Sequence record: MN563784.1 | Length of the DNA stretch: 64,000 nucleotides | Strand: one strand, 5' to 3' | Shown here: piece by piece, positions 1 to 64,000 of the stretch | Layout: each line of letters starts with the position of its first letter | How positions within the stretch are numbered: position 1 is the first letter of the stretch | The notes under the pieces: model-generated | Told to the model about the DNA's origin: nothing | The model's input: the letters and a program-made list of their open reading frames with translations, nothing else | Database searches by the model: none | Program-made: the position numbers and the translations under genes

Positions 1-2
1 CT

Positions 3-1232
3 AAGGTATTAGCCGATACTCCCGCTAATATTACTAGTGCTGTATTTACTGGCGGTTATCCGTTAGGTCAAACAGAACTTAAAGAAGATGACCTTGTTGC
101 AATTAAAGTAGTTACTGATGAAAATATAGTAGCATACGAAATTGCTGACTTTGGTGCACTGAAAGAAAGTAGTGGTACTGTTGCACCTACTAAAGAACTA
201 GAGGTTACTGGTCTTTACGTAGCTGACCGTGGTAATACTACTAAGGCATATGGTTTCCGTGTACGTGTTCAGAAATCCACTGGTTCATGGTCAGAATGGT
301 TTACTTCCAGTGATGCTGGTTCCGAAGATAAAATTAACACCATGCAGTTAAACGATCTTCGCCCAGTTGTTAATATTGGTCAAGTAACTTATCCGTCTGG
401 TCAAAGTGCTATTAAAGTAGGTGAAACTGCTACTGTAGCCAATACAGTATCTAATGCTGATAGTGTGGTTTATTCCTCACCAAATGATCAGCTCACTATA
501 ACCAGTGCAAATGAAGCAGAAATTGCTAAGGTAGTTACTTATAAGTCTGGTACTTATAACGACAGCACTAATAACCTATTAATTACTGCTAAACGTGCAG
601 CTAATGGTAGTGTAGCTACGGCTACTGCTGTTGTAGCTATTGCAAATGCGGCTCCTACTGCAACGGTTACCTATCCAGCAGCTCGCCTTCGCTCAGGTGG
701 TAACTTTGGAACCCAAGTACAAAGTCATGTCATTACTTTAACCTCTACTCAGAAACTAAGTGCAGCTCCGGCCATGAATGCGCCTGGCGGTAAGTGGGCT
801 ACTGAGGATTGGAAATCTGACGCCACTGGTAAGGTATGGACACGTGCGTTACTAGTACATGACGATGATCCTAAAGGAACCTACGATTTTAACAGTGTGG
901 TTCTAAAAGGTTTAGCTGGTGTTGAAGCTAATAGTGTAAATGGTGGTACTTACGTACTAGGTGGATTTGTATTCCGCACTCTAAGTGTGGCTGCTTGGCC
1001 GAACCGTGAAACTGATATTGGTACTGAAGTAACCAATACTGGTAAACTACGTTGCAGTAACCTATCTAAAGGTTCTACTGGTAGCTTAAACTTCACTTAT
1101 AAGGCAGATGATGCGAATCAAGTTGACACCTACACCATCAAGGATGGCAATAAGTGGTATAACTGTGACTCAGCAAACGCTGTATCCAATACCACTGGAC
1201 TGATGAAAATCGAACTTGAGGAAGTAGTATAA
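3..1232 (+). CDS. Virion structural / tail-associated protein, 5'-truncated (phiKZ gp145-like)
   Basis: Frame is open from nt 3, upstream of the tracked ATG at 342, so the gene starts before the window. T/S/V/G-rich beta-type sequence. Stop overlaps the start of the next gene. Confidence 0.7.
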   Translation, partial: KVLADTPANITSAVFTGGYPLGQTELKEDDLVAIKVVTDENIVAYEIADFGALKESSGTVAPTKELEVTGLYVADRGNTTKAYGFRVRVQKSTGSWSEWFTSSDAGSEDKINTMQLNDLRPVVNIGQVTYPSGQSAIKVGETATVANTVSNADSVVYSSPNDQLTITSANEAEIAKVVTYKSGTYNDSTNNLLITAKRAANGSVATATAVVAIANAAPTATVTYPAARLRSGGNFGTQVQSHVITLTSTQKLSAAPAMNAPGGKWATEDWKSDATGKVWTRALLVHDDDPKGTYDFNSVVLKGLAGVEANSVNGGTYVLGGFVFRTLSVAAWPNRETDIGTEVTNTGKLRCSNLSKGSTGSLNFTYKADDANQVDTYTIKDGNKWYNCDSANAVSNTTGLMKIELEEVV

Positions 1233-4200
1233 TGGCTTCTGCATTTGAAGATTATGTAAACGGGGAACTCCCCAAACGGGTATCATCAATTGATGAACCC
1301 ACTTCTGTAGTTAATGGACACATCCCGGTTTCTACCGGGGTGGGTCTTAATACCACTTTCGTTGATCCTGTTACTATACCTGGATTAAAGGGTGAAGATG
1401 GTCAGCCGGGTAAAGATGGCGATCAAGGTCCCCCTGGCCCAGTTGGTCCGGCTATTAACATTATCGCTAATGTTGATCTAGCAACATTCGAACAAGATAT
1501 TAAACCATTAGATACGCATAATGTCGGTGATGCTTGGTTCGTTGAAGATCGGCTATGGGTATGGGAATCACCGCTAGGTAATGAAGATCCCCCTGTAAAA
1601 GGTCGTTGGGTTGAAACAGGTTCACTTCGTGGTCCAGATGGTACTGGTCTGGTTATCCGTGGTCGTTGGCCTAATAACTTAGAATTACCTAAGACTGAAA
1701 GTAATAAACCTGGAGATGCTTACTCATGGAATAATCAACTCTGGGCGTGGATGCTTATCTCAGGTAATAATCCGCCAGAGAATCCAACTATTGATGACTA
1801 TGATTGGTTCCCAGTTACACCACAGGGTGAACGTGGACCTGAGGGCCCTGAAGGTCCGCAAGGTAAAGATGGTGAAATTGGTCCTGAAGGTCCTCAGGGT
1901 GAACCAGCAATGCCGTTTACCATTAAGGATTCACTACCATCACCAGCTGATTTACCTGATCCATCTGTAGCTAAAGAATCAGAAGCATACTTAGTTACTA
2001 TGGAAGCTGGTAAACCAGAACATCTATTCATCTTTGTAAAAGGGGCATGGTCAGACCTAGGTACTTTCCAAGGCCCTGAGGGCCCACAAGGTAAACCAGG
2101 TAATACAGGTGATCCGGGTCCCGATGGTAAACAAGGTGAACCTGGTCCACAAGGTCGTAACTTAGAAGTAGTTAAAGCAGTTGAAACTGCTGATGATCTA
2201 TTAACCACCACTGGTGTAGAACAATACCAAGGTGTTTCAGTACGTTCCACCAATACGGTTTATGTACTGACTGGCCAAGATCCGACTGTTGATATCTCAT
2301 GGACAGCCATGGGTTCATTCCGTGGCCCGCAGGGCCCTGAAGGTCCGCAAGGTGAAGATGGCGAACAAGGTCTACCTGGTGAACCAGGGGCACAAGGTAA
2401 ATCGGCTTTCCAAGTAGCATTGGACAATGGCTTCACTGGTACTGAGGGTGAATGGTTAATCAGTCTACATGGTAAGAACGTAGTTATTACTGGTGCTGTT
2501 GCCAATGAGGCAGCCCTGCCGGCAGATGCTCCTGATCAGGCAGCGTACTTCACACAAGACACATCTACCTTATTTGTTAAGATAGATGGTAATTGGGTAA
2601 ATAGTGGTACACATCGAGGTCCTAAAGGTGAAGATGGCGCACCTGGTAAAGACGGTGATCAGGGACCAGAAGGACCCGAGGGACCAGAAGGCCCACAAGG
2701 TCCCGCTGGTGAACCTATCCAGATCATCGCAGCGATTGACACTCCTGAAGATACCCCACCAGAAGCACTTGCCGATAACCAATGGAAAGCATATACTGTT
2801 AAGTCCACGGGCGAAGTATTTGTTAACATGGACGGTAGTCGCTGGACTAGCATTGGTATTATGGCAGGTCCGCAAGGTAAACCGGGTGAAGGTTTAAACA
2901 TTAAAGGTGTTTTAACCGATGCTTCACAACTACCAAAGAAAGACACTGATCCTGACTTAGTAACTGGTGATTCATACTGGGTTGAAACTAACGAAGGTAC
3001 AATGCTCTATACTTACCAAGGTCAGGAAATTGATGGCTATATCGGCCCAATTAATCTAAATGGTGAGCAGGGTATCCAGGGTGTCGAAGGCCCACAAGGT
3101 CCTGAAGGTAAACAAGGTGGTGGTCTATTAATTATCTATGTTGGTGATGATGCTGGTAAACCAGTAGCATCTGCTGATAACGTAGGTAAAGGTATTGCCA
3201 TTCGCACCAATACTGAAGGACAAGTAGAAGTATTTGTAAGTATCGATACTGAAGGTACATTTACTTGGGAAAGCCTAGGTGTCTTAGCCATGGGTCCGCA
3301 GGGTCCTGAAGGCCCTGAGGGCAAACAAGGTGTTCCAGGTATCCCTGGTAAAACCGGTCAGAAAGGTGAACGTGGATCCTCTTGGGTAATTCTACCTGAA
3401 GGTCAAACTGCACCCACTTCTATCGATGGTAATCGTGGTGACTGGTGTATCGACAAAACTGGTACCGTTTGGTATAAAGATGCTAACTGGGTTGTATTCT
3501 ACAAATTAATGTCAGTTCCAGTTAGTGAAGTCGATCCAGAAGATGTCGATAAGAAAATGGTTCGGTACAAACTCGGTTGGACTGAACTACCTGTTGATGA
3601 GGTGGTAGATGCTGAAGTAGGTGTCTTCTATGGTCGCCGTAAAGCAACCGCTGACGGGGCTGTTGAATGGACTGCTATTGAATTACCAACACCTGCCATT
3701 GATGCTGTACCTAGTCCAGTTGTTAATGCACAATACGTTCGTAAAGGTATTGCAGGGGGTGAAACTGAATGGGCTACCATTACATTCCCAGAAATTCCTT
3801 CAGATGTAGTACGCGATACTGCACAAGCTACTAAGCCTCAAGGTCGTGTAGCTGGTAACTGGGTTGATGTAGCACCTCTGCAAACCGATGATACTCTAAT
3901 GGGTATGCAAAATGGTGAATGGGTAGCTGTACCAGCCGCAGTTATTGGTGAAGTACCTAGTGAAGGTGCTAATGGCACTAACTATGTACGTGAGAAAACA
4001 GCTAGTGGTTCTAAATGGACACCTGTAACTATTATAGTTGATCAAGCTGATGCTACTAGTGGACAACTATTCCTACGTAATGCTGCGGCTAAATCATGGA
4101 CTCTATTCCAAGGGCCGAATAATGATGTAACCGCTGATGGTGATTGGCTACGTAGCCGTACTGGTACTAATATTACTTGGAAGAAGCTAGATAAATCATT

Positions 4201-4513
4201 CGATGCATATAGCCTAAAATCAAGTACATTCACTGGTACAGCTTTAACTCTAACACCAGCTAACCAACAGTGCTATAGGGTTCAAACTGCTGCTAACCAA
4301 ACCATTACACTAGAGAATGGACCTGTTGATCGTATGATCACAGCTGTTCTTGTATTGCTTGGTAAGGTAGCTATGCCAACACTTTCTAGTGCAGTGTTAC
4401 AATGGAACAATGGTACTCCAGTAATAGTAGATGACCTAGGTGATACTAAAACAGTTCTTACCCTCTTATGGGATGGTACTAACTGGATAGTTTCCAAAGG
4501 TGCTGTTATTTAA
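1232..4513 (+). CDS. Collagen-like tail fibre protein, 1093 aa (gp146-like)
   Basis: Multiple (Gly-X-Y)n blocks (GPQGPEGPQG) separated by small Trp-containing modules. Non-collagen C-terminal half. Confidence 0.85.
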   Translation: MASAFEDYVNGELPKRVSSIDEPTSVVNGHIPVSTGVGLNTTFVDPVTIPGLKGEDGQPGKDGDQGPPGPVGPAINIIANVDLATFEQDIKPLDTHNVGDAWFVEDRLWVWESPLGNEDPPVKGRWVETGSLRGPDGTGLVIRGRWPNNLELPKTESNKPGDAYSWNNQLWAWMLISGNNPPENPTIDDYDWFPVTPQGERGPEGPEGPQGKDGEIGPEGPQGEPAMPFTIKDSLPSPADLPDPSVAKESEAYLVTMEAGKPEHLFIFVKGAWSDLGTFQGPEGPQGKPGNTGDPGPDGKQGEPGPQGRNLEVVKAVETADDLLTTTGVEQYQGVSVRSTNTVYVLTGQDPTVDISWTAMGSFRGPQGPEGPQGEDGEQGLPGEPGAQGKSAFQVALDNGFTGTEGEWLISLHGKNVVITGAVANEAALPADAPDQAAYFTQDTSTLFVKIDGNWVNSGTHRGPKGEDGAPGKDGDQGPEGPEGPEGPQGPAGEPIQIIAAIDTPEDTPPEALADNQWKAYTVKSTGEVFVNMDGSRWTSIGIMAGPQGKPGEGLNIKGVLTDASQLPKKDTDPDLVTGDSYWVETNEGTMLYTYQGQEIDGYIGPINLNGEQGIQGVEGPQGPEGKQGGGLLIIYVGDDAGKPVASADNVGKGIAIRTNTEGQVEVFVSIDTEGTFTWESLGVLAMGPQGPEGPEGKQGVPGIPGKTGQKGERGSSWVILPEGQTAPTSIDGNRGDWCIDKTGTVWYKDANWVVFYKLMSVPVSEVDPEDVDKKMVRYKLGWTELPVDEVVDAEVGVFYGRRKATADGAVEWTAIELPTPAIDAVPSPVVNAQYVRKGIAGGETEWATITFPEIPSDVVRDTAQATKPQGRVAGNWVDVAPLQTDDTLMGMQNGEWVAVPAAVIGEVPSEGANGTNYVREKTASGSKWTPVTIIVDQADATSGQLFLRNAAAKSWTLFQGPNNDVTADGDWLRSRTGTNITWKKLDKSFDAYSLKSSTFTGTALTLTPANQQCYRVQTAANQTITLENGPVDRMITAVLVLLGKVAMPTLSSAVLQWNNGTPVIVDDLGDTKTVLTLLWDGTNWIVSKGAVI

Positions 4514-4524
4514 AACGACATATT

Positions 4525-4550
4525 GCCCTCCCTTCGGGGAGGGCTTTATT
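4525..4550 (+). terminator. Intrinsic terminator
   Basis: GCCCTCCC-TTCG-GGGAGGGC followed by TTTATT right after the stop codon. Confidence 0.85.
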
Positions 4551-4613
4551 TTGTCTTTTAAGGTTGATTCATTGTTAACCATGCCGTCATACCAGTTATA
4601 TCTAAAAAAAAGC

Positions 4614-4640
4614 ATAGAAAGCCCTAATAGGGCTTTCTAT
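4614..4640 (-). terminator. Intrinsic terminator
   Basis: 12-bp stem ATAGAAAGCCCT/AGGGCTTTCTAT with a long T run on the minus strand, downstream of the 4647-5363 gene. Confidence 0.8.
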
Positions 4641-4646
4641 TGGGTA

Positions 4647-5363
4647 TCATGGCTTAAACATGGAAAAGTATTCAGCATCGATGAAATCAAAGTCGATATT
4701 AAGTTTATGCTTTAACTGGAAATCCATGATAATAAACTGTTTATCTTCAACAGCTAATTCACTTACATCTTTCTCAAATAGCTTTGGACCAATAATAGTA
4801 AAGTCAGGCATCAACACTTGTCCTAATTCAAGAACATGGGTTTTACACCATTCTCCAAAATTATACATAATCGCCATTGAATAGATAGAGTTTAATCTAG
4901 AACAAGTAAGGTCTGTTAATGGAGTATTAATCAGGGTGATCTGAATATGATCACCAATGTACTTATGTAAGCAGTATAGTAATTCATCTTGAGCATCTGG
5001 TGTCAATTCATATGGCCAGATATTGACTTCAAGACATGTTTCAAAATTAGCATTAACTATACCATCTAATCTATTCAAATCTGATTGGGCTATTAATTGA
5101 ATAATAAATGGAATGATACCAGTGAATATAGAACTATTGATAGTGTCAGCAGTATTTTCACCACCACGTTTAGAATAAGCTTCGACAAATTGTTCATTAG
5201 TTACTAAACCATCTGTTAGTTTAGTCCAATCATCCATTTCCCTATGCCAGTAAATTTGACCATTGGTAACAAGCTTATTAGCTGCATCTTTATTTAGTAA
5301 CCTAATGGTTCCTAACCGTGTATCTAATAGTGAGTCAAGATCAATTAAGATTTTACGAAACAT
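4647..5363 (-). CDS. Hypothetical protein with N-terminal HAD-like DxD motif
   Basis: 238-aa ORF in a minus-strand operon; begins KILIDLDSLLD. Confidence 0.65.
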   Translation of the reverse strand: MFRKILIDLDSLLDTRLGTIRLLNKDAANKLVTNGQIYWHREMDDWTKLTDGLVTNEQFVEAYSKRGGENTADTINSSIFTGIIPFIIQLIAQSDLNRLDGIVNANFETCLEVNIWPYELTPDAQDELLYCLHKYIGDHIQITLINTPLTDLTCSRLNSIYSMAIMYNFGEWCKTHVLELGQVLMPDFTIIGPKLFEKDVSELAVEDKQFIIMDFQLKHKLNIDFDFIDAEYFSMFKP

Positions 5364-5859
5364 TATTATTTACCGCCTTCTTTTTAGATGGCTTAGCTTG
5401 AACTGGGATAGATTCAACCATATTAGTAATATAACGGATATTTAAACATTGGCAAATAATCCAAACTAACCAATCATTTTGGTATAAAATGTCAGTTAAT
5501 TCTTTTCGTGGAATTAATCGCGCTAACATTTCTTGGTCAACAATAGTTGAATTAGGTTGATAAGGATAAATAGAATCAGCTAGTAATTTCACCACACCAT
5601 CCCAATCATTAACAGCCATCTTAAATCGACTAACTAAACTTAAGATAGGTTGAAGACGATTACCTTTATTACGGAATAAATTCCAGATATCCCTAATAAC
5701 TGTTTTATCAGCAATGTGATACCAATGAGTATTGGTACTCCAGTTATTTAGTAAATCCAAAATATCCGCAATGATTTCAGCACTGTATCCATTTACTAAC
5801 TCAGTATTAGATACAATTAAAGCTTCGCACATATCTTCATAAATCTGGCGATTATTCAT
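5353..5859 (-). CDS. Hypothetical protein
   Basis: 168-aa ORF that overlaps or abuts its neighbours. Confidence 0.7.
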   Translation of the reverse strand: MNNRQIYEDMCEALIVSNTELVNGYSAEIIADILDLLNNWSTNTHWYHIADKTVIRDIWNLFRNKGNRLQPILSLVSRFKMAVNDWDGVVKLLADSIYPYQPNSTIVDQEMLARLIPRKELTDILYQNDWLVWIICQCLNIRYITNMVESIPVQAKPSKKKAVNNNVS

Positions 5860-5861
5860 AA

Positions 5862-6536
5862 TTACACCAAGTTATTTTGTAGCATCATGCCTTTTAGATA
5901 ACATGCAAATGTTTTATTAGATTGCACAGTAGTATCATAAGTGGACATGATGGAATCAACAGAAGCACTACCAGTTTCGATAATAGAGCGGTTCATTGCA
6001 TTATACGCCTTCTGGTCGCCACCACGCAGTTTCATGAATTCGATCATGGAATAACGGAGACCTTTTGAAGCGTTAACTTGAATCTCTGGTGCAGACATAC
6101 GGGATCCTTTAGAATCACCAGTTACCTGCCCTGACCTCTGGTCAATCACGTGACTAGAACCTGGAATACTTTTCTTTTTCTCAAGCATTTGTACTTGACG
6201 ACGGATTGGTATTAAACCAACTAAATGTTTATTAGCAGTTCGATATACCTGGCCAGTACCTGGATCAGTTAAAATGATGTGTTGGAATAAATTATGACCA
6301 ATCGCTTTAGCAACTTTATAATTTTGCTTAATAGTTAATTTAGGCTTAGTGCATAAGTTAGGAGCATATAATGCCAACATCTCTTCACCAGAATCTAACT
6401 TATTAATCCACTCCTCAAATTCCTCATCATTCATTCGTGCAAACATTTCTTTATAGATATCAACATTACTACTACCAGGTAGAAACATGTCAATAATCCA
6501 TAGGCATTCTTTTTCTACCAATTCTCGTTTAGTCAT
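5862..6536 (-). CDS. rpoB: Virion RNA polymerase beta subunit, C-terminal fragment (gp149-like)
   Basis: RSGQVTGDSKGSRMSAPEIQVNASKG...EFMKLRGGD resembles the beta C-terminal GGQRFGEME...EMLTVKSDD region. Size and position fit the split vRNAP. Confidence 0.8.
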   Translation of the reverse strand: MTKRELVEKECLWIIDMFLPGSSNVDIYKEMFARMNDEEFEEWINKLDSGEEMLALYAPNLCTKPKLTIKQNYKVAKAIGHNLFQHIILTDPGTGQVYRTANKHLVGLIPIRRQVQMLEKKKSIPGSSHVIDQRSGQVTGDSKGSRMSAPEIQVNASKGLRYSMIEFMKLRGGDQKAYNAMNRSIIETGSASVDSIMSTYDTTVQSNKTFACYLKGMMLQNNLV

Positions 6537-6568
6537 GGTAATTTCCTTTAAGGTTGTTTAACATACCA

Positions 6569-6889
6569 TTAGCTTGAGCGAGATACCCCTTGATAGACAG
6601 GTATTGAATTCTGGTCAGTACATGGAGGTAACCTGTGCCTCTTAAGAATTGGTAATATGTTGGCTAGAAAATTAGCATACCATACTTCAAAGGTGACTGA
6701 ATCATCAATGGTGGTTCTAGCTGTCAATGTCTGACTAGGGTATTGAGCTAATAGTTGCTGAAAGCAAGCTGATAAAGTGGGTACGTCTGTACACACTGGT
6801 AATCGACGTAATAGATCTTCTGATAGTTCAACATCAAACATTCGTAGACGTTGACAAAGTGTTAAACGATAATCTTCTGTAGTTTTCAT
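6569..6889 (-). CDS. Hypothetical protein
   Basis: 106-aa ORF in the operon. Confidence 0.65.
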   Translation of the reverse strand: MKTTEDYRLTLCQRLRMFDVELSEDLLRRLPVCTDVPTLSACFQQLLAQYPSQTLTARTTIDDSVTFEVWYANFLANILPILKRHRLPPCTDQNSIPVYQGVSRSS

Positions 6890-6912
6890 TATAGTTCCTT
6901 AGGGTCTTTATT

Positions 6913-7263
6913 TTACTTTGATATCTCACCACAGTAAATGACCTCTGTTTTTGTTTCAAGCCATTCTACTAATAAATGCCGGTGACAGAAATTACCAGCG
7001 CGACAATAACAACCTAATGCTACTTCCTCTAATTGGAAGAACCATTTAAAGAATTCTGGATTATCAATCAATGATTGCTCTAACATACTGAGATATGCTT
7101 CAGTGTATTCATCACTTGATATAATTCCTTTCTTATGTCCCATAACCATTAACCACGTAGGTGCGAGTTGATATGCACCTGATTTAACAGTTATGTCTAG
7201 CGGTTTTATTCCTTTCTCTATAACTAACTTATATTTAGCTATCTGATAAGTGTAAACATTCAT
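6913..7263 (-). CDS. DUF488-like protein
   Basis: LAPTW motif and C-terminal LGCYC...CHRHLL motif, typical of the DUF488 family. Confidence 0.7.
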   Translation of the reverse strand: MNVYTYQIAKYKLVIEKGIKPLDITVKSGAYQLAPTWLMVMGHKKGIISSDEYTEAYLSMLEQSLIDNPEFFKWFFQLEEVALGCYCRAGNFCHRHLLVEWLETKTEVIYCGEISK

Positions 7264-7277
7264 ATACCAAACCTGAC

Positions 7278-7308
7278 ATAACTAGGGATCTTATTGACCC
7301 CTAGTTAT
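7278..7308. terminator. Hairpin / probable terminator downstream of uvsX
   Basis: ATAACTAGGG...CCCTAGTTAT 10-bp outer stem in the intergenic gap. Confidence 0.6.
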
Positions 7309-7339
7309 TTTAAAACTGGCGATAACATCTATACTAACA

Positions 7340-8779
7340 TTAAGCTTTTGCTTTAGCTAGTTCAAGAGGTACAATTTTAGCTTTTTCTTCGTCAGTCATC
7401 CAGTATGGTTTATATTCACTTTTACGCATGCGTAGTAGGTCATACGTGGATAGGAATTTTTTATCACTAAATTGTTCGTCTTCTTCGAACATCCAATAGC
7501 CACGGGTATTATTAAGAATAATATTCCAATCATAACCCATTACTTTAAGATCAGCATATAGTTCGGCTGGAGTTACTACATAATCTCCAAGATTCCAACG
7601 TTGGAATTGAATTAATTGTAGCATTTCAGATTGGATTTCAACAGCTCGTTGTAGAGCAGGGTTATCCATCAATTTCTTACGAACAGTGGTTCGGCTTAGT
7701 TTGATATCAGGACATAGCTCAACGAAGTAGTTAATGTTATTACCACCAATCCCCCAATCATTTTCACGGCAATAATGGAATTCCGATAGTGATGGAAGAA
7801 TACCTTCAGTCTGTGAAACAATGAGATGGAATGGTAGACCAGTAATTCCACCTTTACCACGTAAGTTAATAACTTCTAGAATACGTAGATCTGTATCGCC
7901 TTCAATAGCAGTTGAATTGTCAATTGGATATAAAGGCATTTTTTCTTTATTGACTAACGGTTTATTAGATTCAATAGAAAACACATTATTCGGCAGAGAG
8001 TAGAAACCACCTGATACCCCTTTAAGAACCGTATCCTTCTTCATATGCGATAGATTACGTTTATCAGTAGGGTACATCTCAATTTGAATAATATCTCCAA
8101 CGTGTGCAGTGAGAATCATGTATGTACTGGTTTTAGCACAGATCTGCGGCAGTTGGTTAAATAACTGATTCTTGGCTTTACCATTAGTCATCGCATCAGT
8201 GTTTACTTTAGAATCACCGATAGCATTTTTAGCATACATTTCAGACACAGCTGAGACAATGAACTTTGAGAAACTATCAATGAATCCACCAGTTGGGTAC
8301 AGTGCTTTCTTATTGTTACCATTCACATCAAGAAATGGGGTAGTGCGTAGATAATCTTTTTCAGCTTTCTCTTTTTCAGATAATGCATCTCGGAAGATTT
8401 TGAACCACTCATCCCCAGTATAACGAGATAAGTCAGTAAACATGTATTGCTCATCATTTTCCCAATCGATAGCAGCTAGCTCAGGATAAGCTTGTGCTAA
8501 AGATGTAAATCGAGCACCTGGGTTTAATGTACCTTCTGTATCGTAAGTCATTGCATGTGCACCGGGGAAAGCACGGCGCATCATTGCCATGAGGTAGATA
8601 CCTAATGCAGTTTTAAAATTGTTAGGTCGTGAAGCAATGCCAGTTAGTGATCCCATACCACCATTTAGAATCATTTCACCATGCTTACCTTGTTCATACT
8701 TACCAGTTGAAATGTCCATAAGGCATCCGATGTTAAGAGCCGGTCGGAAAGCTGGACGTTCGAAATGTTTACCAAACAT
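7340..8779 (-). CDS. uvsX: RecA/UvsX-family recombinase (gp152-like)
   Basis: Variant P-loop GIASRPNNFKT, YDTEG, Walker B-like FIDSFS, ILTAHVG. 479 aa. Confidence 0.8.
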   Translation of the reverse strand: MFGKHFERPAFRPALNIGCLMDISTGKYEQGKHGEMILNGGMGSLTGIASRPNNFKTALGIYLMAMMRRAFPGAHAMTYDTEGTLNPGARFTSLAQAYPELAAIDWENDEQYMFTDLSRYTGDEWFKIFRDALSEKEKAEKDYLRTTPFLDVNGNNKKALYPTGGFIDSFSKFIVSAVSEMYAKNAIGDSKVNTDAMTNGKAKNQLFNQLPQICAKTSTYMILTAHVGDIIQIEMYPTDKRNLSHMKKDTVLKGVSGGFYSLPNNVFSIESNKPLVNKEKMPLYPIDNSTAIEGDTDLRILEVINLRGKGGITGLPFHLIVSQTEGILPSLSEFHYCRENDWGIGGNNINYFVELCPDIKLSRTTVRKKLMDNPALQRAVEIQSEMLQLIQFQRWNLGDYVVTPAELYADLKVMGYDWNIILNNTRGYWMFEEDEQFSDKKFLSTYDLLRMRKSEYKPYWMTDEEKAKIVPLELAKAKA

Positions 8780-8876
8780 GTTGACTCCATTTTTTAAGTT
8801 AAACAGTCAATTAATTGATTTGGAGAGTAATTTTATGTCTACATATTCAACAATCCTTGCGCAAGGAAATTAAGAC

Positions 8877-9791
8877 ATGTTTAACATCCATAAATACGCT
8901 AAAAGTATTTCACTAGAAAATGATTGTCAGGATCTAATTGAATCTGACAATATTGTTAATGATGATATTAGTTTAGTACAAGTTGATCCAAAACAACAGC
9001 TTGTAGATATTACTGAGACTATTTCTCAAGAAGCTAATTTCGCAACAAACGCTATTAACATTATCAATAAACGCGGTGCTAATTTTGCTATCGCTGCTCG
9101 TAATGCATTTACGTCGATGACTAACTGGAGTAATCAAATTATTCCTGAGTTCCATCCAGCGCAGATGCGCCATTTAGTTTCACACATTGATTATTTAGAA
9201 GTAGCAAATACAATCGTGCCACAACCAGTTGGTTTTAATGGTGAGATTCCAGACTATGTTGATTATCTATTAACAGAAGCTAAGGAAATGGCCACTATTA
9301 TTCCAGCGGTATTAGACCCGGTTAAAGCACAACTTGGATATTATCTACAACAGCGTGCTGATCGAATGGATAAGCGTGGCTTTGCTAATTCATTTGCAAT
9401 GGCATCGATCAATGATCTTGCTAAAGATGCTTCTTTCTATGACAGTGACAACCGGTCAAGTACAGCTGAGTTTGGTAAGCTTTACCCATCATTAAATTCA
9501 TTTGTTGACGCAACAAAGAAAATGAACGATATTCGTAGCATTTTATCACGGGTTCGTCCAAATGATGTAAAACGTGCTTCAGAAGCGCTTAGTCAATTAA
9601 TTGATAGCTTTATGGAGGATGTTAAGGATAGTAACTCTGACACCTCTCCAGAGCTATTACAGACATTAATTGAAGGGGTTACATGGGCAGCAGACCATGT
9701 TGAACGTTATTCAACACTCTTTACCAAGATTGTTGAGACTGCAAACACAATGAAAGCCACTGAAGATATTCTTCGTGAAATCATTGGATAA
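8877..9791 (+). CDS. Virion head protein (gp153-like)
   Basis: 304 aa, helical. N-terminal ISLE matches the head-protease S/A/G-X-E motif. Confidence 0.65.
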   Translation: MFNIHKYAKSISLENDCQDLIESDNIVNDDISLVQVDPKQQLVDITETISQEANFATNAINIINKRGANFAIAARNAFTSMTNWSNQIIPEFHPAQMRHLVSHIDYLEVANTIVPQPVGFNGEIPDYVDYLLTEAKEMATIIPAVLDPVKAQLGYYLQQRADRMDKRGFANSFAMASINDLAKDASFYDSDNRSSTAEFGKLYPSLNSFVDATKKMNDIRSILSRVRPNDVKRASEALSQLIDSFMEDVKDSNSDTSPELLQTLIEGVTWAADHVERYSTLFTKIVETANTMKATEDILREIIG

Positions 9792-9799
9792 CAGCATAA

Positions 9800-9821
9800 G
9801 CCCTCTCCCAAAGGAGAGGGC
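9800..9821. terminator. Bidirectional terminator, repeated family
   Basis: GCCCTCTCC-CAAA-GGAGAGGGC between convergent genes. Confidence 0.8.
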
Positions 9822-9836
9822 ATTATGTCGTACCAA

Positions 9837-10256
9837 TCAATTTGGAATACACTTCTCATGTAAACTTAATTTAAAGAGGGTTTTTAAATCCTTTAAAAAA
9901 GTTGCATCATCAGCATATTTCATCCAACACGGAGTCTTACGAATAAGCCTCATGAAAAATTGATCAGTGGTTAGATCTGCTTTATCAATCTTATCGATTG
10001 CTATCACGCCTTTCCATACGTACGGCCCATAATGAATAGGGAGTCGTAAGGCAGCTTCATCGCGTACTAGTTTCATGTTAGAATTCAAATGAGAGATCTT
10101 TTCACACTCATTTGTCTTACACTGTACTATAACGGAGTACAGTGACGCCATGACGCACATCCGCTTTAGTTCGGGATCAGCATAGTCCCAGAGCTTAATC
10201 CAAATTGCCCTGAAACCATTCTTAACCGACTTTTTGAATCTGCTAATAAGGTTCAT
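9837..10256 (-). CDS. Hypothetical protein
   Basis: I prefer the ATG at 10256 (MNLISR), which avoids overlap with RNase H. The track start is 10322. Confidence 0.6.
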   Translation of the reverse strand: MNLISRFKKSVKNGFRAIWIKLWDYADPELKRMCVMASLYSVIVQCKTNECEKISHLNSNMKLVRDEAALRLPIHYGPYVWKGVIAIDKIDKADLTTDQFFMRLIRKTPCWMKYADDATFLKDLKTLFKLSLHEKCIPN

Positions 10257-10266
10257 GGAATACCCA

Positions 10267-11715
10267 CTATTTTGGGAGAATAAATTGTGTATAGGGTGAT
10301 TGATAAATAGCTGAACCATCATCAGTCACGAACACAATTGAATATGAATAAGAATATGGGCCTTCAGCTACTACAAGAATTTCCATTTTAACTTTATTAG
10401 CTCCAATACGAGCTAATTGGTTTCTACTTGGAATATCGATATTTAATACAAGCTTTAATTTTATCTTACGATCTTTAAATGTGATCGGAACTTCTACAAA
10501 GCCTGTATTAGATGTAATCGTCTTAAGTAGTTGATAGCCAACTTTCTTACCCTTTGCGACTTCCTCGAAGAAGTGCTCGGTAATATCAATAATACCAACC
10601 GACTCTCCAAGTTTACCAGCCAAGTAATCTTCAAGACGACTGCGCATAACATTAAATGTAGCTACAGCGTCATTTGCCATACGTGGTGGATTAAGAGTCC
10701 GACTAATGAGTTCATCTGTTGGCGTCGACAAAACATTGATATCTTTCCATACGACTAGAGCAGGTAGTCCCATGGATTCAATTTTCTGTCGAATGGTTGC
10801 ACGGTATGCGTTTGCCAAATTGATGATACCCAGTTCTGGATTTTCAGTACCCAGTGCTTCTGTATGCATATTAATTAGTAACTGGAGATACTCATCTGGC
10901 TCATTTGCCTTATATACACTGAAGGTTGCTTCAGAGATACGACGCCCTAAAATTAAATCAGCTTTAGCTAATTTATCTTTAGCAGTGTCTTTTGGTTTAT
11001 GACCATAGTTATGCATACGACCTAAATTATAGGTGTAATAGAACCCATCTGGTTCTTCTCCAGAGTTAATGGCGAAGAGTAACCTACTTTCGAGGATAAG
11101 TGGATTAACAACTTGTTTTTTAAGTTTGTTAATTTCTTCGCCTTTAACCGAAACCATCACTGGCTTATCATTATTCTGTCCCGAACCAAGCTTAGCATTA
11201 GCATCAGCTTTTTCATTACCAATGTCTCCGTTATGACCGCGGACCCATTGGATGCTTAATGGTTTATTAGTTTCTTCCCATTTAGCTTTTAGTTCGACCA
11301 TCTGTTTCCATAGGTCCTGGTTTGCTACCGGTGTACCGTCTGATTTAATCCAATTGGACTTAATCCATTTGGGTAAATATGCGGTCATACCTTTTCTAAC
11401 GTATTCACTATCCATGAGCATCGTTAGTCTAGGTGCATCTGCTTCATGGGCTATTTTGAAAGCCTCAATTGCAGCGGTTAGCTCACCTGTATTATTAGTA
11501 GGGTTATTAGTTACACTACCAAATGCATCAATATAATTTAAAACAGTGCATGTCTCATCTGCACCTACATCTAAGTATCCCTTAGCTGTTGGTTGCTGTT
11601 TGGTGGCTGCTTTAGATTTCATTGCAACATTTTCATAGGTATAACCATGAATACCCCAACCAGCTTTACCCTGTCGGAATGATCCGTCAGTGTATAAAAC
11701 CATACCGTCTGACAT
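10267..11715 (-). CDS. rnhA: Ribonuclease HI with long C-terminal extension (gp155-like)
   Basis: LYTDGS, TNNTGEL, MDSEYV, WVRGH and GNEKAD motifs in the first ~190 aa. Confidence 0.92.
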   Translation of the reverse strand: MSDGMVLYTDGSFRQGKAGWGIHGYTYENVAMKSKAATKQQPTAKGYLDVGADETCTVLNYIDAFGSVTNNPTNNTGELTAAIEAFKIAHEADAPRLTMLMDSEYVRKGMTAYLPKWIKSNWIKSDGTPVANQDLWKQMVELKAKWEETNKPLSIQWVRGHNGDIGNEKADANAKLGSGQNNDKPVMVSVKGEEINKLKKQVVNPLILESRLLFAINSGEEPDGFYYTYNLGRMHNYGHKPKDTAKDKLAKADLILGRRISEATFSVYKANEPDEYLQLLINMHTEALGTENPELGIINLANAYRATIRQKIESMGLPALVVWKDINVLSTPTDELISRTLNPPRMANDAVATFNVMRSRLEDYLAGKLGESVGIIDITEHFFEEVAKGKKVGYQLLKTITSNTGFVEVPITFKDRKIKLKLVLNIDIPSRNQLARIGANKVKMEILVVAEGPYSYSYSIVFVTDDGSAIYQSPYTQFILPK

Positions 11716-11770
11716 TATTGTTTCCTCATGTGATCGATTACTAAACTAGATAATAATTCTAGCAAGTAAA

Positions 11771-12172
11771 TTACTCATCACACTTTGCACGCCATTCTTC
11801 ATATGCTTGCTCAATTTTAGCGCGCTCAGATACAATATGTGACTTTAATTCTTTTATATAGTCAGTCAACAAGATATCGATTTGTTCCGGAGTTTCTATA
11901 AACTCTGTAATAATCGGTGTTGGCGGTACCGGTTTCTTTCTTGGTAGTTCGAAAACCATACACTTCTTACTAGTATCCTTACTATATTTTTTAGGTGTAG
12001 GCAGAACTTTTTGTATTACCTCTTCTTTAGTTGTAACAACAGATGTATGATCATCTGTAGAAGAGGAGTGCTCATATTGGACCACAGTCGTGTTGTGCGT
12101 GTGGTACTCATGTGGCGTATAAACACAGCCACTGATAAGTGGTAGGAGTATTAGAAAGAACTTTCTTGACAT
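11771..12172 (-). CDS. Outer-membrane lipoprotein, putative o-spanin
   Basis: From the ATG at 12172: MSRKFFLILLPLISG-C lipobox, Pro-rich segment PRKKPVPPTP, helical C-terminus. Confidence 0.7.
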   Translation of the reverse strand: MSRKFFLILLPLISGCVYTPHEYHTHNTTVVQYEHSSSTDDHTSVVTTKEEVIQKVLPTPKKYSKDTSKKCMVFELPRKKPVPPTPIITEFIETPEQIDILLTDYIKELKSHIVSERAKIEQAYEEWRAKCDE

Positions 12173-12192
12173 GTGATCCACCAATTTGGTAC

Positions 12193-12483
12193 TTACTTTA
12201 GCAAGTCATTTAAACGACGGCGGCGCTCAAGCATTTCAGCCTTCTCAGGCGTCATTTTCTTGAGTCGATCCATTTCGGCTTTAACGGCCCAGTTGCTTGC
12301 TTTAACTGACTTCAACTCACTAGTCACTATGAATAAGGTACCTAGTAATATTACAACTAGGATTAACATTGCCGTGACATGTTTGTTTTCCAGCAACACT
12401 TCCTTAATTGTTCTATCACCAAAGATAGCCCTCTTAAGGAATGGCCAAACGAAGAGCAAGGCTTTAATAGTCAAACCGAGCAT
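12193..12483 (-). CDS. Inner-membrane protein, putative i-spanin
   Basis: TM helix VTAMLILVVILLGTLFIVT followed by a charged helical tail. Lies directly upstream of the lipoprotein gene. Confidence 0.6.
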   Translation of the reverse strand: MLGLTIKALLFVWPFLKRAIFGDRTIKEVLLENKHVTAMLILVVILLGTLFIVTSELKSVKASNWAVKAEMDRLKKMTPEKAEMLERRRRLNDLLK

Positions 12484-12658
12484 GATGACCTCTGTTAGTA
12501 CTATGCCTACCCATAAAAGCCAGTATTGGCATTTCTATCAATAGACTGTTACAAGGGTATTACGTAAAGCTCATAATACCAGACTTTTTATTTTAACACA
12601 ACTAGAACAGACTGATTTTATAGATGGAAACCCATCGCGCTCTAATTATGAGGATTAA

Positions 12659-13999
<1,341 letters not shown>

Positions 14000-14009
14000 T
14001 GCATAAATG

Positions 14010-14031
14010 AGAGAGGGCAAAGGCCCTCTCT
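14010..14031 (+). terminator. Terminator hairpin
   Basis: AGAGAGGGC-AAAG-GCCCTCTCT followed by TATATT. Confidence 0.7.
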
Positions 14032-14054
14032 TATATTAATCTAAAGGTGGCGCA

Positions 14055-15005
14055 ATGCGTAGATTCACTCTTAATCTGGCGGATAACCCGCGTGGACAAG
14101 ATCCACGAATAGGTTTCTTCAAAGCAGTTACAACAGCATATCCGGATTTAGGTTTATCTGAAGATAAGTCCATTATCGTAATGGTAATGGATAGTGCAAC
14201 TATCGATGAGCCTAATAGGGCATTTGTTCGTATTCAAAAAGATGCAACTAATAGTGCTGTTTATTACGACTTTCTTTATAATCGTTTTAATGTTAATGAT
14301 TATATTAAAAATCCATATTGGACAGCATCGGAAGTAACGGTTGTTCAAGGATTAAAAAATAGCGAAGCTTTAGTTGCGTATGTTGCTAATAAAGCTAAAT
14401 TAAATTTTACTGCTAGTGACATATGGTTAGAAATATCTAATATAACGTATACCGGTGGTAAGAAACAACCAAACTTTTTATTTAAAGCTATTGATTCATC
14501 ACTATGGTGGAGAGGATGGTTAAATCTATGGTTACATTCAGGTGGTGATGTTGACCCTGATCCGCCGGACCCAGATCCAGATCCTGATCCAGAACCAACA
14601 GATGGCTATCAGATATTCCCGCAATTGCTTGTACCATTTACAATTACAGTTGATAATGAAACAGGTAAATTTGGTAATTGGATTTGTCCGCCTTATGATC
14701 AAGCTATAGGTAGGCTATTGGTACTAATGCCTAAACCAGATGATGCTCAAATAGAAGAGTCACCTAAAGGTGTTATACTACCTTCTGGCAATAGCGAGAA
14801 ACTTAAGGCTGGTGCTGAATATCGAATACTGAATTTAACTAATGAAGATGTCGATATAGCTACTGCTTATCAACAGAGTATCATTAGGCCAATGTATACA
14901 AGTACTGGTTTCTTACCTAATAATGGCTATACTCGATTTATCTGTTATAATGAAACAACTAAAGCGATGTATACACTTGGTCTGTCATGGTGGATGCAAT
15001 CATGA
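14055..15005 (+). CDS. Two-domain protein with Pro-Asp linker, probably virion-associated
   Basis: 316 aa; DPDPPDPDPDPDPEP linker in the middle. Confidence 0.7.
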   Translation: MRRFTLNLADNPRGQDPRIGFFKAVTTAYPDLGLSEDKSIIVMVMDSATIDEPNRAFVRIQKDATNSAVYYDFLYNRFNVNDYIKNPYWTASEVTVVQGLKNSEALVAYVANKAKLNFTASDIWLEISNITYTGGKKQPNFLFKAIDSSLWWRGWLNLWLHSGGDVDPDPPDPDPDPDPEPTDGYQIFPQLLVPFTITVDNETGKFGNWICPPYDQAIGRLLVLMPKPDDAQIEESPKGVILPSGNSEKLKAGAEYRILNLTNEDVDIATAYQQSIIRPMYTSTGFLPNNGYTRFICYNETTKAMYTLGLSWWMQS

Positions 15006-15406
15006 GCGAATTCTGTTATATCTACCCACCTATGAAAGTAATTGACACGTCTAAAGCAACTGGACGTAAGTTTGATATTGACTCAACTTATCTTAATGCG
15101 CACATTATCGTTGAAGATCCTAATTATACTGATAATGATAATTCAGATAGTCCATTTATAGTAAATTTACCAGCTACTGCCTATGATACTAAAAAAGGTA
15201 AATATGTATTTACTATTGCCAATAAGACAAATGGATTATTGGTGATTCGTGCTTATGGTAATCGTTTAGTTGGTAACCGTGTATTCAAAGTTGACTGTCA
15301 ATTAAACAAAGGTGAGGCATGTGAATATAGAACGGTTTATGATTCATTAGAAAATGAATTATACTGGTCTATCGAAGGACGTGTAATGACGGATGTACAG
15401 GAGTAA
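15002..15406 (+). CDS. Hypothetical protein
   Basis: ATG at 15002 overlaps the upstream TGA (ATGA coupling). Confidence 0.7.
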   Translation: MSEFCYIYPPMKVIDTSKATGRKFDIDSTYLNAHIIVEDPNYTDNDNSDSPFIVNLPATAYDTKKGKYVFTIANKTNGLLVIRAYGNRLVGNRVFKVDCQLNKGEACEYRTVYDSLENELYWSIEGRVMTDVQE

Positions 15407-15409
15407 ATC

Positions 15410-15883
15410 ATGGCAGATACATCAAAATGTGATAATTTCATTCCTGGTGCATTTTACACAACAATAAATAAATATCCATTAAAAATGAAACACCCTCTTT
15501 ATGGAGATGATGTTATTTATAATCTGTTAGATGTTAAAGATTATTTTGATACTAACATTATCTTTAAAGAAGAAGATGGATATGTATCATCACCAACAAC
15601 ACCTACATTTATTGGCACTGTTATTAAATATAATACATCATTGCCAAATGGATTTACTTTCGTATTGAGTTTCTATGAAAAAGATCCTATTAATGGCAAA
15701 GAGACTAGGGACTTATTAAGTTTTTGGGCACAAGACAAAGATGGTAAATTAGTTATACCTAGAGGTTTTCCATTTGAAGATGCTTCTGTGCGCGGTACGG
15801 TTGGACAACGATTTATATTAGTCAGACCTAATGGCCAAACAACTGGTGATTATATTTGGGTTTGTCCTGGTCAAGCATTTTAA
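15410..15883 (+). CDS. Hypothetical protein
   Basis: 157 aa, GGAG RBS. Confidence 0.75.
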   Translation: MADTSKCDNFIPGAFYTTINKYPLKMKHPLYGDDVIYNLLDVKDYFDTNIIFKEEDGYVSSPTTPTFIGTVIKYNTSLPNGFTFVLSFYEKDPINGKETRDLLSFWAQDKDGKLVIPRGFPFEDASVRGTVGQRFILVRPNGQTTGDYIWVCPGQAF

Positions 15884-15888
15884 TTTAA

Positions 15889-15916
15889 AGCGGATCTGCT
15901 TTAAAGTGGATCCGCT
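15889..15916 (+). terminator. Terminator hairpin
   Basis: AGCGGATC...GATCCGCT stem followed by ATTATTT. Confidence 0.65.
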
Positions 15917-15957
15917 ATTATTTCGTCTTAAAGTAACTATAGTGCTCAATTGAATGA

Positions 15958-16617
<660 letters not shown>

Positions 16618-16652
16618 CAACCTTATGAACTTTAATACTCCGGAGTTTTAAA

Positions 16653-18221
16653 ATGGCTAAGAAAAAAACAGTTCCCGCAATGGATTTCTTTGCAAGTCTT
16701 GAGCGCGTTTCTGATGCTGAAGATAAGAATGTCAATCTTGATGTTGGTAAAGAATTACCAGAACAATTAAAAGATGATGAAGATGGTAAAGTAAATCCAT
16801 GTGATGAAGTTACCAATGTCGTTACCAATACCCCAATTGACGTATGCAAAGGTCCAGATGTTGATGGAACTGCTGATAAGATCAATGATAAGAAGATTCA
16901 TGTTAGTCAAGGGCTAAAAGAATTCCAAGTAGCTAAAGGTGATCGTGTTGAAAACGAAATCACTGAAACAGCTGATGAAATGATCACTAAAGTAAGTGAT
17001 ACTAAAGATCTTAATGTTAGTACCAAAAAACCACACCAAATTGCAGATGTCCCATCGAATGAAGACATTTCTATTATGGAAGCCAATGAGACTGAGCAGC
17101 TAGACCATGGCTATGATGCCACCGCACTACTGGAAACTACTGAAGATATCATCACTGGTGAACTAGATGATCATCTAGAATCATTATCAGTTGAAATGTT
17201 TACAATTGTAAATGAACTGACTAAAGTAGAATCTGTTCAAACTGCATTAGAAAACTATATTGGTTTAGTTAGTAACCGCCATCATCGCGGGCATGATGTC
17301 GATCATGATCTAGCTAAAGCTATTAGCATCGCGCTAGAGTCATTTGACTATAAATATTTTAATAACACTGTGCCATCAATGGAATCCTTTATATCACCGC
17401 TAACTCGGCCTAAAGCTTCTATTGAAGTATTAGATAATCTACAAGCTAAAGCAAAAGAAGTATCTACTGTTGCATTAGATTTCATTAAGAAGCTAATTCG
17501 CATTGTTGTAGAAACTTATCAACGTATTCGCCAGAATGTCAGTAATCAAATAGAACGCGTTAATAAGATCATGAAACGCGTTAAAGAGAATGAACTACCC
17601 GATGAAGTTCGTACTATCGCAATTCCACGCGATCTGATTCTAGGTGACACTGGTGAGAGTTGGGTTGGTGTAGACCCTGTTCAGGGGGTTACTGTAATCC
17701 GTAATCTATTTGACAGCATTGAAAAGAATGGACTGCGTGCTCTTAAAGCAGCCTTAGCTGGAAAAACAACTGATGATAAAGCACTGGCTTTAGCTAAAGG
17801 TATGTTTGGAACAGCTACCAAAATTAATGCTAATGGTGTCCGATATGCTAGCCCGGTTGTGCCCGGTAATCGTGTTTATACCTTTGGTAAAGACAAAGCT
17901 GCGGTAGACTTCTCCATTCTTGATGCACCGGGTAAACCCAACTATGGAATTACTGTTGAACTATTAGTTGATAAGAATGTTGTTATGGCTCAGCTAAAAG
18001 CAGTTCATAACCTCCTAAATCATCTAAATAATATTCGCGGTATCTCTAAAGAGTCAACTGCTGAAATCATTGCACAGATGACTGATAAAGAAGCAACCAA
18101 TGTTGGTAAGGCTTATCTAACTGGCACCACTGAAGCTAGTAATGATCTGTTTAAATGTGTGATGATCTGGATCACCGTACTTGAGAAACTAGTTGATAGT
18201 GAAATCAAGGAAACTGAATAG
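16653..18221 (+). CDS. Inner-head (inner body) protein, gp162-like
   Basis: 522 aa. Acidic N-terminal propeptide-like region with ASLE, ALES and SMES protease motifs. Confidence 0.8.
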   Translation: MAKKKTVPAMDFFASLERVSDAEDKNVNLDVGKELPEQLKDDEDGKVNPCDEVTNVVTNTPIDVCKGPDVDGTADKINDKKIHVSQGLKEFQVAKGDRVENEITETADEMITKVSDTKDLNVSTKKPHQIADVPSNEDISIMEANETEQLDHGYDATALLETTEDIITGELDDHLESLSVEMFTIVNELTKVESVQTALENYIGLVSNRHHRGHDVDHDLAKAISIALESFDYKYFNNTVPSMESFISPLTRPKASIEVLDNLQAKAKEVSTVALDFIKKLIRIVVETYQRIRQNVSNQIERVNKIMKRVKENELPDEVRTIAIPRDLILGDTGESWVGVDPVQGVTVIRNLFDSIEKNGLRALKAALAGKTTDDKALALAKGMFGTATKINANGVRYASPVVPGNRVYTFGKDKAAVDFSILDAPGKPNYGITVELLVDKNVVMAQLKAVHNLLNHLNNIRGISKESTAEIIAQMTDKEATNVGKAYLTGTTEASNDLFKCVMIWITVLEKLVDSEIKETE

Positions 18222-18230
18222 GTAAACATA

Positions 18231-19418
18231 ATGTCCACATATGCAGAACTATTAATTACCAATAATGAACTCAAAGAGGCTATTGTTTCTGTTGAAGCAT
18301 ATCGCCATCGATTAGCTCGTTATCAAGATCTGCTAGATGGACGTGACGTAGCATCTGAAGACCTGTCTAAAGCGATGTCATTTGCTTTAGAAAGTATCGA
18401 TCCCGCCTTCTCCATAAAAGAAGGCGGTATAATTACACTACGTGCTTTAAAAGATGCATTAGTTCGAGCTGCTAAGGCTGCACGAGATATTGTGCGGATG
18501 GTAATCGAAACACTCACGGCATTCTACGTCAAGTTTACTGGCAGTATTTCACATGTGCGTAAAACACAGCAAAAATTATCTAGGCGACTTGCAAAACTAG
18601 GTAATCGTACGACTAATACTCGATTGACTGTTTCTGGTTTACAGCGATTATCTATTAACGGTGAATTCATTGGTGATCGACCAGATAATCTTTTAGATAT
18701 CAAAGAAGTCACTAATTATATTTTAATGACTTATCCTAAAATGACTTCTAATATTGCTCGAAATATTAGTAGACAAGCATTGAATATCTTAGATAATCAA
18801 GGCGAAGATACCACTACAGAAATCATTGATGAGTTATTACAATCTTTTGCCGATATAGTGCGTCGTGATTTTAAAGCGCCGCCAGGGGATGAGCCATTAA
18901 AGAAAGGTGAGACTACTTCTACTGGTACCCATAGAAGTTATATTTTACCAGCTAATCGTGCATTTGTTTATACTGATGCTGACCATATAGCTACATCAGT
19001 TACTAATAAACAATCTGCACTAGAAATGGTTCGCAATACATTTACAATGGAATTTACAGAGTTACAAATCAATGCAATTGATAGCACTGAACGAGATATA
19101 GAAGTACCTTCTGTAACTACGCTAAGTGATATTGTAACTGGTATTGCTAATATTTTAACGATCGCTGAACGTGCTAAACAAGGCGAAGTAGAATATAAAA
19201 CAGTTAAGGTAGTTGTAGATGATTCAATTCGACAGCTAGCTGAACGTAGTGAGTTATTGGGAAGGGCAAATGGCGAGGCAATTAATATGCTCGCTGAGAT
19301 ATCCCGAAAATTAGCAGAACCTGTTGGTAACTACACCCATTGGTTAGCAGTAACTCTTAAAGTCTGGTTAACATTTGTTAGTCACTGCATTACTCATTAT
19401 GAGAATGAAGGTATTTAA
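18231..19418 (+). CDS. Inner-head protein paralog, gp163-like
   Basis: 395 aa. N-terminus (SVEAY...DLSKAMSFALESI) parallels the upstream gene (ALENY...DLAKAISIALESF). Confidence 0.8.
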   Translation: MSTYAELLITNNELKEAIVSVEAYRHRLARYQDLLDGRDVASEDLSKAMSFALESIDPAFSIKEGGIITLRALKDALVRAAKAARDIVRMVIETLTAFYVKFTGSISHVRKTQQKLSRRLAKLGNRTTNTRLTVSGLQRLSINGEFIGDRPDNLLDIKEVTNYILMTYPKMTSNIARNISRQALNILDNQGEDTTTEIIDELLQSFADIVRRDFKAPPGDEPLKKGETTSTGTHRSYILPANRAFVYTDADHIATSVTNKQSALEMVRNTFTMEFTELQINAIDSTERDIEVPSVTTLSDIVTGIANILTIAERAKQGEVEYKTVKVVVDDSIRQLAERSELLGRANGEAINMLAEISRKLAEPVGNYTHWLAVTLKVWLTFVSHCITHYENEGI

Positions 19419-19426
19419 CAGCATAA

Positions 19427-19447
19427 GCCCTCCCATAGTGGGAGGGC
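19427..19447. terminator. Bidirectional terminator, repeated family
   Basis: GCCCTCCCA-TAG-TGGGAGGGC between convergent genes. Confidence 0.8.
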
Positions 19448-19457
19448 ATTATGTTCT

Positions 19458-20630
<1,173 letters not shown>

Positions 20631-20679
20631 TTACTAGGGTTATTAACTCTATAGAGTAAGACATTATTAAGGGTTAATC

Positions 20680-23172
20680 ATGCAGATCAAGCTACTTAAG
20701 CTAATTGGCTATACTAGGTTGATGGCCAATAATACACATTATTTTGAATGGACTCCAAGCAAACAGATGATGGTTATACTTGGTAGTAATGGTTCTGGCA
20801 AATCATCTATTATTAGTGAACTGACACCTGTTGTATCTAGCAGTTCAAACTTCAAGCAAGGTGGCGAGAAACATTTCCATTGTCATGCAAATGGTAAAGA
20901 CTATAAATTAATTTCTAAATATAACCGTGGCACTGGACATCATTCCTTTTTATGTAATGATGAAGAATTAAATAGTGGTCATACCTTTAAAGAACAAGAA
21001 GAACTTGTAATGGCGCATTTCGGGTTAAACCGAGAACTGCATGAAATGTTGACAGGTAAGATGCGTTTTACAAAGTTAAAACCTAATGAACGTAAAGCAT
21101 GGTTAACTAGAATGTCTGTAGTTAACCTTGATTATGCATTTAATGTTTATAACAAAGTACGTAAAGAATTATCTAACCAGCAAGGTACTGTTAAAACAAT
21201 TAATAAGCGATTGGTCACAGAACACCATGGGGTATTGAATGATTCAGAAATGACACAGTTGAAAGAAGTGAAACAACGGTTAGTTAGTCGTATTGATTTA
21301 CTTTATAAAACACGTGATAAGAAAGGTGTCCTTCATTTTAGAGATGAAACCACTGCACGTAAAGAATTAGATTCTATCTTAGATGAAGCTCGTTCATTGT
21401 TAATGTCATTTCCAATGTTACCTATTCAAGTTAAAGTAGATGGGTATGAATCTTTCTTAGAACTAAATAATAAGAAGATTGAAGAATATAAATCTATACA
21501 AGCAGTTATTGCACGTTTAGTTGAAGAATTAGAAGAATTAAAAAGCTCTAATCCGAATACAGCTGAACGTATGTCTCCAGAAGAAATACAAGAACTTAAG
21601 GACAGACATGAACATCATACACGCATTGCTGAAGAAGCTATTAGTAAATATAAGAAGTATACCGGTAGATTTCCTTTGGTTGACATTTCTGTTAACGGTG
21701 ATCCATCTGGTAAACTTACTGATCTCTCAGATCGTTGGATCAAACTTCTCACTACATTTCCTAATAATGAGAATGGTTACTTAAGTAAAGAAACTGCTAT
21801 TAAAAATGCAGAAAGGCTAAAAGAATTAAAAAGTAAATACTCAACCATGGAAGGCATGTATTTACAAATTAATCAACGCCTAAATTCATTTAAGGAATGT
21901 GCATCTATTATTTGTCCATCGTGCACTCATTCATTTAAACCTGGTGTTAGTGAACAAGATATCACAATAGCAGAAGAGCGCAAAGCTAAGTTAGATGAAG
22001 CGATGGATAGCTGTTCAAATGAGATCAAGGTTCTTGAACAGTACATGACTGACTTCAATGAATATGTAAGTTATGTACATGGCTACGTTCAATTAACGAA
22101 AGAGTATAACGAATTTGATACATTATGGAACTATGTAGCTGAGCATATCGTAATGTATCGCACACCAGCAAAATATATAAATGATGCATTAGACTGGCGA
22201 GATGCAATGCAGCAACTCATTGTCTCTAAGCAAGCTCATGCGGAAGCTACTTTATTAGCTCAACGACTACGTGTTATTGCTGAGATGGATCAAGATGCAT
22301 TAGGATTCATTAAGGCACGTACAACTGCACTAGAAACTGAAATTAATAATAAAACACATGTAGCAACTGACTTACAAAGAAAAGCAGCTCATTTCAATAA
22401 AGCTGGTAATGCTATTCGTGAATGGGAAGATAAGTATCATTCTTTTATTGAACGGTGGGAGCAGTTTATTAAAAAGATAGTGGATACAGCTGACAACTTT
22501 GTAGATAAGGCATACCAAGCGGAGATTGATGCTGTTAACTTAGAACTATCTAGTGTACATAGCCGTTTAAGTGAAATGGAACGTCATGAAGAACGTATTA
22601 AAGTTTTAGAATCAGAAGTTAACCATGCACAACAAATGGCTACTGATTTAGCTATTCTTGAAAAAGCATTATCACCAAAAAGTGGTATTCTTGGTCGCTA
22701 TTTATTAGGTTTCTTACAAGGAGTAGTTAAACTAGTAAATGCATACATCAATGAGATTTGGACTTATAGGTTAGAAGTATTACCTTCTAATGTTGACAAA
22801 GATGGCATGGATTATAAGTTCCCAATGCATATTGCAGGTGGTGACGTTCAGCCACCGGACATTGAATACGGGTCTGACTCACAATTAGAGATTGTTGATT
22901 TTGCTTTTAGAATGGCTATCTTGAAATTTTTACATCTAGATGACATGCCCCTTTTCTTAGATGAATTTAGCAGGACTTTTGATGAACAACATCGAGCCAA
23001 TGCTATTCCATTCATTAACAGGTTAATTGAAAATGGCATTGTTAATCAAGTGTTCTTCATCAGCCACTTTGAATCAACACACGGTGCATTTAACCAAGCT
23101 GAATTTATTGTACTTGATCCAGCTAATATTAGTACTCCAGAAGTATTTAATAAAAATCTAGTATTAAAATAA
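20680..23172 (+). CDS. sbcC: SbcC/Rad50-like SMC ATPase (gp165-like)
   Basis: Walker A GSNGSGKS, long coiled coils, central CPSC zinc hook, GSDSQ signature, Walker B LFLDE. Confidence 0.92.
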   Translation: MQIKLLKLIGYTRLMANNTHYFEWTPSKQMMVILGSNGSGKSSIISELTPVVSSSSNFKQGGEKHFHCHANGKDYKLISKYNRGTGHHSFLCNDEELNSGHTFKEQEELVMAHFGLNRELHEMLTGKMRFTKLKPNERKAWLTRMSVVNLDYAFNVYNKVRKELSNQQGTVKTINKRLVTEHHGVLNDSEMTQLKEVKQRLVSRIDLLYKTRDKKGVLHFRDETTARKELDSILDEARSLLMSFPMLPIQVKVDGYESFLELNNKKIEEYKSIQAVIARLVEELEELKSSNPNTAERMSPEEIQELKDRHEHHTRIAEEAISKYKKYTGRFPLVDISVNGDPSGKLTDLSDRWIKLLTTFPNNENGYLSKETAIKNAERLKELKSKYSTMEGMYLQINQRLNSFKECASIICPSCTHSFKPGVSEQDITIAEERKAKLDEAMDSCSNEIKVLEQYMTDFNEYVSYVHGYVQLTKEYNEFDTLWNYVAEHIVMYRTPAKYINDALDWRDAMQQLIVSKQAHAEATLLAQRLRVIAEMDQDALGFIKARTTALETEINNKTHVATDLQRKAAHFNKAGNAIREWEDKYHSFIERWEQFIKKIVDTADNFVDKAYQAEIDAVNLELSSVHSRLSEMERHEERIKVLESEVNHAQQMATDLAILEKALSPKSGILGRYLLGFLQGVVKLVNAYINEIWTYRLEVLPSNVDKDGMDYKFPMHIAGGDVQPPDIEYGSDSQLEIVDFAFRMAILKFLHLDDMPLFLDEFSRTFDEQHRANAIPFINRLIENGIVNQVFFISHFESTHGAFNQAEFIVLDPANISTPEVFNKNLVLK

Positions 23173-23187
23173 TTATAAGCAACATAA

Positions 23188-23208
23188 GCCCTCCCGCAAT
23201 GGGAGGGC
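23188..23208. terminator. Bidirectional terminator, repeated family
   Basis: GCCCTCCC-GCAAT-GGGAGGGC. Confidence 0.8.
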
Positions 23209-23214
23209 ATTATA

Positions 23215-23391
23215 TTAGTAACTATCTTTATAAGTGCTATTAAGTGAAACACTTTCAAAACTCTTTTTATTTTTATCAGCCTCAACAAAGTCTTTACCAA
23301 CTGATTGTGGTACACCAACTTTCTTAGCAAACTTCTTATCATTGGCTACAGCAGCCATGAAGTTATGTTGTTTTTTACTTTTACTAGGCAT
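23215..23391 (-). CDS. Small 58-aa protein absent from the ORF track
   Basis: Hand translation MPSKSKKQHNFMAAVANDKKFAKKVGVPQSVGKDFVEADKNKKSFESVSLNSTYKDSY. GAGG RBS. Ends at the terminator. Confidence 0.75.
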   Translation of the reverse strand: MPSKSKKQHNFMAAVANDKKFAKKVGVPQSVGKDFVEADKNKKSFESVSLNSTYKDSY

Positions 23392-23417
23392 CGTATATTC
23401 CTCTAAGTTTTCACAAC

Positions 23418-23448
23418 TACACTAAAAAATAATTAAGATATATATTAC
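23418..23448 (+). promoter_or_regulatory. Early (vRNAP) promoter
   Basis: TATATTAC at 23441-23448 (phiKZ early consensus) with upstream TACACTAAAAAA..TAAGAT. Confidence 0.8.
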
Positions 23449-23482
23449 TACTATGCATACAATATCTTAAGAGGTTAATGAC

Positions 23483-23878
23483 ATGTTTAATCAACAATAT
23501 AATCCAAATAGTTCAGCTAAGGTAATGGAGACATTACATGCCTGTGCTAAACTTATTAAGGAAATGTTTTATTATAATGATCAATATGTTCAAGTAGAAT
23601 CGGCTTATACAGATGATCCAATCCAAGCATCCATTGAAACAGTAAATGATGGGTATTACAGATTAGTTATTCAAGACACCACACCAGATAGTACGTGGCC
23701 AGTGTGGGCAGTTGTTTTTATCAGACAACGTGGTGGGGATATTAAGTGTCTCCATATTATCAATCGTATTACTGGAGTATCTGCAAATATAGATACGCAA
23801 TTCAACTGTGATTCTTTTTACTCTGTTATTGATTTACTATTAGATCATTATCGAGTATTAACTTCGATGGAATACTGA
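23483..23878 (+). CDS. Early hypothetical protein
   Basis: 131 aa, GAGG RBS, behind an early promoter. Confidence 0.75.
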   Translation: MFNQQYNPNSSAKVMETLHACAKLIKEMFYYNDQYVQVESAYTDDPIQASIETVNDGYYRLVIQDTTPDSTWPVWAVVFIRQRGGDIKCLHIINRITGVSANIDTQFNCDSFYSVIDLLLDHYRVLTSMEY

Positions 23879-23888
23879 TATACATATT

Positions 23889-23910
23889 ACCCTCTCCTTC
23901 GGGAGGGGGT
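23889..23910 (+). terminator. Intrinsic terminator
   Basis: ACCCTCTCC-TTCG-GGAGGGGGT followed by TTAT. Confidence 0.75.
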
Positions 23911-23933
23911 TTATATCGCATTAATTTTTTTAT

Positions 23934-23964
23934 TACACTAAAAAAAGTTTAAGATCTATATTAC
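23934..23964 (+). promoter_or_regulatory. Early (vRNAP) promoter
   Basis: TATATTAC at 23957-23964, near-copy of 23418-23448. Confidence 0.8.
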
Positions 23965-24019
23965 AGACATGTATCTATATTGGATACTTATTAAAACTTA
24001 ATGATTAGGAAAATAGAAA

Positions 24020-24226
24020 ATGAAAGTACTAAAGATCGCAGCTGCAATTATCTCAACTGGTGCCCTCGCTGTTGCCGCTATTAATCTATATAAGGCCGTT
24101 TCTAAATCAACCGTTATTGATGACACCGTAGCTGATGATGATACGGTACTAGACAGTGAAGTAGATATTCTAACTGATGAGCTAGATAAAATCGATATTG
24201 ATGATAGTGCTCAACAAGTCGATTAA
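24020..24226 (+). CDS. Small early protein, N-terminal hydrophobic helix and acidic tail
   Basis: 68 aa; IAAAIISTGALAVAAINLYKA followed by an Asp-rich region. Confidence 0.7.
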   Translation: MKVLKIAAAIISTGALAVAAINLYKAVSKSTVIDDTVADDDTVLDSEVDILTDELDKIDIDDSAQQVD

Positions 24227-24244
24227 ATAATAGGGTTATCGCTA

Positions 24245-24760
24245 ATGGCGGCATTCACTTTAGCAAACTTAATGGGTGAGCTAAAGAAGAGTTCCGTCAT
24301 TGACTTATTCAACGATGGAAAGGTCAAGGCAGAACTCTATCCAGCTCATATGACATATATGGGTAGTGTGGTTGACTTACATCGTGTAGGCGATACATTC
24401 AGCTTCTATGTTGCAGATGGACATGGAGGCGTCACACGCTATCCATGTAGTAATCAGATTCTTGAATCGATAACATTAGAACCAGATGTTTATTATAAGT
24501 TAACTGGTAAAAAAGTTATTGAGAAAAGAATTGAATTACCAGCTGTTACAGTACCAATTGAAGAACCCGCTAAGCGCATGCCGCTGGAAACAATCACATC
24601 AGTTGCTGTTATTGGCGGGTTTATTTTGTACGTTGGGACACGGTTTTATAAAGCAAGTAAAAAATTAAAAAAATACGGTCATGCAGTATACTTTTTGGAC
24701 AAAAAACCCAGAGGGAAACGCAAAGGGCGGATTAGAACCGCAATTTTAAAATTGTTTTAA
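24245..24760 (+). CDS. Early hypothetical protein with C-terminal hydrophobic helix; 3' end probably corrupted (true length ~142 aa)
   Basis: The last ~29 aa come from a degenerate duplicated segment. The intact copy reads FYKACKKLK-stop. Confidence 0.65.
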   Translation: MAAFTLANLMGELKKSSVIDLFNDGKVKAELYPAHMTYMGSVVDLHRVGDTFSFYVADGHGGVTRYPCSNQILESITLEPDVYYKLTGKKVIEKRIELPAVTVPIEEPAKRMPLETITSVAVIGGFILYVGTRFYKASKKLKKYGHAVYFLDKKPRGKRKGRIRTAILKLF

Positions 24761-24962
24761 AGGGGGTGGTTTTGAAAAAAAAAAACGAAATATTTAAAAA
24801 AATTTTATAAAGCATGTAAAAAATTAAAATAATACGGTCATGCAGTATACTTTAGGTACAATAACCCTAGAGGAAACTGCAATGGCCGTATTAGACCGTC
24901 AATTTAATATTCGTTTAAATGGTGCTGATTTAGATAAACAAAAGCGAATTATTAAAGAAATT
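24644..24962 (+). repeat. 159-nt degenerate tandem duplication, probable sequencing/assembly artifact
   Basis: 24644-24802 aligns essentially without gaps to 24803-24961. Identity decays toward the 3' end. Confidence 0.85.
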
Positions 24963-25538
24963 TATACCAGGATTGCAAATGTGAATAACACAGTAATCAA
25001 TGGTACTACTGTAAGACTGATTTTATTTGTTAAAGCTAATGGCCAAGTGGCTACTGGAAGCGATGCTATTAAACTAATCAACGATGCAGAAACTAATCTA
25101 CAGGCGTGGGTTCTTTCTAATCGCTTTATCTTTAAATGGATGTTTAGCCATGCTAGTGATTTTGGTGCAATCTCTTCCAATTTTGAAGAAGTTTCACCAG
25201 GTGTTTATGATTGGAGTAAACGCCGTAGCTTTAATAAAGAATTTGATGATGAGCTAGCTAAAGCAAAAGAACGAAAACTAATTCGTCAAAATAAACCTAC
25301 TCTATTTAAAACTATTAAGAAAGTAGGTAAAGCTGCATATGAAACTATTTCAGATAACTCAACTGCAATCGTAAGTTTAACTGCTATTGGACTATTAGCT
25401 CTTAAAGTAACATCTGATCATAATCAAGTTATTAACCAAATGAATGTTATTAAGAAATCAATTGGTAATATTGAGCTACCACCTGTTGAAGTAATCGTAA
25501 ATACAGTTGGTGATGTATTAGATATCGATTTGTATTAA
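24840..25538 (+). CDS. Early hypothetical protein with a hydrophobic segment near the C-terminus
   Basis: 232 aa; TAIVSLTAIGLLAL. Confidence 0.75.
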   Translation: MQYTLGTITLEETAMAVLDRQFNIRLNGADLDKQKRIIKEIYTRIANVNNTVINGTTVRLILFVKANGQVATGSDAIKLINDAETNLQAWVLSNRFIFKWMFSHASDFGAISSNFEEVSPGVYDWSKRRSFNKEFDDELAKAKERKLIRQNKPTLFKTIKKVGKAAYETISDNSTAIVSLTAIGLLALKVTSDHNQVINQMNVIKKSIGNIELPPVEVIVNTVGDVLDIDLY

Positions 25539-25547
25539 GTGCATAAC

Positions 25548-25568
25548 GCCCTCCCATTACGGGAGGGC
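25548..25568. terminator. Bidirectional terminator, repeated family
   Basis: GCCCTCCC-ATTAC-GGGAGGGC. Confidence 0.8.
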
Positions 25569-25583
25569 TATATGTCGTTAATA

Positions 25584-26099
25584 TCAATCGTTTTCTAATT
25601 CTTTTTCTCGTGCAGCATCCATCCGCTCCATAAATGCATTGGATTCCTCCATGATGATACCGATTTCAGTTTCACCTTCTTCAATAGTGTAATTCTCAAA
25701 TTCCTCATCAGGAATATCTGGAATCTCACGTGGTGTTGCAGGGACATCATTCGGATCACGTATTAATGGATTACGGTTCATTTGCATCTTAACGAATTCA
25801 GCAAAGCCTTCAGCAAGTTCACGGTTAGAGCGTGCACCCTCAGAATCAACTTGAATACGACGGTTAGCAATTGTTGTCTTATCCATTGAATCTGTTAATT
25901 TAAGAATCATATCAACTGATTCTTTATCAGTAGGTACTTTACCAGTTGTATTTTCTAATACAGCTTTTAGTACTTTCTCTTTAACTGATTGTGTATACCG
26001 TATCTGCTGCTCATATTCTAGATCAGCATATACCTTTTCTTCTGTAGTTGATGATTTCTTTTCTAAAGGCTCATCAGATAAATCTGCACCATGGAACAT
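25584..26099 (-). CDS. Hypothetical acidic protein
   Basis: 171 aa, GAGG RBS. Confidence 0.75.
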   Translation of the reverse strand: MFHGADLSDEPLEKKSSTTEEKVYADLEYEQQIRYTQSVKEKVLKAVLENTTGKVPTDKESVDMILKLTDSMDKTTIANRRIQVDSEGARSNRELAEGFAEFVKMQMNRNPLIRDPNDVPATPREIPDIPDEEFENYTIEEGETEIGIIMEESNAFMERMDAAREKELEND

Positions 26100-26178
26100 T
26101 TTATTATCCTCTAATTAGTAATAGTAATACCTAACATACTTACCATATGCTAAGTATCTGAAAAATAGGTCCTATATC

Positions 26179-26703
26179 ATGTTTAAGAAACTTATTCAAT
26201 ATTTCCGGGGCTTCCAAAAGGAAGTTGGTAAAGAACAACTTCTAACTGAATTAGAACGGATAGATAAAGATATTATTTCAGGTGAAGAACGATTAAAAGC
26301 TATTAATAATTTCTGGCAATTAATTAATCTGGATGAATTAAAAACTCTGACCATCAGGAAGATGATAGGTGTTCCTGTCTATCTAAGACATTACAGTATT
26401 GGTTATTTATTAGATGCTCTAACTAGGTTAAATGATCATATTGCAAATGAAGATGATCTAAAGATTAGTGAAATGTGTCGTACTGAGTTTATCGACAGGA
26501 AATCAATTGACCTTGATGAATATTTTATAAACAGTAATGATAGTTTTATTGATGTATGTAAATCTATTGAAACTATGCGTGACTTAATTTGGCAACAAAC
26601 TGAATATCTTGAACAGATTAACCATCAAGCATATCAGCGCCAGATGGATAGAATGTACTATGATATTATTGAACTATCAAGAGCAATTATTAAGTTACTA
26701 TGA
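26179..26703 (+). CDS. Hypothetical helical protein
   Basis: 174-aa ORF. Confidence 0.75.
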   Translation: MFKKLIQYFRGFQKEVGKEQLLTELERIDKDIISGEERLKAINNFWQLINLDELKTLTIRKMIGVPVYLRHYSIGYLLDALTRLNDHIANEDDLKISEMCRTEFIDRKSIDLDEYFINSNDSFIDVCKSIETMRDLIWQQTEYLEQINHQAYQRQMDRMYYDIIELSRAIIKLL

Positions 26704-26773
26704 GGTGCAGACTATACAAGTATAAATTAATATAAAGTGTGTTTATTATCAATTCACCGTAGGTGTAAAAAAG

Positions 26774-27535
26774 ATGGAATCTGTAAAAGACTTATTAAGC
26801 GATCCTCAAAAAGGATTAAGGCAGGCAGAAGGGGTTTTGTGTTATGTTTTCCGGGAAGTACTACTGTGGCGTAATATGACACAGTTTGCTTGGGATAAAC
26901 GTTTGAATGCATACTTTCAAAAACCACATAACAAGAATAACCCAGATAAAGGTAATCTTAATAAAGCACTTAAAGCTGATACAATGAGTTGGGATGGCTT
27001 TAAGAAAGCTATTGATTTCTTATCACCTGTTAAAGCAACATTAGAGGTACGTCTGATTTGGGGTACATCAAAACCTGATTCAGTTTATACGATCAATATC
27101 GATCCAACTGAAGATGAGGTAACTTGCTCTGCAAATGATTTCCCCTATGAAGAATGTGAAATTTTTAAGAATCAAAAACCAGCTACAACTACAATGGCCC
27201 ATCTGTATAGGCATATTCTCTGGAAAGAAGGAATTAACCAGGAGAAGTGGGATAAGCTATGGGAAGAGTTTTTAAATAATCCAGTCAACCTTGTAGGATT
27301 GGATAAAAAGAAACTTACCTCATTGGCTAATACACAAAGGCGTGGTTTACTATCGCCCAATATGTCTTGGAATACATTAAGACGTGGATTCCTACTACTA
27401 CGGCCTAAAGAGGAGAGATACACTCTTTCTCTACAATGGACTGATGATCCTAATCTTCGAGATAAACTAGAGGACAGTGTGCATATTGTTCCTGTACCTG
27501 ATCCTCATTGGGTGGAGCCTAATTCAAATGAATAA
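26774..27535 (+). CDS. Hypothetical protein with internal domain duplication (gp171-like)
   Basis: 253 aa; two copies of WDK...MSW...L.P...L.W...DSV. Confidence 0.75.
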   Translation: MESVKDLLSDPQKGLRQAEGVLCYVFREVLLWRNMTQFAWDKRLNAYFQKPHNKNNPDKGNLNKALKADTMSWDGFKKAIDFLSPVKATLEVRLIWGTSKPDSVYTINIDPTEDEVTCSANDFPYEECEIFKNQKPATTTMAHLYRHILWKEGINQEKWDKLWEEFLNNPVNLVGLDKKKLTSLANTQRRGLLSPNMSWNTLRRGFLLLRPKEERYTLSLQWTDDPNLRDKLEDSVHIVPVPDPHWVEPNSNE

Positions 27536-27968
27536 TCCAGAAACCCCATGGGTACAAAATAATTATCCTGTAGATAGCATCATTGTAGATCAGAGCGGTA
27601 ATACACCGCTTCCTGATCTATTTCAGTTTAATGGAAAAGAGAAGAAGACCACACTTGATAATGAGAATTTCTTTTCATTCAAAGGTCTTCGGATGTATCT
27701 CATCACTGGTAAAAAAGAAAAGGCTTTTCTTCAACCAGAGGTTAATTCCCATTATAAATTAGACTATGGTTTAAAGTATCAATACGTAGATGGACTTACC
27801 AATATCCTTCGTGATACCCTATTATTAAATCTTAATAGTCGACCATTCGTTTTATTTAAAGCAAAAAGTTTTGGTCCATTAGTTTTATCAGGAGCAAACC
27901 TAACCATTCAAGAAAAAGAATGGTTTGAAATTGTTTGTGATGTTATTAAATCAATCAAACAGAGATAA
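27528..27968 (+). CDS. Hypothetical protein
   Basis: ATG at 27528 overlaps the end of the upstream gene. Confidence 0.7.
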   Translation: MNNPETPWVQNNYPVDSIIVDQSGNTPLPDLFQFNGKEKKTTLDNENFFSFKGLRMYLITGKKEKAFLQPEVNSHYKLDYGLKYQYVDGLTNILRDTLLLNLNSRPFVLFKAKSFGPLVLSGANLTIQEKEWFEIVCDVIKSIKQR

Positions 27969-27972
27969 CTTA

Positions 27973-28899
27973 ATGCATACTGAACATAGCCTTAAAATCA
28001 GTAAAAAGATTAACTTCCTTGTGCAAGTAGAAGCACGTATTAATGAACTATATCAGCAAAGACAAAATATGTCAATTGATCAATTCTCAAAAGAATTTTT
28101 CAATGAATCACCTGATGTAGTTAAACAAGCTATCACTGAGCTATATACAACATATCCATTCCAAGATGAAACTAATCCAAAACGGCAAAACCTTCGTTTA
28201 GCTATATTTATCCACGATAATGATGTTAGTTGGATTAGTTCAATTCTAGGCGTAGATGAATTTAATAATGTTTTAAGGCACGCAGATATTTTTTATAATT
28301 ATGTTAGTAGTTGCGAGACTGTTGTTCAGCGTAATTATTATGCGTCTTTACCAGATTACCGTGGCTACATGTATGCTATCTATGAAGAGGCATTCAACCG
28401 CGTTGCCCCACTAGTCAATAAGTATTTAGATATTGATGCACATGACAGTGTTTCATTTTTAGAAACACCCCATGTTCTACCAAAAAAGAGTGTATCTATT
28501 AAAGATATTATTGATCCATTTGGTCCATATAAACCTAATTACTGTATTAGTGATATTTATAGTGCACAAGCTACACAAGTAACAGAAAATACATATATCG
28601 CAGTTAATACATTTATCCGTACTGAGGTATATGAAAGACTATGTGCTGAAGGCGATACTGTAGATAAGATTGTTATTTCAGATAAACAAAGTATTATTAA
28701 TGATGAGGATTATATTAAACTAGTCCAAGATAAGATTAATGCATTCCATAAAGAAATGGTAGATAATGATTTTATACTTTATGCGCCGTTTAATATGTCC
28801 AGGTTAATTTATGTAATGAAGGCTAAATATCCGATTAAAGTTACTATTAGTTGTAAGGGATTCAAGCATATTGGAAAATTTATTGCTTATAAAAAATAG
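27973..28899 (+). CDS. Hypothetical protein
   Basis: ATG at 27973, just after the upstream stop codon. Confidence 0.7.
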   Translation: MHTEHSLKISKKINFLVQVEARINELYQQRQNMSIDQFSKEFFNESPDVVKQAITELYTTYPFQDETNPKRQNLRLAIFIHDNDVSWISSILGVDEFNNVLRHADIFYNYVSSCETVVQRNYYASLPDYRGYMYAIYEEAFNRVAPLVNKYLDIDAHDSVSFLETPHVLPKKSVSIKDIIDPFGPYKPNYCISDIYSAQATQVTENTYIAVNTFIRTEVYERLCAEGDTVDKIVISDKQSIINDEDYIKLVQDKINAFHKEMVDNDFILYAPFNMSRLIYVMKAKYPIKVTISCKGFKHIGKFIAYKK

Positions 28900-28909
28900 T
28901 AGTTTTTAA

Positions 28910-30046
<1,137 letters not shown>

Positions 30047-30054
30047 CAGCATAA

Positions 30055-30075
30055 GCCCTCCCATTACGGGAGGGC
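30055..30075. terminator. Bidirectional terminator, repeated family
   Basis: GCCCTCCC-ATTAC-GGGAGGGC, identical to 25548-25568. Confidence 0.8.
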
Positions 30076-30095
30076 ATTATGTCTTTTTTTTATTT

Positions 30096-30908
30096 TTAAC
30101 GCATGAAGCCAGGGCGCCTATGTTTAACTGGTGAAATATCCCAGCCAAGACTTTTCGCTAGATCTGTCACATTGGTGATATCAGAACATTCAAAACCCAT
30201 GTTAATTTGACGTTCACGTTCACGCTGTACCTGATATAGAGTATCAGGCGTGATAACCATTAATTGATCTTCATAGTTCTCTAATGCAGGGGAATTCCAT
30301 TTATTAGCACCGTAAATACCACCTTCCCCAACCATATCCCAAGTTGAAATCTCACGGGTATATTTGATACCGCGCATAGGATCATCTTGAGTTATTGACC
30401 TTACCGAGCAATAAGTATTCTGAGAAGGATTGGTAATAGATGCTTCGAAGTACTTACCAAAAGGACCGTATGGTTTGCATTTGCCAAGTACTAGTTTAAT
30501 AGGAAGACCTTTCTCATCTGTAGAATCAACCAGAATAAGTTCCTTAATATGCGCACACACACGATCATCATCGATTTGACGAATTCGCATTAGGTACTCA
30601 TGTTCATTCATCCGTGTGCCATCTTTACGATAGGGTTCAGGGTGTTTGTATTCCATGAATAGAACACCCTTTTTAACACGGCGCATTAAAGGTGAGTCTG
30701 GATTAAACATAGATACGCCGGATGCCATTTCATAGAACATACCAGCTGAATTTCGGGTACCATAAGCTCCTAGTGGAGTTAGATAGTAACCATCCGCATC
30801 AGGTACTAATACACCTTTTTTATTAGTACCGGCTAACATATCACTGCCGATAACTACTTGGTTATTAGTACGCTGTTGCAAACCAGAAAAATTAGAATAT
30901 GGTTGCAT
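30096..30908 (-). CDS. Prohead maturation serine protease (gp175-like)
   Basis: 270 aa; MEYKHP (His89) and CSVRS (Ser168) resemble gp21-type protease motifs. ALE210 is a plausible self-cleavage site 60 aa from the C-terminus. Confidence 0.85.
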   Translation of the reverse strand: MQPYSNFSGLQQRTNNQVVIGSDMLAGTNKKGVLVPDADGYYLTPLGAYGTRNSAGMFYEMASGVSMFNPDSPLMRRVKKGVLFMEYKHPEPYRKDGTRMNEHEYLMRIRQIDDDRVCAHIKELILVDSTDEKGLPIKLVLGKCKPYGPFGKYFEASITNPSQNTYCSVRSITQDDPMRGIKYTREISTWDMVGEGGIYGANKWNSPALENYEDQLMVITPDTLYQVQRERERQINMGFECSDITNVTDLAKSLGWDISPVKHRRPGFMR

Positions 30909-30919
30909 AACGCAACTCC

Positions 30920-31648
30920 TTAGGTCCTGAGGAGTTCTTCAATAAGCTCTACTGACTCAGATGGGTTAACAAGTGCTGATGTGATACCTTGATCAAAATA
31001 AGCCCCATTGAGTTTTGATGTTGTGTCTGAAGTATTCCAGATAACTGAACGGAATGGTACGTCGACTGGTGGATTATCCACGATATCACTGTGTCTAGTT
31101 AACACATGTCGATATAGTTGTGATATATCATCCGAGGCACGCTGAGTGGTTGAAATAATAAGTTGTAATGTAGGCCATCCACCAAGGTTAACACCAGCGT
31201 GTAAATTAGCTGTCTCAAATAATTTGGCTTTGTCATAATAGTTAATATACCAAGGGAAGTTTCCTTTGTTAATTAACTCATCATAGACATAGTAAGTTAA
31301 TGTATCATTAACAACTAAGTAAGTATTCTGGAAAATCTTACTACCTTTATCAAAATGAAATTCTAGATAAACTTCACCATTGATGTGGACGCGTTCAGTA
31401 GAGATTGGATTTATCCGCATCATTGCAATGGTATTATTTACTGCGTAATATTCATCATTAAAAATAATAGGAAATATACCAATAGTGAATACTTCACTAC
31501 CAATAACAGCTAGATGTCTTCCTGTAAATCTTTCTGGAATCTGTATTTTACATGGGGCATTAGTTACTACTGAATTATCTTCTAAATCAGTTAGATGACT
31601 GTGGACCCGTTCTGGATCCCGTCGAAGAGAACGTACGTCCATTATCAT
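30920..31648 (-). CDS. rpoC: Probable vRNAP beta-prime C-terminal fragment (gp176-like)
   Basis: C-terminal TSDTTSKLNGAYFDQGITSAL weakly resembles the end of beta-prime. The gene next to the protease is, as I recall, the beta-prime-C subunit in related phages. Confidence 0.6.
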   Translation of the reverse strand: MIMDVRSLRRDPERVHSHLTDLEDNSVVTNAPCKIQIPERFTGRHLAVIGSEVFTIGIFPIIFNDEYYAVNNTIAMMRINPISTERVHINGEVYLEFHFDKGSKIFQNTYLVVNDTLTYYVYDELINKGNFPWYINYYDKAKLFETANLHAGVNLGGWPTLQLIISTTQRASDDISQLYRHVLTRHSDIVDNPPVDVPFRSVIWNTSDTTSKLNGAYFDQGITSALVNPSESVELIEELLRT

Positions 31649-31721
31649 GTCCTAATTGTTCATTTATGTAAAGATTAAAATACTTAATCAAAATCATGCA
31701 CCTTTAAATATTCGCTGTATT

Positions 31722-31749
31722 ACTCCGGTATCCTTCCAAATACCGGAGT
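31722..31749. terminator. Intergenic hairpin
   Basis: ACTCCGGTAT-8 nt-ATACCGGAGT perfect 10-bp stem. Confidence 0.6.
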
Positions 31750-31795
31750 TTATCATCGATTGCATGTTTTAATGATTATTAACCATTAAGATAAT

Positions 31796-33355
31796 TTAAT
31801 TAGAAACTTCTTCTTCGATTTCAACATCATCTAAAGTTTCAGTGCTATCATCTTCTACAGTTTCAATAACTTCTTTTACTGGTAGTTTTGCATAAGGATC
31901 AACAACACCAGTGAACCGCTCAACTTTAATCTGTTGAGACAGCCATGCTGCCATTAGTGAAATTAGTGATTGTGTATTGAGTTCACGTAGAGTGGCCTCA
32001 GGATACATTTGACTAAATTCATCAACTGCTAGCAGATATTGCCAGTAAACATTTTCTGTAAAGAATGTTTTACAGATAAGTTTACCAAAGGTGATATAAG
32101 GATTCTTAAGATCTTCAGTCGTCATCGTACTCATTGCTTCTTTAATACGATATTCGAGTTCATTAACATGGCGATCTTTAAGTTCAGTATTAATGACACC
32201 ATCCATAAATGATTCATGAATGTCATTGCGTAGTTTACGTAAACCTTTATCCATAGCCGATTGTTTAATCAGCGGATATACTGATAGCCAACGTTGAATA
32301 AACTGTTCTGAGTTATTAAGAATCTGTTCTAGGTAAATGTTATTACTACCTGCTACAGCTGCACCAAGGATAGCTTGGATGTCACCACCGGCTAATTCAA
32401 ATTGAGGTGCAACATCACCATTAATGATTACTTTGCAACGAGAATTAGCAACTACATTATTAGCTTCTGAGGCTAGGATGAGTAGACCTGCATCACGATC
32501 AGCTTGACGACGTTCATAAGCACGCTTGAGATAGAATCCAAACATCTCATGTAGTTTACGAATAGTTAGTGACCATGTTTCTAGGTCAACATCACTCTCG
32601 CCAATAACTTCAACCGGGTTATCGATGTAGTGACCGCAAATCATGTAAGCCAGAGCTAGTGAATCAACAGTGAATGGGAAGGACCTACCCACAACATATT
32701 CAAGTTCACCTGGAATGAGAAGACGACCATCATTGAAGATAGAATTCCACACACCTTCAATAACAGCGGCACTATTAGGAATAGATAGTAGCCATTCTTC
32801 AACTTCAGTTTGATCTAGATGCGGATTACCCATTGACACTAACCGAATAATTTCATTAGCATCAATTGATTCTAGAATAAAGGTACGATACTCAGGTAGC
32901 GGCTGTAAATTATTGTATCGTGTACTAACGTGTGCAGTTAAGCGGGGATCACTATGAACTGCATTATAGTGGTAGAATGTAGCGCTTACATCTGGTTGAC
33001 AACTAATGCTTTGACGCTCATTAAAAACACGTACCATATATTCAATTGCAGGGCAAATAACATTCTGCGTATTGAATTGGATCTTTTGTAATGATGAGCA
33101 GACATGTGCAATCAGAGCTTCTTGCTCTTCTTCTACACTAACAGGTTGCTCTTGGTTAGCTTCCTCGAAGAACTCTTCTACAGATGCTTCCAGCTCTTCA
33201 GAGAGGGCAACTTTATTAGAGTTGCCATCTACACTGAAACCATCTGCAAAGACCGCAAGGGGATATGTTTCATTAGGGATAACTAGAACAAGGTTATCCT
33301 CAGTTAGACTACGTGCTGAGCCAACAATCGCAGCTTGGGTTTCTTTACAGAACAT
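31796..33355 (-). CDS. Virion head protein (gp177-like)
   Basis: 519 aa with acidic N- and C-terminal patches. Function from synteny. Confidence 0.65.
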   Translation of the reverse strand: MFCKETQAAIVGSARSLTEDNLVLVIPNETYPLAVFADGFSVDGNSNKVALSEELEASVEEFFEEANQEQPVSVEEEQEALIAHVCSSLQKIQFNTQNVICPAIEYMVRVFNERQSISCQPDVSATFYHYNAVHSDPRLTAHVSTRYNNLQPLPEYRTFILESIDANEIIRLVSMGNPHLDQTEVEEWLLSIPNSAAVIEGVWNSIFNDGRLLIPGELEYVVGRSFPFTVDSLALAYMICGHYIDNPVEVIGESDVDLETWSLTIRKLHEMFGFYLKRAYERRQADRDAGLLILASEANNVVANSRCKVIINGDVAPQFELAGGDIQAILGAAVAGSNNIYLEQILNNSEQFIQRWLSVYPLIKQSAMDKGLRKLRNDIHESFMDGVINTELKDRHVNELEYRIKEAMSTMTTEDLKNPYITFGKLICKTFFTENVYWQYLLAVDEFSQMYPEATLRELNTQSLISLMAAWLSQQIKVERFTGVVDPYAKLPVKEVIETVEDDSTETLDDVEIEEEVSN

Positions 33356-33366
33356 TTTAACACTCC

Positions 33367-33564
33367 TTAGATATTGAGGTTCTTCATTAAGCGAGCGTTT
33401 AAAGCTGCTGCAATATCAGCCTCAGTTAAAAACTCCCCATTCAGAGATGGGGAGCTGGTGGTGCCACCAAGCGATTGTAGAATTGCTTGAGTACCTAGTT
33501 TAACAGCAGCATGAAGAACAGCAATGTTCTGACCATGTGCTACATTATTACTTAGCTTTTGCAT
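33367..33564 (-). CDS. Small hypothetical protein
   Basis: 65 aa; fills the gap between vRNAP beta and the head gene on the same strand. Confidence 0.6.
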   Translation of the reverse strand: MQKLSNNVAHGQNIAVLHAAVKLGTQAILQSLGGTTSSPSLNGEFLTEADIAAALNARLMKNLNI

Positions 33565-36500
33565 TAGTGTTTCCTCTATATACAGCTACAAGATGTTTTC
33601 CAGCTGCCCACAAGATACCAGTTGTTGTAGCAATGATTTTAGGAGATAGAACCATTCGTTCTTCTACCGATGTATTACCGAATAGTAGATCAATATTACG
33701 GCCATCTTCAGTTTCATTACGTCCAGTCATTACACGGGAGAATACCGTTTTCATCTGGTTAGCTACTACGCCTTTATCTCCAACACCACATGGGATATCA
33801 TGATCGATATACACTCGAATAATCATGTGGTCATATTCTAAGGCTCGTCCTTTCACTCGATAGTTAGCATCTACTTGTCCAGTGAAAGTAGGTTCTTTCA
33901 ATGATTTAGCTCGTTCAGCGCGTTGTTTATCTGACGTATTAGCTAATGCTTGTAAACTTGGTGTCATATCGTCTATTTCACCATGATAGAAGCATTCAAT
34001 CTTTGATACTGTACCTACGAGCTTAGCACGTGGCGAATATGCTGATAGTTTGCGTAATGTCTCAATAGATGCCTCGTCATATAGTGAGTGAGCAGCTGTT
34101 TCAGGATCTTCAATTATACATAGAATTGAATTTAAGTCGACATGATCCCCAACTTTCACCATATCTCGAATAGTCTGATCAAACCTAACATCGATATTCT
34201 TGATTGCAGTTGTTTGAGTATTTAACCTTTTAGCTAGGTCTTCAGAAATAACTGAACCGTCTTCTAAAGTGTCAAGGTTATCATCAAATGCTACAACAGC
34301 CATACAACCGGCTTTCCATAATACTTGCCCAGGCGTATACCTATCTTCAGAGAAATAACGTTTGTTATATGTGATAGTATCTCCACGTTTAAACTTATCA
34401 CCTTTCTTTAATGAGGTAACAAGAATGTGTGGGTAGTTAACACCAGCTGCTGTGCCATGAACTGTACCTAATTGATATCCAAATACATTACCATCAGCAT
34501 ATTTAACTTGGATACCATATTCATCAATAGCTACAACTTCACCATCTTGTTCTGCTGCTACAGCAAAGATAGAACTAGTCCTTTGGGCTATGATTTGTTC
34601 ATAGCCTGTACGAACTGGTGTAACTGTATACCCATCAGCATAAATACCTTGCTGCTGCTGAATTGATATAAAGTTAATTCGCTTAGGGTCATCATGTTCG
34701 GTTGCAACACCAAGCAGTGCACTAGTTGAGAGTAGTCTAGCTGGCCCATCTGTCTTTGGATCAAACATACGCGTAACACCACGCATGTTTACAAAGTTAG
34801 CATCAGGTACTAAGTAAGCAATAACACCAACGTCACCTGAGTCCACAGTTGATTCACTAACCACACCAACATCCGCTTCACCGTAAATACGTGTACGTGC
34901 AACCATTGAGGTTGGACCGCGTCCACCATCTCCACGATAAGTCATCGCTTCTTGTTCACGGATATTTGCAATGGGGTTAGAATCTTCAATAGTGGCTACT
35001 GTCGGATCTTGTACAATCTTGCGCCAGATCACGTGTGGATCTAACTCGACAGTTTGCACTGACCCACCATTACGCATATTAAATACACGTACCGCTCTAT
35101 TGAGTTCATTAAAAATAGCCCCTGCCATGCGCTCATAACCACGATAGCGCATATATGCACCATCTACTTCTGCTGGACTCCAGTCGTTCGTTAATAACTC
35201 GACAGACCGATAAAGCAATCCTTCAAAAGTAGTTGGTTCACCCATCTCCTTGAGTAGACCCTCAGTGATTGGATCGACCCATGCTGAGAAGAGTGTATCA
35301 ATATCACGTGTAAATCTATTACTTAATCCAGCTTCTTCAAGAACCCTGAAGTAAACATCTCGTTTATTGAAATCATAAACAGAATAACGCCGCAGTGATT
35401 TATGATAACGTTTGAGTCCACTTAATACAAGCATTGCTTTATAATCAGCTCGATCAAATACTAGGATCTCATCAGCGAACGCTAATGTATAATCCGTACT
35501 ATTGACAACAATCCTGGTACCACGCTGATGACGCTGATAATTAACATTCAACTTCTTAAGTAGATTGTTTAAGCCATGGTGATATGCTAAAATGAAACCT
35601 AATGGTAGCTCTTTACCACCAATTGACATTAGAATAGCTTCTAACGGCGCTTTGGTTAGATCTAAGCCAAGTATATCTGTAATGGTACCAATAGGTTCTA
35701 GCTCATTACCTGTTTTCATGTAAAAGATGGAATTCTTATCTAACAAGATAGCATCAGTGCCATTGAACCCCACCATTATCAAATCATCAGTTTCATAATC
35801 TTCGATATGTAATCCTTGTTTTGCAAAGAATTCATTACGATCTTTGAAATTAAAATAGAACACATTACGGTGATTATGGAAGCCTTTAAAAGCTGTTCCT
35901 AAAGTAGTGTACACCCTTGGTAGAACATAGTTGGATTGATCTAATTCAGCATAGGTAACTGAATGTACAGACATATCACTTCCATCTAATGCACGGTTGG
36001 TAATCGCTCTGATTAACCAATTATCAAAGTTGTTTTCAGCACGTTCAGATCTGGTCACAAAGGTCTTATTATAATAAGAGGTCAATGCAACTTTACGTGG
36101 ATTAACTTTACGAATTGGAATATCAGCACGTTGTAAACGTTGGCGATATGTTACCCCATTAGACATGAACCTACCGTCATTATCAATGACAGGGATACGG
36201 AACATTACTTGTGAACTTCTACCACGAATAGGCTTTAATGTAACTTTGTGGATTTGGTAATGGTTACCAGAATCGCGTACAGTTTCAATTTTGTAATTAG
36301 TTACTGATACGCCTTGTTTCTGAACAGATAACACACTGTTTAAAATATCTTTCTTTAATAAGACCTTGTTGTATTTGCGTTGGATGGCTTTTAACTTACT
36401 ACCCAACATTGATTTATCAACAATGGTTGGCTTATCTTCAAAAGTGGTGTCTTCTGGAATCTTAAGATCATCTGGATGATATTCCATCGCCTCAGCGATC

Positions 36501-37903
36501 GTCATAGGTTCTACTGATTCATCATTAGGATCGGTAAATGGATCAGGTAGACGACGATACATAATCGAATCTTCTTGAGCTTGCTCGAATGTATTCGCAG
36601 AAATCATATTCACGCGATACATGTCGTATGCTTTAGCTCTAATGGCATCGATTAGTTTATCTTCTTCATCAACTTCAGTATTGATGAATAACTCATCTTC
36701 TGGTACATCTGTTACAATGAGTTCCTTCTCTTCTTTAATTTGGCGAGAAGGTGAAGATTCCAGTGGATCTTTTTCAATGATAAGCTTTGTTACCTCAAGA
36801 TCACTTTCTGGTGGTGGGGTATATGTTACCTCAATTGCGCCAATATCAATTAAGTTAGTTAAGTTGGTTGGGTCAAATTGAACATCATCAATAACATCAA
36901 CTTCAGTTACTTCTTCTTCAACGTTATTAGACTCAACATCCTCAACCTCTTCTGCTTCACCTTCTTCATAACTAACCGGAGTTTCTTCATCAACAATAAT
37001 ATCTTCATTAAAGATAGGCGTATCTTCTTTAATTAATGAAGTATTACCTTGGTTATATTCAACCATCGCTGATACTAGTGAAATAAGGCGCCTAGCTATT
37101 TGCTGGGTATCATAACCTTTATCATCTTTAATTTCTGGATCACGACGCCATTGATCAAGCATCCCTAAGTTAATAACAAAGAATGAACTTTGTACACGGA
37201 ATAAAAGATTAATGTTACCGTAATACTTAGCATCGATGACATTCATGAAAGAACTTTCACGATCATCAGAAACCCAGCGAACTAAATCAAATATATTTAG
37301 AATATCAGGTGTATTGAATTGATTAGCTAGATCTTGAGTTAAACCCCCTCGTAGTTTATTAAAAGAAGAAGGAGGTGGAACTAACTCAGGTAAGTGTACA
37401 TCAATGAACTGGTTCCAACCAGGAAAACGTTCACATGCAGCCGCTACGCCACTCCAGAATGTACGCATGTCATTTGACCAACGGAACCATGTAGCTTTAT
37501 AAGAAGCCATATAATTCCATTGAGGGTTAATTAAATTATAATTCATTACCAGAATGTTCTGGTTTGATAATTTAAAACCGGTATCACTGCGTAAAGGTTT
37601 AAAGAAACGGTTCTGGCGGCGAAACTCTTGAATCATTGTTGCTGGGATATTTGAAGTCCTACGTGGATTACCTTCAAATGTAAGCATATCAGTAACATGC
37701 TCAATATATACTTTACCTTGATGTTTGGAGAATAATGGGTCTGTTTGACTAGGACCCATTACTGCATTATTACCATCGAAGAACTGATAAATGGATTCGA
37801 AAGGTAGATCAAGTTTATTTAGAGCATGCAACTTAGGTGACTGAAGTTTAGCATATTCGCGTACACTATAATTTTTCAGAAACTGTGTAATATTTAAGCG
37901 CAT
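33548..37903 (-). CDS. rpoB: Virion RNA polymerase beta subunit, large fragment (gp178-like)
   Basis: 1451 aa; EHDDPKR, DNLDTLEDG, VGDKGVVANQMKT and IDLLFG correspond to conserved beta motifs. Confidence 0.92.
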   Translation of the reverse strand: MRLNITQFLKNYSVREYAKLQSPKLHALNKLDLPFESIYQFFDGNNAVMGPSQTDPLFSKHQGKVYIEHVTDMLTFEGNPRRTSNIPATMIQEFRRQNRFFKPLRSDTGFKLSNQNILVMNYNLINPQWNYMASYKATWFRWSNDMRTFWSGVAAACERFPGWNQFIDVHLPELVPPPSSFNKLRGGLTQDLANQFNTPDILNIFDLVRWVSDDRESSFMNVIDAKYYGNINLLFRVQSSFFVINLGMLDQWRRDPEIKDDKGYDTQQIARRLISLVSAMVEYNQGNTSLIKEDTPIFNEDIIVDEETPVSYEEGEAEEVEDVESNNVEEEVTEVDVIDDVQFDPTNLTNLIDIGAIEVTYTPPPESDLEVTKLIIEKDPLESSPSRQIKEEKELIVTDVPEDELFINTEVDEEDKLIDAIRAKAYDMYRVNMISANTFEQAQEDSIMYRRLPDPFTDPNDESVEPMTIAEAMEYHPDDLKIPEDTTFEDKPTIVDKSMLGSKLKAIQRKYNKVLLKKDILNSVLSVQKQGVSVTNYKIETVRDSGNHYQIHKVTLKPIRGRSSQVMFRIPVIDNDGRFMSNGVTYRQRLQRADIPIRKVNPRKVALTSYYNKTFVTRSERAENNFDNWLIRAITNRALDGSDMSVHSVTYAELDQSNYVLPRVYTTLGTAFKGFHNHRNVFYFNFKDRNEFFAKQGLHIEDYETDDLIMVGFNGTDAILLDKNSIFYMKTGNELEPIGTITDILGLDLTKAPLEAILMSIGGKELPLGFILAYHHGLNNLLKKLNVNYQRHQRGTRIVVNSTDYTLAFADEILVFDRADYKAMLVLSGLKRYHKSLRRYSVYDFNKRDVYFRVLEEAGLSNRFTRDIDTLFSAWVDPITEGLLKEMGEPTTFEGLLYRSVELLTNDWSPAEVDGAYMRYRGYERMAGAIFNELNRAVRVFNMRNGGSVQTVELDPHVIWRKIVQDPTVATIEDSNPIANIREQEAMTYRGDGGRGPTSMVARTRIYGEADVGVVSESTVDSGDVGVIAYLVPDANFVNMRGVTRMFDPKTDGPARLLSTSALLGVATEHDDPKRINFISIQQQQGIYADGYTVTPVRTGYEQIIAQRTSSIFAVAAEQDGEVVAIDEYGIQVKYADGNVFGYQLGTVHGTAAGVNYPHILVTSLKKGDKFKRGDTITYNKRYFSEDRYTPGQVLWKAGCMAVVAFDDNLDTLEDGSVISEDLAKRLNTQTTAIKNIDVRFDQTIRDMVKVGDHVDLNSILCIIEDPETAAHSLYDEASIETLRKLSAYSPRAKLVGTVSKIECFYHGEIDDMTPSLQALANTSDKQRAERAKSLKEPTFTGQVDANYRVKGRALEYDHMIIRVYIDHDIPCGVGDKGVVANQMKTVFSRVMTGRNETEDGRNIDLLFGNTSVEERMVLSPKIIATTTGILWAAGKHLVAVYRGNTNAKAK

Positions 37904-37905
37904 GA

Positions 37906-39558
37906 TTAATCCCTTTGTTTGGGTTCCCCAGTCATGTACCGAAGAGTTAAATTGAGTGTATGGATACCAACACTAAATGCCAGTCGACCATCGGCATGTA
38001 TATATGCAATACGTTTCTTAAAGAAAGCATCTGTTTCAGCGATAGCTTCCTCTGAATAAACTGCGTTAAATGATACAGTGTCCCCGTCGAAATCCGCCCC
38101 CAATGGCGCGAGAATAGAAGGAGAGATGGATACTGAGTCATGCCACTGGGCTGGTTTATTTAATTCAAACACAGGGAATTCTAAGGCTGGTTCCAACGTA
38201 TCATCACGTTCCCATTGATCATTTAACGGATAACGTAATTCACCCACTACGGTTGTTTTAACATACATCTTACAGGGGATAGAGCTATTGTAGTTTTCTA
38301 CAGGATATCGTGTAACAAACGCTGAGTTTGTTCGCCACATACTTAATCCACTAAGGTAAACTAATTCGGCATAAGTAATAGGTCTAACAAATTTCTTATT
38401 TAGATTAGTAGGTAACTCATCGATGTTGCGGAATATTTTAAAATTCTGTTTATCATCAACGTAAATAAGGGCTAGATAATGATCAGCAATTTCAATTGCA
38501 CGTGAACGTTTTTCAATGACATCTAACTCATTGATGATTTGTTCTTGCCCTTCAGGAGTTCCCCATAGATCCATATCTTCGTTAGAGATATCAACCCATT
38601 CTAAACGTAGTGTTTTCTTATTGATGAGCTGTACAGTGTTAGTAACTGTATCAAACACTTCACCAACTACACCTTGCCTTAGTGCAAAGATTGTACGCGG
38701 TGCAACTGAACGAGCTGCTTGATGTAAGCCAACTACGGCATCTTTGAATGTTGGTCGATTAGGTGAATCAAGATCAGCAGCATTAGTATCTAGCGAACTA
38801 ATGACGTTACGTGTACCATTGGCAATACGACGGGATGCCCATTTAGATTGAATGTATCCACGTTTACCGGATAGCAGTCGTTCATAATGTTCATAAATAG
38901 CTAATACGGTGTTTTGCATTGCTACTCGTTTGCGATCATAGATACTCAAGTCATCATTTGGTCCAAAGCTATCAGGTACACCAAACGACTGATTTAATAG
39001 ATACCTATAGTGTTCATTGATCTCATCCATCTCAACACGATTATTCTCATCAATCTCTGCATCACGATAAGCGGCTGGTGTTACAAGCATGTCTTTAAAA
39101 ATACAGTTATCTTTATATTTTTCGATTAATTGTAACCTTGATAGCCGAACCCCTGACTTAGTGGACCCAAAGTCAATTCGTTTCCAGTTATCAAAAAAGA
39201 ATGTATAACCAGTTTTACCAGTTAGTTCATCGGCGCGGATAAAATCTTTAATAGATTCGTCAAATACTGCAAATGCCTTACCAAGAATAATTTCTTCATA
39301 GAAAGCTTTTAATTTAATTAAGTTTCGATATACAGCTGGATGGATAAGTTCTAAACCTAAATGAATATATCCAAATAAACTCTCACGATCAGTTGATCCA
39401 ACTCTTCCAAAAATGGAAACAGAGAACAAACCATCTTCATGAAAGTTACCACCTAAACCTTCAAATATCTCATGACTCTTTACTTGACCTAAGAACTTTA
39501 ATTGTTCTTTAGTAGGAATAAGTAAAGAAATATTAAAAGGAACTAATGCCTTCTTCAT
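37906..39558 (-). CDS. rpoC: Virion RNA polymerase beta-prime N-terminal/catalytic fragment (gp180-like), uninterrupted
   Basis: 550 aa; EDGLFS..IFG, LSGKRG, VTRYP and catalytic ADFDGD (38080-38094). Confidence 0.92.
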   Translation of the reverse strand: MKKALVPFNISLLIPTKEQLKFLGQVKSHEIFEGLGGNFHEDGLFSVSIFGRVGSTDRESLFGYIHLGLELIHPAVYRNLIKLKAFYEEIILGKAFAVFDESIKDFIRADELTGKTGYTFFFDNWKRIDFGSTKSGVRLSRLQLIEKYKDNCIFKDMLVTPAAYRDAEIDENNRVEMDEINEHYRYLLNQSFGVPDSFGPNDDLSIYDRKRVAMQNTVLAIYEHYERLLSGKRGYIQSKWASRRIANGTRNVISSLDTNAADLDSPNRPTFKDAVVGLHQAARSVAPRTIFALRQGVVGEVFDTVTNTVQLINKKTLRLEWVDISNEDMDLWGTPEGQEQIINELDVIEKRSRAIEIADHYLALIYVDDKQNFKIFRNIDELPTNLNKKFVRPITYAELVYLSGLSMWRTNSAFVTRYPVENYNSSIPCKMYVKTTVVGELRYPLNDQWERDDTLEPALEFPVFELNKPAQWHDSVSISPSILAPLGADFDGDTVSFNAVYSEEAIAETDAFFKKRIAYIHADGRLAFSVGIHTLNLTLRYMTGEPKQRD

Positions 39559-39633
39559 TTTCTATTTTCCTATTTTGGTAATACTAAGTTAAACAACGAT
39601 ATGATACTTTACTAATCGTCAATGGAGTTTAAT

Positions 39634-48394
<8,761 letters not shown>

Positions 48395-48452
48395 ATACTT
48401 GGAATAGTTATTTATTGTAACCATTCTTAAACCAATGTAATAGGTAATTAAC

Positions 48453-48758
48453 ATGTCTCTACTTAAAAAGATCGGTCTTGCTCTAATTGGATCAGAAGGA
48501 CGTAAGGAAGTTTTTGAACAAGAGTTAACTAAACTATCAAATACTAATGCAGTTATTGATCAAATGGTGATTAATGTACTGGGTAGTAAGAAGAAGTTAA
48601 ATGACTTCCTAATTGAAGCTGAAGAAATTGATAATAAGAAACTAGGCTTCATTAAAAATCGAGCCGAACTTATTAAACTAGTCAAATCTAAATATTCACA
48701 AGACCCTCGGGTTGCCGATGTAGTAGTGTCACTTTACATTGGTGGTTTCATTTATTGA
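48453..48758 (+). CDS. Hypothetical protein
   Basis: 101 aa, AGGT RBS. Confidence 0.7.
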   Translation: MSLLKKIGLALIGSEGRKEVFEQELTKLSNTNAVIDQMVINVLGSKKKLNDFLIEAEEIDNKKLGFIKNRAELIKLVKSKYSQDPRVADVVVSLYIGGFIY

Positions 48759-48765
48759 GGTAAGT

Positions 48766-49458
48766 ATGTCTAAACCTAATCTTGAGTGGTTAGCTTCCTT
48801 AGAAAGTAAAGAAGCTAAAAGTACAGTAGATGCTTCTGATATGGATAATGACCAAAAGGAAGGTAGTGATAAATCACAACATGATGAAGCTACTGAAACT
48901 AAGAAGAATATAACTGCAACTGATATACAAATTGCAATTGAAGAATATGCGCGTATCCGTGCATTAACCACTACTAAAGATCTTCCAGCTGACCCTGAAC
49001 CAGGCGATACTTATCATGTAAATGGGGTAGATTGGATTTATCAAGAAGATGGTGGATGGGTAACTATGCAAGGTATTTATGGCCATGAACATTTTGATGA
49101 AAATGGTCTAAATATTGAAGCAAGTGGCATTGACCAGAAATCAGGTGCAACTAAACGTTATGTGGTAACTGGTTATAATGCTCAGACTAACCCAGCTGCT
49201 ATGCCTGGTGATAACCTGACTGAATGCGTTATCCTAATGCAGAATGGACTTGTTCCAGAAGTTGGTGTAAATGGCCTAACTGCTGACTGTCTAATTAAAA
49301 TCGTTAAAGATTTATTTGAAGGTTACCAAGCAGGCCCATTTGCATGTGAAGAGAATCAGGTAGTGATTAATTCAATGGACCGTGCTCTTAGTGCAATTCA
49401 TCAACGCTTCGTACGACGTAAAGAACAGGGTACTGAAGGTACTTATAGTGGTAATTAA
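48766..49458 (+). CDS. tad1: Tad1-family signal-sponge domain fused to an N-terminal extension
   Basis: ATG at 48766 (GAGG RBS). C-terminal MQNG...NG...LIKIV...YQAGPFACEEN...R..RR...EGT matches the recalled Tad1 pattern FQKG...HG...LLEIV...FQAGPF..REN...R...R...LGT. Confidence 0.75.
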   Translation: MSKPNLEWLASLESKEAKSTVDASDMDNDQKEGSDKSQHDEATETKKNITATDIQIAIEEYARIRALTTTKDLPADPEPGDTYHVNGVDWIYQEDGGWVTMQGIYGHEHFDENGLNIEASGIDQKSGATKRYVVTGYNAQTNPAAMPGDNLTECVILMQNGLVPEVGVNGLTADCLIKIVKDLFEGYQAGPFACEENQVVINSMDRALSAIHQRFVRRKEQGTEGTYSGN

Positions 49459-49464
49459 CATATT

Positions 49465-49487
49465 GCCTCCCTTCGGGGAGGCTTTAT
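49465..49487 (+). terminator. Intrinsic terminator
   Basis: GCCTCCC-TTCG-GGGAGGC followed by TTTAT. Confidence 0.8.
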
Positions 49488-49495
49488 ATCGTAAT

Positions 49496-49520
49496 GAAAA
49501 AAATTTGAGATTTATATTAC
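49496..49520 (+). promoter_or_regulatory. Early (vRNAP) promoter
   Basis: A-tract, then TTTGAGATT, then TATATTAC (49513-49520). Confidence 0.75.
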
Positions 49521-49565
49521 TAATACGCAATTAGGAAAATAACTATCTAGTAAAGAGGAATCATA

Positions 49566-50060
49566 ATGAACGTTGTAATCTTCACTGCCCGACCTATTGG
49601 TTATAAAGTTCCTGGTCCTAACTCCGCTGTAAATAAGTTTGAACTACATACAGCTAATGCACCTAGTGTATATAGTTCTTCACCAGGATTACCAATTACC
49701 ACTCAAGAAAGTAGTTGTATCTATACACTCACTTCGAATCATGAGCTAGTCGCTGGCATCACCGATAATGATAACTCCCTCATGGTTTTTAGACTAGTAC
49801 TTGCGTATAATAATGATACAGCTAACTATCTAATTAGTACCCAGGTTATTGATAGTAGCGCTGAACTAAAAGGAGTGGAAATCATTAGTGAACTCAGTTT
49901 CAGTGTAATTGATACTGGTGCTCATGCGATTCGTCGAGTGAATTCGATCGGTGTATGTGAGGCTGTTGCCGCTCGATGGTCGCCAGTTGCAATTGTAGCT
50001 GATACTAGTGGTGAAGACTTTGGCGATGTATGTACCTCATATATCAAATCGAGTAACTAG
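49566..50060 (+). CDS. Early hypothetical protein
   Basis: 164 aa, GAGG RBS. Confidence 0.75.
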   Translation: MNVVIFTARPIGYKVPGPNSAVNKFELHTANAPSVYSSSPGLPITTQESSCIYTLTSNHELVAGITDNDNSLMVFRLVLAYNNDTANYLISTQVIDSSAELKGVEIISELSFSVIDTGAHAIRRVNSIGVCEAVAARWSPVAIVADTSGEDFGDVCTSYIKSSN

Positions 50061-50061
50061 C

Positions 50062-50304
50062 ATGGTAGATAAAGACAAAACAATGGTAGATTTGGTTAAG
50101 TCAGCACATGAGCTGATTTCACATCTTGACACACTAAATAAAGTAGCAGCTACCATTAATCTAATTGGTATGCCAGATGCTTTAAAAGAAGTAGTTAAAC
50201 TCCCCGATGTAAAATGTGTTGTATATAAACGACCATTAACTGACAATCTAATTAAGATTGTCTTTAATGATGGTAGTTGCTTTGTAATGAAAGATGTAAA
50301 TTAA
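50062..50304 (+). CDS. Small hypothetical protein
   Basis: ATG at 50062, 1 nt after the upstream stop; 80 aa. Confidence 0.65.
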   Translation: MVDKDKTMVDLVKSAHELISHLDTLNKVAATINLIGMPDALKEVVKLPDVKCVVYKRPLTDNLIKIVFNDGSCFVMKDVN

Positions 50305-50334
50305 ACCACCACCCTAAATAGAGAGAGTACTAAA

Positions 50335-50739
50335 ATGTCCATCGAAACCACCAAGAAGTTTATCGAAACTCACAACCTAAATGAAAAAGTAAGCATGTCC
50401 GATGCCGGGGTATTCGAAATCCCGGATGGCCTATTTGAAGAAGTTGTTCTACAACCGGCAGGCGTGACCGCCGAGCAGTATGCTCAGGTACATGAAGGTG
50501 CAGGGCAACTGGCAGCAGCTGTAAGTTATGTATTTGCTGAAAAAGCTGCACCGTACATGAAAGAAAATGAAAACATTGCTGAACTGGGTTATTCCTATAA
50601 TGCAGGTGGTGCAACTGTTTCTGGTATTATCGATCGTAAAGGCGAGCTTGTTACGGTGGTAGATACCAAATATAAGAGCAGCGCTATGAATGATGTTGTT
50701 GAAAGTGTAGCCAGCTTCTTTGAAGATGTCAATAGCTAA
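50335..50739 (+). CDS. Hypothetical protein
   Basis: 134 aa with its own terminator. Confidence 0.8.
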   Translation: MSIETTKKFIETHNLNEKVSMSDAGVFEIPDGLFEEVVLQPAGVTAEQYAQVHEGAGQLAAAVSYVFAEKAAPYMKENENIAELGYSYNAGGATVSGIIDRKGELVTVVDTKYKSSAMNDVVESVASFFEDVNS

Positions 50740-50769
50740 TATATACTAGCTATGTCAATATAATAAGAT

Positions 50770-50790
50770 CAGTGGGTAATGTACCCACTG
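50770..50790 (+). terminator. Terminator hairpin
   Basis: CAGTGGGTA-ATG-TACCCACTG followed by an AT-rich tail. Confidence 0.65.
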
Positions 50791-50856
50791 GTCATTTTAT
50801 ATTAAAAAGTTTAATGGTTAAATAATACATTTTAATAATTTAAGGAATTAGGTATC

Positions 50857-51189
50857 ATGGCGGATCAGAATTTATTTAAAGAAGTTTATGGTGATAATAA
50901 AAAATCACATTCTAACGATATCAAATCTAATCTAGTTATTGTAATTGTACAAACTGTTCGACAAAAAGCCATTTCTCAAAAAGTATTGATTGACGATGTT
51001 TTCACTAAACTAGGTATCTCTGATGAACTTAGTGAAAATATTAAAATGTGTAATTTACCAGCTCTAAGCATTGATGCATTAGTTGACGTTCTATATAGCT
51101 TAGGTTATAGGGCTTCATTAAAATTATCGCAACAAGATTTAAAAGATAACGTTGAAGCAGTAATTGAATTTAAGATGAAGGATCAGTAA
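50857..51189 (+). CDS. XRE/HigA-like helix-turn-helix protein
   Basis: ISQ...LGIS...SIDALVDVLYSLGY resembles the HTH_37-type pattern. Confidence 0.5.
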   Translation: MADQNLFKEVYGDNKKSHSNDIKSNLVIVIVQTVRQKAISQKVLIDDVFTKLGISDELSENIKMCNLPALSIDALVDVLYSLGYRASLKLSQQDLKDNVEAVIEFKMKDQ

Positions 51190-52250
51190 TGAATGGTTTA
51201 TTTGTAAGTATTGAAGGGAATGAAGGTGTCGGTAAAACGACCGTTACAAAAATGGTTGTTGCGGAGCTTCTTAAACGTGGATATGATGTCGTAACACTAC
51301 GTGAACCTGGCGGTACAAATACATCAGAAGAAATCCGACAAATGCTGATTTGGCCTAAACACAATGATGTTCGACCGCCGGAATTTGATGTACTGATGCA
51401 TAGTGCATATAGAGTGATGAATGTAGAGAATATCATCTTACCTGCTCTTAAAGAAGATAAGATTGTTATTACCGAGCGATTCATTGCATCGACATATGCT
51501 CTAAATGTGTATCCTTTCGAAGAAACTAATCCATATCTATCAAAATTGTTTATGGATATCCTTCAAGGAACCTTACACTCTATCCCAGAGCCAGCTACCT
51601 TCTTCCTGACTGCACCTAAAGAAGTACGTGAAGAACGAATTAAGAAAAGTAATAGGCGCCTTGATTATTATGAATCTAAAGGATCCGATTACTTCGATAA
51701 GGTTGATAAAGGTTTTGAACGACTTATCAATCAACCTAGTTCTATTACGGTCGATGCTAATCGTGGTCTAGATGTCATTGTTAATGAAATTGTTGAATCG
51801 ATTATCTTCTTGCGTGAAAAACAAAAGAATAAACAGTCATCTTTTGATGAGCAGCTATCTAACACATCCTCAAGTAATAGCGAATTTGATAGTGAAAGTG
51901 AAAGTTCGGACATTCCATGGAATGATACGCAGCAGGAAAATCCTGTAGAAGTATCTGACAGCGATTTACATTTTGATCTGGATGCTGAGATTAATAAATA
52001 TCTAGATGAAAATATCGTTCCTCAACTATTTACAGGGGATGAACGTTTTCTTGCATCAGGTAAGGTAGTAGCTAAAAAGTATTGCCAACTTGTCTATGAT
52101 AAATTACCGGATGAAGAAAAGCATAAGATGTTCCTAGGGTCAAATAAAGAACGTCTAAATCAACAAATTCATAGTCTACTTTACTATGGACATCAATTAG
52201 ATAGTTTCATCACAGAAAATGATCTAATTGGTAAAACACTCTGGAAATAA
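51189..52250 (+). CDS. tmk: Thymidylate kinase with C-terminal extra domain (gp188-like)
   Basis: FVSIEGNEGVGKTT, LREPGG, TERF in the N-terminal ~210 aa. Confidence 0.9.
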   Translation: MNGLFVSIEGNEGVGKTTVTKMVVAELLKRGYDVVTLREPGGTNTSEEIRQMLIWPKHNDVRPPEFDVLMHSAYRVMNVENIILPALKEDKIVITERFIASTYALNVYPFEETNPYLSKLFMDILQGTLHSIPEPATFFLTAPKEVREERIKKSNRRLDYYESKGSDYFDKVDKGFERLINQPSSITVDANRGLDVIVNEIVESIIFLREKQKNKQSSFDEQLSNTSSSNSEFDSESESSDIPWNDTQQENPVEVSDSDLHFDLDAEINKYLDENIVPQLFTGDERFLASGKVVAKKYCQLVYDKLPDEEKHKMFLGSNKERLNQQIHSLLYYGHQLDSFITENDLIGKTLWK

Positions 52251-52286
52251 ATCAATTTATTACTTCGTAACTGGTGACGAAATTAA

Positions 52287-52538
52287 ATGAGCACTACCCT
52301 GACTCTGAAAGAATCTAAATATATTCCTGCAACTGAGCTTGATAATCTAGAAGCTTATATTGGTCGAACTTTTCTAGTTGAGCGCAATGGTGTATCAACT
52401 GCACATAAGCTAATTAAACTATCTCGACGTGATGTTTATCTCGGTTATCCAGATGGTAGGGAAGATTCATTTACATTGTCTATTAATAAGTTCCGGAAGT
52501 TCTATAAGCTAGCTCCATCTAGTCGCGATAAAAAATAA
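52287..52538 (+). CDS. Small hypothetical protein
   Basis: 83 aa followed by a terminator. Confidence 0.7.
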   Translation: MSTTLTLKESKYIPATELDNLEAYIGRTFLVERNGVSTAHKLIKLSRRDVYLGYPDGREDSFTLSINKFRKFYKLAPSSRDKK

Positions 52539-52551
52539 AGCACGATATAAT

Positions 52552-52574
52552 AGAGTCCCCATTATGGGGACTCT
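52552..52574 (+). terminator. Terminator hairpin
   Basis: AGAGTCCCCA-TTA-TGGGGACTCT followed by TCTTT. Confidence 0.75.
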
Positions 52575-52607
52575 TCTTTATAATTTTTTTGTTAAAAGGT
52601 ATATCAA

Positions 52608-53048
52608 ATGTTTAATAGGATTGTTAGAGCTTTCCATATTGTTGATAAAGACCAATCTAAACATGGTGAACTAGATTTACCACAATGGCCAGCCTATATA
52701 TCGGTTACTCCTAAAGTTATCGACATTAGGGATAAAGAATTTAATTATCATGGTTTTATTTCACATATTAGTGCCCCTTTAAAAGTTATAAAACCAGATG
52801 AATATATTAAAGCCAGATATACATTATCTTCACACTTTATTTATCAGCATGAAGGTGATAATGACCCAGTCGATGCACCTGGCTTTAGTATTGACATTGA
52901 ATACAGACTAGTTACTCAAAATACTAAAACGTGGTATTTAGATATCAACATCATCACTGATAAATCAATTAGTTACAATATTGAAAGTATTCTAAATGCG
53001 GAATTCATGTGTCAATGTCCATTTAATCTTTATATAAACGGTAAATAA
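52608..53048 (+). CDS. Hypothetical protein
   Basis: 146 aa, AAGG RBS. Confidence 0.7.
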   Translation: MFNRIVRAFHIVDKDQSKHGELDLPQWPAYISVTPKVIDIRDKEFNYHGFISHISAPLKVIKPDEYIKARYTLSSHFIYQHEGDNDPVDAPGFSIDIEYRLVTQNTKTWYLDINIITDKSISYNIESILNAEFMCQCPFNLYINGK

Positions 53049-53075
53049 CTAATCATTTATAATAGAGGAAAGAGT

Positions 53076-53867
53076 ATGTTTAAATCCTTGAACTTTAACT
53101 ATACTACTCAACCTTCTACAGAAGGTATCTGTTTGTATATCGGTCATGGCGATGTTGGACTACTTGAGGGTAACAAATCTTCAACTGGTATTGCTGATAA
53201 ATTAGAACAATGCCCTTATTACTTACATGTTACTGTTGGTAAATCAAACACAGCTAACCAATTGACCATCACTGGTTATACTAATAATCAACCTAACCTC
53301 CGTAGTTGGCATGGTCAAGAAGCTATGGACATTCTTCTGAATAATATCAACATTGATAACAATGTGGTACAACGAGAACTCAACTTTAAAGTACTCATTG
53401 AATCAGTTGAGCGTAAAGATCCGCGTGTTATTATACTAATGGCACTAGGTGCACTTCCATCTCAAGATTATCCTGGTCATTTTAATGATTTAACATCCGA
53501 TAAGCAACTATTCAAACGGGAAGGCACTTTCATTGATTATAATGAAAAAGAATATAGTGATACATGCAATACCATTACACGCAAATTATTAAACCTGTGT
53601 GGTTGTGGCCATCCAGAAGCAGAATTGCAGTATATTGATGATGTATTGGATATATATCGCCAAGGGTGGAATATTTCTAAACGTAATGAATGTGATAAGA
53701 AATATGGATTTGGTCCGACTACATTCATGCTACATTATTTAGATAGTCTTGGATTTGCCGAGCATGGCACGGGTGCAGCTGGTTGGCTACTCGATGAAGG
53801 CGCATGGGTAAGTGTATTAGTAAAATTAGCAATTAAGGAAACCGAGGGTGGATGCACTGATGTTTAA
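53076..53867 (+). CDS. Hypothetical two-domain protein
   Basis: 263 aa; C-terminal CGCGHPE...YLD..G..EHG...WL motif. Confidence 0.75.
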   Translation: MFKSLNFNYTTQPSTEGICLYIGHGDVGLLEGNKSSTGIADKLEQCPYYLHVTVGKSNTANQLTITGYTNNQPNLRSWHGQEAMDILLNNINIDNNVVQRELNFKVLIESVERKDPRVIILMALGALPSQDYPGHFNDLTSDKQLFKREGTFIDYNEKEYSDTCNTITRKLLNLCGCGHPEAELQYIDDVLDIYRQGWNISKRNECDKKYGFGPTTFMLHYLDSLGFAEHGTGAAGWLLDEGAWVSVLVKLAIKETEGGCTDV

Positions 53868-54585
53868 ATTATCGATGCGTATATTCTGTGCAGTATTTCT
53901 GATTAGTATTGGCATGTATACTAAAGCTAGTGTTAATTACGAACCACTTGCTTTTTATGGAGTACCATTATTCTACTCTAATCATACTCCGCGAATTGCT
54001 CCATGTAATTTCAATAAGCAGTCCAAACTGGGTAGTTGCGGTTGGACCAGTTATCCAGAAAATTCAATAATATTGGTGGTTCACCCTAGTGATCCAACTA
54101 AACAACTACCTGTTGAATACTCGATGTATCAAGAGGTTATTTGTGAGAATGATCAGTGCTATACATCTGATTATCATGAACCATATGGGTATCTATTGGG
54201 ATTTAAAGGAACTACTTATTGGTCAGTACCAACTGGATACTATTTACTAAATGGGCCTAATGGGGTACATGGTGTCAAATTTGGCAATGGTCCCTTAAAA
54301 GACACTTATCCTATTCGTGATGTATACATGGTAAATAATGATAGAGTGATTGATGGTGAGTATCTTACACTACAAAATACTAGGGGCTTTTATAATGTAG
54401 TGTGTAGTCAACTTACACAAATGTGTAAATACTTTGGTAAAGAATATACTTTACTAGAACTCAATCAAATTATCCCATTTGTAAAGACCACCACTTGCGA
54501 TGAATTCCTTTGTTACATCAATAATGATAAAGGTAAGGTTGCAGGCATCAATCCAAAACGAAAGGATATTTACGAGGGGCTGTAA
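53860..54585 (+). CDS. Putative exported Cys-rich protein
   Basis: From the ATG at 53860: basic-hydrophobic N-terminus ending TKA-S, then eight Cys in the mature part. Confidence 0.65.
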   Translation: MFKLSMRIFCAVFLISIGMYTKASVNYEPLAFYGVPLFYSNHTPRIAPCNFNKQSKLGSCGWTSYPENSIILVVHPSDPTKQLPVEYSMYQEVICENDQCYTSDYHEPYGYLLGFKGTTYWSVPTGYYLLNGPNGVHGVKFGNGPLKDTYPIRDVYMVNNDRVIDGEYLTLQNTRGFYNVVCSQLTQMCKYFGKEYTLLELNQIIPFVKTTTCDEFLCYINNDKGKVAGINPKRKDIYEGL

Positions 54586-54947
54586 TGAACATTACCAATA
54601 TAAAGCTCATCCAAACTATGGATGCTGTATTAGAGGAACTCACGAAATATCACGATAACCTCAAGCCTTGTGTAGGTATTAAAATAGAGGTTTCACCATG
54701 TGACGCTAAGTGTATACTCTTATCTGAGGATATGGTTCGTAAGGTAGTTATTGAGATCAATGTAGTTAAACCACTGAATATGCGTGTAACCTATCTCTTT
54801 GATGAGAAGATGGTTACTAAGATCAACAAATATAATTCACATTACTACACTGAATTAGCCAAACAAATAAATACGTTCTTTTCGGATACAAGTATCCCAA
54901 CACGCACATTCGATTACCATGGATTCTTTGATTATCTTGGATTCTAA
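54585..54947 (+). CDS. Hypothetical protein
   Basis: 120 aa, TAATG-coupled to the upstream gene. Confidence 0.7.
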   Translation: MNITNIKLIQTMDAVLEELTKYHDNLKPCVGIKIEVSPCDAKCILLSEDMVRKVVIEINVVKPLNMRVTYLFDEKMVTKINKYNSHYYTELAKQINTFFSDTSIPTRTFDYHGFFDYLGF

Positions 54948-54959
54948 AAGGAGATTATA

Positions 54960-55316
54960 ATGGGTTCTCTAACTCTTGAAACAGGGCGACAGATTGAGCA
55001 TCATTTGCTGAATGCAATTAGCATTCATATTAATGCATCCCGGATTGGCGCTACATTGCGTGAAACAGTTAATGTCATCGATAACCCTGTAACAAAACGA
55101 TCTATTGCATATGTGGTTGAGAGAGGCAAGGATATCCGCATTGCAGTTTATGATACCAGCAATGATCATCTTGGCATGATATCTCATATTGAGTCTGGTG
55201 ATAGTGAATTTAAAGTTCTTAATATGGCACAGGCTGTTCGGATAACCAAATTCTCATTGAATCAATTTGATGAGGCAGCAATATGTGCAGTAAGCTGGCT
55301 TGCCGGAAATCCATAA
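54960..55316 (+). CDS. Hypothetical protein
   Basis: 118 aa, AGGAG RBS. Confidence 0.75.
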   Translation: MGSLTLETGRQIEHHLLNAISIHINASRIGATLRETVNVIDNPVTKRSIAYVVERGKDIRIAVYDTSNDHLGMISHIESGDSEFKVLNMAQAVRITKFSLNQFDEAAICAVSWLAGNP

Positions 55317-55351
55317 TACATCATTGATTAAAGTACCACTACAGCTTAATA

Positions 55352-55395
55352 TTCAATCTCAGTCTAAACACTGATCCAATTAGGCTGAGATTGAA
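55352..55395. other. Long intergenic hairpin (16-bp stem, 12-nt loop)
   Basis: TTCAATCTCAGTCTAA / TTAGGCTGAGATTGAA with one U-G pair on the + strand. Confidence 0.7.
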
Positions 55396-55471
55396 GACTA
55401 CTGGGTCAGCTCATTATTGCCTACTTCTAATTTGATATAGGTAAATTATAAATACAAAGTCAGGTAATGTC

Positions 55472-55846
55472 ATGGATTCATTAAAAATACAAAATATTCT
55501 CTTATGCAATAAAGCATTCAAGGCGATTGTTGAGCATCCACTTCAGATTAAATCTAATAGATCTACTAGTATTCAAGTATTAAATAATGAGTTGAATTAT
55601 GGGTTGACTTATATCTTTCATGATACCGACTCTACTCGTACAGTTAAATTAACAGTACGTTACGGTAATGTAGTAATCTCATTAGTGGATAGTAATAATA
55701 GATTAGAAAAAGAATTTACCTTTGATAATGAAGCTAACTATCAATTAATGGGTAAAATAGTTTATTGTTATTTACGTAAAAATAAAGATGATTATTATCG
55801 TGGATTAAGTGATAGTGGTTATCTACAATGGTTAGGGATAACTTAA
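55472..55846 (+). CDS. Hypothetical protein
   Basis: 124 aa. Confidence 0.7.
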   Translation: MDSLKIQNILLCNKAFKAIVEHPLQIKSNRSTSIQVLNNELNYGLTYIFHDTDSTRTVKLTVRYGNVVISLVDSNNRLEKEFTFDNEANYQLMGKIVYCYLRKNKDDYYRGLSDSGYLQWLGIT

Positions 55847-55847
55847 T

Positions 55848-56210
55848 ATGATATTTAATAAAATCACTCGATCTATAAAAAGAAGGCGATGTAATAAGTC
55901 TGAATTAATTGAAATTAATGAACTTATCTTAAAAGCAGCTCGTCGTCAAAACTATGATTTATGTCATCTGATTAGTTATCTTGGTGATGGTAATGATCCA
56001 GTAGTTATTGATATTTTAAAGAAAGAATATTCTGAAATATATGCCTATTATAAATCTGTATTTGACCCTGCTGATTTTGGTAAGAATTATAAAAATAAAT
56101 TACATAATGATTTATTAGAGGTTATGACCAAAATAGATAAATTTAAAGAATTATGTGAAAAACATAATATCGACTATTCACACATTGTTGAAGATGAAAT
56201 ACCTTTCTAG
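55848..56210 (+). CDS. Hypothetical helical protein
   Basis: 120 aa, coupled to the upstream gene. Confidence 0.7.
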   Translation: MIFNKITRSIKRRRCNKSELIEINELILKAARRQNYDLCHLISYLGDGNDPVVIDILKKEYSEIYAYYKSVFDPADFGKNYKNKLHNDLLEVMTKIDKFKELCEKHNIDYSHIVEDEIPF

Positions 56211-56221
56211 GCGGAAATAAA

Positions 56222-56584
56222 ATGGAATTAATCAGTGTCAACTCAATGGCATTATTCTTTGGTTTAATTGTAGCGCACTTCATCTTTGATTTTTCATTGC
56301 AAAATGATTTCATTGCAAAGGCTAAAAATCATACTACTGAACTAGGTTCACTATATTGGAAATGGGTATTACCTGCACACAGCTTCATGCATGGTGGCGC
56401 AGTTTATTTCATTACTGGTTCATTAGTTTTAGGACTTATTGAAACAATTTCTCACTGCATTATTGATTATTTAAAATGTGATAATAAAATTACATTTAAT
56501 CAAGATCAGTGGTTACACATTGGTTTTAAACTAATGTATACTTATCTAATTGTTTACGAAGTACCTTTCGTGATGTATGGATAA
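56222..56584 (+). CDS. DUF3307-family membrane protein
   Basis: AHFIFDF.LQ, HSFMH, HCIID..K, DQWLH motifs within hydrophobic helices. Confidence 0.8.
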   Translation: MELISVNSMALFFGLIVAHFIFDFSLQNDFIAKAKNHTTELGSLYWKWVLPAHSFMHGGAVYFITGSLVLGLIETISHCIIDYLKCDNKITFNQDQWLHIGFKLMYTYLIVYEVPFVMYG

Positions 56585-56595
56585 AGTTATATATT

Positions 56596-56622
56596 ACCCT
56601 CTCCTTCGGGAGAGGGTTTTAT
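56596..56622 (+). terminator. Intrinsic terminator
   Basis: ACCCTCTCC-TTCG-GGAGAGGGT followed by TTTAT. Confidence 0.8.
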
Positions 56623-56726
56623 GTTTAATATTTTTTTTTATTAAGTTTTATTACCCAATCTGATAGGGCTATAATGGAGTTTAGTCTTGTGGAAGTTTAT
56701 AAAACCCTATTGGGAAGAGAACTACA

Positions 56727-57215
56727 ATGGTTATTACACATCAAACTGTAGACCAAATAGATACACAAGTAAGTTTAGGTTTACCTATTGGCTACTATGG
56801 TGCTAATGATGATTTATCTACACTAATTAGGACGATTGGTGATTGGAATATCAGACCTATTGAAGAGCGTAGGACACCAGGTACAGGCTACATTGTAGCT
56901 GTCCCATCGAATACTCGTACACGAGTGATTTACACTGCTGGTCGCAAAAGATGGCTAGAAGCATTAGATTTTAGCCCCGAATTAGCCGAGAAGTATATTC
57001 GTGCTTGTAGTGCAATAAAACGATGCTGGGACCACGATGTCGCAACCTTTGTCCTGACACATAATAAAATTAGCGACGAATTACTTAAAGAATTGATGAG
57101 TGTTGAGAATCCTAAAGCTGTACTCAACCACTACAAAATTCCTGTAAAGATTTCTAGAAATAGAATAATTGCAGCTTGTCAAATAATCTTCAATATTCGT
57201 GGACTAAAAGTCTAA
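56727..57215 (+). CDS. Hypothetical protein
   Basis: 162 aa. Confidence 0.7.
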   Translation: MVITHQTVDQIDTQVSLGLPIGYYGANDDLSTLIRTIGDWNIRPIEERRTPGTGYIVAVPSNTRTRVIYTAGRKRWLEALDFSPELAEKYIRACSAIKRCWDHDVATFVLTHNKISDELLKELMSVENPKAVLNHYKIPVKISRNRIIAACQIIFNIRGLKV

Positions 57216-57226
57216 TACTTTTATAG

Positions 57227-57254
57227 GAGAGAACCGCCATGGTTCTCTCTTTTT
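57227..57254 (+). terminator. Intrinsic terminator
   Basis: GAGAGAACC-GCCAT-GGTTCTCTC followed by TTTTT. Confidence 0.8.
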
Positions 57255-57305
57255 GACGTAAGTGCATTATTGTTATGATAAGACTTTCGTATAAGGAAAA
57301 CTACT

Positions 57306-57737
57306 ATGTTACTTTTTGTTGATACAGAATTTGATACGCCTACTGGTACTCTTATTTCACTCGGTATTGTTAGTGAAGATCGACGTTGTGAATTCTACGA
57401 AGTTCTACCATATGACAATATTGAAGATGAATGGGTTAAAGAAAACGTTATTCCTATTCTTCAAAAAGAACCAATCTCTTTAGAAGAATTCCATGATAGA
57501 CTAGCCAAGTTTCTTGGTCAGTTTGCTCGATTACATTTTATAGCTAATCATGTTAACGATATGGTTTACACTGGTAAAGCTATGGATATGGGTAAAGGTA
57601 AACAAGTTGTTGAGTTACCAACTATATTTGAATTAAATCATGAGCTAAGTGGAAAAGGTTCTAAAATGCTTCACAACGCACTATTTGATGCTCGTGCAAC
57701 CCTAGATGACTGGGAGCGTTTAAATGGTGTGAACTAA
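57306..57737 (+). CDS. DEDDh 3'-5' exonuclease (Rv2179c/DUF5051-like)
   Basis: FVDTEF (ExoI), ND, HNALFDAR (ExoIII). Confidence 0.8.
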   Translation: MLLFVDTEFDTPTGTLISLGIVSEDRRCEFYEVLPYDNIEDEWVKENVIPILQKEPISLEEFHDRLAKFLGQFARLHFIANHVNDMVYTGKAMDMGKGKQVVELPTIFELNHELSGKGSKMLHNALFDARATLDDWERLNGVN

Positions 57738-57756
57738 CCTTTTTGGGATAGCCATC

Positions 57757-58416
57757 ATGACTAATACCTTTGAGAAGATGTCAGGCGACAAAGATAGAAA
57801 AAGTCGTCCAGAAATCGTACTGCGTTTGCTGATCGCAACCAGTTTTCCTCAATCCGTTTTAGCCGATTTGACTTTTGATATTACTAAGCAAGTTGGTATT
57901 ACTGATAACGATGAATTAGAGAAGATTGCTAATGACATGCGTGATGTTGAACGTAAGTTTGATATGACTGATTTCATTAGATGTATTGATCTACGTCGTA
58001 ATGGTAATGACGTAAATATAACTGTTAATTGTTGGGATTTTGATCCACGTGCTAAAACCATCGAGGATCGTGCGGAGAACCATGAATTCCTGGCAAACAG
58101 TAATATTACCTTACATTCACCAGAAACAGATTTTAATGATCCACGTGAACTAGCTAGTAAATTAGTTGGACTATTTTTTCGTAGCAAGATAGGTCAAAAG
58201 CCGTCAGCTAGTAATTTTACTAAGGGATGGAAAATTCTTAGTAAACCAATTAGTAAATCTAAAAATACAGGTGATATAGAATCAATCGATCTAGTTGATG
58301 CTATTGAACTAGTAGCTCAGAGTTTAGCTAAACGTAGGTTTAACATTAAAATTACCACAAGCGCTATTTTATTACTTGATCAGAAAAGACGGTTATTTAA
58401 TATAACGCGTGGTTAA
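57757..58416 (+). CDS. Hypothetical protein
   Basis: 219 aa. Confidence 0.7.
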   Translation: MTNTFEKMSGDKDRKSRPEIVLRLLIATSFPQSVLADLTFDITKQVGITDNDELEKIANDMRDVERKFDMTDFIRCIDLRRNGNDVNITVNCWDFDPRAKTIEDRAENHEFLANSNITLHSPETDFNDPRELASKLVGLFFRSKIGQKPSASNFTKGWKILSKPISKSKNTGDIESIDLVDAIELVAQSLAKRRFNIKITTSAILLLDQKRRLFNITRG

Positions 58417-58427
58417 AACAACATAAT

Positions 58428-58448
58428 GCCCTCCCATTGCGGGAGGGC
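58428..58448. terminator. Bidirectional terminator, repeated family
   Basis: GCCCTCCC-ATTGC-GGGAGGGC, exact reverse complement of 23188-23208. Confidence 0.8.
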
Positions 58449-58456
58449 TTATGCCG

Positions 58457-60406
58457 TTAAACTTTTACAAGTTTATCATTTTCTATTTTCCAATTAGCAT
58501 GGAAAGAAATTGGTTGACCAGTGGTCTCATCAAGAATGTCACCAGTCTTTAACCTATTTTTAATAGCTCGGTTATTTCCAAAGAATGGAACTAGTTTAGC
58601 TACTGTTACATCAGCTAATCCTGGATCTTTCATTACATACCAGCCAGGTGTTGAAGCCAGTTCATCATACTGGACAACTTTAGAAGTATCTGCAAAGATA
58701 ACAATATCACCATGTCGTCCGTTCTGGACACGTTGTGATAGTTTACCCCATGTGGAGTTATTATCATAAACATATACATTAGCTGTATTCAATGTCTCAC
58801 CAAGGAATGTACGACGTAATGCAGTCAATACTATTGGTTTTATATTAATGTTATTCTTATATGCATTCGCTACACGATACATATACTTGGTCATGCTAAG
58901 ATTAATATATTCATAAATTTTAGCTTTACTTATCCCTTTATAATCATCCCATGCCATTGTACCTATAAGGGATGCTTCATTATAAAGAGAAGCAGGTTTT
59001 GAACTAAGTACCACTTGATGCTGCATTGTGTAAGTATAAGGTACACGTACGTTAATACGTATCTGATCATTATCATGGATTAAAAGAGTTGATCCATGAG
59101 TTATCAGATCCCACTGAGTAATGCCCTGACTAAATAAGAATGATCCAACTAAATAGCCATTTATTTGAATATCACCTAAATAGTCCTGATGGTCAGTGCC
59201 ATTTGAGTAACCTAGATTAAGATCAAAATAACGCTTAGCTGTTAGTATCTGAGTAGTATCAATAGCTTGGCCATTATCACGTGCAACAAAGATACCATCA
59301 TCTACACCAACTTGGAATCTAAATGAAATAGCATACGGTTTATTAGGATTTTCAGATGTCGTACAAAGAAAATTGTAAATGTACTCGCCAGTATGATCGA
59401 AGGTAAATTCAGGAATATCTTCTTTGTTATACGCTGGGAAAGTAACAAGCTTAATCTCACTTTCACTTGAATCACCTTTGATAACAAAGTCAGTTACTTG
59501 ACCATTACCAATAGATTTATTCATACCTGTAAACAAACCAGATGATGCAGCTTTTGGTGACCAGCTTAGCATCTGATTTACAGTATATTGAACATCTGAC
59601 CTATCAACAACACCAGAGAAATAAGAACCAAAATTAAAGGCTAGTCTATTAGCGGTAAATGCAAAACTACCATTATTTTCTTTAGCATCTTCAATATTAG
59701 TGTAATCTCTTGAAGCAGAATCAGTTATAACAAAGATACCATTACCCGATTTACGCCAAGTAGCTAGATTATCAATAGTCGCCTGACTCACTCTTTCAGG
59801 AGTTAATGCACCAGTATTATGATCTTTAGTAGAGAATAGAATACATGCATAATACTTATTAAGATCTGTTAAAGTAAGGTCTACTGTGCCACCCATCATT
59901 TCTGGGTAATAAACATCATAGGTAGAATCTTGTACACGAGCAGCCGTATCTAGTATCTTTTTAAAACCATTACCTGACGTATTGAGGACTGAATAAGGTT
60001 CACTAGGATTACTATCTGTGATTACTAAGAATTTCTTTCCAGTTGATTCGTACTTACTGCCATTCCTAATAAACCCAATAGCGTTATAAAAATATCTTAC
60101 CCATCCCCATAAATCTTGAGGGTTTGTTGTATTAGCCGGAATTTGGTAAGTATCATAGTTTAAATTATAGAATTTTGGAAAACTACAATCATAAAGAACA
60201 TTACCAGTGCCATCTTGCACAACAGCAATAAATGGACTACCACCTGTTGCAGGGTCACCATCATAAGCAATGTATTCAGAGAGCACCGGAGGTAACTCCG
60301 GGCTCACTGTATAATACACCTTCTGAATATCTGAACTAAAGTTAAATTTAACTTTAGAGTTTAGTGCCACAGGACCCGGCACTTGCGACGGGACAATAGA
60401 AGGCAT
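58457..60406 (-). CDS. Probable virion structural protein (gp201-like)
   Basis: 649 aa, GGAG RBS, beta-rich. Function by inference only. Confidence 0.6.
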   Translation of the reverse strand: MPSIVPSQVPGPVALNSKVKFNFSSDIQKVYYTVSPELPPVLSEYIAYDGDPATGGSPFIAVVQDGTGNVLYDCSFPKFYNLNYDTYQIPANTTNPQDLWGWVRYFYNAIGFIRNGSKYESTGKKFLVITDSNPSEPYSVLNTSGNGFKKILDTAARVQDSTYDVYYPEMMGGTVDLTLTDLNKYYACILFSTKDHNTGALTPERVSQATIDNLATWRKSGNGIFVITDSASRDYTNIEDAKENNGSFAFTANRLAFNFGSYFSGVVDRSDVQYTVNQMLSWSPKAASSGLFTGMNKSIGNGQVTDFVIKGDSSESEIKLVTFPAYNKEDIPEFTFDHTGEYIYNFLCTTSENPNKPYAISFRFQVGVDDGIFVARDNGQAIDTTQILTAKRYFDLNLGYSNGTDHQDYLGDIQINGYLVGSFLFSQGITQWDLITHGSTLLIHDNDQIRINVRVPYTYTMQHQVVLSSKPASLYNEASLIGTMAWDDYKGISKAKIYEYINLSMTKYMYRVANAYKNNINIKPIVLTALRRTFLGETLNTANVYVYDNNSTWGKLSQRVQNGRHGDIVIFADTSKVVQYDELASTPGWYVMKDPGLADVTVAKLVPFFGNNRAIKNRLKTGDILDETTGQPISFHANWKIENDKLVKV

Positions 60407-60416
60407 TTCTCACTCC

Positions 60417-60887
60417 TTACGGGGTATACACGGGAATATCAGCCGTCTTAATAGGTGAGTCAACTCGAATATAATAAGTGATTGGTACAGACAGGCTATA
60501 CCCACGGATATTTAAAATCCCTGTAGATGAATCGAGATCCCAACCAATACTAGCAGAAGCGCTAATAAGCTTACCACTAGTAGGACTAGTAGTTTCAGGG
60601 TCGATAATCTTGAGATCAACGATGGCTGTAGCCAGAGTATAATCACCCATAGAAGTAATAACTTTGGAAAGATCGTAAGTAACTACATCTCCTGGGTTTA
60701 ATGTACCAGTTTGAAATAGAATTGGTTTTAAACCAGTACTAGGACCTGGACCAGGGCCACCACCAGATTCTAGGATGGTTGTTACTTTGTCAACCCACCT
60801 TAAAATCGCATTATACATTTCTTCACTGGTGGCTTCAGGCCCAAGAATAAGATCTTCACCAGTATTAGATGAATGTGGATCAGACAT
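60417..60887 (-). CDS. Hypothetical protein with GPGPGP linker
   Basis: 156 aa, GGAG RBS. Confidence 0.7.
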   Translation of the reverse strand: MSDPHSSNTGEDLILGPEATSEEMYNAILRWVDKVTTILESGGGPGPGPSTGLKPILFQTGTLNPGDVVTYDLSKVITSMGDYTLATAIVDLKIIDPETTSPTSGKLISASASIGWDLDSSTGILNIRGYSLSVPITYYIRVDSPIKTADIPVYTP

Positions 60888-60898
60888 TTCTGTCTCCT

Positions 60899-63010
60899 TT
60901 AAAACCGCATATATGCGGGCTGATATGGTTTATACATACGTGTATCAAAGTCATTAAAATCAATTGCGATATCATACTTCTCAAATGATTCTTTTAGCAT
61001 CTGATAAATGATTTTATTTTCATCAAAATTATTATTTTTATCAACATAACTTTCTAATGACTCTGTGATCTCAAATGGAGATTTAATACCCATAATAGCT
61101 TCAACCATTGCCTGACTCCATTTTAGAATGTCATCTGACCTTGTTGAGATATTCGGTTCATCTTCTGTATCGAGAGTACATTGATATACGACTGTTTGTG
61201 AATCCTGACCTTTACGGTAAATTCGAGCAATAGCTTGTTCTAGAATGTAATGCCTAAACGGTGAATTAATTGTCACCATAGTATCAGCCATCGTCATACG
61301 GACCGCTGTTGAAAGGGAAGCATATGTAGCTACCAATGGATTTAATTTAGGGTCTTTCTCAAATCTACTGATTATTTGAGGTAAATTGTCATTGGTTTTA
61401 CCATACACCACCGCCGGATGCATACCTAATTTATTGGTGTACTTATCAACAGTATCAACAACCTCAACAAACGATGTAAATGCAATCGTTTTCTTCATAG
61501 TTGATTCAGTGATACCAACCCAGTCAATATACGGTACCATGTCCACATGGCACTGAATGCGTTTAGCACCTAAAACCCTTCCCAAACATTCACCTTGTAT
61601 CTTTAGCATAACGTATTTTATAACTGATTTAATATCTCTAAAAGCAGCTATTTCATTACGAGGTAAAGTTGGCTCTATAAACATTTTTTCATATTGGTTA
61701 GATTCTTTAATTTCTTCACCAATGTATCGCGGGTCTTGATTCTTCTGAATTATTTTAATCAAATTCTTATAGCGAGCGAAACCATCTTTCTGCGCCTGGG
61801 TCTTAAGAGAGTTCTCATGTATCGCCATTAGTTTAGCCCAATACTTCTCATCTTCTGGTCGGCGCGCAGCATAGAACTTTACACGTTCTCTAATAAAAGC
61901 TTCACAATCACGTTTAATGGCATTAAGAGTATACTGTGATCCATTTGGTATCTTGATACGATACGCTTTTATCCTCGGTGGTAAAACCTCAGTATCTTTC
62001 TTTTCAATGACGTACGCAATTAACCCAAAGCGATGTTGGACAATATCTAATCCTTTCTGTGTCTCTTTTCCAAATGCTTTCTTAAAACGTTCTTCAACCT
62101 CATTGGTGAAGAGATCGTCTAATACTCTTAATGCACTTACTAATTCAGAACCAAGTGCTTTAACAGGGGTACCTGACGCTAATAATCTGTTATTAGAGTT
62201 AGACATAAAACATATTTGCTGGAACTTAAGAGATTGTGCAGAATTAGGATCGTTCATATTGTGTGATTCATCCAGAATCACCGTAATGTTCTTACCTTTG
62301 AATATACCGCTTCTTAATAGATCAATTATTTTATCTTGCGCCTGGTAATGGGATATAAGTATTCTTTGACCGTTGTAGGCTTTATCATCAATGGTCGACC
62401 ATACTTTTTGTCTTTCCTTATACATCTCAATAATAGATGGCTTCCATATTAGATCAATAGACTTCTTTTCACAAACAACTATAATGATATCCGACTCAAC
62501 CATTTCAGCAATAGCCATCGTCATGAATGTCTTACCAGTACCAGGTTTACCTGCAACAATATCACCACGTAAACCATACTGGTCAATTCGATAATTATAA
62601 TTTTCAAAATAAGCTTTTTGAGACTCATCTGGTGTAAATGTCAATTTGTCTAACATCTTGAAATTGAGTCTACCTGGTACAGAGTTGGTATCTACAGGAC
62701 GAGTATTTTTTAACCAGGTATATTGAAGCATTGCTTCACGGATGGCATTAACAGTTTTAATAGAGATGTATCTACTTCTATAATTCTTTACTGCTTCTAG
62801 CATGTAATATATTTCAGGAGCAAAGAATTTATAAAATGAAATACTACGACGACTAACCGTGTTAAATAACTGCGTAGCTAATTTAGTGGTTCGCCAATAC
62901 TTGTTAATATCTCTAATGAATGCAGCACCATCAAAACCACTGATGATAATTTCTTGATCAGTTTCAGTAATTGATAGCGAGCCCATTAGCTTCCTAAATG
63001 AGTCTATCAT
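60899..63010 (-). CDS. SF2 (SNF2-like) helicase (gp203-like)
   Basis: GKPGTGKT, LDESH, ASGTP, QAIARIYRKGQ motifs; 703 aa. Confidence 0.88.
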   Translation of the reverse strand: MIDSFRKLMGSLSITETDQEIIISGFDGAAFIRDINKYWRTTKLATQLFNTVSRRSISFYKFFAPEIYYMLEAVKNYRSRYISIKTVNAIREAMLQYTWLKNTRPVDTNSVPGRLNFKMLDKLTFTPDESQKAYFENYNYRIDQYGLRGDIVAGKPGTGKTFMTMAIAEMVESDIIIVVCEKKSIDLIWKPSIIEMYKERQKVWSTIDDKAYNGQRILISHYQAQDKIIDLLRSGIFKGKNITVILDESHNMNDPNSAQSLKFQQICFMSNSNNRLLASGTPVKALGSELVSALRVLDDLFTNEVEERFKKAFGKETQKGLDIVQHRFGLIAYVIEKKDTEVLPPRIKAYRIKIPNGSQYTLNAIKRDCEAFIRERVKFYAARRPEDEKYWAKLMAIHENSLKTQAQKDGFARYKNLIKIIQKNQDPRYIGEEIKESNQYEKMFIEPTLPRNEIAAFRDIKSVIKYVMLKIQGECLGRVLGAKRIQCHVDMVPYIDWVGITESTMKKTIAFTSFVEVVDTVDKYTNKLGMHPAVVYGKTNDNLPQIISRFEKDPKLNPLVATYASLSTAVRMTMADTMVTINSPFRHYILEQAIARIYRKGQDSQTVVYQCTLDTEDEPNISTRSDDILKWSQAMVEAIMGIKSPFEITESLESYVDKNNNFDENKIIYQMLKESFEKYDIAIDFNDFDTRMYKPYQPAYMRF

Positions 63011-63075
63011 TGCATTTTTCCTTAAGGGGTATGTAAATATAACTCTAAGTCATAAGATTAGCTAACGAATAAAAA

Positions 63076-63280
63076 TACGCACAGTGCAATGATATAGAGC
63101 AAGGCAGTTTGCGTAAAACGCACTGTACTTTAAGGGGGTGATCCAGTCGTAAATAAACCGGGGTACTAAAGTATCGTCAGGAACGACACGAACCCCAACT
63201 ACGGTGCCTTGCTACTCACCGACCTCTAGATAGGGGTCGGACCTATTACATTAAAGGAGCCCACCAGGGGCTCCTTTATG
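63076..63280 (+). ncRNA. Candidate structured, pseudoknotted ncRNA
   Basis: ORF-free island, 98/200 G+C by hand count over 63081-63280. At least six helices. G-U pairs favour the + strand. Ends in a terminator. Confidence 0.55.
63252..63278. terminator. Terminator hairpin
   Basis: TAAAGGAGCCC-ACCAG-GGGCTCCTTTA perfect 11-bp stem. Confidence 0.8.
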
Positions 63281-63306
63281 CCATTCATTATAAATTAATT
63301 TAAATC

Positions 63307-63314
63307 TATATTAC
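63307..63314 (+). promoter_or_regulatory. Early (vRNAP) promoter
   Basis: TATATTAC 46 nt upstream of the 63361 ORF. Confidence 0.65.
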
Positions 63315-63360
63315 AGGATTACCATAAAGATATTTATCCTTTTATAATGAGGAAAAGATT

Positions 63361-63756
63361 ATGTCCGATATTAATAGCACCAATGTAACAGATGAATTAG
63401 TACCTTATTTTCCATCGGCGGATGCCATTACTAGTTCTACTATTAGGGATGAAGTAATTCCTAATATTTTGTTATTCTACAAGAATGCTTTTAGTGACTT
63501 CCAACACGTTAGTAATATCACAGGTACTAACCAGATTGCATCAGGTTATTTACCAGGTGTAGGTTATTATTTCGAGTATAGTGTTACCGGTAATGCTAAT
63601 CTTATTCCACCTGAAGCAATTAAAGTATTACGTAATGTAATCACTAAAAATGGATATAAAGATGACATTACCATCACACCAAAAGGTTTTGGCCTAATCA
63701 ATTGGTTCATTGTGAGAGTATACGTAGATGAGCAAATTAAGAAGACTACTCAATAA
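63361..63756 (+). CDS. Early hypothetical protein
   Basis: 131 aa, GAGG RBS. Confidence 0.75.
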   Translation: MSDINSTNVTDELVPYFPSADAITSSTIRDEVIPNILLFYKNAFSDFQHVSNITGTNQIASGYLPGVGYYFEYSVTGNANLIPPEAIKVLRNVITKNGYKDDITITPKGFGLINWFIVRVYVDEQIKKTTQ

Positions 63757-63904
63757 AGAATTAGAAAAAGAGTTAGTTAAAAAACTAGATTTTCTAGAAC
63801 GTGATTTTAGAGCTATAAAAGAAGTTATCAAAACTGGAAAATATCCTGATCCTGTTAATCCGAATCGCAGACAAAGTGATTATGATTTATCTTTTAATAA
63901 TTAA
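63728..63904 (+). CDS. Small 58-aa protein absent from the ORF track
   Basis: Hand translation MSKLRRLLNKELEKELVKKLDFLERDFRAIKEVIKTGKYPDPVNPNRRQSDYDLSFNN. Fills the gap between same-strand genes. Confidence 0.5.
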   Translation: MSKLRRLLNKELEKELVKKLDFLERDFRAIKEVIKTGKYPDPVNPNRRQSDYDLSFNN

Positions 63905-63920
63905 CCTATAAGAGGATGCT

Positions 63921-64000
63921 ATGGAAATCACATTTCCATCTGTAAAAGAAGTAATGACAACTGATCCAGCATTTATTGATTTGGTTCTGAAAAGTAAATT
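63921..64000 (+). CDS. Hypothetical protein, 3'-truncated by the window end
   Basis: AGAGG RBS then ATG GAA ATC..., open to the end of the window. Confidence 0.6.
   Translation, partial: MEITFPSVKEVMTTDPAFIDLVLKSK

Follow-up and report, generated by a model that had tools for sequence, protein, structure and literature searches.

The closest described counterpart of the gene studied here is gp184 of the jumbo phage phiKZ, a minor capsid protein of the inner vertex complex that is cleaved by gp175 (PMC11297242). In its modelled part, which was described as 'mainly beta-strands' and as 'shorter than the product of proteolytic cleavage', gp184 occupies the space that separates gp86 from a subunit of a hexamer; five vertex-binding complexes are present at each capsid vertex (PMC11297242). 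A gp184 fusion carrying a C-terminal 3xFLAG tag is packaged, and is injected into translation-blocked cells (PMC10449902). The motif of the protease is S/A/G-X-E (PMC5694885, PMC10449902) and phiKZ gp93 is processed at SLE-13, as described in a paper that also mentions T4 capsid-targeting sequences (PMC5694885). According to Chan et al., N-termini are wedged in the capsid and C-termini are liberated and injected. A 2025 preprint names gp184 'Tad1' and reports it to be non-essential in phiKZ, and a 2025 review describes Tad1 as 'encoded by orf184'. Secondary papers state that gp184 binds gcADPR and relieves Thoeris, for which they refer to Li et al., Nature 2024. No cleavage site for gp184 appears in the supplements of Fossati et al., and phiKZ goes unmentioned in the 2023 preprint by Li et al. 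(PMC10680739).

Within phiKZ, gp93 offers a parallel in delivery: it too is packaged in the head, is a gp175 substrate cut at S/A/G-X-E and enters the host along with the DNA, but its cargo belongs to the helical PF12699 family and is unlike Tad1 in fold. More widely, T4 IPI* and P1 Dar are anti-defence proteins that are loaded into the head, injected with the DNA and act before phage gene expression, the N-terminal targeting sequence of IPI* being removed by the prohead protease. Both block restriction nucleases rather than acting as second-messenger sponges, and we know of no relation in sequence or fold between either of them and the protein described below. For phiKZ gp184, the cleavage site was reportedly mapped by Thomas et al. 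2012, and Li et al., Nature 2024, is the source that later papers cite for Tad1 and orf184.

The DNA analysed here (the window) comprises 64,000 nucleotides from record MN563784.1, which belongs to Pseudomonas phage vB_PA32_GUMS, one of the phiKZ-like jumbo phages. Positions 48766 to 49458 of the plus strand form a real open reading frame of 230 codons and a stop, according to the list of open reading frames and its translation, with an ATG start preceded by a GAGG ribosome-binding site. All of the sequence strings quoted in a first-pass annotation of this DNA are present in the translation, including the C-terminal part of 118 residues that begins at nucleotide 49102 (residue 113). An in-frame TTG at 48739 overlaps the end of the upstream gene and has no ribosome-binding site; it was dropped as a start because the ATG at 48766 agrees with the phiKZ annotation and with the 230-residue sequence deposited in the PDB.

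The product shares 96.1% identity with phiKZ gp184 (PHIKZ184; PDB 8Y6V chain I) over 230 of 230 residues, and its match to PHROG 22140 covers the full-length protein (E 3.6e-160). The gene region matches vB_PA32_GUMS at 100% identity and unchanged coordinates, and is 91-99% identical in 46 other phiKZ-like jumbo phages. Nine substitutions separate the two proteins, at residues 23, 39, 45, 46, 48, 54, 75, 177 and 215, with six of the nine falling between residues 23 and 54. None touches a motif or pocket position, such that S-L-E, G-H-E and the pocket residues discussed below are the same in both. By sequence, then, the gene is a close orthologue of phiKZ gp184, a virion-packaged Tad1 protein, with the difference that experimental data exist for gp184 whereas the vB_PA32_GUMS protein is known here from its sequence.

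We consider it highly probable (roughly 0.85) that this gene encodes a modular, virion-delivered immune-signal sponge, the vB_PA32_GUMS counterpart of phiKZ gp184/Tad1; what we infer from the present analysis is where exactly the cuts fall, that the phiKZ findings carry over to vB_PA32_GUMS, and the ligand range. The first-pass annotation had proposed a Tad1 protein that is packaged, matured and injected, and had left it undecided whether this was already on record. It is, for phiKZ gp184/Tad1 (PMC11297242, PMC10449902), and at 96.1% identity the same would be expected of the protein in the window. The idea of a packaged sponge is therefore correct but already published, since the capsid location, cleavage, injection and Tad1 name of phiKZ gp184 are all in the literature.

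The neighbourhood of the gene follows that of phiKZ. Directly 5' lies the gp183 orthologue (48453..48758, plus strand, 101 residues), preceded by the gp182 orthologue (46400..48394, plus strand, 664 residues), which is the first gene 3' of a terminator at 46352-46379. Comparison with the phiKZ record places the gp185 to gp188 orthologues 3' of the gene; phiKZ has the same neighbours, with gp181-gp182-gp183 upstream and gp185-gp188 downstream. The tail-tip gene that the gene had been said to follow is thus not adjacent, as gp183 and then gp182 lie directly 5' and gp181, the tail-associated endolysin, is two genes away. The placement of the gene ahead of the next promoter did fit: the terminator scan found a stem-loop terminator at 49465..49482 on the plus strand, beyond which lies an AT-rich TATATTAC stretch near 49511-49521. 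From its likeness to the phiKZ early-promoter consensus, the TATATTAC stretch may be an early promoter. In the same scan, gp182-gp183-gp184 are bracketed by the terminator-like hairpins at 46352-46379 and 49465-49482, which suggests that the three genes may form a single structural-gene transcript. A scan for sigma-70 promoters returned 13 sites against 19.7 in shuffled sequences, fewer than by chance, and is uninformative for this phage.

The window also encodes the likely processing enzyme. A gene on the minus strand at 30099..30908 specifies a head maturation protease of 270 residues, which tblastn found to be 100% identical to phiKZ gp175 over all 270; phiKZ gp175 is annotated as 'head protease' in AF399011. 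The gp175 orthologue is the enzyme expected to process the gp184 orthologue.

The gene context bears upon an alternative in which the protein serves mainly as a sponge in the cytoplasm that is newly synthesised in each infected cell, while the copies in the capsid are secondary and contribute little to anti-defence. The location of the gene in the structural block, after the tail endolysin and between terminators, argues against this, because newly made protein would probably appear late. Relatives at 40-50% identity moreover conserve both the N-terminal signal and the cleavage motifs, and injection has been shown for phiKZ. The appeal of a cytoplasmic sponge lies in numbers. With five complexes per vertex, simple arithmetic allows a virion no more than about 55-60 copies, equivalent to ~0.1 micromolar of sites in a cell of 1 fL, whereas sponges are usually present in large amounts; with so few copies, buffering capacity would be small. 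In addition, standalone Tad1 works when merely expressed in cells, according to the preprint (PMC10680739). On balance we regard a mainly cytoplasmic role as distinctly improbable, and favour delivery in the virion.

The assignment of the C-terminal part to the Tad1 family rests on several lines of evidence that agree. The Tad1 domain spans residues 109-230 (49090..49455, plus strand) and is covered by phmmer, profile and Foldseek matches, with pLDDT of 74-97. Searched as a single sequence with phmmer, the protein matched six solved Tad1 chains with E values of 1.5e-6 to 1.3e-5, and a profile of 20 relatives improved these to between 8.6e-13 and 1e-10; the chains matched in these searches include 8kbb, 8kbe, 8kbg, 8kbh and 7uav. 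A tblastn search matched 88 Bacillus phage records, one of which is annotated as an anti-thoeris protein. An AlphaFold2 model from the single sequence was unusable (mean pLDDT 40.8) and was replaced by one built on a 29-sequence alignment (mean pLDDT 73.7). In that model the Tad1 fold begins at ~113, with predicted strands at 116-122, 129-135 and 153-158 and two long helices at 173-189 and 195-220; after the helices comes a G-T-E-G-T tail. With this model as query, Foldseek returned nothing but Tad1 structures among the best 20 PDB matches (E values between 1.4e-6 and 5.7e-5, probability 1.00, target TM 0.64-0.72), comprising 7UAV, 7UAW, 8SMD, 8KBE/F and 8KBB/C/D.

Sequence and predicted fold identify the segment from ~113 to 230 as a genuine Tad1 domain, and the protein as a member of the Tad1 family. 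This bears out the earlier reading of the last ~118 residues as Tad1, for which an HMM, Foldseek and AlphaFold comparison had been proposed: that comparison, now run, puts Tad1 structures in all of the best 20 PDB matches, and sequence, predicted fold and pocket residues concur. Neither Pfam-A nor NCBIfam assigned a family to the protein, to its C-terminal half or to five relatives, and a Pfam match to WASH-7_C (E 0.095) was below the cut-off and was set aside as low-complexity noise. PF24729.3 is listed for most relatives in the protein database, and is presumably the Acb2/Tad1 hairpin family. We note separately that matches in BFVD bear the Acb2/Tad1 hairpin name.

Comparison with standalone Tad1 proteins, namely CbTad1 (7UAV/7UAW/8SMD/8KBE/F), CmTad1 (8KBB/C/D) and that of Bacillus phage SBSphiJ7, revealed homology along the entire length of the Tad1 domain; the fold of a beta-sheet and two helices is shared, and the pocket residues are kept. 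Identity is 20-27%, and the window protein differs in carrying ~110 extra N-terminal residues that hold the head-targeting signal, the anchor and the protease motifs. To transfer known ligand-binding positions, we used HMMER alignments to CbTad1 and CmTad1 that are ungapped over the helices, with residue numbers taken from the Li et al. preprint (PMC10680739). According to that source, mutation of CbTad1 F82, N92, R109 or R113 abolishes binding of both gcADPR and 2',3'-cGAMP. These positions fall in a high-confidence stretch of the alignment and correspond to Y187, N197, R214 and R218 in the window protein. The predicted gcADPR/cyclic-dinucleotide pocket codons, with those of E195 and N202 between them, occupy 49324..49419 on the plus strand. 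Across 29 relatives, which share 36-83% identity, the first column holds F in 21 and Y in eight, while N, R and R fill the other three in all 29.

A second site behaves differently. The preprint describes a cyclic-trinucleotide site formed by R90 and T97 in CbTad1 and R88 and T95 in CmTad1, which in CbTad1 is also needed for the hexamer; most Tad1 members have this site, with substitutions counted there in 6% (PMC10680739). In the window protein the Arg/Thr pair is not kept, its places being taken by E195 and N202. Of the 29 relatives, 26 have E at position 195, two have D and one has P, and position 202 is variable. Residues of the CmTad1 hexamer interface also differ: K96, Q98, E99, M102, W103 and K106 correspond to S203, D205, R206, S209, A210 and Q213, which are not conserved among the 29 relatives. 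The sequences suggest that the clade binds gcADPR, and perhaps dinucleotides, but would not bind trinucleotides in the known way. Because neither the trinucleotide-site nor the hexamer-interface residues are conserved, activity against CBASS may cover dinucleotide signals only. The trinucleotide site is a secondary rather than a defining property of the Tad1 family.

The first-pass annotation had flagged other pocket differences, DRL to DLF and YH to TK. These align as had been thought, but the sections of the preprint that were consulted do not list them as binding residues (PMC10680739). In view of the alignment, the replacement of the trinucleotide-site Arg/Thr by E195/N202 is probably the pocket change that matters. 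As a separate observation, a phiKZ nlp1 mutant with tad1 has been described as fully blocked by a CBASS system that signals through cAAA and as rescued by the sponge Acb2, a result that fits a loss of trinucleotide binding.

The ~110 residues ahead of the Tad1 domain had been taken for a head-type N-terminus followed by an acidic stretch. Both are present, but a beta-rich module at ~55-108 must be added to them. Residues 1-13 (48766..48804, plus strand) make up an N-terminal signal of the head-protein type, recognised from its motif: the sequence W-L-A-S-L-E-S occupies residues 8-14, and the signal ends in S11-L12-E13, a candidate gp175 site. It is followed by an acidic polar spacer at residues 14-50 (48805..48915, plus strand), with 10 Asp/Glu in 15-50, which is predicted to be disordered (pLDDT <50 for 14-46). 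Residues 51-108 (48916..49089, plus strand) are modelled as a helix and a small beta-rich module that probably serves as the capsid anchor; G106-H107-E108 closes this part. Here the model predicts a helix at 51-62 and strands at 65-67, 82-85, 88-92 and 98-100, with pLDDT of ~80.

Placement of the resolved part of gp184 points to the same module. Foldseek showed that only 34 residues of gp184 are resolved in 8Y6V chain I, 97% identical to the window protein, and their position was deduced from the pattern of mismatches together with the description 'mainly beta-strands' (PMC11297242). Most likely, on this matching of sequences, the 34 residues lie in 55-108, so that the middle module would be the anchor. 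Placements starting at 1-5, 144-177 and 182-197 also gave a single mismatch, but these segments are helical or poor in strands and are less likely. Since the 34 residues fit the middle module, the Tad1 domain is presumably not ordered in the shell.

These considerations weigh on the idea that the protein is purely a capsid cement protein, with a Tad1-like domain that is a relic incapable of nucleotide binding. The location of gp184 in the vertex-binding complex, where it fills the gap between gp86 and the hexamer subunit, would suit such a role, as would the loss of the trinucleotide-site and hexamer-interface residues of Tad1. Against this, the Tad1 domain presumably lies outside the 34 residues that are ordered in the shell, and the four pocket positions are held invariant in 29 relatives (187 being F or Y) while surrounding positions vary. 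The gene is also dispensable for phiKZ growth, and the literature assigns anti-defence activity to gp184. We judge a pure cement function highly implausible, and retain the sponge.

The S-L-E at residues 11-13 is unusual within the window. Among its 61 ATG open reading frames of at least 100 residues, three have S-L-E in the first 25 residues, where 0.5 would be expected. The other two are those at 8877 (S12-L13-E14) and 16653 (S15-L16-E17), orthologues of phiKZ gp153 and gp162, both of which are annotated as structural head proteins. The early S-L-E is therefore, as had been noticed from the sequence, a feature common to these two head proteins and the gene under study, and they are the only other frames with the motif among the 61. 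Its earlier identification as the motif of the gp175-type protease agrees with processing of gp93 at SLE-13 (PMC5694885); the cut at 11-13 itself is a candidate.

A second motif lies at the other end of the extension. G106-H107-E108 (49081..49089, plus strand) is a candidate internal gp175 site situated in the linker 106-112, which is the only low-confidence linker of the model. The protein accordingly has S/A/G-X-E at both domain borders, S-L-E at 11-13 and G-H-E at 106-108, at positions that are conserved among relatives. Of 20 long relatives, 16 have [SAG]-x-E at residues ~10-16, and all 20 have it 17-33 residues before the conserved K130-R131 pair. The G-x-E is aligned in every module-bearing relative and in phiPA3 gp096.

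Where, then, would the protease release the sponge? One possibility is that it cuts solely after S-L-E 11-13 and that residues 14-230 are injected as one chain. This finds a precedent in SLE-13 of gp93, it agrees with the occurrence of the N-terminal motif in 16 of the 20 relatives, and a 14-230 product would equally satisfy the published remark that what was modelled falls short of the full cleavage product (PMC11297242). However, if N-termini stay wedged in the capsid and C-termini are liberated, as reported by Chan et al., a cut between anchor and Tad1 is needed; a piece bound between gp86 and the hexamer is not obviously free to leave. The conserved G/S-x-E, moreover, sits in the only disordered linker, 106-112, and is common to the phiPA3 gp096 module. 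We consider a single N-terminal cut unlikely. From the sequence and the model, release of the sponge by cleavage at G106-H107-E108 is more likely than at S-L-E 11-13, although both sites may be used. Cleavage after E108 would yield a Tad1 protein of 122 residues, the size of standalone Tad1.

Long forms of Tad1 in other Chimalliviridae share much of this architecture. The gp280 protein of 201phi2-1 (199 residues), which has been detected by mass spectrometry, and gp217 of phiPA3 (189 residues), long forms listed with PHROG 23843, have a signal of the W-A-x-G/S-L-E type, an acidic spacer and an S-x-E before the domain, and their Tad1 domains are 53-62% identical to that in the window; their genes likewise follow a gp182 homologue. 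Both lack the beta-rich middle module, which in phiPA3 is found instead in gp096, a structural component of the virion that counts among the inner-body paralogues. Residues 181-235 of gp096 are 54% identical to the module (E 6e-18), with the G-x-E included, and the 86 residues that follow it gave no sequence match in Pfam or the PDB. On this sequence evidence, module and linker together look like a movable cassette of anchor plus linker.

Taken with the ligand sites, these comparisons lead us to suggest, tentatively and at somewhat less than even odds, that the jumbo-phage Tad1 clade is a specialised dimeric sponge for gcADPR and dinucleotides, lacking the trinucleotide site and the hexamer interface. 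It would be carried on a portable cassette of head signal, anchor and G-x-E linker, which related phages would fuse to other cargo, the last 86 residues of phiPA3 gp096 being a possible example.

The course of events that we favour for the virion-delivered sponge would be as follows. The gp184 orthologue would be made from the gp182-gp183-gp184 structural transcript and then built into the prohead, where residues ~51-108 would wedge inside the shell between gp86 and the hexamer beside each vertex. The gp175-type protease would cut after Glu, and the Tad1 part would enter the next host with the DNA. There it would capture the gcADPR of Thoeris, and probably the cyclic dinucleotides of CBASS as well, in a pocket at the dimer interface lined by Y187, N197, R214 and R218, acting ahead of any phage gene expression.

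A capsid-delivered sponge solves a problem of timing: Thoeris and CBASS signals can rise before phage expression, and a preloaded sponge is present from injection. The argument is already in the literature for phiKZ gp184/Tad1; what the window contributes is only a further orthologue, from a group of Pseudomonas phages relevant to therapy. The value that remains lies in the predicted point of cleavage from the anchor, in the apparent loss of the trinucleotide site in this clade, and in the cassette, which may serve as a marker of other cargo injected by jumbo phages.

A tripeptide S-L-E within the first 25 residues was found in only three of the 61 ATG-initiated ORFs of 100 aa or more in the window, namely the orthologues of phiKZ gp153, gp162 and gp184, and these account for three of the seven S-L-E tripeptides encoded by all 61 ORFs. 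In the two head proteins the motif occupies residues 12 to 14 (gp153 orthologue, window 8877-9791) and residues 15 to 17 (gp162 orthologue, window 16653-18221). The maturation protease gp175 is 100% identical between vB_PA32_GUMS and phiKZ, and six of the nine amino-acid differences between the gp184 orthologue and phiKZ gp184 lie at residues 23 to 54 (window 48832-48927), in the acidic spacer.

The spacer is followed by a beta-rich module (residues 56 to 111, window 48931-49098) that ends in G-x-E. This module, including the terminal G-x-E, aligned with residues 181 to 235 of phiPA3 gp096 (L004:1961-2926 in the phiPA3 sequence stretch) at 54% identity (E 6e-18). Gp096 is a virion structural protein of 321 aa located among inner-body paralogues; Pfam and PDB sequence searches with the 86 residues C-terminal to its module returned no match. 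The Tad1 homologues of phiPA3 and 201phi2-1 themselves (gp217 and gp280, respectively) lack the middle module.

Within window 49465-49525, a G+C-rich hairpin terminator (49465-49482) lies immediately 3′ of the gp184-orthologue stop codon. Approximately 30 nt beyond it, upstream of the gp185 orthologue, an AT-rich stretch contains TATATTAC, which we take to be the phiKZ early-promoter core.

The Tad1 domain region (window 49102-49455) was compared with Pfam. PF24729.3 is listed in the protein database for most of the 29 collected relatives (P0001-P0029), whereas a Pfam-A search with the window protein and five relatives gave no match even at an E value of 10, a discrepancy that probably reflects differing library versions.

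In solved Tad1 (PMC10680739), an arginine and a threonine serve in both cyclic trinucleotide binding and hexamer cohesion. In the window protein these positions are occupied by E195 (window 49348-49350) and N202 (window 49369-49371), respectively. Across the 29 collected relatives, which include six short forms, position 195 is always Glu, Asp or Pro. Loss of both residues agrees with the published sensitivity of a tad1-positive phiKZ nlp1 mutant to a cAAA-signalling CBASS.

In Bastille-like Bacillus phages, several standalone Tad1 homologues carry the label 'putative structural protein' or 'structural protein', for example those in JX094431.1 (orf166), NC_024137.1, NC_027352.1, NC_027355.1, KX961630.1 and OK499983.1. 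If these labels derive from virion proteomics, packaging of Tad1 might extend beyond the jumbo phages.

What the first reader, a model, noticed from the sequence alone, without database searches (positions are those of the whole stretch)
63076..63280. GC-rich pseudoknotted ncRNA candidate with HDV-ribozyme-like helix order
Seen in sequence: an ORF-free island of 49% G+C (hand count) within very AT-rich flanks. Helices: A, ACAGTGC 63081-87 / GCACTGT 63120-26; B, AGCAAGGCA 63098-106 / TGCCTTGCT 63205-13; C, GTT 63107-09 / AAC 63117-19 closing a 7-nt loop. A nested arm follows: GGGGT/ACCCC, GTCGT/ACGAC and GGTAC-TAAA-GTATC. Then a 10-bp hairpin (63219-63240) and an 11-bp terminator. A and B cross, giving a pseudoknot. 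The order (7-bp P1, linker, P2, 3-bp P3, 7-nt L3, P1', long P4, P2') is that of HDV-like ribozymes. However, the loop (UGCGUAA), the two nt after P1' (AC, not GG) and the pre-P2' joiner do not match the HDV catalytic consensus, so I do not call it a ribozyme. Two G-U pairs favour the + strand. Inference: a stand-alone small RNA transcribed divergently from the helicase gene.
Basis: partly seen in the sequence, partly recalled or inferred. Interest (0 to 1): 0.75.

Follow-up and report, generated by a model that had tools for sequence, protein, structure and literature searches.

The report
Phage small RNA matching ribosomal RNA tail
The flagged region is a real, conserved small non-coding RNA gene of phiKZ-like Pseudomonas jumbo phages; it is not an HDV-like pseudoknot, and its most conserved stretch is a 17-21-base complement of the 3' end of the host 16S ribosomal RNA, which suggests it binds host ribosomes.

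Summary
The window is a phiKZ-type phage. The finding lies between the SNF2 helicase gene (PHIKZ203) and PHIKZ204.

**Observation.** It holds: a G+C-rich, ORF-free island with the stated helices.

**Family.** I found 22 distinct homologues in Pseudomonas jumbo phages and metagenomes. No Rfam family matches.

**Structure.**
A further hairpin and a phiKZ-type terminator follow.
- In 201phi2-1 a published transcript 3' end maps onto this terminator.
- Helix A, which made the pseudoknot and the HDV-like order, is not supported. It overlaps the covarying P2, shows no covariation, and probably lies upstream of the transcription start.

**New finding.**
- The single-stranded joiner between P2 and P3 holds an invariant AGGRGGUGAUCCA block.
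- Seventeen consecutive positions pair with 16S rRNA nucleotides 1525-1541 in 21-22 of 22 members. All three variable sites keep pairing.
- No start codon or conserved ORF follows.
- The family model also hits the antisense strand of 16S gene 3' ends.

**Best reading (inferred).** A trans-acting RNA that pairs with the anti-Shine-Dalgarno tail of the host 30S subunit. What follows from that pairing is unknown.

The parts
63070..63079 (+). Promoter-like motif: an A-rich run followed by TAC(G). In most relatives it reads A-rich + TACT.
   Evidence: Present at a fixed distance (14-16 nt before TATAG) in all homologues. It fits the phiKZ 'middle' motif described by Wicke et al.: TACT centred 22 nt upstream of the TSS, preceded by an A-rich repeat. 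The assignment is inferred; no TSS data were available.
63093..63097 (+). Invariant TATAG. The predicted transcription start lies at about 63096-63100.
   Evidence: Invariant in 22/22 sequences. The start position is inferred from the motif-to-TSS distance reported.
63098..63106 (+).
   Evidence: P1 columns are 90% paired and 5 of 10 pairs show changes on both sides.
63107..63126 (+). P2 hairpin. The core is UGCG 63110-13 with CGCA 63119-22; outer pairs run up to G63107-C63123.
   Evidence: 96.6% of cells paired, with CG/UA exchange at one pair. The register in phiKZ-type rows is shifted by one. T63126 in this window is C in phiKZ.
63131..63151 (+). Single-stranded joiner carrying the complement of the 16S rRNA 3' end. 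The conserved core is 63132-63148 (16S 1541-1525). In this phage 21 nt are contiguous.
   Evidence: Position-by-position table. Predicted duplexes of 18-21 bp, -33 to -40 kcal/mol. Host 16S sequence confirmed. Unpaired in the covariation-supported structure.
63160..63196 (+). P3 domain. It closes with GGGGU 63160-64 / ACCCC 63192-96 and encloses P4 (GUC 63176-78 / GAC 63185-87).
   Evidence: P4 is 96% paired, all 5 pairs have compensatory changes, and 18/22 members have a GNRA tetraloop. A 4-7 bp P3 can be drawn in every member, but the alignment is uncertain: 61% paired.
63197..63204 (+). Conserved joiner AACUACGG between P3 and P1.
   Evidence: Nearly invariant ACG/CUACG. The family model aligns it to the antisense of 16S CCGUAG, the h45 5' strand.
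63205..63213 (+). P1, 3' strand. It contains the invariant CCUUG.
63219..63240 (+). Hairpin between the core and the terminator.
   Evidence: Read and folded. A hairpin sits at this place in all homologues, but it differs in sequence.
63253..63282 (+). Intrinsic terminator of the phiKZ type: stem 63253-63277, then UUUAUGCC.
   Evidence: Stem pairs covary across the family. The tail motif TTTATGYYGT matches the published phiKZ terminator motif. The homologous terminator of 201phi2-1 coincides with the published TTS at 229,201, which was validated in vivo.

Best explanation
The region encodes a stand-alone RNA of about 185 nt, roughly 63098 to 63282 on the + strand. It is made from a phage-type promoter and ended by a phiKZ-type terminator.

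It folds into a three-way junction. P1 closes the fold, P2 is a short hairpin, and P3 carries a GNRA-capped P4. The junction leaves about 30 nt between P2 and P3 single-stranded.

That joiner holds a sequence complementary to the last 17-21 nt of Pseudomonas 16S rRNA: the anti-Shine-Dalgarno tail plus the first bases of the 3' strand of helix 45.

The proposed mechanism is that the RNA acts in trans. It pairs with the free 3' tail of 16S rRNA on host 30S subunits, or on 16S precursors, as a very strong Shine-Dalgarno-like ligand that is followed by no gene.

- Shown: the gene, the family, the fold, the terminator and the complementarity.
- Inferred: the physical pairing with 16S rRNA, the promoter and start site, and the time of expression.
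- Open: the consequence of pairing. It could block or sequester initiation-competent 30S, tether the RNA to ribosomes, protect the tail from nucleases, or interfere with 30S maturation.
For: 1. Family and conservation. There are 22 distinct homologues in phiKZ, SL2, PA1C, HPP-Temi, PhiPA3, 201phi2-1, Viktualia, Phabio, D6, Psa21 and 11 IMG/VR or metagenome contigs. They score 75-113 bits against the family model.

2. Structure.
- 87.5% of cells are paired, against 29-44% when the partners are slid.
- 16 of 23 pairs show changes on both sides.
- The covariation score is 0.439 against 0.186 in shuffles (0/500).

3. Strand.
- The terminator tail motif lies on the + strand in all members, and the 201phi2-1 TTS lies 3' of the stem on that strand.
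- GNRA loops read correctly on the + strand.
- The supported pairs contain 26 G.U against 6 A.C cells.

4. Complementarity.
- Columns opposite 16S 1525-1541 pair in 21-22 of 22 members.
- The three polymorphic sites alternate only between letters that both pair: A/G opposite U1541 and U1537, C/U opposite G1526.
- Pairing falls off beyond 1524, and the conserved stretch ends one base short of the mature 3' end: 1542 pairs in only 13 of 22 members.
- Predicted duplexes are -33 to -40 kcal/mol, or -25 kcal/mol with the 14-nt tail alone.
- The 16S sequence used occurs exactly in over 100 genome stretches, nearly all titled Pseudomonas or close relatives.

5. It is not a ribosome-binding site for a gene. 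Most members have no start codon 3-14 nt downstream, and there is no conserved ORF.

6. The family model hits the antisense strand of 16S gene 3' ends at 26.8 bits (E = 3.5e-6 in that locus). Both conserved single-stranded blocks align.

7. The 64-kb window holds no alternative target: the only match to the block's complement with fewer than 2 mismatches is the block itself.
Against: - There is no direct evidence of expression in phiKZ or of binding to ribosomes. The main texts of the published phiKZ ncRNA surveys do not mention this locus, and their tables could not be read.
- phiKZ genes themselves use Shine-Dalgarno sequences, so a simple sponge would also hurt the phage.
- Ribosomes are very abundant, so a stoichiometric decoy would need high expression.
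- In thermodynamic folds the block is only about half accessible: mean unpaired probability 0.28-0.59.
- Its first five bases can also pair with the P1 3' strand in all members.
- All hosts share one 16S tail, so co-variation between RNA and target cannot be tested.
- The match could be inherited from a captured rDNA fragment rather than selected for pairing.
- No relative was found next to the helicase gene of eight more distant jumbo phages.
Confidence: 0.55

Rival explanations
1. It is a genuine structured phage ncRNA, but the conserved block serves another partner. That partner could be a phage or host protein, another RNA, or a tertiary contact. The likeness to the antisense of the 16S 3' end would then be ancestry (a captured, inverted rDNA fragment) or coincidence.
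For: - Two collinear blocks, not one, resemble the antisense of 16S (AGGRGGUGAUCCAGYC and CUACG..CCUUG), as expected of descent from an rDNA fragment.
- Phages do capture rrn fragments: Aeromonas phage AP1 carries a 16S 3'-end stretch followed by tRNA-Ile and tRNA-Ala.
- The second block is partly locked in P1, and its 16S counterpart is buried in the mature subunit (established knowledge of 30S structure).
Against: - A relic would decay. Instead, 17 consecutive positions stay pair-compatible across genera whose helicases are only 51-58% identical.
- The conserved complement stops within a base or two of the mature 3' end.
- The chance that an invariant 13-mer equals the complement of some 13-mer of 16S is about 2e-5 (my arithmetic: 1,540 / 4^13).
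Confidence: 0.25
2. The - strand is the functional one. It would produce a mimic of the 16S 3' end (helix 45 plus the anti-Shine-Dalgarno tail) that titrates Shine-Dalgarno sequences or factors binding the 16S tail.
For: - The - strand reads CAAGG..CCGUAG..[insert]..CUGGAUCACCYCCUUA, collinear with 16S 1501-1542.
- The - strand also folds better than its shuffles, z = -3.35.
Against: - The terminators, with their directional TTTATGYYGT tail, and the mapped 201phi2-1 TTS are on the + strand.
- The promoter-like motif is on the + strand.
- GNRA loops and 26 G.U pairs fit only the + strand.
- Half of the family would carry CCCCC instead of CCUCC. That breaks a mimic but is neutral (G.U) for the + strand complement.
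Confidence: 0.05
3. It is a cis-acting leader. Either the block is the ribosome-binding site of a small ORF, or the RNA is an attenuator or riboswitch for the gene downstream.
For: - The block contains a perfect Shine-Dalgarno core.
- In PhiPA3 the element lies directly upstream of, and in the same direction as, the helicase gene.
- Many phiKZ ncRNA candidates are 5'-UTR products ended by premature termination.
Against: - Most members have no start codon at a usable distance, and the ORFs of 6-29 codons differ in start and frame.
- The downstream gene differs between phages. It is convergent in PA1C.
- In phiKZ, Phabio, D6, Psa21 and others the downstream gene has its own TATATTAC early promoter after the terminator.
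- The homologous terminator was chosen in 201phi2-1 for over 99% termination efficiency.
Confidence: 0.05
4. It is a pseudoknotted, HDV-like self-cleaving ribozyme, or another pseudoknotted RNA built on helices A and B.
For: In this genome helices A (7 bp) and B (9 bp) exist and cross, in the order P1-P2-P3-P1'-P4-P2'.
Against: - Helix A has no comparative support, overlaps the covarying P2, and its 5' strand is probably upstream of the start.
- No HDV-type Rfam model matches at E up to 10 in three family members.
Confidence: 0.02
5. It is a DNA-level element (origin, packaging or recombination site, or a promoter/terminator cluster) and not an RNA with a function of its own.
For: - It sits in a divergent intergenic region next to a DNA helicase gene in all relatives.
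- Its orientation relative to the neighbours varies.
Against: - Compensatory changes that keep G.U pairs, together with GNRA tetraloops, point to selection on a folded RNA strand.
- It is bounded by a promoter-like motif and a validated terminator.
Confidence: 0.03

Closest known systems
Shine-Dalgarno elements of mRNAs, especially extended ones (for example the strong SD of Flavobacterium rpsU)
   Same: A purine-rich stretch complementary to the 3' tail of 16S rRNA. The core GGAGG/GGGGG pairs with CCUCC.
   Different: The complement here is 17-21 nt, against the usual 4-9. It reaches into helix 45 and is invariant across a family. No start codon or conserved ORF follows. It sits in the joiner of a covarying three-way junction in a terminated small RNA.
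Synthetic oligonucleotides complementary to the 16S 3' end that inhibit bacterial translation (Jayaraman et al. 1981, recalled from memory, not checked here)
   Same: Same target stretch of 16S rRNA, and the same idea of blocking the mRNA-binding tail.
   Different: Those are short artificial oligomers. This would be a natural, phage-encoded, structured RNA, and its effect on translation is untested.
Phage-encoded ncRNA candidates of phiKZ and 201phi2-1 (Grad-seq and ONT-cappable-seq; PMC8545117, PMC10914365, PMC11512511)
   Same: A short transcript of a jumbo phage, bounded by a phage promoter and a phiKZ-type terminator, and conserved among related genera.
   Different: The candidates named in those texts lie elsewhere: the PHIKZ298 3'UTR, the p40 5'UTR, upstream of PHIKZ221, PHIKZ302 and gp182. 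None is reported to match rRNA. This locus may be in their supplementary tables, which were not readable here.
HDV-like self-cleaving ribozymes
   Same: Only the order of the helices as drawn in this one genome.
   Different: The defining nested double pseudoknot is not conserved, no covariance model matches, and the catalytic consensus is absent.
3' minor domain of 16S rRNA (helix 45 and tail), read antisense
   Same: Two collinear blocks align to the antisense of 16S 1501-1542. The family model scores 26.8 bits on real 16S gene ends.
   Different: About 46 model positions (the P3-P4 domain) replace the tip of helix 45. P1 and P2 have no counterpart. The element is transcribed in the opposite sense to rRNA.

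Membership tests
HDV-like ribozyme | A nested double pseudoknot in which P1 and P2 cross and are conserved. | tested here: not met
   P2' = helix B covaries. P1 = helix A does not exceed the shuffles and clashes with the covarying P2 hairpin.
HDV-like ribozyme | A match to a curated covariance model of the family. | tested here: not met
   No HDV-type hit at E up to 10 in the window, D6 or PA1C copies, and none at the gathering threshold.
HDV-like ribozyme | Self-cleavage at the 5' end of P1. | not testable with these tools
   This needs an in vitro transcription and cleavage assay.
Shine-Dalgarno ribosome-binding site of a gene | Complementarity to the anti-SD tail of 16S rRNA. | tested here: met
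   Seventeen conserved pairing positions; duplex of -25 kcal/mol with the tail alone.
Shine-Dalgarno ribosome-binding site of a gene | A start codon about 4-12 nt downstream, opening a conserved ORF. | tested here: not met
   No start in 14 of 22 members. Where one exists it is 11-14 nt away and differs. The longest ORFs are 6-29 codons with different starts.
Trans-acting base-pairing small RNA | An independent transcription unit with its own promoter and terminator. | tested here: inconclusive
   The terminator is conserved, covarying, and mapped and validated in 201phi2-1. The promoter is inferred from a motif only. No TSS data were available.
Trans-acting base-pairing small RNA | A conserved, accessible seed complementary to a defined target. 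| tested here: met
   The block is unpaired in the covariation-supported structure. Its complementarity to 16S 1525-1541 is kept in 21-22/22 members. The thermodynamic accessibility is only moderate.
Trans-acting base-pairing small RNA | Physical interaction with the target in cells. | not testable with these tools
   This needs gradient fractionation, crosslinking/ligation or 30S binding assays.
Any Rfam family | A score at or above the family gathering threshold. | tested here: not met
   Zero matches in the whole window. Only sub-threshold chance-level hits appear in targeted scans.

The most novel reading that the evidence does not exclude
Pseudomonas jumbo phages make a dedicated anti-ribosomal RNA: a structured small RNA that clamps the anti-Shine-Dalgarno tail of host 16S rRNA, and possibly invades helix 45 through its second complementary block. 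It would thereby reprogram, shield or shut down the host's 30S subunits or their maturation during the middle phase of infection. I know of no described natural trans-acting RNA that targets the mRNA-binding tail of the ribosome.
Probability: 0.4. Interest if true: 0.9.

Novelty: new variant of a known kind. Interest (0 to 1): 0.78.

Why it matters
phiKZ is the model nucleus-forming jumbo phage, and how it takes over host translation is an open question. So far only proteins have been found to touch the ribosome (PMC10914614).

A conserved phage RNA carrying a 17-21 nt complement of the anti-Shine-Dalgarno tail gives a concrete, directly testable candidate for RNA-based control of host ribosomes.

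If it binds 30S, it would be a natural counterpart of the synthetic anti-16S oligonucleotides. It would also be a new mode of host takeover, or of protection of the ribosome from tail-cleaving toxins.

Even if that function fails, the family is a well-supported new structured RNA, absent from Rfam, with a defined fold and clear borders.

Tried and rejected
- **Rfam.** Gathering threshold on the whole window, and E up to 10 on the region and on two homologues: nothing.
- **tRNA/tmRNA scan.** Nothing.
- **Loose DNA patterns in IMG/VR.** GGTGATCCA..GTGCCTTG, and the variant with GGCAG, gave mostly chance hits in coding DNA. L120-L122 were inspected and discarded.
- **The stricter pattern in metagenomes.** It returned many reverse-strand 16S gene ends and an unrelated repeated element, besides 8 true homologues. 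These were filtered out by hand and with the family model.
- **Family model on the helicase neighbourhoods of eight more distant jumbo phages.** RTH11, RP12, Goslar, Rebecca, Moabite, Yong XC32, OBP and EL gave no hit. Only 4-10 kb on each side was searched, so absence from those genomes is not shown.
- **Supplementary tables.** Those of the phiKZ and 201phi2-1 transcriptome papers are not held, and the Grad-seq supplements do not mention the locus. Ceyssens et al. 2014 is not held.
- **Literature searches.** Searches for a phage RNA targeting the anti-SD found none. One broad search was uninformative.
- **Raw wobble count.** Over all model pairs it gave no strand bias: 26 G.U against 31 A.C. 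Only after removing four terminal or misregistered columns does the bias appear. I report it as weak support.
- **Rsm/CsrA sponge idea.** I rejected it by eye, reading: GGA motifs in loops are not conserved. phiKZ has GGGGG in the block, and many P4 loops are GAGA, GCGA or GUGA.

Full report
**Where we are.**
- The window is a phiKZ-type Pseudomonas aeruginosa jumbo phage. It is 100% identical to vB_PA32_GUMS over the 551 bases compared, at the same coordinates, and 99.8% to phiKZ (window 62900 = phiKZ 212657).
- The finding lies in the 350-bp gap between the start of the SNF2 helicase gene PHIKZ203 (- strand, start codon at 63010) and PHIKZ204 (+ strand, 63361).
- No record annotates anything there.

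**The observation.**
- The island has 0.41-0.50 G+C, against 0.25-0.37 around it.
- It has no ORF of 30 codons or more.
- Its + strand folds far better than its shuffles: -74.6 kcal/mol, z = -4.66, 0/200.

**Relatives.**
- blastn found partial matches in other Pseudomonas jumbo phages: PA1C, PS119XW, HPP-Temi, PhiPA3, Phabio, 201phi2-1, Viktualia and D6. A pattern match added Psa21.
- A pattern built on the conserved blocks found more copies in IMG/VR and metagenome contigs, most of them about 300 kb long.
- After removing chance hits there are 22 distinct sequences. A covariance model built from them scores all of them at 75-113 bits and finds one copy in the window.
- The element always lies beside the SNF2 helicase gene, but its orientation relative to its neighbours changes. 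It is divergent from the helicase in phiKZ, co-directional and upstream in PhiPA3, and flanked by two opposite-strand genes in PA1C.
- It therefore behaves as a self-contained unit.
- No copy was found within 4-10 kb of the helicase gene in eight more distant jumbo phages.

**Strand and borders.**
- Every copy ends in a G+C-rich stem followed by TTTATG(Y)(Y)GT on the + strand. This is the terminator motif published for phiKZ. The stem pairs covary.
- In 201phi2-1, ONT-cappable-seq mapped a transcript 3' end at 229,201. That terminator was among those chosen for over 99% efficiency and outperformed lambda T0 in vivo.
- That coordinate is position 3151 of locus L124, seven bases 3' of this element's terminator stem on the + strand.
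- Upstream, all copies have an A-rich run followed by TAC(T), 14-16 nt before an invariant TATAG.
- Wicke et al. describe the phiKZ middle-type promoter as a TACT motif preceded by an A-rich repeat and centred 22 nt upstream of the start.
- This puts the start at about 63096-63100 and the 3' end at about 63282, an RNA of about 185 nt. The promoter, the start and the 'middle' timing are inferences.
- An early-type TATATTAC promoter for PHIKZ204 follows the terminator at 63308-63315. The RNA is therefore not the leader of that gene.

**Structure.**
- On the model-guided alignment, a four-helix structure has 87.5% of cells paired, against 29-44% when the 3' partners are slid.
- 16 of 23 pairs show changes on both sides, and the covariation score is 0.439 against 0.186 ± 0.014 in shuffles (0/500).
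- P2 is a short hairpin right after it (63107-63126).
- P4 is a 5-bp hairpin in which every pair shows compensatory change. It is capped by a GNRA tetraloop in 18 of 22 members; phiKZ types have AGGA in a wider loop.
- P3 closes the central domain. A 4-7 bp helix can be drawn in each member, but the register differs and the columns are only 61% paired.
- In phiKZ, P3 is GGGGU 63160-64 with ACCCC 63192-96. That is homologous to GGUAC/GUACC in 201phi2-1 and GAUAC/GUAUC in PA1C.
- The alignment was fitted to the model, which favours the structure. The slid controls and the plain MAFFT/RNAalifold result point the same way for P2, P4 and the terminator.

- Helix A (63081-87 with 63120-26) uses nucleotides 63120-63123, which belong to the covarying P2.
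- On the alignment, its five testable pairs plus helix C are 71% paired. Column shuffles reach that in 31/500 trials and reach the covariation score in 55/500.
- Its 5' strand lies between the promoter-like motif and the predicted start.
- In phiKZ itself, position 63126 is C, not T. That breaks the last pair of helix A and makes the outer P2 pair G-C instead of G.U.
- I therefore read helix A as a local coincidence. With it go the A-B pseudoknot and the HDV-like order.
- No HDV-type or other Rfam model matches.

**The main feature.**
- The longest invariant stretch of the family is AGGRGGUGAUCCA, in the joiner between P2 and P3.
- It is the complement of the 3' end of 16S rRNA.
- The Pseudomonas sequence GUCGUAACAAGGUAGCCGUAGGGGAACCUGCGGCUGGAUCACCUCCUUA was confirmed as an exact match in over 100 genome stretches, nearly all titled Pseudomonas or close relatives.
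- Column by column, the RNA pairs with 16S nucleotides 1525-1541 (E. coli numbering, from memory) in 21-22 of 22 members.
- The only three variable sites in this stretch alternate between letters that both pair: A or G opposite U1541 and U1537, and C or U opposite G1526.
- Pairing drops to chance beyond 1524, and 1542, the last base of mature 16S, pairs in only 13 of 22 members, so the conserved stretch ends one base short of the mature end.
- In this window the complement is 21 nt long (63131-63151).
- Predicted duplex energies are -33 to -40 kcal/mol, with Phabio at -28.7, and -25 kcal/mol with the 14-nt free tail alone. Ordinary Shine-Dalgarno pairings are far weaker (established knowledge).
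- Most members have no start codon at a usable distance, and no ORF is conserved. The block is therefore not the ribosome-binding site of a gene.
- The 64-kb window contains no other sequence the block could target.

**A second likeness.**
- The family model also hits the reverse strand of genuine 16S gene ends in metagenome contigs at 26.8 bits (E = 3.5e-6 in that locus).
- In that alignment the block is aligned, and so are the conserved joiner CUACGG and the invariant CCUUG of the P1 3' strand. They align to the antisense of 16S CCGUAG and CAAGG. The P3-P4 domain stands where the tip of helix 45 would be.
- This may mean the element descends from an inverted rDNA fragment.
- Phages do pick up such fragments. 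Aeromonas phage AP1 carries a 16S-end stretch followed by tRNA-Ile and tRNA-Ala, the layout of a bacterial rrn spacer.
- Alternatively, the RNA may be able to pair with both strands of helix 45 in unfolded or precursor 16S rRNA. I cannot tell which.

**Mechanism.**
- I commit to a trans-acting RNA that pairs with the anti-Shine-Dalgarno tail of the host small subunit.
- The fold, the family, the terminator and the complementarity are shown. The pairing itself is inferred.
- What it achieves is open. Options are blocking initiation on a fraction of 30S subunits, tethering the RNA to ribosomes, shielding the tail from nucleases that cut the anti-SD region (such toxins exist in other bacteria; titles), or disturbing late 30S maturation.
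- Points against are listed in the structured fields. Chief among them: phiKZ mRNAs also use Shine-Dalgarno sequences, ribosomes are abundant, and there is no expression or binding data.
- An alternative fold, in which the first five bases of the block pair with CCUUG in place of the P1 5' strand, is possible in all members. It could mask the block.

**What is known.**
- The main texts of the phiKZ dRNA-seq, Grad-seq and ONT-cappable-seq papers, the 201phi2-1 paper, the ChmC paper and a 2026 review name other ncRNA candidates. None lies at this locus, and none matches rRNA.
- The locus may be among the unnamed candidates in supplementary tables that I could not read.
- Searches for a phage RNA aimed at the anti-SD found nothing.

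**Verdict.**
- The pseudoknot and HDV-like reading is not supported.
- The element is better described as a new, conserved, three-way-junction small RNA that displays a long complement of the 16S rRNA 3' end.

Noticed in passing
L423 2265-2527 (Aeromonas phage AP1, MT713136.1 233818-234080): A 27-nt stretch 92.6% identical to the 16S rRNA 3' end. On the same strand it is followed by tRNA-Ile and tRNA-Ala, the layout of a bacterial rrn spacer. It looks like a captured host rRNA-operon fragment in a T4-like jumbo phage.
   Followed up: partly
Metagenome loci L228, L231, L233, L235, L236, L242, L245, L247, L264, L272 and others (JAAUYG01 contigs): A multi-copy element with inverted arms GGATCACCTCCT ... 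AGGAGGTGATCC, followed by a conserved CAACTTCTCCTACA..GCAGTCAACCAGTCAAAAC stretch. It is unrelated to the phage RNA and was picked up only because it contains the same 12-mer.
   Followed up: no
window 60899-63010 (-) and its homologues in L001, L002, L214: The SNF2 helicase (PHIKZ203) matches in two pieces in PhiPA3, PA1C, PS119XW and SL2. PA1C annotates two CDS, and the SL2 and PhiPA3 genes are about 0.8-1 kb longer. This suggests an inserted element (intron or intein) in those phages.
   Followed up: no
window 63308-63315: The early-promoter motif TATATTAC lies directly after the RNA's terminator and ahead of PHIKZ204. The same arrangement is seen in Phabio, D6, Psa21, L129 and L241.
   Followed up: partly
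   Followed up: yes
window 63011-63022 (helicase 5' UTR region) and L001 about 2941-2952: CCTTAAGGGGTA lies next to the helicase start codon, so the helicase mRNA would carry CCCCUUAAGG. Eight bases of that are complementary to UUAAGGGG at the 5' end of the RNA's block. It is seen in phiKZ and PA1C but not in D6, and is probably just the helicase ribosome-binding site.
   Followed up: no
LUZ19-like Pseudomonas phages, scaffolding protein gene (for example NC_010326.1 23906-23926): A 21-nt match (20/21) to the antisense of 16S 1516-1536 inside a coding region, conserved across the genus. E = 3, so it is likely chance.
   Followed up: no
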